Translations under genes and position numbers: made by a program
In this document: in pieces, positions 1 through 64,000 of the stretch
How the letters are laid out: each line of letters opens with the position of its first letter
Numbering within the stretch: position 1 is the stretch's first letter
NCBI RefSeq assembly: GCF_046119375.1
Contig: NW_027362763.1
Coordinates: 288,796,001 to 288,860,000 of the forward strand
Reading direction: 5' to 3'
From: Phyllobates terribilis
Lineage: Eukaryota
Length of the DNA stretch: 64,000 nucleotides
The notes under the pieces: model-generated
What the model was told of the DNA's origin: nothing
Databases searched by the model: none
Seen by the model: only the letters and a program-made list of their open reading frames with translations

Positions 1-1527
1 ACAGCAATGTATACTTACAGGAGTGTAAAATAACTCCTGTCGGTATACATTGCTGCTGCAGGAGTGAGGTCACTGGGGTTCATCAACTGAAGATCAGCTG
101 ATCAGCCGCGGTGAGCTCACCACCAGTACTGGTGGGAACATTCTTGAGAATGCCGCGAAAAAGCATCAAAAACGCTACGTGTGCACATAACCTTAAGTGT
201 GCATATCAAAACATTGCATGGTCAAAAAGTAATCATGAGAAATCTATAACCAATCCTAAATGGCCCAAACTAAAAAAAATCAATATAATAACATGCTATC
301 TGCTAGCAAGTAAGAGTCCAATCTGTCCAGTGAATACAGCTAAATAAAGTGCAAAGTGCAATCTGTCATGGACCTAGAAAGTAACAGCGTAGTGTGGGTA
401 ATTACTTTAAATGGGCAGAACTAACAGCATGATGTATGCAGCACATATCAATAAGCAGTGGTGCCAAATAGGTAGCTTTAAATTTAATCATGCAACGGAT
501 GCAGATAGAATGAAATAGTAACGTATAGTATCACAAAATGTATCAGGTAAATTATAAAGGAACAAATTACCTAGTCTGCCAAACACTGCCAAATCAGGGT
601 GGACTGAATAGTATTGCGTCTCCCTCACCCCGACGCCATTTCGCTTTCTCTTCTTCCGGGGGCGTATACCTATTGCAGGGGGCTAGATACTGAGGACGTC
701 CTCTGACTCCCGTGTTCAGGGTGGCCAATTTTTTCCACCCTTTGGAAATTGATGGAACTATACCAGCAACAGGAAATGAAAGAAAGAACGGGAAAATGTA
801 ATATTTTTGCATGTCTTAGGGTGTGAAAGCAACCTAAGACACGTGTGAAACACCAGTCATAGAGAATCGCCCCCATTGTGTTAATAAGCTTTCTGCTTAT
901 ACCTATAAGCTGTCATAGATGTGAGCAGAATCTAGGCAGGTACAAGGAAATAACTGCCCATCAGCTGCAGCAAAATCCTAGCATAACGCATGCTTGTCTA
1001 GGGGAACTTCACACTTTGCACATTTAGTGCAGTTTTCTGTAGTGGGCCTACAACAATAGCCATGCTTTTTGCAGATTCGCCTCAGATTTTATCCCTTTGG
1101 TTGCTAAGAATGAAATCTACACTGTATTCAGCACAAAGATTTAACAAGCTGCAGATTTTAAAGTCCTCACCACATGTTTGTTTCCTTGCAAAACTTTTCA
1201 GCAATCTTATCTACCGAGCTGGTACTGTGGAAACCTAAGCAAAAAACAACCCGACCAAGAAGTGCATATAACAGAATATATTTTAAAAGTAAAAAATTTT
1301 TTTATTGAAGATTAAGGGGATAACAGGTGTATACAGATGGGAAAGTGAAAGGGGTTGCACACTCAACAATAGTAATGGAAACATATATAAATGGGGAGCC
1401 ACACATCACACAAAAATGGAATGCTGACATCTACCTGAATCAATGGGGGTTCTGCAAAAATGAATGTTTCAAAAAATGAAGCTATCATATTGGTGCAAAG
1501 TGGAGGTGATGTACATAGACACTAGTG

Positions 1528-4218
1528 CAGGGTCGGACTGGAGCACCGAAACGCCGGACAATTCTCTAGTGGGCCCGGGTCCTCAGCGGGCCCCCCGAGC
1601 AGGACGTAGAGGGGGGCCTGCTGGTTTCAACTGAATGTGCGTCCGAGGAGGCACATTCAGTTGAAATGTATTGCGATGCAGAAAGTCTGCACCGCAATAG
1701 TTAACATGGCCGCCGACTGCTGACGTCACTGTGCCCGTCGCAGGCGGAGCATGAAAGTGACCTCGACAGGCGCACTGACGTCAGCCGCCGGCCTCTGATA
1801 GGCCAATGACCATTTTAATATGACCGCGCTGGATCTGAAGAGAGGGGACTCGGTGTGGCGCCGGGAACGCTAGCAGGTTAGAAGAATTCCTTTTTCTTTT
1901 TTTTTTTTCTGTGGATGCAGGGTCAAGACCAGGAACATGAGACCAGCAGCATAGGGCCAGGACATAGGGTCAGGACGTGACGCCAGGGGAATGGGGCCAG
2001 GGCATGGGAGCAGTGGCATGGGACCAGCGGCGTGGGGCTAGGACATGAGACCAGAGGCATGGGGCTAGGACATGGGACCAGGACATGGGACCAGAGGCAA
2101 CCAGTGGCATGGGACCAGCGGCATGGGGCTAGGACATGAGACCAGGGGGATGGGGCCAGGATATGGGACCAGAGGCAACAAGGAACATGGGGCCAGCACA
2201 AGGGACATGGGGCCAGGACAATGGACATAGGGGCCCAAGATGGGGGTTTTTATTAATTAAAGGGGCCAGGTTGAGGCACTTACTGTATGGAGGCCAAAAT
2301 GAGGAACCTACATTATTAGTTTATGGTGGCAAGTGGACGGACATAATTACTGTAGGGGCCAATTAGGAAACATTACTGCTGTAATATAATTTACTTTTTA
2401 GAATACTGTTTCCCAAGGGGGGAACAAAAGGGAGACCCTGTTACGGTGCAGGGCGGCAGTATGTCGCCTTTTTCCTTCATCTTGCGTAGTGTATAAGTCG
2501 GGGAATAAGTGAGGAATGTGTTCTCAAAGCGATCAGCTATTGATAACTGAGTATTATTTTCTGCAGAGACGAGTCCTGGCTGGAAGAAGTGATGATGGTC
2601 TGTGCCAGATGAAGAAGAAAAGCGAAGATGAATGTCTTCAAGTAGAGACGTCACTGGTAAGTCAGTGTCACGGCTGTGTCAGATGTAACAGACAGTCGCT
2701 CTGCATCTGGCTGCAGAAGGTCACTGCGTTTGGCATTGCAGATGCCTTCTTAATCCTTCTGACTTTTGGACCAAGCAGCAACCTCGCTCCTGCTCTGATT
2801 GACACTCTGGTGTGGGTGTTTATAAACTCTCAGTCTGCTTCAGGGAGTCGCCGGTGATATTCTCATTTTTCCCTTGTGAAGGCTTGGAGTTATAGCAGTC
2901 GGCTAGCTTCCTCTCTGGTGCCGTTGGAGGACATTTAGTGTTATCCCTCTGGTGTCTGCTCAACCTCCTTTCTCGTCGTTTTTGGTGGCCGGGGTTGCAT
3001 CGGGATGTGGTTGAACACGTATCTGCTTGTAGTATTTGCGCACATTCAACCACATCCCGATGCAACCCCAGCCACCAAAAATGTCGAGAAAGGAGGTCCG
3101 CAGTTGCCTTACCACCTGGATGACCAGCAAGCACAGAGTTGTGATGTTCCTTAATTACTTTGCGGCAGAGATTAGATGGTACAAATAACCTTCCTGAAGG
3201 GCAGGAGGCAGGGGTGTCCCCCTTGGGCTCCAACACCTCAATGTCACGCACAGTGTGGGAAAGACTAAGTGCAACACAAAGGGATGAGGGCAAGGTAGCC
3301 CAGATACTAGGGAAAGGGGGAGCGGAGACCCCTAGGCATATCTAATAACACCCTGCCAACCCTACCATCCTTATATTGGTTCCACACCAATCGCCGAGCA
3401 GGAAACCTAAGCCCTGTATATCCCTAGAGCTAGGCCCTAGATAGGGAGGGGGGGGGGGTACTGTACACTGACACTATATACAGAGCTCCTGTGTATAATG
3501 TCACTGGCGATCATTGTATTACCTGTACACTTACACTATTTACTGTATACTATATACAGAGCTCCTGTGTATAATGTAATCATTGGTAATAACAGTGTTG
3601 TTAGTATTGTGGTTTTTATTAATAATCAGTATTGTAATATTCGATCACTATGTCGTAATATGTGGTCCGGTCATAGTGTGGCAGTATTTATCCCTGTATA
3701 TGGTATTATTCGGTCACTATGTGGTCTGGTCACAGTGTGGTTGTATTTCTCCCTTGTATGTGGAATTTTTTGGTCACTATGTGGTGGTAATATGTGGCCA
3801 CGGTGTGGCGGTAGTTCTCCCTTGTACAATATGTGGTATAATTTTGTCATTATGTGGTGGTAATATGTAGTCCAGTCATGGTGTGGCAGTATTTCTCCCT
3901 TGTGTGTGCAATTATTTGATTGCAAACTGCTGGTAATATCTAGTCTGGTCACAGTGTGGCGGTATTTCTCCCTTGTACAGTATGTGGTATTATTCTGTCA
4001 CAATGTGGTGATGTAGTCCAATCATGGTGTGGCGGTATTTCTCCCTTGTATGTGGTATTATTGGTCTTGGAATAGTGGATTGTGTTGTGTATGGCGGTCA
4101 TTTGTTCTCTCTGATATTAATAAGGAGAAGATTCTTTATTTCCATTAGTGCTTAAATACTGTACTTCTAACAAGATGCACTTACAGGGGTTCTCTGGTGA
4201 CATATCAGTCCGTTGCTG
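1528..4218. mobile_element. hAT-type non-autonomous element with internal minisatellites and a nested LTR/Gypsy fragment
   Basis: 8-bp TSD CACTAGTG at 1520-1527 and 4219-4226; imperfect TIR CAGGGTCGGACTG / CAGTCCGTTGCTG. Confidence 0.8.
2666..3455. mobile_element. Rearranged Gypsy fragment (LTR start plus integrase zinc-binding region in both orientations)
   Basis: TGTCACGG start; HHCC-type peptides EHHNSVLAGHPGG..LSRHFWW (minus) and LSRRFWWPGLHRDV..CSIC (plus). Right boundary is approximate. Confidence 0.75.
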
Positions 4219-5094
4219 CACTAGTGTAAAATCAAATTGTATGGTCTGCACTTACAAAATGATAGACAGTAGTAGGAGACTCCCAGAGGTGAGTGGCTTC
4301 AACCCCAAAGCGTGTTTTGGCGATTGCCTTCTCCAAACATTCTGATACTGTGCCAGACTGCGGACTTTCTGCACAGGAAATCCTCACCAAAGACAAAGGA
4401 CAATAGCAGAATGCTAATATGTAATTTTAGTGTAGTGCTCAACATAATCCTCAAGATGGCACATGCAGATTGAGAAAATTTAAGGCAGCTCTATAGCTGG
4501 TGTTATTGCATCTATATATGTTCCTTATGTTTTACCTGTAGAAGAAGTGGTATGGCTGTGCCCTCACTCGGCCCCTAATAAAAACTAGACGCTTTTTATA
4601 GAGATTCGATGTATCAGTCATGAGAAATCTAAGGCATAACCATATGCAACTCAGGCTGGAAGTGCCTTGTGGGCAGTGGCATAATATGGGTTGCCAGCCC
4701 CTGGGGCAAGGTAAGTATTTTGCGCTCCTTACACAATGTACTATTAACACTCCCCAAGTCCCTTCGGGTAATCCAATATGGAATTGTTTTTCCCTGTATT
4801 GTATTGCTTTTTTTAGGAAAATACTTATGCACTGTATAGGTGCGACAGTTCCTGATGGACCCAGAGCCAAAGGAGGCCGCCACAGCAGCACGGATCGCCA
4901 ATACCTATTTGGCTAACTGTGCACCTGAGGAAGTCGGCAGTCACCAGCTGGAAAGGGGGTAAGCCAACAACCACCACCACTATCCATGCCAGTTGATCCT
5001 CAGGGGGGGGGTGTCTCGCCCCATATTCCAGCACCCTGCAGTTGGGAGGGCTCATGAAAACTTGAAACTAGTTACTATGGGTGACATCATCACT

Positions 5095-5260
5095 GTTGGT
5101 CTCAAGTACACCAGTGCCGAATGAACCCTCATCTGCCCTGAATTGGTGTTCCCTGTAGACCTTATCCCTGGGAAGACCCAGAGTGTCACCAGGATTGGGG
5201 ATGTTCACCAACCTTTGCCAATGGCCCCAGTTTTCCTAAACTTTGATGCCGGAACGGGGT
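5095..5260 (+). mobile_element. Degraded Gypsy aspartic-protease fragment
   Basis: GLKYTSAE*TLICPELVFPVDLIPGKTQSVTRIG resembles the LRDTGA..LVRPELV..IPG protease motif from memory. Confidence 0.45.
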
Positions 5261-5789
5261 GTCTGAGAACCTTCCCACAAATGTGTTATTGGGGACCGAT
5301 CTGGAACAGTTGGTCACTTGATTCATTCCTGACAACCCTCCCAGATCTGATAAGTCATGTAATCCAAATGTTGGTTCTGGTTTTGGTTCTGATGGCTAGC
5401 AGAAAACACAAGATATATACAAAAGACGCATAACACTGTATACACAATGTGATTTGTGTTTTCAGGGGCAGGAACGCAACATTCCAGTCCACACCCCTTA
5501 CACATGGATCAATGTTAATCTACCATATGTGTTAGTTCACCTGAAAGTTTTTCCACATAGTTCAACTATCTACAGTATATGGAGAAAAAGTCACACCATG
5601 CACTAGTCTCATCGTTCTTTTGGATACACATTTAAATGGGCGCACAGAAAATGAATGTCACTACGATCACCATGCAAAAAGAACATATGGATGATAAACT
5701 GTACATGCCACCATATGGATGGAAAACATCCTTTTTTACTTTGATGAAAAAGGTCTATTTTTTTATATGCCAGTGAGAACCGAGCCTTA

Positions 5790-6485
5790 GGCTATGTGCC
5801 CACGATGCAGAAATGCTGCATATTTTTTCCGCCTCTCCCTGGCAGGAAAACGCATGAGTTTTTTACATGCGTTTTTCCCGCCAGGTAGAAGCGTTTGTCA
5901 AGCGTTTTTGCATGCATTTCTGCATGCGGGTTATCAAGCGCTTTTCCAAGCGATTTTAGCATCACTTGGAAAAGTGCTTGACAACTTGTTCACACTATAT
6001 AAATCCATTCAACCGGCATGAATTTATAGTAGTGTGGCCAAGTTAGTTTTAAAAAAAAAAAAAAAAAAATGAATAAGAATGGTAAAAAATAAAAAAAAAA
6101 AGATTATACTTACCTTCCGATGTCCTCCCGGTGTTTTCTCTGCTGCGTCTGGTGTCTTGGGCGGCTCGCGGTGGTATGAAGGACCTGCGGTGACGTCATT
6201 GAGTCATGTGACAGGTCACATGACTCAATGACGTCATGGCAGGTCCTTCACAACAACGCGACCCATACAGCAGACCAGATGGAGGGGAGAAAACACCGGG
6301 AGGACATCGGAGGATAAGAATAATCTTTATTTTTTATTTTAAATTCTTTTTTTTACAGTTTCTATGGTACCCAGGTCTGGATGAGAGTCTCCTTTCCTCC
6401 AGACCTGGGTACCATCCGCACATTGAACCGTGTGATATCCGCTTGTGCAGGTGCAGTGATGTTACGCGGTCCAATGCAAGTCAAG
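5790..6485. mobile_element. 3'-truncated copy of the same MITE
   Basis: TTA|GGCTATGTGCCCACGATGCAG start and shared internal sequence; no right TIR found. Confidence 0.75.
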
Positions 6486-9400
6486 TTACAGCCACACTAC
6501 TGCCTGTGCTTCCCTGAACATAGCATTAACAAATATAAGATACCCAAACTATCTCTGGCCTAGTAAGTAATGTACGCCACAACGATGCAGTTGCACTGGA
6601 CCTACAAACCAGAAGAGGAGTTAGGGATTCTAGCAGTTATGAGGAGTTTTGCAGCGCTCCTGTCCGGTGGCTATAAATCACCGTCATGGCCTCTGGATCA
6701 CGCTCCTGTCCGGTGGCTATAAATCACTGTCATGGCCTCTGGATCACGGTCCAGTGAATCGATTCTTTCACCACTAATTTCTAGTCATTCCATTGCTATA
6801 GCTAATTATTGAAAAAGTAGATGTAAAGACTCGGCATTAGTGTTGAGCATTCCGATACTGAAATATCGGGTATCGGAATTCCGATACTTTTAGAATATCG
6901 AATACCGGAATCGGAAGTTCCCATAATGCCTGCGCTCTGCAGTGTCTCTGAAGGATGACAAGCTGGATGGCAGCGCTCAGCTGCGATCCAGCCTGTCATC
7001 AGAATGCCATCCTAGCGTGAGAGAATTCTCCTGATTGTTTAAAAGCCGGCGGGCGGTAAAAAGCCGCCGGCTTTTAAACAATCACACAGCCTCATACTGC
7101 TTCCCCGCAGCCTACCACCCCGATCCTCCGCTCCCCTCGCCACCTCCCATCCCGATCGTAAGTTAGGACCGGGCGGGGAGCGCAGCACCAGGGAGCGAAA
7201 GACCCGGCGGGGAAGCCGGCAATGAAAAGACTTCACCGCCGGCTTTCCCGCCGGTTATTTCAAATGAACAGCTGAGGTATCAGGTGATGCTGATCAGCTG
7301 TTCATTTGAAGTAGCCGCGGTGCCCTCAGAGGGTTCATGTGAGTTCATGCTTGACTGCATGAACTCACATGAACTTTCCCATAGCCGCACAGGTCAGCCT
7401 CACCTCCCAGACCGGTCATGATTGGTGTGTGTGGGTGTCTGTGCGATGTGTGCGCGGTGTCTGTGCGATGTGTGCGGGTGTGCGCGGTGTCTGTGCGATG
7501 TGTGCGGTGGGTGTGCGCGTGCAGGCAAACATAGGCCGATGTGACACTACTACTCCCATCGGCCTATGTCTGTCCCCCGTCCACTTGTGCCAGCAGTTCC
7601 CATCAGCCTGATCCTGCTATTTAAACTACCCCATATGTTATTTTGGCCCTATACATGTTTTATTTTTTTAGGCCCCCATATTTTTTTTTGTTTTTGGTCC
7701 CCAATAAATTTTAAATACATGTCATTGGTGGCCAGTGGTTACCTAAAATAAATTAGTTTATACATTACCTGTCCCCGCCGATCGCCACCTAAAATAAAGT
7801 AAAAAATAAAAAACTACACCTATACTCACCTAGACACCTAATTCCCCGAAGCCATCGATCTCCTGTAATAAAATATAAAATAATAAACCACAACCTTATC
7901 GTTACCCCTCCGTAGTAGTCCACGAGTGTCCCACAATGATCTCCAGTTTAGAGCAGCCACATAGAATGTGACCACTCTGAACCACTGCCGCCGCTAGAAT
8001 GATGGGGCCGTAAAGCAGCCCTGTCATTGCATAAGCGGGTTCACCGGAGTTCAGGCAGCGCTGCTCTGGTTAGCTGCTTTACGGCCCCGCTGTACCGTGA
8101 GAAATTCCCACGGTACAGCAGTGCCGTAAAGGAGGTCACCGGAGCTGCGCTGCCTGAATGCACTCCGGTGACCTCAGTCAGTGGCTCCCGCTGCCGGGAG
8201 CGGACGTGTTCCCGGCAGTGTGAGCTTACAGCAGCAATGCACAGCTGTCACCATCTCCAGATGTGACAGCTGTGCATGGGAGATCAGCGCAGGAACGTGG
8301 ACAGGTAACTATTTTTTTTTAGTAAACTAAGAATTAAATAAAATGGTGTGTTTTATTTCAAATAAATTATTTTTTTCTGGGTGTAGTGTGTTTATTCTTT
8401 TTAACACTTTGTAGGTTAGTAATGGGGGTGTCTTATAGACGCCCATCATTACTAACCTGGGCTTCATGGCAGCTGGCGCTGACATGAACCCCACCACTAT
8501 TACCCCCTGCCACCGCACCAGGGCAGTGTGGAAGAGCGAGGCTAAGTGCCAGAATTGGCGCATCCTATGGATGCGCCATTTCTGGGGCGGCTGGTGTTTC
8601 TAGACTGGGAGGGGGCCAATATTCATGGCACCCTTCCTGGGTTATTAATATCAGCCCCCAGCTGTCTGCCTAGCCTTTGCTAGCTATTAAAATAGGGGGG
8701 ACCCCACGTCATTTTTTTTTTTTGGGGGGGGGGGGTCTCCCATCTAGCTATTAAAATGGGAGACCCCCCCCCCCAAAAAAAAAAATGACGTGGGGTCCCC
8801 CCTATTTTAATAGCTAGCAAAGGCTAGGCAGACAGCTGGGGGCTGATATTAGTAGTCTGGGAAGCTCCGTGGGTATTACCCCCTTCCCAGGCTTCAAACA
8901 TCTGCCCCAGCCATCTGCTTAACCTCCGCTAGAGACTAAAATTATGGGGGATCCCACGCCAATTTTATTTTTAATAAATCCTTTATTTTAACACTAAATG
9001 ACACTTGAGGGGTTAATAAAGATGCAGTCCCTAAATTATTATTTATTTTTTAATTAATTTTACCCAAAAATTTTGACGTGGGCTTTGCCATATTTTTGTA
9101 TGCCAGCCAGGTACAGCATCCAGGAACGGGCTGCCCCCAACTCCCTATTTGTACCTGGCCGGACACAATATAGGGAAGCCTTTTTTTTTTTTTTTTTTTT
9201 TTAAATTATGTCATGAAATAATTTAAAAAAAATACGTGGGGCTTCGCCCTGTTTTTGTGTCCAGCCAGGTACAACTAGGCAGCTGGGGGCTGGAATCTGC
9301 AGCGCAGGGAGGCCCAAGCTTTCTGCCCCCCCCCCCCCCGCTGCAAATTGCAGTCCGCAGCCACCCCGGAAAATGGCGCTTTCATAGAAGCGCCATCTTC

Positions 9401-10979
9401 TGGCGCTGTACCCAACTCATCCAGGGCCCTGGTGCGGTGGCTCACTGGGTAATAAAGGGGTTAGGGCCAGCTTGGCATTATCAGCTGGCCCTTAGCCCGA
9501 AATTCATGGGGTCACGCCAATATTAGACATGACCACCATGAATTTCTAGTAAAGTATTTAAAAAAGCACAACACCCAGAAAAAAGTCCTTTAATTGAAAT
9601 AAACACACAATTCTTTATTGTTCTAAATTAAACCATACTTACCATCACGCCCATTCCAGCTGAAGCCAACGATCTCCTGCAATAAAAGAAAAATAATAAA
9701 GCAACCTCATCCTTACCTTTCCATGGTTCCCACGACAGCTTCAGCTCTGCTACATCGAGATGACAGGCTGGACCGCAGCAGAACGCTGCCATCCAGCCTG
9801 TCATCCCGCGGACACTGAGAAGCACAGGCATGCTTGCGCTCCTCAGTGTCTCGCTGTGACGGCATCCAGATGAGCAGAGTCTCACGCTCACCGCATGCGC
9901 AGGAGAATTCTCCCACGCTGTCAGTGACGTGCATGAGGTGAGCTGAGTTCATTGGACATGACCTCGGCTCATCTGGATGTGGGCATGATAGCGGCACCCT
10001 GGGGTATACCGTTTCCAGATAAGTGGCGGGGTCTCGGACTAGTCCGGTTAATTTAAAATATTAATGCAGGCTGCAGTGTTTCTGCATGTATCAACAGCAG
10101 CCTATTTGTTATATGTTAGATACTGCAGGATTAAAGAGTTATTCTCATCTTGTTAAATGAGTGAAATTACAAAGTGCTTGTAAAAGCAAGCAACTCTGCA
10201 GTTTATCTCTTATTAAAAATCCTCTCGGTTCTCAACAATGGAGGGATTTTTAATTCTACCGATTACTGCGTTACCTAGGTTACCGACCACCTCTGCAGTC
10301 CATCAGAGGTGGCCCGTCTGTTAGGCAAGGAGTGTGCACTTGCAAACATTTTGATTTGCTCTGATGTTCTCTAGATGACTGGATAGCTTCCATCCCTATG
10401 CGCTCCTCCGACGCTGCAGAGGTCTAGCTGCCTCTGCCTTCAGCATCAAAGAAGGCACAATTAGGGCCAGTGGTGCAACCATGCAGTTGGTTCAAACTGT
10501 CAATCATCAGGAGTGCACTACCCCTTGGAAAGCAGGAAGCCAAGAGGCAAGGGGGTAGTGGCTCCTGAAGAACACTCATGTCCCAACCCCTTTAAAGGGA
10601 TTGTTCCTTTTTTTAGAAAATGTATCCTTATATGCACAGTTCATTATAAAAAACAAACTATGCTTTACTTACTCTCCCCCAGGTCCAGTCCACTGTCTCC
10701 ACCAGTGGCGTACTGCCAATGGCTTCAGGCCACGCTCTGCTGCTGATAGGAGAAAATGGCAGCGGAGCTGGAGGGATTCGTCCTCTGCTTCCCGTCCGGC
10801 GCTTTCTCCCTGACACAGACGCGCCCAGCTTGATGACGTCATCATGCAGCGCGTGCCTGGGTCAGGGAGAAAGTTGCTGGGAACGAGGATGCTGCAGGGG
10901 AGCGAGCTGAGAGGTAAGTGTTTTTTTTTGTTTTTTTTACTGAAATGCTGGGGAGAGGAACAGGTGAATGAGGGGAGGT

Positions 10980-11905
10980 GGGAGAGAGCAATTATGGGGA
11001 TGGTGGCGATGGGGAGAGCAATGATTGGGCTGGGGAGAGCAATGATGGGGATGGTGGCGATGGGGTCAGCTATGATGAGGATGGTGGCGATGGGGAGAGC
11101 AATGATGGGGCTGTCGAGGGCATTGATGGGGCTGGGGAGAACAATGATGGGGACAGTGGCGATGGGGAGAGCAATGATGGGGACAGTGGCGATGGGGTCA
11201 GCTATGATGAGGATGGTGGCGATGGGGAGAGCAATGATGGGGCTGTCGAGGGCATTGATGGGGCTGGGGAGAACAATGATGGGGACAGTGGCGATGGGGA
11301 GAGCAATGATTGATGAGAATGATGGCGATGGGGAGAGCAGTGATGGGGCTGGGGAGAGCAATGATGGGGATGATGGGGCGAGCAATGATGTGGCTGGGGA
11401 GAGCAATAATTGAGATGTTGGGGCTGGGGAGAGCAATGATGGGGCTGAGGAGAGCAATGATGGGGATGGTAGGCTGGGGAGAGCAATGATGGGGCTGGGA
11501 GAGCAATTATGGGGTTGGGGAGAGCAATGATGGGGCTGGGGAAAGCAATGATGGGGATGGTGGGGCTGGGGCGAGCAATGATGGGGATGAGGAGAGCAAT
11601 AATGGGTATGGTGGGACTGGGGAGAACAATGATGGGGATGGTGGGGATGGGGAGAGCAATGATTGGGGTTGGGGAGAGCAATGATGGGGCTGAGGAGAGC
11701 AATCATGGGGCTGGGGAGAGCAATGATGGAGGAGCTGGGACAGAGCAATGATGGAGGAGCTGGGACAGAGCAATGATGGAGGAGCTGGGACAGAGCAATG
11801 ATGGAGGAGCTGGGACAGAGCAATGATGGAGGAGCTGGGACAGAGCAATGATGGAGGAGCTGGGACAGAGCAATGATGGAGGAGCTGGGACAGAGCAAAG
11901 ATGGG
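10980..11905 (+). repeat. G-rich degenerate tandem array ending in a 25-bp repeat (7 full copies, 11718-11900)
   Basis: GAGCAATGATGGGG-based units; 132-bp internal duplication (11111 and 11243); GAGCAATGATGGAGGAGCTGGGACA. Confidence 0.9.
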
Positions 11906-12148
11906 GGTTTCACTTTGCTTGTACTGTAAAGCCTTATATATTTTCCGTGTGCACATAGCCTTACAGTTAACTGGGGAGAGTCACAGAGACTGAATAATTT
12001 GTATTATTGGCCGGTGGAGATAATAGTTAAAGGGGGGCACAGTGCTGCTTATCACTTTATATTTTCATTGGTGCGTGGCTAATAGTATATAAATGGGGGG
12101 GGGGTACAAAACTGTATTCAGGGGCGCAGTGTGGGGGAGACACATGTA

Positions 12149-13744
12149 CAGTACAGACCAAAAGTTTGGACACACCTTCTCATTTAAAGATTTTTCTGTA
12201 TTTTCATGACTATGAAAATTGTACATTCACCCTGAAGGCATCAAAACTATGAATTAACACATGTGGAATTATATACTTAACAAAAAAGTGTGAAACAACT
12301 GAAAATATGTCTTATATTCTAGGTTCTTCAAAGTAGCCACCTTTTGCTTTGATGACTGCTTTGCACACTCTTGGCATTCTCTTGATGAGCTTCAAGAGGT
12401 AGTCACCGGAAATGGTTTTCACTTCACAGGGGTGTCCTGTCAGGTTTAATAAGTGGGATTTCTTGCCTTATAAATGGGGTTGGGACCATCAGTGGTGTTG
12501 TGCAGAAGTCTGGTGGATACACAGCTGATAGTCCTACTGAATAGATTGTTAAAATTTGTATTATGGCAAGAAAAAAGCAGCTATGTAAAGAAAAACGAGT
12601 GCCCATCATTACTTTAAGAAATGAAGGTCAGTTAGTGCGAAAACTTTGAAAGTGTCCCCAAGTGCAGTTGCAAAAGCCATCAAGCGCTACAAAGAAATTG
12701 GCTCATATGAGGACCGCCCCAGGAAAGGAAGACTAAGAGTCACCTCTGCTTCTGAGGATAAGTTTATCCGAGTCACCAGCCTCAGAAATCGCAGGGTAAC
12801 AGCAGCTCAGATTAGAGACCAGGTCAATGCCACACAGAGTTCTAGCTGCAGACACATCTCTACAACAACTGTTAAGAGGAGACTTAGTGCAGCAGGCCTT
12901 CATGGTAAAATAGCTGCAAGGAAACCACTGCCAAGTACAGGCAACAAGCAGAAGAGACTTGTTTGGGCTAAAGAACACAAGGAATTGACATTAGACCAGT
13001 GGAAATCTGTGCTTTGGTCTGATGAGTCCAAATTTGAGATCTTTGGTTCCAACCACCGTATCTTTGGGCGACGCAGAAAAGGTGAACAGATGGACTCTAC
13101 ATGCCTGGTTCCCACCGTGAAGCATGGAGGAGGAGGAGGTGTGATGGTGTGGGGTGCTTTGCTGGTGACACTGTTGAGGATTTATTCAAAATTGTAGGCA
13201 TACTGAACCAACATGGCTACCACAGCATCTTGCAGCGGCATGCTATTCCATCCGGTTTGCGTTTAGTTGGACCATCATTTATTTTTCAACAGGACAGTGA
13301 CCCCAAACACACCTCCAGGCTGTGTAGGGGCTATTTGACCAAGAAGGAGAGTGATGGGGTGCTACGCCAGATGACCTGGCCTCCACAGTCACCAGACCTG
13401 AACCCAATCGAGATGGTTTGGGGTGAGCTGGACCGCAGAGTGAAGGCAAAAGGGCCAACAAGTGCTAAGCATCTCTGGGAACTCCTTCAAGATTGTTGGA
13501 AGACCATCAAGAGAATGCCAAGAGTGTGCAAAGTAGTCATCAAAGCAAAAGGTGGCTACTTTGAAGAACCTAGAATATAAGACATATTTTCAGTTGTTTC
13601 ACACTTTTTTTGTTAAGTATATAATTCCACATGTGTTAATTCATAGTTTTGATGCCTTCAGTGTGAATGTACAATTTTCATAGTCATGAAAATGCAGAAA
13701 AATCTTTAAATGAGAAGGTGTGTCCAAACTTTTGGTCTGTACTG
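12149..13744 (+). mobile_element. Tc1/mariner DD38E (Intruder-type) element, copy A; transposase pseudogenised
   Basis: TA|CAGTACAGACCAAAAGTTTGG...CCAAACTTTTGGTCTGTACTG|TA with long TIRs. ATG 12563 (MARKKQL). Compared with copy B it has a 10-bp deletion near 12643, a frameshift near 13152 and a 27-bp deletion near 13508. There are 38 residues between QQD and the PIE glutamate. Confidence 0.93.
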
Positions 13745-35402: not shown

Positions 35403-37164
35403 TACCTTCATCATTTTCTCAGTGACGTTTTACCAGCACATTCTTGTTTGCCAGGCGTATTACTTGATGAGAAATTATTTGCTGTGATGTGTTTCATTGT
35501 TTACAGAACTCCTATTTTGTTTGATGAGCATTTACACCTACGGTGAGTTAGGACAGGCTGATCGCCACTGCTAAACAACCGCTGATCAGCTACATTCAGG
35601 CGATTGGTGATTATTCAATGTCTTGATTAGACAGGTTGATTGCAATTCCATTGCACAGAGAACAATTGTTAATACGATCGTTCCATGCACATGAAATATC
35701 ATTTACTCAGCAGCATGCCTCCTGGTTACACAGGACAATGTGCTGCCAAGAACAATCAAGCAAGCTTTTTGCTCTTTCATTGGGTGATTTTTTGGCCTGT
35801 TTAGATAGTCCTATAATCGGGTAGCAAGCTTTCCTAGGAATACTCGTTCCTGATTATTGACCAGTGTAAATGTTCCCTAAACCTAAACCTCTGCTCTGGG
35901 TATTTGAGGAAATTTATACATTGCAGCAATGGAGGTAACAGTGGCTGGTTTTCCAGCTGTCCTCTATCACAAAATAGTGCCAGTAAAGAAACTTCTTCAT
36001 AAGGTTTGTTTCTGCAGACTGATCTGCGGCACGATATGACTGCCAGTCGGTAAACTTCTACCGATCAGCAGTCATTTGACTGCCTGTTTACACGGTAAGA
36101 CCAAAGCAAACGATGCGCACTGAGCGATCTATACCATCGTAAGAGTATAGTTCACGATTATCTTGCAGTGTAAATGCCCCTTTAGTTATAAATGTTACAA
36201 ATTCACTTTCCACGGCCTCCAAGCTGCAGGATGTATGCAAATGACATCATCAGCTCAATTAATGAAACACAAAAGTTAAAGCTCTTTTACCACCTTGGTT
36301 TTTCTGTTTTTGCGTTTTCGTTTTTTGCTCCCCTTCTTCCCAGACCCATAACTTTTTTATTTTTCGATCAATGTGGCCATGTGAGGGTTTATTTTTTGCG
36401 GGATGAGTTGTACTTTTGAATGACACCATTAAGTTTACCATATCGTGTACTGGAATACGGGTAAAAAATTCCAAGTGCAGTGAAATTGCAAAAAAAGTGC
36501 AATTCCACAATTGTTTTTTGGTTGTTTTTTTTTTTTTTTTTTTTTTTTACCATTTTCACTAAATGCTAAAACTGACCTGCCATTATGATTCTCCAGATCA
36601 TTACAAATTCGTAGACACCAAATCTATAGGTGGTTCTTTTTTATTTAAGTGGTGAAAAAAAAAAAATACAAATTTGTGAAAAAAAAAAAAAAAAAGTTGC
36701 CATTTTCCGTGACGTGTAGCTTCTCCATTTTTTAGGATCTGGGGCCGGGTGAGGGCTTATTGTTTGCATGGTGAGCTGACATTTTTATTGATACCATTTT
36801 GGGGTAGATACGATGTTTCGATCGCCCGTTATTGCATGTTTAATGCAACGTTGCGGTGACCAAAAAAAATTAATTCTGCCCCTGGGCGGCACTCATAGCA
36901 GATCGGCTATGCAATCACAGGGGTTTCCTGCAGATCTGCGATCATGTGACCGAAGACTGCCAGACGTTGAATCCCCTTTCTCAATTACAAACAGGAGTAG
37001 GGACGATATAAGATAAATTGAGCGACCAGCTTTTATCTTATGTATATGTGTACCACAGACATCAGATTGTCTGGAGATTTTGCCACATTTTGTTAGCCTG
37101 CCTGCGTCTCTATCTATGAACTGCTTAAAGGGAAGCTATCATTGGAAATAGACCTAACGTTTTA

Positions 37165-38036
37165 GGCTATGTGCCCACGATGCAGAAATGCTCCGTATTT
37201 TTCCTGAGCGTTTCTGCATTTCCCCTGGCAAAAAAAAACACATGCGGATTGTACATGCATTTTTCCTGCCAGGGACATGCGGATGTGAAGCGTTCTTCAC
37301 ATGCATTTCCGCATGCGGGTTGACAAGCGCTCTCCAAGCGATTTTAGTGTCACTTGGAAAGTGCTTGTCAACTTGGTCACACTATATAAATCCATGCAAA
37401 CGGCATAGATTTATATACTGTGACCTTAAAGAATGGTTAAAAATAAACAATAAATCTATACTTACCTTCTGATGGCCTTCGGAGTCTTGCTTCCCTCCGT
37501 TCTCCCTTGCCGGCAGATCGCGGTACACTGAAGGACCTGCCGACGTCAGCATCTCGTGACCCGTCACATGACTATGACGTCAGCGCAGGTCCTTCAGTCC
37601 ATCGCGAGCCGCCGGCAAGCGAAGACAAGGAGAGCGGGGACCGTCAGAAGGTAAATATAACATTTTTTATTTTATTCTTTTTTTCACAGGTTCTATGGTA
37701 CCCGGGTCCGGAGGAGAGTCTCTTCTCCTCCAGACCCAGGTACCATCTGCATATTGGAACGCATGGAATGCGCATCTACATATACAGTGATGCGTAATCC
37801 ATGCGTTCCAATGCAAGTCAATGGCGGCGAAAACGCAGCGCTTCCGCAAAATAATTGATAGTGCTGCGTTTTCTTTCCGCAATGATAATCCGCAGCGGAA
37901 ATTTCCGCAGCATGTGCACAGCACATGCGGATTATCATTGGGGAACATGGCAGGCCTTCTACCATGCGTTTTTTAAGCGTTTCTGCGTTTTTGCCGCTGC
38001 GGAAATGCTTAAAAAATGCATTGTGGGCACACAGCC
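37165..38036. mobile_element. Same Harbinger-type MITE, downstream of MYNN
   Basis: TIRs intact; flanks TTA and TAA (one mismatch). Confidence 0.85.
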
Positions 38037-39266
38037 TAAATCAGGTTTTGTGTTACCTGACCTGTATTTTTAAAACATTTTTTGCAATTTATTTTTCCTT
38101 GTGTGATGTAAAATCTATACTAAAAATTAAAAAAATAGAAATCTTGTAATATTCACAGTGGCCACTGGGGCTTTTTTAGACTTCTTGTTGTTTCAGGAAA
38201 CAACACGGGTACATAGCCACATTGATGAGACCACAGCTATATCTTTTCTATTGAAGCATCTAATGAACCTGTACAAAGGTTATTGTGAAGGGAGGAGGAA
38301 CAGGATCAGCTGTGACCTCACCTATTATTAGTGCTGAATACTGTATTATCGACTGTGCTCAAGGTGTTGCCTATCATTGTCATCCTGCCTCTGTTGAGGG
38401 TTATTTTCTGATGTCCGCTTCCCTTCGGTTTAAAGTCAATTGCGAATAATGTAGATAAGGTTTCCTCTCGTTTTAGGCTGGCCAGACAGATTTCCATTGA
38501 ATTGGTAAAGCACCAGTAGCTTAGTAGCATTTACAGTAGTTGCAGCCATAACTGAGTGCTCACATGAGATGTTCACATGCTCTTCTGCCACTTGATAGAT
38601 TTGCAGCTCTATAGGTAGATGCTATACATAACTATATTTATATATTTACTATATGATGCTACCTATATCATCACAGTCTCCATTCATGTGTTAGGTCGAA
38701 TATAACATTTTACCAGACTCGTAGATTTCAAGTCACTTGTGTATCATAATGGCTTTTATACCAAGCACAAGCAATTTTGTCAGGTCTCCTTTAATTGCGT
38801 CACACAGGATTTACCCATTTTGTATACAATAAACTAGATGTAAATGACACCGGCGCACTTCTGCCCCTATCCCGAACGCCTCACATACAGTGGCCACCAG
38901 GGCTTCAATGAGAACATATTGGTGCCTTAATGTTGGTTTTAAATTGATAATTAGGGCTGCGTTATGTAACGTATGTCTTGTGTGCATTGTCTTCTCATGA
39001 TTTCACACTGTCTTTTTGGTGAATTATGTGCAATAAATTCTAAATAGTTCTCACACTATAAAGAATGACTTGCACTATAAGAATTTTGGAAATGTTTTAG
39101 ATGTGGTTATTGAGTCTATTTGTACATCAGCTTTGTGATAGCTGCATTTTTATTGTTTTAAATAAAAGTGCATTTTCTAAATCATATATCTGTGTGTCTT
39201 TATCTGATATACACTAGACATAATTTAGCCTAAAATATACAAACAATTTAATTGAGCATAGACGTA

Positions 39267-40893
39267 CAGTACAGACCAAAAGTTTGGACACTCCTCATTT
39301 AAAGATTTTTCTGTGTTTTCATGACTATGAAAATTGTCCATTCACACTGAAGGCATCAAAACTATGAATTAACACATGTGGAATTATATACTTAACAAAA
39401 AAGTGTGAAACAACTGAAAATATGTCTTATATTCTAGGTTCTTCAAAGTAGCCACCTTTTGCTTTGATGACTGCTTTGCACACTCTTGGCATTCTCTTGA
39501 TGAGCTTCAAGAGGTAGTCACCGGAAATGGTTTTCACTTCATAGGTGTGCCCTGTCAGGTTTAATAAGTGGGATTTCTTGCCTTATAAATGGGGTTGGGA
39601 CCATCAGTTGTGTTGTGCAGAAGTCTGGTGGATATACAGCTGATAGTCCTACTGAATAGACTGTTAGCTGCTTTTTTCTTGCCATAGTACAAATTCTAAA
39701 TAAAGAAAAACGAGTGGACATCATTACTTTAAGAAATGAAGGTCAGTCAGTCCGAAAAATTGGGAAAACTTTGAAAGTGTCCCCAAGTGCAGTTGCAAAA
39801 ACCATCAAGTGCTACAAAGAAACTGGCTTACATGAGGACCGCCCCAGGAAAGGAAGACCAAGAATCACCTCTGCTTCTGAGGATAAGTTTATCCGAGTCA
39901 CCAGCCTCAGAAATCACAGGTTAACAGCAGCTCAGATTAGAGACCAGGTCAATACCACACAAAGTTCTAGCAGCAGACACATCTCTACAGCAACTGTTAA
40001 GAGGAGACTTTGTGCAGCAGGCCTTCATGGTAAAATAGCTGCTAGGAAACCACTGCGAAGGACAGGCAACAAGCAGAAGAGACTTGTTTGGGCTAAAGAA
40101 CACAAGGAATGGACATTAGACCAGTGGAAATCTGTGCTTTGGTCTGATGAGTCCAAATTTGAGATCTTTGGTTCCAACCACTGTGTCTTTGTGCGACGCA
40201 GAAAAGGTGAACGGATGGACTCTACATGCCTGGTTCCCACCGTGAAGCATGGAGGAGGAGGTGTGATGGTGTGGGGGTGCTTTTTTGGTGACCCTGTTGG
40301 GGATTTATTCAAAATTGAAGGCATACTGAACCAGCATGGCTACCACAGCATCTTGCAGTGGCATGCTATTCCATCCGGTTTGCATTTAGTTAGACCATCA
40401 TTTATTTTTCAACAGGACAATGACCCCAAACACACCTCCTGGCTGTGTAAGAGCTATTTGACCAAGAAGGAGAGTGATGGGGTGCTACGCCAGATGACCT
40501 GGCCTCCACAGTCACCAGACCTGAACCCAATCGAGATGGTTTGGGGTGAGCTGGACTGCAGAGTGAAGGCAAAAGGGCCAACAAGTGCTAAGCATCTCTG
40601 GGAACTCCTTCAAGATTGTTGGAAGACCATTTCCGGTGACTACCTCTTGAAGCTCATCAAGAGAATGCCAAGAGTGTGCAAAGCAGTCATCAAAGCAAAA
40701 GGTGGCTACTTTGAAGAACCTAGAATATAAGACCTATTTTCAGTTGTTTCACACTTTTTTGTTAAGTATATAATTCCACATGTGTTAATTCACAGTTTTG
40801 ATGCTTTCAGTGTGAATGTACAATTTTCAAAGTCATGAAAATACAGAAAAATCTTTAAATGAGAAGGTGTGTCCAAACTTTTGGTCTGTACTG
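39267..40893 (+). mobile_element. Tc1/mariner DD38E (Intruder-type) element, copy B; open 338-codon transposase frame (39714-40730) with its start codon inverted
   Basis: TA TSD on both sides, TIRs of about 270 bp, WSDESKF / FQQDNDPKH / SPDLNPIE triad with hand-counted D-38-E spacing. Confidence 0.95.
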
Positions 40894-41049
40894 TATGTAC
40901 AAAACCTTGGAAGTCATATTTGTATGTGATACTTTCTTGCATGGGTAATGGTACATGCTAATTGGCTTGTCCTGTACTTCATTTATGAATATGAAGGAGA
41001 CATTAGGGAGTACACTGTGTTATGTACATGCACCATGCCTTCATTTATA

Positions 41050-41970
41050 TTAGGTGCTCAGCATAAATGAGTACACCCTAACAGATTTCTCCGAAAACCT
41101 TTGTTTCCTTTCAGAAGCAACATTTTCTATGGGATACCATACAGTAAAATACTCCCACAAATGTAGGCCATTGATTGCAAACAGGATTTGCACACCCAGA
41201 AAAGTAATTTTTCTAACAAATTCATTCAAGATCATGACTAGTGTTGAGCGAATTTGTTCGGCATTTCAAATTCGTGTTCGCACCAAAAAAATCAACTCTG
41301 CCCTCGAACATCCCTGATTTGCCACGCTGTCAGGCAGATGTTATCGATGTTAGTGATTTAATTTTTTTTTTTTTTAACAAAGATGGAACTGCAACCATTT
41401 CACAGACATGTCGAGACTGAGGTTTTAGAGGTTAACACCTAAAACGGGAGCGTATTCTGATGAGATAGGTTGAAGAAAATCGACAAGCAAGTTCACTGCA
41501 ATTAGCTAAAGTCGAAAGCCAAACCGGGGTGAGTGTTTCCTGTGACAATATGGAGTACACTGCAGAGGAATGGCATGCATGGGTGTTGTCCAAGAAGGAA
41601 GCCTCTCTTAAAGCCCATGTACAAAAAAGCCTGCCTATAATTTGCCTAAGGCTATGCTAAAAAATATACAAAACACACATCTAAGGCAACTGTTGCATTT
41701 CTGAAGAAGAACAGGGTGAAAGTGATTCAGTGGCCAAGTATGTCTCCTGATCTGAACCCAATTGAACATCTATGATGAATTTTGAAGAGACAAATTGAGC
41801 CTCACTCTCCATCCAGCCCTAAAAGAGGTCATTCTTGAAGAATGGGAAAAGATGTTGCAATGTCGCCAACTTGTTCTTCCATACCTAGAAGACTTGGTGC
41901 TGTCCTAAAAATCATGGAGGTCATACAAAATACTAGATATAGTAGGTTTTCATGTGGACTGTATTCATTT
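41050..41970 (+). mobile_element. Degraded Tc1 remnant
   Basis: 41701-41775 translates [24 protein letters not shown]. Boundaries are approximate. Confidence 0.7.
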
Positions 41971-42409
41971 TTGCATCAACTAATTAAAGTTAGTTAAACT
42001 GAAGATTTTGTAATGAAAAGTTTTATATTAACCTAACTTTCACTTTATGGGTTAAAAAAACGTTCTATGGAACGCAGTCTTGTCAAAATTTTGGAAATTG
42101 TTCTTGTGGTCAGTGAGATATTGATTAAAATCTTTTCAAAGGGAGCAGCCTTCACAGTTCTGTCAGACAGAGCAGTGCCAAGCAGAGGAGTGGTGCTGGT
42201 TTGGAGCCTTTTTTTTATTTTCATTTAATGAATTTTTCTTTATTTTAAAAAGGGTTTATCCAATAGTGCACATCCATTTTAATTAATTTCCAATTAAATA
42301 TACTAGTAAACTACAAAATAAGCTCAAAGTATTGTATTCCAGTTTTAATATGGTCAAGATGATTAAAATTGCATACATTTTCAAAATAGATTTGACTTCA
42401 TTTTAGCTT

Positions 42410-42610
42410 TCAGAAAGCATGATTATTTATTATCGTGAGACTGGAGTTGTATAAAGGATCATTTGAAATACCATACGTTGGAGTCCAGTAATAATGCTTC
42501 TTTAGACCATGAAAGAGTTCTGCAAGGTAGACACGACCATCAACCACATACGGCTGTACATCTGTTGAGGAGGCATCCAAGCGACCAGTCAAGAGAAGCT
42601 CTGAAAATGC
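42410..42610 (-). CDS. LRRC34: LRRC34 last coding exon
   Basis: catttcag|GCA; AFSELLLTGRLDASSTDVQPYVVDGRVYLAELFHGLKKHYYWTPTYG...HAF TGA. Confidence 0.95.
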   Translation of the reverse strand, partial: AFSELLLTGRLDASSTDVQPYVVDGRVYLAELFHGLKKHYYWTPTYGISNDPLYNSSLTIINNHAF

Positions 42611-45600
42611 CTGAAATGGTACACACATGTTACTAGGGTTCTTTAGGCAAACAACATATCCAGAGACATACTTGCCTTAATGGCAGACCACACAACTGCT
42701 AGGAGGCAATGCCCTCCACCTGGCATCAAAATTTCAATGGTATCTGCAACCCCAGAATGCAGAAACCATTGAATAGAATGGTATGACAGGGAGCTCCGTC
42801 TTCCACCTTTCAGCCTGAGTGTCTAAGTTCAGTGCAGCAGGCGCAATGATGTCACCAGATCGCACCTGCTGTGCGTTACCCAAGTCTGTACACTGCACAG
42901 AGTGGAGAACTAGATAGGGGAAACAGGGCTAGGTGAGTAGCTTTATATTTTTAAGTACTTTTGGGGACCCTGATCTGTATGGGGGGTTGTTGGAGCCATC
43001 ATACTGTGTGTGAAGGACATGATGCTGTACATGGGAAAACTATCGTGACATCATACTGTGGGGGGGGGGCACTTTAGGGGCATATTACTATGGTAACATT
43101 GGGGAGCCGTAGGAGACATTATGCTGTGTTGAGGGTCTCTGTGGGGACATCATAGTTTGATGGGCACATTGTGGAAGAATCAATGTATGGGGGGAATTTT
43201 GAGGGCATGAAACTTTGTGTATGGGGAGTACTTTGGGGGAAAATTGTGTGGGATAATTCACTGTGGGGATATCCTACTCTTTAGGCCATGAAAGGGGTGG
43301 GAAACCTAAGGTGCTACAGTAGAGGCATAATTATTTAAATGCTGCATTACATGTTCCTCTCCTTGTTTTAAAAGTTGAGAGGTATGAGTCTGTATACTCC
43401 GCTGAATATTTTTCTTATGGGTGTTGTGAGAGGGGGGCCCAATTAGGACTTTTTCTGTGGATTCCACTGATTTCTATGTTCGCCCCTCAACATATTCATA
43501 TCAAAGCACTATCATGAAAAACAATACTGTAAGGTCTAAATGGTCAGTAAGACTTTTTGTAAAACTAAAATAGAGTGCCTTGAACATTATTGACATATTT
43601 ACAGAGATATTGGCAATTTTCTTTTGTGGCACCATGTACAGGAAGTACGGCCATATTAGTTGTCACATTTGAATTCGCTTCTGATGTCACTGATGTGCCA
43701 CATAGGGTGGAAATCCACATGTCATATTAACTGTTTTAAATTTGTGCAATTATTTCTGCTGTGAGATTCATGAATATTATAACAGTTATCACCACTGACA
43801 TAACCTACCTCTATGTTGCCTCACATGTATTTTCCTCAGACCACAGTAGATCTTAACAGTAGATCTAAACTGGAACTATTCCAACCTGTGCAGCACATCT
43901 CCATTTGTCAGAAGCAAAGTTACTATGGACTGCCATCATACTGTCTGTTGTATGGACAGAAGAATTTACATTTTCCACAACTTCCTAGCAAATACAATTT
44001 AAGTTTAGTCTTAGTTACAATTAATGTGTTGTCCTAAATAGGCAGCCTCTTATTAATAAGGAAAGCACCTGCTGTGATTCTAGCATAAGAGAAGCACAAT
44101 AACTCAGTCCCCGACCCCTAATAGTGTATATGGACAAGGTTTGGACAGGGGCAATCACTTTATAGGGGTTATCCCACAAACAACATTACACATACATGGA
44201 ATAAATGATTAATCACTTAGATCCTTCTGCTAGGACTACCAACTATTCTAAAGATCCTGTGTCCCCAGTGTGAATACAGCAGCAATGCTCTTTCCAGGTC
44301 CATGGGTCTATCGGAGTGATAGTGTTCATGCATCGCCACCGCCTCCATAGACAGTGAATGGATTGATTACCGGCCATGCATACACACTACCACTGCATTC
44401 ACACACACACGGGACCTCTGTTCTAGTGATACATTGGGAGCCCAGAGGGTGAATTCCCAGCAATCATACACGTTGATACATGACTATTGTTAATGCGACA
44501 AGCCCTTTAACTAGAATGGATCTTAGTTGCTATGGGTCTGCACCTCTCTTGTGATTGAGGAACAAATGTGACCTAACTGTTATGCTTTCCTCCCCTATTA
44601 CATACACTTTTAGTGTAGTAAAAAGGTGCTTCAAGTACTAAAGCAAGAAATTACAGCCACTGATGAGATCCAGCAAAAGTTTTCAAAATAGTGTTATAGT
44701 CTCAAGATTCTCGGTTTAATGATATAAGAGATATTAAAAGAAACCCAAGATAATGAAGTGCAATAGTATACATACCTGACAGGCATCTTCATCAAGTACA
44801 TTCCCCCAAATGTAGATGTATTCTAGTCCTTTGTTTAGTTTAAGTGCAGCTGCCAAAGCCTTCAGCCCTTCTCCTGTGATATGGTTACTGACAATTGCTA
44901 ACCTGGTTTAAATAAAGAATACTATTATAAAAATGATTCAAGACTGTACCTATACCCCACATAGTATCAAACGATGTTACTGATAAGTCTACATTGATTA
45001 GCAGTAGTGTTGAGCGAGTATGTTCTGTTAACCCTTTCGCCGAGTACGCTCGGGCCGAGCTCCGAGTAGTTACAGCTGCTCGGTGATATGGTTGAATCCC
45101 TCCGTGTGCATGATTTGCGACTGTTTGACAACTTTAATACATGTGAGGAATGTGTAAGAAACAATCATTCCTCACATGTACTAAATCTGTCAAACAGTCG
45201 CAAATCATGCACACGGGAGGGATTCAACCATATCACCGAGCAGCTGTAACTACTCGGTGCTCGCACAGAGCATACTCGCCGAAAGGGTTAACAGAACATA
45301 CTCTCTCAACAATAATTAGCAGCAATGTTACCTATATGATTACACACTGAGAGCAGTTTTCTGATTGGTTTCAGTGACTGCCAAAAAATTAGTTGGCCAT
45401 GATTTTCTTCCACCTATCTTTACACATGTAGGAAGTCCTACACACGAGTTAGTAGATTAACATACACACACTATACAAAAAGAAAAGCACTTGTCACAAA
45501 AAAGAAGGTGTTCCGATAAGTCCATCTATATGAAAGTTATGCAAAGTTGACCTGAACGAAGGTAGGGGTAGGGTTTCAATGATAACCAACCCCCAGGAGG

Positions 45601-48600
45601 TTTGACGCAGGCAAGAACTAGAGACAACACTGGGGATGGATAAGCACCCAAATTACCGACCAAGTAAATATACGGGCGATCCAGGTAATTAGATAGTTTA
45701 TGCCATAATAATGATTGTTAAGGATCCGGGTGGTGGAAACTCTGTGCTGCGGTGCAAGGAGGGACCAGAGGGGAGTCACTAGATAGCAACTCGGACTGAC
45801 CAAGGTCGCACAGCGGCTCAATCGACTCCGTGAACCAGGGAAGGACCGAGCAGAAGGACCAGGTGCTACTCTGGACCAGTCCTTGTATGAGAGCAGGTGA
45901 CTCCCACGGGTCAGAAGGCAGGGACTGACCGGTACAGCAGATAAGCACGTCAGGCAGACTGACGGGTGATCCGGGTAGACGGACTGGCAGACACCACGGG
46001 TAACTGGCAGGAGCCTCCAGGTAGGCTGGCTGGTAGGCACGGCAGGTAACAAGCAGGAGCCTCCAGGTAGGCTGGCTGGTAGGCACGGCAGGTAACTAGC
46101 AGGAGCCTCCAGGTAGGCTGGCTGGTAGGCACGGCAGGTAACTGGTACGTTCTCAGGGCAGGCAAGCCTGGCCCATAGACAAACTGGCGGGTTTGGACCG
46201 TAAGCAGAGTGTTGGGCAGGACTGGTAGTCAGGCTGGCTGACTGGACTGGTAGTCAGGCTGGCGGACTGGACTGGTAGTCAGACTAGCAGCGGAACCTGA
46301 GGGCTGAAGCAGAGTTAGAACACAAAGCTACAACCTTGCACGGGCACCTCCATTTGGAGGAGGTGCCTTTAATATGGGAAGTCCTCCGGCCGGGGACTCC
46401 TTAGGATGGCGCAGCAGCCCCTTTAAGAGGGAGGGAGCGCACGCCCTAAGCACAGTGCCCGGGAAGCTGCGTGCGCCGGCGACAGCAGCAGTAGGAGAGC
46501 CGGAAGACGCCGGGGACGGCGTCTCTGCCTGTCAGGGGGCAGAGACGCCGATGCTACAATGATCATTCTGCCCCCGCAACTGTTTGTTGACCTGAGTAAA
46601 AAGGCATCAAATGACCTGTCTATAGTTGATCAGAGTTTGTTAATGGTGTACTGATGGGCTGAAATCGGCAGATCTAAATGCACCGTAAGCTTACTGGTTG
46701 AAAGACTGGTTATTAATACATTTTATCAATACAAACCTCTGTATGATTAGCCCACCTCTTTGCGATTCACTGGCGTTATTAAGACATTAGCTGTAGGTAT
46801 GTATAGACGTTTCTATTAAGGCCTTATTATCAGCATCATGCGTGAATTATCTCGCCAAGCCACCTTATAATAAGGAACTTACTGGACGACGTCTCACCAC
46901 CTTCTGCAAACTCCTATTGTGGAGATGTTTCTGTGCTCAACCAACCTTGTCCAGGACACCCCAAGCTTCAGAGGATATTAAGCATGTAGCGAGTGACCTT
47001 GGTACCAACTAACCCGCCAAAAGGACTCAACCAGTCGTTATCTAGTGCATGTGGGGGGCGTCACGTCACATATAGCCTCAGCCTAACTCTATCAGCAGGA
47101 AATGTGGAGTGGGGGGGGCAACATTTTTTTATGATTTACATGAATAATCATGGTGAGAACATGGCAAGCACTTCTTCAGCAATTCTGCTTCCTGACTGGG
47201 GTTACCAGCAGCTCCTTTCTCATCCAGACTCTCTATGAGGCTGGACATCACCACGACTGTTATGTGGTATCAAAGTGTGCCGATGCTGATTGCCTTTCTC
47301 ACTCCAGGATCGCTTCTGCCAATCTCTTCAGTGCCATACATGGATCCTCTAGCTTTACCCAGCTGCATCTGCAGCAGTACAGAACTGTATGATTTTGGGG
47401 GTGCTCTGCCCTGACCATCCTTGTGACACTGAGTCAGGGACTTAGATACTGGGTTCTCCTTTTTGGAGTGTAGTGGTGCACAGCGTTTCCATAAGCTCTG
47501 GTGGCCCTTCCGATCTTCTCTCAGCTGCACAGCATCTCCGCTCTAGTGGCGGCCACAGCAGTGATCTGACCGATGACAGCGTCCCTATATCATCATCACT
47601 TTCACTTAAAGGGGGTCCATCTCACTTGAAGTCCTCTATTCTGTTCCAGGAAATTCTCCACAGTAGAAAATAAGCACAATATATTTTAAAATGACATATT
47701 CTAACATTAAATGTGAAATGCAATACTAACGCTTTGAGGCTGCTAACGTTTAACTGAATGGCTTCAGCAAGGTAGATAACACCTTCATCCTCCATCCTGT
47801 TTGAGGTCAGGTCTAAGATCTCCAGTGTTGTATTTTTCTTAAGTAGTTCTGCCAAGCACTTGACGCCATCACGGGTTATTTTATTGCTGGAAAGATAAAA
47901 CATGCATATTTGTTCAGTTTACTTCAGATTTACTCATAAGTCAGTGCACTTAAAGGGGTTTTCAACTACTGACAATTCCTAGACATCAGAAAGGTCCCTT
48001 CACTGTAAGCTGATCTCAAAGAGTCCTACAGGTGAGACCTCCAGTGATCAGCTGTCATCTGTGGGGAAACATGGCAGTAAGTGTAACATTTTCCTGCAGC
48101 GCCACCACAGGAGAAAGTAAGTATTACACAGAACCTTACAAATCTATATATCTGTGAGATGAAGGACGAGACAGGTCCTCCAAAGAAATACATGCATATA
48201 CTGAAGAAGGGACTCACACTATAGGAATTCTACCTTTATTCTATGGTTTTCAAGGAATCTGCAAAGTTTACTTCTCAGATTGGATTTTGAGCCGCTGGGA
48301 ATTTATACTGGTTATCATTCAGATCAAATGCAGAAAAATGTGCATGTGAGTCTCAAGGGAACAGGTATATGTCTCTGTGTAGCTGAGTAAAGAAACAGAG
48401 AGGATTTACACACAGTCTGCTAGTAAAGCCATTTTTCCACATTGAGATTGTATTGCACTTTTAGCTGTGATTATCACAAAATATACTGTGACAACCACAG
48501 AAAAATAATACAGTACAACTGCAAAGTGTGAACACACTGTGCAATCGTAGTAATCAGATATGGAGCACACATGTACAATGCTGAATTACACCTCACCAGC

Positions 48601-51600
48601 TTAGATCTAGGTATCTAAGTGTTTTGTTTTCGTGTAAGGCTTCACAAAGACGCTCAACTCCAGTATCTGTCATCTCATGTTTTGACAGATGGATTTCCTG
48701 CAGAGTATTGTTCACCTTTAACATCAGAGCCATATGAATGGTAGTATCCTCCTAAAAGAGGAAAAATAAGAGTATGCTGTTCACTTTAAGGAGTTTCACA
48801 TCTTTAATTGTTTTTAGAGAGGTCTAAACATATGCTATGTGGAAAAATAAAATAATCAGCCTTACTTACCCCTTGCACTCCAGCACCGCCTCTCTGCTGC
48901 TGCGTCTCGTCTTGGTGGAAAGGGCGACACGTCATGACTCCAGCACGTGAACCCGACAGTAGGCTTAGGCTCAGCAGTCATGCCAAGTCATGCTGTAGCA
49001 TTGACGTCACCGCAGCAGTCGTGTCAACAACGCAGCGGCATAGAGGCAGTGCTGTAGGAGTGGCAGGGGTTGAGTAAGGATGATTTTGTCACATATTAAG
49101 CCTTTGGACAAAAAGAAAGATGGAACGCCCCTTTAAGGGTGTATGAACAAAATGTCTTTTTCAGGTAGATTCTACCTGGGGTAAGCTTAAAAAAACACCA
49201 CAAAAATTAATATAATGCACAGCAATGTAAAAATAACATTGCTGTGCGTATATTCAGTCATTTGATACTTCTTTTAACCACTTCAGGGTTCGGAAATCGT
49301 GAACTGGTTGATCACGCACCCTGATGAAGATGGGCAAAATGTGCGTTGGGCCATTGAGCTAAGTATGTCTGTTGGTTCATTATAGTTAATGGCTTTGTTT
49401 TTGTTTTAGATAGATAGCAAGTCTTACTCCTAGGAACATTGTTTCTTTGTATTTAGTTGATACGTCTATTTGACATGTACATAGCCATTTAGTGTATACA
49501 TATTAGCATGTAACCATTGACATACTCCAAGAGAAAAATATATAGAGATTTTACTATTGCTTGTTAAGGTATAGATTTAATGCACCACTGGGTGTTTACA
49601 TTTTAGGGATTTTCTATGATCTGTTAACTCATGTAAACTATATATTGGACCGGTCATACATGCTTATGTATGTTTTTTACATTTCATGTATTTTAAATAT
49701 GTTTAAATAAAAATTATATTTTACTATGTTTTGGAAAGTATTTTTTCACTCTAATAGTTCTGATGTGACTCTCAGTTCCTCCTTTTTGTTGTATCATATT
49801 TGTATAGAGTGTCTTTCTGGCTAGTATGATGAATCTGCATTAGGCTTCTTCCTAATTTGTTCATATTCAATCATTTGTTACTTATTTTAACCACTTCAGG
49901 GTTCGGAAACTGTGAACCAGTTAAAAAAAGCATAATGCTCATTCTTCATGCAGCTTCCAATAGAAAGACGATAGCGGCAGATCAAAAACGATTACAAAAC
50001 TGCTAGTGATGCTGCTTCGGAAAAAGACCACTGGCTTTTTCCAGAAGTTGCTTTGCCTAGAAAAAGCTTGATGGTTCCAACAGTGTCTTAAAGACTTCGT
50101 GTGCACATACCCTAGAAGAGTTTACTCTGAGAACCTACCTGTAATACATAGAATAATGGCCGGTTTAGAGTTATTGATTTTATCGAATTGTTGTGCTTTA
50201 GGACTGTGGCGAATGCTATTAAGCTTTCTATACCCTGTAAAAATAAATGGGAAAAAGTCAAGAATTTTACAAGAGCCTATTCTGATAAGAGCATGCCAAC
50301 ATGAAAAGTTTAACAGTACATGTTAATACTTTTGTGGATGAGCCTAAACATATTGATAAAAAGCCGACGGTACAAGCGGTTTTATTTTAAAGACATATAG
50401 GCACTGCATGGCAAGCAGTCATATTCTGTTATGAATTCATGAGACAGAATCTCTGTATGCCTCACTATGACATCAAAGGCATACTGAGGTTGAGAATGTC
50501 CGCAAAGATCTGTACTTCACCGATTCAAAGACTTTAAAATCATACACATTTTTCTATAAAAAGAAAAAAGTGCGACATTAGGAAAACCAACTTTAGTGAG
50601 GTTGACCACTACTTTTTTATTGATGGCCTATACTAAGGATATCTGATCAGCTGTCACTGGCGCCGGACGGAGGTTTTTGATCCTGCCGGAACACAAGAGT
50701 ACTGTTGTTTCTATGATGGTCGTGGCTGGGCACTGCAGATCTACCCCCTATTCACATGAATGGGGGTGGATTTTTAGTACCTGTTCATGGCCACTATAGA
50801 AATGACAGAGCTGCTGTGTTCCGGCACGATCAAGAACTTCCGCCCGGCGCCAGTGACAGCTGATTGGCGGGGGTTCCAGGTGTTGCACCCCATGATCAGA
50901 TATTGATGGCTTATAGATAGGACATCAATAAAAAAGTAGTGGCCAACCCCATTAACATAGGTCAGTAACCTCATATTAAAGAATTACAAGATTCAGCAAA
51001 GAAGTATTTTACGTAGACAGTGTAAGAATGTGGAAAAATAACATATTCAGCCTTACATACCCCCCAGCACTCCCTCTCCTCCAATGCCTATGGTCTTGAC
51101 AAGGAGGCAGCAGTCATGTCACAACTACAGCACTTGAGCCTAGCAGCCAATCATTGAGCTCAGCAGTCATGCAGTAGTCATGATGTCACCGCTGCAGCCC
51201 ATATCGGCAAAGACCAGGGCAGTGGCGTAAAGGCCGATTTTGTCACATACCATGCCTTTGGACAAAAAAAACTAAAGAAGGAAAACTTCTGTAAGGGTGT
51301 ATACACAATGTCTTTCTCGAGCAGATTCTAAATGGAGATACTGCAGGGTGAGCATAAACCTTTTTATCTGGTTTCTGAATGAATCCTTCACTAGCCCAAA
51401 GTTTTTCATATGGTAAAGTATCTGCATATTTGTTTTGTGAAAGCGCATACCTTGTTAAACACCATAAAACTCTACAGTAACAATACTTATAACTACACAT
51501 CATTAATGTATTATTCTATAAGTCATGAATAACCTATGAGATGCTTTCTTTCCTGAGCTTAGACATACCAGGTCACAGTCTCCAAGGTCCAATTCTTCAA

Positions 51601-54600
51601 GAGTTGAATTTATTTGCAGCATTGCCGCAAAAAACATTCCTCCTTTGTTGCCAATTTTGTTACCCGTCATTCTTAGGCTTCTAAGAGTGTCATTCCTCTA
51701 AGCAAGAAAATGTAAAATAAAAATAGAAAAATATATAAAAGTCATATCACATTTTTCAATTTGTAAAATGTACTGAAACAAAGAGCGAAGCTTACTTACA
51801 TACAAAGCTTTAGCAATTTGTTCTGCACCATCTGTTTCAATGTCGTTTCCCAGAAGATTTAAATAAAACAATGAGCAATCATCCTGAGAGACAAAGAAGT
51901 ATAAAAGTACAATATGTCAGAGTTTAGTGACAGTCAACGGGCATGCTATCAATCAGCTTCTTGTGACATACCTGGAGGAATTTGGCGATGTACACTGCAC
52001 CGTTATTGGTCAAGTTGTTGAACCTAAGATCAAGGCCTTTAATAAAAAATAAAGATGAAAAGAAAATAAACTTCTTCTATAAAATGTTATTAAAAATATT
52101 TTCAGACGACACATTTGTAATACTGAACTGTAATAAAAGGAAGGCGATTTATGATCTATCTGTCTATCTATCTATTATATTTATTTTTCCATAGTATATT
52201 AGACAGTCATTCATAATAAAATACTAAAGATCACCTACTTGTTATAAAACTATTTTGTTTCAATACACAGATAATAGCCAGAAAATCTTCATCTGTAACA
52301 CGTTTGACATCCAATAGTCGATTATTTCCACATATTTTCAATGTAGACATATACTGCCTAGAGAAATGCATTGGTTAATTAACGGTTTAATCTCATTTTG
52401 TTAAATCCATAAGACTGCAAAGTACTTGTAAAAAACAAGCAATTTTATTGTTTACTGCTCATTGCCTAGGTTATCGGCCACTGCTATAGTCTATCAGTGG
52501 GGGCCAGTCTAATGGAGGCAAGCAAGGCAGCACTTACAAACTTTTTTCTGTAGAGCTTGTATGTGCTGGTCTCAAGCTGGCCAGCCTTACTGCTACTGAG
52601 CTCCTTCAATGCTGCAGAGGCAAAGCTGCCTTTACTTCCAGCATTGTAGGGTGCATAGTTTGGGCCTGCAACACAACAATGAAGTTGGTCCAAACTGTCA
52701 ACCAAGCAAGAATGAATGAACTCAACCCTGACATACAGGACGCTGGGTGCAGGGGAGTGGTGCGCTTTTAAAGAACAATCATTGGACAACCCTTTTAATA
52801 AACCAGTCCATGCATTTTTATAAAAATGAATAATACATAGGAAAAAATAACAAATTTAGGCTATTGGTAGAATAGATAAAACGTTTTGAAATGATAGTGG
52901 ACCCAGGATACACTAAAATGTAATGTGCACATTTTTAAGACTTCAATCAACCTGATTTCTTGATAAAATAATGCTATGAATGATGATATTTTGATATTAA
53001 TTCCTATAAGGATACTTACTCAGGTTGCTCAGTTTGTCTGAACACTTCTTCAATGAAACGGTTGACTTGTTGGTTTAGTTCTGTACATGCCATATTATAC
53101 TGCTGGCTCAGACCGGTGGTCATGGCTGAAGAAGAGATTACTGGTGTTCAGACAGCAATCTATTAGTACAAAAGTTCTGCAGGTCAATAAGAAAGCTGAA
53201 AGTAAGAAGAAACAATATTAATTCATTTTATTAACCATTTTGACTTTGCAAACATCTTTGTAGTTCTAGAAATCGATGAAAAGGGAGTAACCAGCCCCAA
53301 ACTACTACAAATGATGTACAGATAAGGAGAAATAGGGGTACAGAGAACAAGACTTCAATGACTTCAATCAGCAAATAAAAGGGGCTGCCCAGTGTCTCTC
53401 TCTTCCACCTGATCGAGCCAATGGGGGATGATGCTGTACGAGGAGGTCTCGTCTCAAAGGTTGTCCCAGTAGACAAAACCAGCTGGTTGTCGGGTGACTG
53501 TCTCAGCATCTGTCTCATCCACGTGCGGTAGGGTCTCTCTGAACCTGAGATCAGATGAGAAAAGTGCTGAAAAATCTTGTCAGGGGAACCAGCCAGGGGA
53601 TCGCTCAGATATCCCACCATGTTGTCAGGACAACAGCCTGGAGATCACGCAGATCCCACCGCTGCCACCAAATTTGTCACAAACAGCACTCAGTTGCCTC
53701 TAACCTTCAGGACAATTACACAATTGATTGGCGATTGATGGCTGAGGCCACGGCTGCTTTCGCTACTAGGCCGGTTATTGGAGAACTCACAGTGAACGTA
53801 TAGTATATACACCTCTGATTCCAACACATGGAATATACAGTATATAAACTCCAGTATGGTCACTGCCAGCTCCGCAATAACCCAAAAAAACTAGCTGCCA
53901 CCACCAATCGTTTATACTGACTGATTGGACACCTGTTGCAGGTAACATATGGCTTCAGGGGTGCGGTTCATAGAGCAAGAGGAACAAAGCTATTAAATCT
54001 TATGTATTTAATCCGAAAAGATTAGGGCTAGTCAATGGGATGAGGGAAGGTCCCAAAAAATTATGGGGTCCCCAATTTTCAGGATATCTCCCCACCTGGA
54101 GTTCCAGGGAGCAGGGGGTCTGGGTGGCTCCGGGGGTTCAGAAAACCAGTCAGTATCTGGTGTGACCACCATTTGCCTCACGCAGTGCAACACATCTCCT
54201 TCACATAGAGTTGATTAGGTTGTTGATTGTGGCCTGTGAATTGTTGGTCAACTCCTTTTCAATGGCTGTGCGAAGTTGCTGATATTGGCAGGAGCTTGAA
54301 CACTGTGTCATATACGCCGATCCAGAGCATCCCAAATATGCTTCAATGGGTGACATGTCCGGTGAGTATGCTGGCCATGAAAGAACTGGGATATTTTCAG
54401 CTTCCAGGAATTGTGTACAGATCCTTTCACCTTGGGGCCGTGCATTATCACACTGCAACATGAGGTGGTGGTCGTGGATGAATGGCACAACAATGGGCCT
54501 CAGGATCTCATCACAGTATCTCTGTGCATTCAAAATGGCATCAATAAAATGCACCTGTGTTCATTGCCATAACATAGAGCCCATGCCATAACCCCGCCGC

Positions 54601-57600
54601 CACCATGGCCACTCGATTCACAACGTTGACAGCTCTGGTGGACATTCCAGCAGTCGGCATGCCAATTGCACGCTCCTTGCGACATCTGTGGCATTGTGCT
54701 GTGTGATAAAACTGCACATTTTAGAGTGGCCTTTTATTGTGGTAGCCTAAGGGTATGTGCAATAACCATGTGTCTAATCAGCATCTGGATATGCCACACC
54801 TGGGAGGTGGATGAATTATCTCGGCAAAGGAGAAGAGCTCAGTGACACAGATTTAGACAAATTTGTGAACAATATTTGAGGGAAAAAGGTCTTTTGTGGA
54901 CATAGAAAAAGTCTTAGATCTTTGAGTTCAGCTTATGAAAAATGGGAGCAAAAATAAAAGTGTTGCGTTGTATTTTTGTTCAATATATTTTAGAATTTTA
55001 ATATCCAAATTGCACTTGGCAGTTTTTTTTTTATCATCCGTTTTTAAAAACTGAAGGAAGTCGATTGTCTGAACTGTTCTCCATTGACACTTAGCAATGG
55101 ATCAGTTAAACACAGATATAAAACTGATGTATTTATTTTTCAGCTGTTTTTTGACGGATGCCCATTTACTTGAATGGTCGAGTCTGATGGAAAGTAAGAC
55201 AAGCTCTATGGGTCTGTATACGCTGTCTTAAAAACAGAGGTGTGAGTTTAGCCTTCCGGCTTCACAGATCTGCCATTGGCTCTGTGTGTAATAAGTATGC
55301 TGCACTGTATACAATACGTAGGGCTATGCCTTTGTATTGGAACACTTCATAAACTGTACTTTTCGATATTGTAAAAATAATGTGTGACGCAACCAGGCAG
55401 GCATATGCTGCAGTTCTTACAGGTCTGTTCACATCTACAGTTTTACTTCTGTCAGAGGTTAAATGTGTAACGTGTGACATATGTTGGGATTCATGGTTCT
55501 TACACTAAACCTATGGTAAAAACAAGATTCATAGAAGTTTATGGATATCAGTGCAGTCACTGGCAGCACATACAGGCGTATACTGTATACCCCAGTCTGC
55601 ACTGTGACCTGATGATACCACAATCTGTGAAATTGTGTCTGTAGCTAGGGTGGTTTAGGGCTTCTGAACTAACAATATACTGCGCTGCTTTCTTTACCAT
55701 TTTTGGGTTCTCTCACACTGGCGTATAACACGGCCGAGTGCTCTGCGATGTTTTGTCGGATAGCACTCGGCCCAGTGTTATACTATGGGGCAGTGAAGAT
55801 CTCCGATTATTTTCTCATGCCGATTAGGCATGAGAAAATAAATCACAGCATGCTGCGGGTGCATCCGATGATCAGATCACACACACCCATACAAGTCTAT
55901 GGGTGCGTGTGAAACATTGGACTGCACTTGGATGTCATCTGAGTGCAGTCTAATGTATGCCCACCAAGACAATGCAGAAGATGGAGAAAGTTCTCTGTCT
56001 TATCCGCAACTGTTCTGAGATTCTCTCATGCAAAAGACTCAGATCACAGTAAGGTGACACTCAGATCAAACTATGGCAGAATTTGAGCCGAGTTTCGTTA
56101 GCATAATCGGCCCGATTCTCCGGGATTAGAGAATCAACGCCAGTGTGAGTGAGCACTTATTAATAAGAGAACCTGACTACATCGGTCACAGCCGTGCAGT
56201 CTCCTTACAGCTGTGCAGTCTCCAAATGCAGCCATGCGGTCTCTATACAGCCATGCAATCTCCATATAGAGCCATGCAGTCTCCATACGGCCATCCACTC
56301 TCCACATACAGCCAAGCAGTCTCCATATACAGCCATGCAGTCTCTATACAGCTGTATAGTCTCCATATACAGCCATGCAGTCTCCATATGGCCGTCCACT
56401 CTCCACATACAGCCAAGCAGTCTCCATATACAGCCATGCAGTCTCTATACAGCTGTATAGTCTCCATATACAGCCATGCAGTCTCCATATGGCCGTCCAC
56501 TCTCCGCATACAGCCGAGCAGTCTCCATATACAGCAATGCAGTCTCTATACAGCTGTATAGTCTCCATATACAGCCATGCAGTCTCCATATGGCCGTCCA
56601 CTCTCCACATACAGCCAAGCAGTCTCCATATACAGCCATGCAGTCTCTATACAGCTGTATAGTCTCCATATACAGCCATGCAGTCTCCTTATGGCCGTCC
56701 ACTCTCCACATACAGCCAAGCAGAAGACATATACAGCCACGCAGTCTCTATACAGCCATATAAAAAAGGCTACGTGGCACTCCTTTATTGTTTTGGGAGC
56801 CCAGAAAGGATTCCACTCCGTACGTAAAAAACAAAATGAACCTGGCACTCCAAGATATGGTGAAAAGATTTTAGGAATTTATTTACATGATTCTTCAAAA
56901 TTAATTTTTGACGTTTCGGCCTCATACGGCCTTCATCAGAACAGGATGCTGCCCAATGGATGTGGGGGATGCGCTCCCCGACAACACGGTCGTGCTCCTC
57001 TCCCTTTAGCGCCATTACATTTATGCCCTTCTCTCCAGTGACTTTGCAGTTGATTGATCCTCTATCCTCCACACATAGCCATATACAGCCATACTGTTGT
57101 CTAGTCTTCATAAAGCTGAACACTCTGAATATGCAAAAGAGCAGTGTCCATATGCAGCCGTATACAGTAGTATAGTCTCCATAGAGCCGAGCAGTCTCTA
57201 CACACAGCCATATACAGTAGTATAGTCTCCATACAGCCGAGCAGTCTCCACACACAGCCGTATACAGTAGTATAGTCTCCATACAGCCGAGCAGTCTCCA
57301 CACACAACAGTATACAGTAGTATAGTCTCCATACAGCCATGCAGTCTCCACACACAACAGTATACAGTAGTATAGTCTCCATACAGCCGAGCAGTCTCCA
57401 CACACAGCCGTATACAGTAGTATAGTCTCCATACAGCCATGCAGTCTCCACACACAACAGTATACAGTAGTATAGTCTCCATACAGCCGAGCAGTCTCCA
57501 CACACAACAGTATACAGTAGTATAGTCTCCATACAGCCATGCAGTCTCCACACACAACAGTATACAGTAGTATAGTCTCCATACAGCCGAGCAGTCTCCA

Positions 57601-58338
57601 CACACAACAGTATACAGTAGTATAGTCTCCATACAGCCATGCAGTCTCCACACACAGCCGTATACAGTAGTATAGTCTCCATACAGCCGAGCAGTCTCCA
57701 CACACAACAGTATACAGTAGTATAGTCTCCATACAGCCGAGCAGTCTCCACACACAGCCGCATACAGTAGTATAGTCTCCATACAGCCATGCAGTCTCCA
57801 CACACAACAGTATACAGTAGTATAGTCTCCATACAGCCGAGCAGTCTCCACACACAACAGTATACAGTAGTATAGTCTCCATACAGCCATGCAGTCTCCA
57901 CACACAACAGTATACAGTAGTATAGTCTCCATACAGCCGAGCAGTCTCCACACACAACAGTATACAGTAGTATAGTCTCCATACAGCCGAGCAGTCTCCA
58001 CACACAACAGTATACAGTAGTATAGTCTCCATACAGCCGAGCAGTCTCCACACACAACAGTATACAGTAGTATAGTCTCCATACAGCCATGCAGTCTGTA
58101 CACAGCAGTATACAGTAGTATAGTCTCCATACAGCCATGCAGTCTCCACACACAACAGTATACAGTAGTATAGTCTCCATACAGCCGAGCAGTCTCCACA
58201 TACAGTCTGTATACAGCCCGTGTACATGCTGTGATCCCCCTGACATAAGATGAGTAGTACTACACCGCACATGCAGTTACCTGTAACCGTCCTGCCCCGG
58301 CCGGTCTCCTCCGCTGTCTGTTGTCTCCCGGTTGCCAT
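42410..58338 (-). CDS. LRRC34: Leucine-rich repeat-containing protein 34, spliced CDS complement(join(42410-42610,44776-44902,47731-47886,48597-48751,50139-50234,51569-51697,51800-51883,51972-52036,52239-52357,53020-53125,58281-58338)), 431 aa
   Basis: Exons translate to motifs matching recalled human LRRC34 (LRMTGNKIGNKGGMFFAAMLQINSTLEELDLGDCDL; IAFATVL..LNRP; IYIWGN; PYVVDGRVYLAE..GLKKHYYWTPTYG). All introns are GT-AG, phases chain correctly and the total is 1296 nt. Synteny with MYNN and LRRIQ4 agrees. Confidence 0.95.
44776..44902 (-). CDS. LRRC34: LRRC34 exon 10
   Basis: LAIVSNHITGEGLKALAAALKLNKGLEYIYIWGNVLDEDACQ. Confidence 0.95.
45005..45314. mobile_element. Fold-back hAT-type MITE in LRRC34 intron 9
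   Basis: Almost the whole element is an inverted repeat; 8-bp TSD ATTAGCAG on both sides. Confidence 0.88.
45716..46558. mobile_element. Solo LTR in LRRC34 intron 9, with an internal 46-bp repeat in 3 copies
   Basis: TG...CA ends with 5-bp TSD ATGAT on both sides. Confidence 0.85.
47731..47886 (-). CDS. LRRC34: LRRC34 exon 9
   Basis: NKITRDGVKCLAELLKKNTTLEILDLTSNRMEDEGVIYLAEAIQLNVSSLKA. Confidence 0.95.
48597..48751 (-). CDS. LRRC34: LRRC34 exon 8
   Basis: EDTTIHMALMLKVNNTLQEIHLSKHEMTDTGVERLCEALHENKTLRYLDLSC. Confidence 0.95.
50139..50234 (-). CDS. LRRC34: LRRC34 exon 7
   Basis: GIESLIAFATVLKHNNSIKSITLNRPLFYVLQ. Confidence 0.94.
51569..51697 (-). CDS. LRRC34: LRRC34 exon 6
   Basis: RNDTLRSLRMTGNKIGNKGGMFFAAMLQINSTLEELDLGDCDL. 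Confidence 0.96.
51800..51883 (-). CDS. LRRC34: LRRC34 exon 5
   Basis: DDCSLFYLNLLGNDIETDGAEQIAKALY; cag| acceptor and |gtaagt donor. Confidence 0.94.
51972..52036 (-). CDS. LRRC34: LRRC34 exon 4
   Basis: LDLRFNNLTNNGAVYIAKFLQ; aag| acceptor and |gtatgt donor. Confidence 0.93.
52239..52357 (-). CDS. LRRC34: LRRC34 exon 3
   Basis: QYMSTLKICGNNRLLDVKRVTDEDFLAIICVLKQNSFIT; tag| acceptor and |gtaggt donor. Confidence 0.92.
53020..53125 (-). CDS. LRRC34: LRRC34 exon 2
   Basis: ctcttcttcag|CC ATG ACC; MTTGLSQQYNMACTELNQQVNRFIEEVFRQTEQP; donor GA|gtaagt. Confidence 0.85.
54150..54985 (-). mobile_element. Degraded Tc1-like DD34E element in LRRC34 intron 1
   Basis: Minus ORF contains LQCDNARP..FLEAENIPVLSWPAYSPDMSPIE; TIR-like end near 54960-54985. 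Boundaries are approximate. Confidence 0.8.
55705..56156. mobile_element. Harbinger-type MITE
   Basis: Imperfect TIRs CTCACACTGGCG / CGCCAGTGTGAG; TSD imperfect. Confidence 0.55.
56205..56760. repeat. 101-bp higher-order repeat built from five monomers of about 20 bp, LRRC34 intron 1
   Basis: Hand count 20+20+21+19+21=101; ORF-track offsets are 101. Confidence 0.9.
57155..58205. repeat. 50-bp minisatellite, about 21 copies, LRRC34 intron 1
   Basis: CAGTATACAGTAGTATAGTCTCCATACAGCC(GA/AT)GCAGTCTCCACACACAA; period checked at 57308 and 57358. Confidence 0.95.
58281..58338 (-). CDS. LRRC34: LRRC34 probable coding exon 1 (MATGRQQTAEETGRGRTVT)
   Basis: ATG in GCCATGG context within a CpG island; donor ACAG|gtaact; phase 1 matches exon 2. 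The peptide is not conserved, so the in-frame ATG at 53123 (411 aa) is an alternative start. Confidence 0.65.
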
Positions 58339-58344
58339 GGCAGC
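58331..58344. promoter_or_regulatory. RFX X-box motif (GTTGCCATGGCAGC)
   Basis: 13 of 14 bases match the canonical palindrome GTTGCCATGGCAAC. It sits in the LRRC34 5' CpG island. Confidence 0.6.
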
Positions 58345-58405
58345 CGCCGTACACTGCTCAGAAGCTGCGACAGCTCCGCACTCACAAGACTGCGGTGAGG
58401 ACGGC

Positions 58406-58553
58406 GGCACACTACACCGGTGGGCACAGTACTCCGGTAGGCACACTACACCGGTGGGCACAGTACTCCGGTAGGCACACTACACCGGTGGGCACAGTAC
58501 TCCGGTAGGCACACTACACCGGTGGCCACAGTACTCCGGTAGGCACATTACAC
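58406..58553. repeat. 34-bp tandem repeat (4 full copies plus a partial) just upstream of the LRRC34 ATG
   Basis: GGCACACTACACCGGTGGGCACAGTACTCCGGTA. Confidence 0.92.
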
Positions 58554-58812
58554 AGGCCGCCGTTCTTCCCCCGGTATTATTGCTGAGTTGTGAGGCAGCG
58601 CAGGCGCCATTGGGAGGTTCTGTGTTCCTCTGCACATCTCGCCCTGTTCGGGGGTCGCACGTTTAGGGGCACCAGGTGCAGTGGGCTTACCAGTAATGCC
58701 GGCAGTCAGGGTGACACTGGAATGTAATGGCGCTAGTGTGCCCGGTGCTGGACAACAAAACGGCCTAGTGCAACTTTTACAGAAATAGGTGACACAACCA
58801 TATTACAGCTAT

Positions 58813-61115
58813 CAGGGCCGGCCTTTGGGGCGTGCCAGCTGTGCAACTGCACAGGGCGCCTCAAACTTGAGAGTGAAGGGGGGCGCTGCGCTGGCTCCCT
58901 CCCCGTCGGTATTTTTCTTATGGAAGAGCAGAGAGGGAGCGCCCAGCGTTTCTTCTGTGCTCAGGCGCCGGCGCCCCCTCTCTGCTCTGAAATGTCCGGC
59001 CGGGACCCGGGCGCGCTGCACTCTCTCCTCCTCACACACAGGGGCGGAACTACCGCCCGTGCAGCCGGTTCATTGAACGGGGGCCCCGAGGGAGAGGGGG
59101 CCCCTTCAGCCTCCAGCAGGGCCGCCATCAGGGCATGACTGCCCTGACTCCAGTATGGGGCCCGGCCGGTAGGGGCCCCCTTGGGGGCCCCCCTCTTGTG
59201 TGTCTCTCTCCTCATGGGGCCCCCGGCCCCATGCTAAGCGCCGGGGCCGGAACATCTCTGTCATGATTTCTCTGACTTCCGGTCATGTGACGGCACCGTC
59301 ACATGACCGGAAGTCAGGAGAACCTGGTGTCATCGATTTGGACGAGGATTCTGCAGGGATCGCATGGGGGTAAGTATAACAAGTTTTTTTTTTTTTTTAA
59401 ATACAATTTACTAGGAGTGGGGGGAATGGGAGGTGCACATGTGGGGGAGGGGAATGAGAGAGGTGCACATGTGGGGGAGGGGGATGAGAGAGGTGCACAT
59501 GTGGGGGAGGGGGATGAGAGGTGTGCACATGTGGGGGAGGGGGATGAGAGAGGTGCACATGTGGGGGAGGGGGATGAGAGAGGTGCACATGTGGGGGAGG
59601 GGGATGAGAGATGTGCACATGGGGGGGATGAGAGAGGTGCACATGTGGGGGAGGGGGATGAGAGAGGTGCACATGTGGGGGAGGGGGATGAGAGAGGTGC
59701 ACATGTGGGGGAGTGGGATGAGAGAGGTGCACATGTGGGGGAGGGGGATGAGAGAGGGGCACATGTGGGGGAGGGGGATGAGAGAGGGGCACATGTGGGG
59801 GAGGGGGATGAGAGATGTGCACATGGGGGGGTGAGAGCTGCACATGGGGGAATTGGGAGAAAATGAGCTGCACATGGGGGAATTGGGAGTAGGGGGATAA
59901 TGAGCTGCACATAATGAATGTGGGGTGGGGGACAGTAAATGATGATGGGGTGGGGAGAGCAGGACATGATATAATGAATTGGGGCAGGGGGTGCATGTAA
60001 ATAATGAATGCGGGGAGCAGGAAGTATAGAGTAGGGGGCGTTGCGGATGCAGGAGTGTAACTGGTAACAAATTGGCGGAAAGAGTAGAGGTTCTAATTAA
60101 ATTATATATTAAGTGCCTATTTACAGTTAATGGGGGCACCGTGGTGGATTACAATTTATATTTGGAATGGTAGGTTGTATAATAACTAACCATATATTGA
60201 TGGTGGATACACGTCTGTATTCAGCTGCGTAATGTAGAAGTTGGGGAATGTGCTCTAGATAACTGTGTTATTTTATGCAGAGACGAGTCCTGGCTGGAAG
60301 ACGTAATGGCGGTCTGTGCTGGATGAAGGAGAAAAGCGTAGCTGAAGGACTTCACCTAGAGACGTCACCAGTGAGTCAGTGTATTACATGTACACTTACA
60401 CTATATACTATGTACCGGGCTCCTGTGTATAATGTCACTGGTGATCACTGTATTACCTGTACACTGACACTATATACAGAGCTCCTGTGTATAATGTCAC
60501 TGATGATCACTGTATTACCTGTACACTGACACTATATACAGAGCTCCTGTGTATAATGTCACTGGTGATCACTAGATTACCTGGACACTTACATTATACA
60601 TACCATGTATAGAGCTCCCGTGCATAATGACACTTATGGTAATATTAGTAATGTGGTGGTAATATTAGTAATGTGGTGGTAATATGTGGTCTGGTCATGG
60701 TGTGGCAGTTTTTCCCCCTTCTGTGTGGTATTATTCGGTCACTATGTTGTGGTAATATGTGGTCTGGTCATGGTGTGGCAGTATTCCCTGTATGTGGTAT
60801 TATTGGTCATTTTTAAAAAAAAATGTATATGACACATTCCCTTAAAGAAAACTAAATAAAAATATATCTAAAAAGAGTATTGGATATTTTAAGAAAATTT
60901 TAATAGGTTAGAGTAGGGCCCTGCCAGAAGAGTCTACCTTATCGTGGTGGCGGCTTTAAAACTTTTCAACTTTTGTTGCTTGTTATTACTTGATCATTTG
61001 ATTAATAAAAAATGCACTTGTTGTTTTCACCTACATGAGTTTAATTTTTTTTCTTTGGGGGGGGGCGCCAAGAGGGATTTCGCACAGGGCGCCATATACC
61101 CTAAGGCCGGCCCTG
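58813..61115. mobile_element. hAT-type non-autonomous element between the LRRC34 5' end and the LRRIQ4 coding exon
   Basis: TIR CAGGGCCGGCCTT / AAGGCCGGCCCTG; perfect 8-bp TSD ACAGCTAT (58805-58812 and 61116-61123). Confidence 0.9.
59433..59850 (+). repeat. 30-bp G-rich minisatellite, about 14 copies, inside the hAT element
   Basis: GCACATGTGGGGGAGGGGGATGAGAGAGGT. Confidence 0.93.
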
Positions 61116-61454
61116 ACAGCTATAACCCCCAAGTTGTACAGAGCTGTAAATGACACTGAAGGGCACGTGCACACACACCAGGCAGGGCAGAGATCCAAAG
61201 CTGAAGCTGACATTTCCCTGCCGGTGGCCCCCGATGTGCCAGCGGATCCGTATGAAGATGAGCTAACCGGTGACATTTCAGTGCGGAATCTTCAGGTTTT
61301 GTCTTTTTTTTCCAATGCACATTCTAAAACCGGAGCAGATTTTCATTGTAAATAGAATTGGGTGTATAATTACCATCATCACTCAGATGTACTCGCACTC
61401 ACCCACCAGCGGCATTGCTGGGGTCTACAAAATATCTCTCCTCCATCTGAAGAG

Positions 61455-61695
61455 ATTTTTATTTTTATATAGCGCTAACATATTCTGCAGCACTTTACAG
61501 ACATCATCATCACTGTCCCCATTGGGGCTCACAATCTACATTCCCTATCAGTATGTCTTTGGAGTGTGGGAGGAAACCCACAGAAACACAGGGAGAACAT
61601 ACAAACCCCTTGCAGATGTTCTCCTTGGTGGGATTTGAACCCAGGACCCCAATGCTGCAAAGCTGCAGTGCTAACCACTGAGCCACTGTGCTGCC
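61455..61695 (-). mobile_element. tRNA-derived SINE
   Basis: Minus strand: A box TGGCTCAGTGG (61675-61685), B box GGTTCAAATCC (61631-61641), A-rich tail near 61455. Confidence 0.8.
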
Positions 61696-62621
61696 AAAGT
61701 GTAATAAGAATAGTATAATAATAATGCTTTGAAAAAAATAGAAGTGGAATAAATTTACAAGAAGATGTAGAAGAGTTTTATTTTTAGCAATTAACAAAAT
61801 GTGAAATAAGTGAACAATCTAAAATCAACATTAATTCAGTGTGACTGCTCTTTGCCTTGAAAACGACATCAATTCTTCTATGTACACTTACACAAAGTTT
61901 TAGAACAACTCAGCAAAGAAGTTGTTCCAAAGATCTTGGAGAACTAACCACAGATCTTCTGTTTGTAGGTGTGCAAATCCTTCTGTATCTTCGTTGATTA
62001 TTCACAGGCTTAGAGCAGTTTATGGCTAACCCAAGTAAGTGCTCTTCGCTCTGCAATAGAATTCAATGGAATCCCCCATTGAAGGCAATTACAGCAGTCA
62101 GGCTACTGACACCAATGTGCGCCTCCCATTAAATAAATTGGTTAGTGCCTCTGCCTAGAGGTAGAAAAAAGTCTGGTTCTAATTCTGCATGGAAAATCCT
62201 CTCGTAAGTACAGGACTGTGAAAATCCTATTCAAATGGAGATGAAAAATGACTCCAAACTTTCCTTAGAAATTCAGGTACCCCATAGAGGCCAAAAGAGA
62301 GTCAGTCCTGTATATGTCTTTGTACTTTTTTGTGGTATTGAATAGCGATTCCATACAAAGGTATAAAATAAAATAGCATATTGTGATGACTTTTTGTTTT
62401 TATACTGGAAGTCTATTAACATACGCCAGGAGATCCTCCCAGTTGATGCCTCCAAATACTGTGGCTGAAAATATTGTGTGAACAGAAGCTTGCTACCTTA
62501 TCTGGGCAGTATATATTTCATTAGAGAACCTTTTCATAAGACATCACTGATTTTTACATTTAAGATATTTAATTCTTGTCATCTTATTTTGTATAGATAT
62601 ATGTAAACTGGACTTACCACC

Positions 62622-63716
62622 ATGTCTGAACTAAGTGAATGCTTGCCTGGTAGGATGCTCAATGTTCGCTTTTTAAATACAGTGACTTCTGTTTTTTTGG
62701 ACACCAATGAGCAGATATTGGAGACCGTGCACAAGAACCAAGAATCTGAGTTATTTAACCATGTGAAATACCGTGTCCTCTTCATGGATTCTGCTCAACA
62801 AAAGCACACTGAGATCCCGGTCTCGATTTTTGATCTAGAGGACCTTGAAGAACTACACTTAGAGAAGAACCATATTGAGTTCATCCCAAAGGAGATCTGC
62901 CATTTCCACAATATCAAAGTCCTCTACCTGAATAATAACAATATTATTAATGTTTGTGAGGAACTTGGAGAGCTGAGGAATCTCCAGAACTTAGACCTTA
63001 GCAACAACCCTCTAAATTACAACTCATTAGATGCCATAAGCAAGATCCATCAACTTCGTGAACTAAGACTTTACAACATAAGCCTTGAAGAGTTCCCAGT
63101 TGAGCTTTGCAAGCGCCTTTATCATTTACAACTACTTGGTTTATCCAACAACAAACTAAAGTCTCTCCCTCCAGAAATAACTAATTTATTACACCTGAAA
63201 GAAATATATTTGCAGCATAATGACTTTACGTTATTTCCCATACACATATGTGCTTTGAAACAGCTGGAGGTGGTGGATTTGGAAAAAAATAAGTTGACAT
63301 CTCTACCGGTTGAAATTGGATCTTTATCTAATCTAGTTAAACTGTTCATTAGTTTCAATAAACTTTCCTCCATCCCAAAGACACTTTGTCAGTGCAAAAA
63401 GCTGGTAGTTCTAGACCTCACTGGGAATCACCTGCAAAAACTTCCTCATCTTATCGGTGAACTGAAAGAGCTAAATGAACTGGGGCTGTCAAATAATGAC
63501 TTAAAAAAGCTACCATCTAGGATATGTCATTTACAATCCCTTGCTGTCCTCTATCTGAAACACACTGGCTTGTCTACGTTACCTGCTGGATTTGCTGAGC
63601 TGGATTCCCTCCTGACACTAGATCTCAGCCAAAATTGCTTTACTGATTTCCCTCATGAAATTTGTGGTCTCAAGAATCTTCAAATCTTATCAATGGATGA
63701 CAATTTATTGAGTACG
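62622..63716 (+). CDS. LRRIQ4: LRRIQ4 first large coding exon (365 codons of tandem LRRs); partial gene, continues beyond window
   Basis: Acceptor ttttgtatag| before 62597, ACCATG start, LxxLxLxxNxLxxLP repeats matching recalled LRRIQ4 (LEELHLEKNHIEFIP..; QLRELRLY; LDLSQN..ICGLKNLQILSMDDN), donor ACG|gtaagc. Position is head-to-head with LRRC34 as in mammals. Confidence 0.88.
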
Positions 63717-64000
63717 GTAAGCGCATTTTATGTAAGATAATGAGTATATTTCCTTATATGAATTTTATCTCCCCCTTCTTTCTCTGTTGTCCACAGCTTT
63801 AGATGACCATAATAGGGACAAAAGGTCCTTGACATGAAGGTCTTTGGATCCCTAATAATTCTACATTTTATTATGTATTGACTTTTAAATCCTTTAGGTA
63901 TGTTGTAATTGTAGTTAAAATTCAGGTCCCCAAGTTTGAGTCAAAATATGTTATCTTCAGTAATACCGAGATTTTGGGGTCGCGACTCTCTGCTTCCACC

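What the first reader, a model, noticed from the sequence alone, without database searches (positions are those of the whole stretch)
39664..39699. 28-bp micro-inversion flips the start codon of an otherwise intact DD38E transposase
Seen: copy A reads ..TT AAAATTTGTATT ATG GCA AGA AAA AAG CAG CTA TGT AAA GAA.. (MARKKQL). In copy B the same segment is reverse-complemented (39668-39695) between 4-bp inverted repeats TTAG and CTAA, and the ORF track shows MARKKQL on the minus strand. Re-inverting it gives MARKKQLNKEKR in frame with the GTG at 39714, a stop-free 350-aa transposase with intact triad and both TIRs. Inference: one template-switch event silenced a complete element. It could found a mobilisable non-autonomous sub-lineage or be reversible, and the element is easy to resurrect. 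An assembly artefact is possible.
Basis: partly seen in the sequence, partly recalled or inferred. Interest (0 to 1): 0.7.

Follow-up and report, generated by a model that had tools for sequence, protein, structure and literature searches.

The report
Start-codon micro-inversion in dead frog transposon
One decayed copy of a known jumping gene (Intruder, a Tc1-type transposon) in what is probably a poison-frog genome has the 28 bases holding its start codon flipped between two 4-base inverted repeats, an ordinary copying or repair slip and not a new mechanism.

Summary
Copy B (element 39267-40893, TA on both sides) is colinear with copy A (12149-13744), except that 39668-39695 is the reverse complement, flanked directly by TTAG and CTAA.

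The normal orientation is ancestral. It is the family majority in four sequencing runs, and it is present in 9 of 9 related elements from other hosts. Read in the other orientation, the piece gives MARKKQ+LNKEKRV, which matches the family N-terminus MARKKQLSKEKRVAII.

The element is a typical Intruder (DD38E) transposon: D157, D247, E286, about 272-bp TIRs, and a 350-codon frame.

"Otherwise intact" overstates it:
- B carries about 28 private substitutions. In the coding sequence these are 18 replacements against 1 silent change.
- There is a 3-bp deletion in the left TIR.
- No in-frame ATG occurs before codon 180. GTG 39714 is simply Val13.

The event fits the published class of microinversions (17-33 nt, always flanked by short inverted repeats), which arise by template switching or microhomology-mediated break repair.

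I could not confirm it in reads. Only Logan contigs were available, and none of the few pieces shown bridges the inversion.

First readers of this scan noted the same 28-bp flip at six or more other places in this genome. I could not check those notes. If they are right, B belongs to an amplified non-autonomous sub-lineage. Interest is low to moderate.

The parts
39265..39266 (.). TA target-site duplication, left side of copy B
   Evidence: Alignment of A and B. Homology starts after TA in both copies.
39267..39538 (+). Left terminal inverted repeat of copy B, about 272 nt. It holds an antisense copy of the last 36 codons of the transposase, and it has a 3-bp deletion about 27 nt from the end.
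   Evidence: Inverted repeat I2; left-versus-right TIR alignment; minus-strand ORF 39427-39537 equals the C-terminus of the transposase.
39664..39667 (.). TTAG, left 4-nt inverted repeat directly adjacent to the inverted segment. It is present in the family majority.
   Evidence: In read laying, the joint 39663->39699 has 4 letters that fit either side, and the loose ends read ...TTAG followed by AATTTGTATTATGG.
39668..39695 (-). Inverted 28-nt segment: 10 nt of 5' leader, the ATG (39685-39683 on the minus strand) and codons 2-6 (MARKKQ). It has one private base change at 39687.
39696..39699 (.). CTAA, right 4-nt inverted repeat. It holds codon 7 (Leu) and the first base of codon 8.
39696..40730 (+). 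Codons 7-350 of the DD38E transposase plus the stop codon. The frame is open but has no start. D157, D247 and E286 are present. The first in-frame ATG is at 40215.
40622..40893 (-). Right terminal inverted repeat of copy B. It overlaps the last 36 codons of the transposase.
40894..40895 (.). TA target-site duplication, right side of copy B
12149..13744 (+). Copy A of the same element. The 28-mer at 12553-12580 is in normal orientation. The coding region is broken by 10-bp and 27-bp deletions and a frameshift. Its left repeat reads TTAA.

Best explanation
Copy B is a neutrally decaying copy of the known Tc1/mariner family Intruder (DD38E). A 28-nt piece holding the start codon was flipped in place between two directly adjacent 4-nt inverted repeats, TTAG and CTAA, which every normal copy carries.

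The most likely mechanism is a replication or repair error of a known kind. Either the growing strand switches to the complementary strand at one repeat, copies the piece backwards and switches back at the other. Or a break inside the piece is repaired by microhomology-mediated break-induced replication.

The flip removes the only usable start. The frame has a stop at 39657 and no ATG until codon 180, behind the DNA-binding domain and the first catalytic Asp. This copy therefore cannot make transposase. The flip has no function of its own. It is one lesion among many in a copy that selection does not maintain.

Shown: the anatomy, the polarity, the family membership and the decay. Inferred: the mechanism and the lack of function. 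Open: whether the flip arose at this locus or was inherited from an already flipped source copy.
For: - Exact reverse-complement relation, 27 of 28 bases with no length change, against 0.00 expected by chance.
- A 4-nt perfect inverted repeat abuts both edges. The chance of this is about 1/256.
- Polarity. Contigs of four runs show a joint '39663->39699 opposite strands' (16, 7, 15 and 7 contigs). Their loose ends spell the normal orientation, TTAG+AATTTGTATTATGGCAAGAAAA...GCAG+CTAAG.
- 9 of 9 related elements from other hosts are in normal orientation. Homologues start MARKKQLSKEKRVAII.
- Family: DD38E spacing, TA duplications, 1627 bp, about 272-nt TIRs, HTH_Tnp_Tc3_2 and DDE_3 domains. This fits PMC7731502.
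- Decay: 28 B-derived substitutions, 18 nonsynonymous against 1 synonymous, 6 of CpG type, and a TIR deletion.
- Known class: 59 human/chimpanzee microinversions of 17-33 nt, all flanked by inverted repeats of 3-75 nt (PMC8755829). Template-switch model: PMC5453318.
Against: - No read-level confirmation. Only Logan contigs were available. They break at repeats and drop rare variants of a very high-copy family. None of the 32 pieces shown (of about 181,000) bridges the inversion.
- A contig of run X20 confirms only the left insertion junction (38950-39284, no differences).
- PMC8755829 argues that repeats of 3-4 nt are short for a double template switch, so the exact mechanism is uncertain.
- Unchecked scan notes report the same flip at other loci. 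That would mean the event did not happen in this copy.
Confidence: 0.78

Rival explanations
1. The flip is not private to this locus. It arose once in a source copy, and copy B is one of many descendants moved in trans by transposase from intact copies. That would make it a non-autonomous, start-less sub-lineage of Intruder marked by the inversion. This reading is compatible with the mechanism above. It differs only in where and when the event happened.
For: - Six or more first-reader notes in other pieces of the same genome describe a 36-letter finding with the same 28-bp start-codon flip. These are unchecked leads, not support.
- Tc1/mariner transposase acts in trans (established knowledge). 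Read laying shows internally deleted derivatives shared between runs, so defective copies of this family do spread (joints 39449->39917 and 39494->40185).
- Microinversions are very rare: about 2e-13 per nt per generation (PMC8755829). Several identical ones are therefore better explained by copying than by recurrence.
Against: - I could not obtain a second inverted copy. There is only one in the window.
- The junction pattern has no hits in metagenome, prokaryote-genome or viral contigs.
- B's own differences from the majority each sit at about 1-2% of word depth, the background level, so no linked diagnostic variant is visible.
Confidence: 0.5
2. The inversion is an assembly or sequencing artefact. 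The real locus has the normal orientation.
For: No bridging contig was shown. The run with the left flank holds only 0.86 of the sampled words of 39540-39840.
Against: - An assembler has no path from the normal to the flipped form through a 4-nt repeat. Consensus over many reads removes single-read chimeras (inference).
- The missing words are explained by Logan dropping low-depth variants of a repeat whose summed depth is about 10^5 times that of the flank.
- The inverted piece carries its own private base change at 39687, which fits an old, real sequence.
Confidence: 0.05
3. The site is a recurrent, possibly reversible flip. The TTAG/CTAA pair around the start codon would act as a hotspot that turns copies off, and perhaps on again, repeatedly.
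For: Every normal copy carries the repeat pair. The same flip is reported at several loci, and other small flips near transposase starts are reported in this genome. These are unchecked notes.
Against: - 4-nt repeats are far too short for recombination, and a 28-bp spacer cannot loop (PMC8755829).
- No recombinase is involved, and no mixed orientation was seen.
- The published rate makes recurrence at one site unlikely even with about 10^5 copies.
- A follow-up of a similar 40-bp flip in another family judged it an ordinary slip.
Confidence: 0.04
4. The piece was cut out by two nearby double-strand breaks and religated backwards by end joining, using the 4-nt repeats as compatible ends.
For: The clean, length-neutral inversion with 4-nt microhomology at both joints is also what this would give.
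Against: Two breaks 28-36 nt apart are considered very unlikely (PMC8755829). The end product cannot be told apart by sequence.
Confidence: 0.08

Closest known systems
[quoted passage not shown]
   Same: A pure reverse-complement replacement of 17-33 nt without length change. Perfect short inverted repeats abut the edges. Repeats of 4-8 nt were the commonest class there.
   Different: Here it lies in a transposon copy of a frog and removes a start codon. Polarity was set by paralogues and relatives from other hosts, not by an orthologous outgroup locus.
Short-range template-switch mutations (Loytynoja and Goldman 2017, PMC5453318)
   Same: A local inverted copy that looks like a cluster of mismatches. 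It is explained by the nascent strand copying the opposite strand between two switch points with microhomology.
   Different: Most reported events are shorter or replace sequence from a neighbouring template. This is an in-place flip of 28 nt.
Intruder (IT, DD38E) Tc1/mariner transposons (Gao et al. 2020, PMC7731502)
   Same: DD38E triad, TA duplication, 1.5-1.7 kb, long TIRs up to 272 bp, a transposase of about 350 aa, and presence in ray-finned fishes and a frog with very similar sequences.
   Different: That paper does not mention inversions (0 occurrences). The host here appears to be a dendrobatid frog with a very high copy number.
Non-autonomous derivatives of Tc1/mariner elements (internally deleted copies, MITEs)
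   Same: Copies that keep the ends but cannot make transposase, and that can be moved in trans.
   Different: The usual lesion is an internal deletion. Here the full length is kept and only the start is flipped. Amplification of this form was not shown here.

Membership tests
Intruder (DD38E) family of Tc1/mariner | Catalytic D, D, E with 38 residues between the second D and E | tested here: met
   D157, D247, E286. Spacings are 89 and 38.
Intruder (DD38E) family of Tc1/mariner | TA target-site duplication and terminal inverted repeats; total length 1.5-1.7 kb | tested here: met
   TA at 39265-66 and 40894-95. The element is 1627 bp with about 272-nt TIRs. The ranges are from PMC7731502.
Intruder (DD38E) family of Tc1/mariner | Single ORF for a transposase of 341-379 aa with a paired-like HTH DNA-binding domain and a DDE domain | tested here: inconclusive
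   The domains are present: HTH_Tnp_Tc3_2, HTH_23 and DDE_3. The 350 codons are all there, but codons 1-6 lie on the other strand, so no single ORF exists.
Intruder (DD38E) family of Tc1/mariner | Clusters with named IT reference transposases in a phylogeny | not tested
   The best relatives are 87-90% identical, 350-aa transposases of fishes and poison frogs. No named IT reference sequence was at hand.
Microinversion (IR-flanked, replication or repair error) | Segment of at least 15 nt replaced by its exact or near-exact reverse complement, with no length change | tested here: met
   28 nt, 27 of 28 bases, both flanks colinear.
Microinversion (IR-flanked, replication or repair error) | Inverted repeats abutting the edges of the segment | tested here: met
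   TTAG and CTAA are directly adjacent and are present in the uninverted majority.
Microinversion (IR-flanked, replication or repair error) | Derived state shown by outgroups | tested here: met
   Family majority in four runs, 9 of 9 relatives from other hosts, and protein N-termini.
Microinversion (IR-flanked, replication or repair error) | Present in raw reads of the individual | tested here: inconclusive
   Only contigs were served. The left flank junction is confirmed in X20, but no bridging piece over the inversion is listed.
Amplified non-autonomous sub-lineage | Two or more copies at different insertion sites sharing the same inversion and forming one clade | not testable with these tools
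   Only one inverted copy is in the window. The only hints are unchecked notes.
Programmed invertible DNA switch | Long inverted repeats recognised by a site-specific recombinase; both orientations coexisting | tested here: not met
   The repeats are only 4 nt and do not extend. There is no recombinase. No evidence of two orientations at this locus.

The most novel reading that the evidence does not exclude
The TTAG/CTAA pair around the Intruder start codon is a recurrent, perhaps reversible, flip site. The same 28-bp inversion would then arise independently in many copies and act as an on/off lesion for transposase coding capacity, instead of a single event that was copied.
Probability: 0.04. 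Interest if true: 0.65.

Novelty: new member of a known kind. Interest (0 to 1): 0.22.

Why it matters
As a single lesion it matters little. It is a clean example of a microinversion whose polarity and microhomology can be read directly, in a family that is already known and already reconstructed as an active tool.

It would matter more if the same flip marks many copies. A length-neutral lesion that kills the start codon and essentially cannot revert would be an ideal tag for following trans-mobilisation of non-coding copies. It could also date a burst of Intruder activity in a giant frog genome.

Tried and rejected
1. Read support. The look-up of sequencing runs gave only Logan contigs. Read laying on 38950-40350 showed the family majority and the left flank junction, but not the inverted junctions.
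2. Exact look-ups of the 338-aa frame and of the 61-aa minus-strand ORF spanning the flip found nothing on record.
3. A word search with the 61-aa ORF found no candidate.
4. The inverted-junction pattern had 0 hits in metagenome, prokaryote-genome and viral contigs. This is weak evidence, because those collections hold little frog DNA.
5. Fetching other loci of the Phyllobates terribilis and Ranitomeya imitator assemblies through their annotated proteins returned no DNA, because the files are too large.
6. Cluster members of the best protein hits are mostly from fishes, and none is a 338-aa start-less form.
8. I rejected GTG 39714 as a start. This is a eukaryote and the codon is Val13 of the family protein.
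9. I rejected reading the summed word depth as a copy number. I say only that the family is very abundant.
10. Loci L065, L070 and L076 come from human-skin metagenomes. I left them out of all comparisons.
11. I built no repaired or consensus element.

Full report
**What is there**

The window holds two copies of one 1.6-kb element.
- Copy A is at 12149-13744.
- Copy B is at 39267-40893.
- Each is bounded by TA and starts CAGTACAGACC.

The ends are about 272-nt inverted repeats. They reach into the coding region, so the left end carries an antisense copy of the last 36 codons.

The open frame 39714-40730 has HTH_Tnp_Tc3_2 and DDE_3 matches. Its catalytic residues are spaced D-89-D-38-E.

The best relatives are 350-aa transposases, 87-90% identical, from many fishes and from the poison frogs Phyllobates terribilis and Ranitomeya imitator.

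All of this fits the Intruder (DD38E) family as described in PMC7731502: 1.5-1.7 kb, TIRs up to 272 bp, TA duplication, and hosts among ray-finned fishes and a frog.

The genome is probably the golden poison frog. Three things point that way:
- the scan notes say so;
- one sibling note lies 564 Mb further along the same piece;
- the P. terribilis assembly has chromosomes of 0.93-0.99 Gb.

This identification is an inference.

**The observation**

A and B align colinearly except at 39668-39695. There B is the reverse complement of A, matching 27 of 28 bases, against 0.00 matches expected in shuffles.

The segment is bounded directly by TTAG (39664-67) and CTAA (39696-99). The repeat does not extend further.

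The minus strand 39685-39668 encodes MARKKQ. The plus strand from 39696 encodes LNKEKRVDIITL, in frame with the 338-codon frame.

**Polarity**

I laid Logan contigs of four runs on 38950-40350: three runs of the same species label and one of another species.

- The runs show a joint "39663->39699, opposite strands, 4 letters fit either side" in 16, 7, 15 and 7 contigs.
- The loose ends spell TTAG+AATTTGTATTATGGCAAGAAAA and ...AAAAAGCAG+CTAA(G).
- The family majority therefore has the normal orientation and already carries both 4-nt repeats. Copy A's TTAA is its own change.
- Nine of nine related elements fetched from metagenome contigs of other hosts also have the ATG in normal orientation.
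- Homologous proteins begin MARKKQLSKEKRVAIITLRNEGQ.

B's arrangement is therefore derived. Read in the other orientation, it gives the family N-terminus apart from two private changes (S8N, A14D).

**How intact is copy B?**

I polarised the A/B differences with two fish-derived relatives. B has 28 derived substitutions and A has 24.

- In B's coding region, 19 substitutions change 17 codons. They split into 18 nonsynonymous and 1 synonymous, and 6 are CpG-type changes of Arg codons.
- Several fall at positions where all eight aligned relatives agree: the A in CFAGD, the G in LVGPS, and the R in TSRLCK.
- The left TIR has lost 3 bp, 27 nt from its end, compared with its own right TIR and with copy A.
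- About 4.9% of possible substitutions in this frame create a stop. A frame with 19 hits therefore stays open 39% of the time.

The open frame is thus no sign of recent activity. The copy looks like ordinary neutral decay, and the order of the flip relative to the other lesions cannot be recovered.

**Consequence of the flip**

The frame has a stop at 39657 and no ATG until 40215. That is codon 180 in family numbering, behind the DNA-binding domain and the first catalytic Asp.

GTG 39714 is Val13 of the family protein. It appeared as a start only because the ORF tool uses the bacterial code. Copy B cannot encode a transposase.

**Mechanism**

The event has every feature of the published class of definite microinversions. 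That class comprises 59 events of 17-33 nt between human and chimpanzee, each flanked by inverted repeats of 3-75 nt abutting the edges, with 4-8 nt the commonest length (PMC8755829).

Two mechanisms are discussed there and in PMC5453318:
- a double template switch during replication;
- microhomology-mediated break-induced replication after a break inside the segment.

The authors think 3-4-nt repeats are short for the first. The sequence cannot tell the two apart. I take [quoted passage not shown] as the mechanism, with cut-and-religate as a weak alternative.

**Is it real?**

I could not show the inverted junctions in reads. The runs are served only as Logan contigs.

- The family is extremely abundant. 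Summed word depth is 10^5-10^6, against 10 on the unique flank.
- Contigs of the family are therefore about 100 nt long, and low-depth variants are dropped.
- Only 32 of about 181,000 pieces are listed.

One X20 contig (1131 nt, depth 10, no differences) covers 38950-39284, so the insertion itself is confirmed in that run.

An artefact seems unlikely. No assembler path leads through a 4-nt repeat, and the flipped piece has its own private base change at 39687. It is nevertheless not excluded.

**Private lesion or sub-lineage?**

This scan noted the same thing before on other DNA of this genome. At least six first-reader notes describe a 36-letter "28-bp micro-inversion flips the start codon" in other pieces. 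One more describes a 30-bp flip. A followed-up 40-bp flip in a Traveler element was judged an ordinary slip.

These notes are unchecked, and I could not test them:
- pattern scans of the available collections were blank;
- protein look-ups found nothing.

If the notes are right, recurrence is an unlikely cause, given a rate near 2e-13 per nt per generation. The natural reading is then one flip in a source copy, followed by trans-mobilisation. In that case copy B never coded for anything at this locus. I put this at about even odds.

**Verdict**

- It is a known kind of mutation in a known transposon family.
- An active Intruder has already been reconstructed and tested in HeLa cells (PMC7731502), so "resurrection" would add little.
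- I made no repaired or consensus sequence.
- Loci from human-skin metagenomes (L065, L070, L076) were left out of the comparisons.

Noticed in passing
window 18834-21619 (N run at 18388-18525 just before): A 37-bp satellite of about 76 copies, 95% alike. It sits next to the only assembly gap of the window.
   Followed up: no
window 39267-39538 and 40622-40893; also copy A 12149-12420: The long TIRs of this Intruder family overlap the last 36 codons of the transposase. Every copy therefore carries an antisense duplicate of its C-terminal coding region in the left end (minus-strand ORF 39427-39537).
   Followed up: partly
window 39264-40350 as laid: The family is extremely abundant in the runs of the same species label. 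Summed word depth is 10^5-10^6, against about 10 on the unique flank. Several internal-deletion joints recur in two or three runs (e.g. 39449->39917, 39494->40185, 40127->40203). This points to amplified deleted derivatives.
   Followed up: no
proteins P0005 and P0135-P0148: Many NCBI entries labelled Vibrio parahaemolyticus (partial 'helix-turn-helix' or 'transposase' proteins on contigs under 1.5 kb) are 88-90% identical to this vertebrate transposon. They are most likely fish DNA contaminating bacterial assemblies.
   Followed up: no
window 10979-11904, directly upstream of copy A: A G-rich minisatellite block with 25-30-bp units and higher-order periods of 81-181 bp. It ends about 240 bp before copy A.
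   Followed up: no
window 25721-26107, 56188-56759, 57139-58216, 59430-59831: Further tandem arrays with units of 32, 40-101, 50 and 30 bp, each 93-97% alike within the array.
   Followed up: no
proteins P0007, P0025, P0027, P0062: Annotated poison-frog proteins (EF-hand, mRNA-capping enzyme isoform, Ig-like) contain long stretches 83-92% identical to this transposase. These are probably transposon copies drawn into gene models.
   Followed up: no
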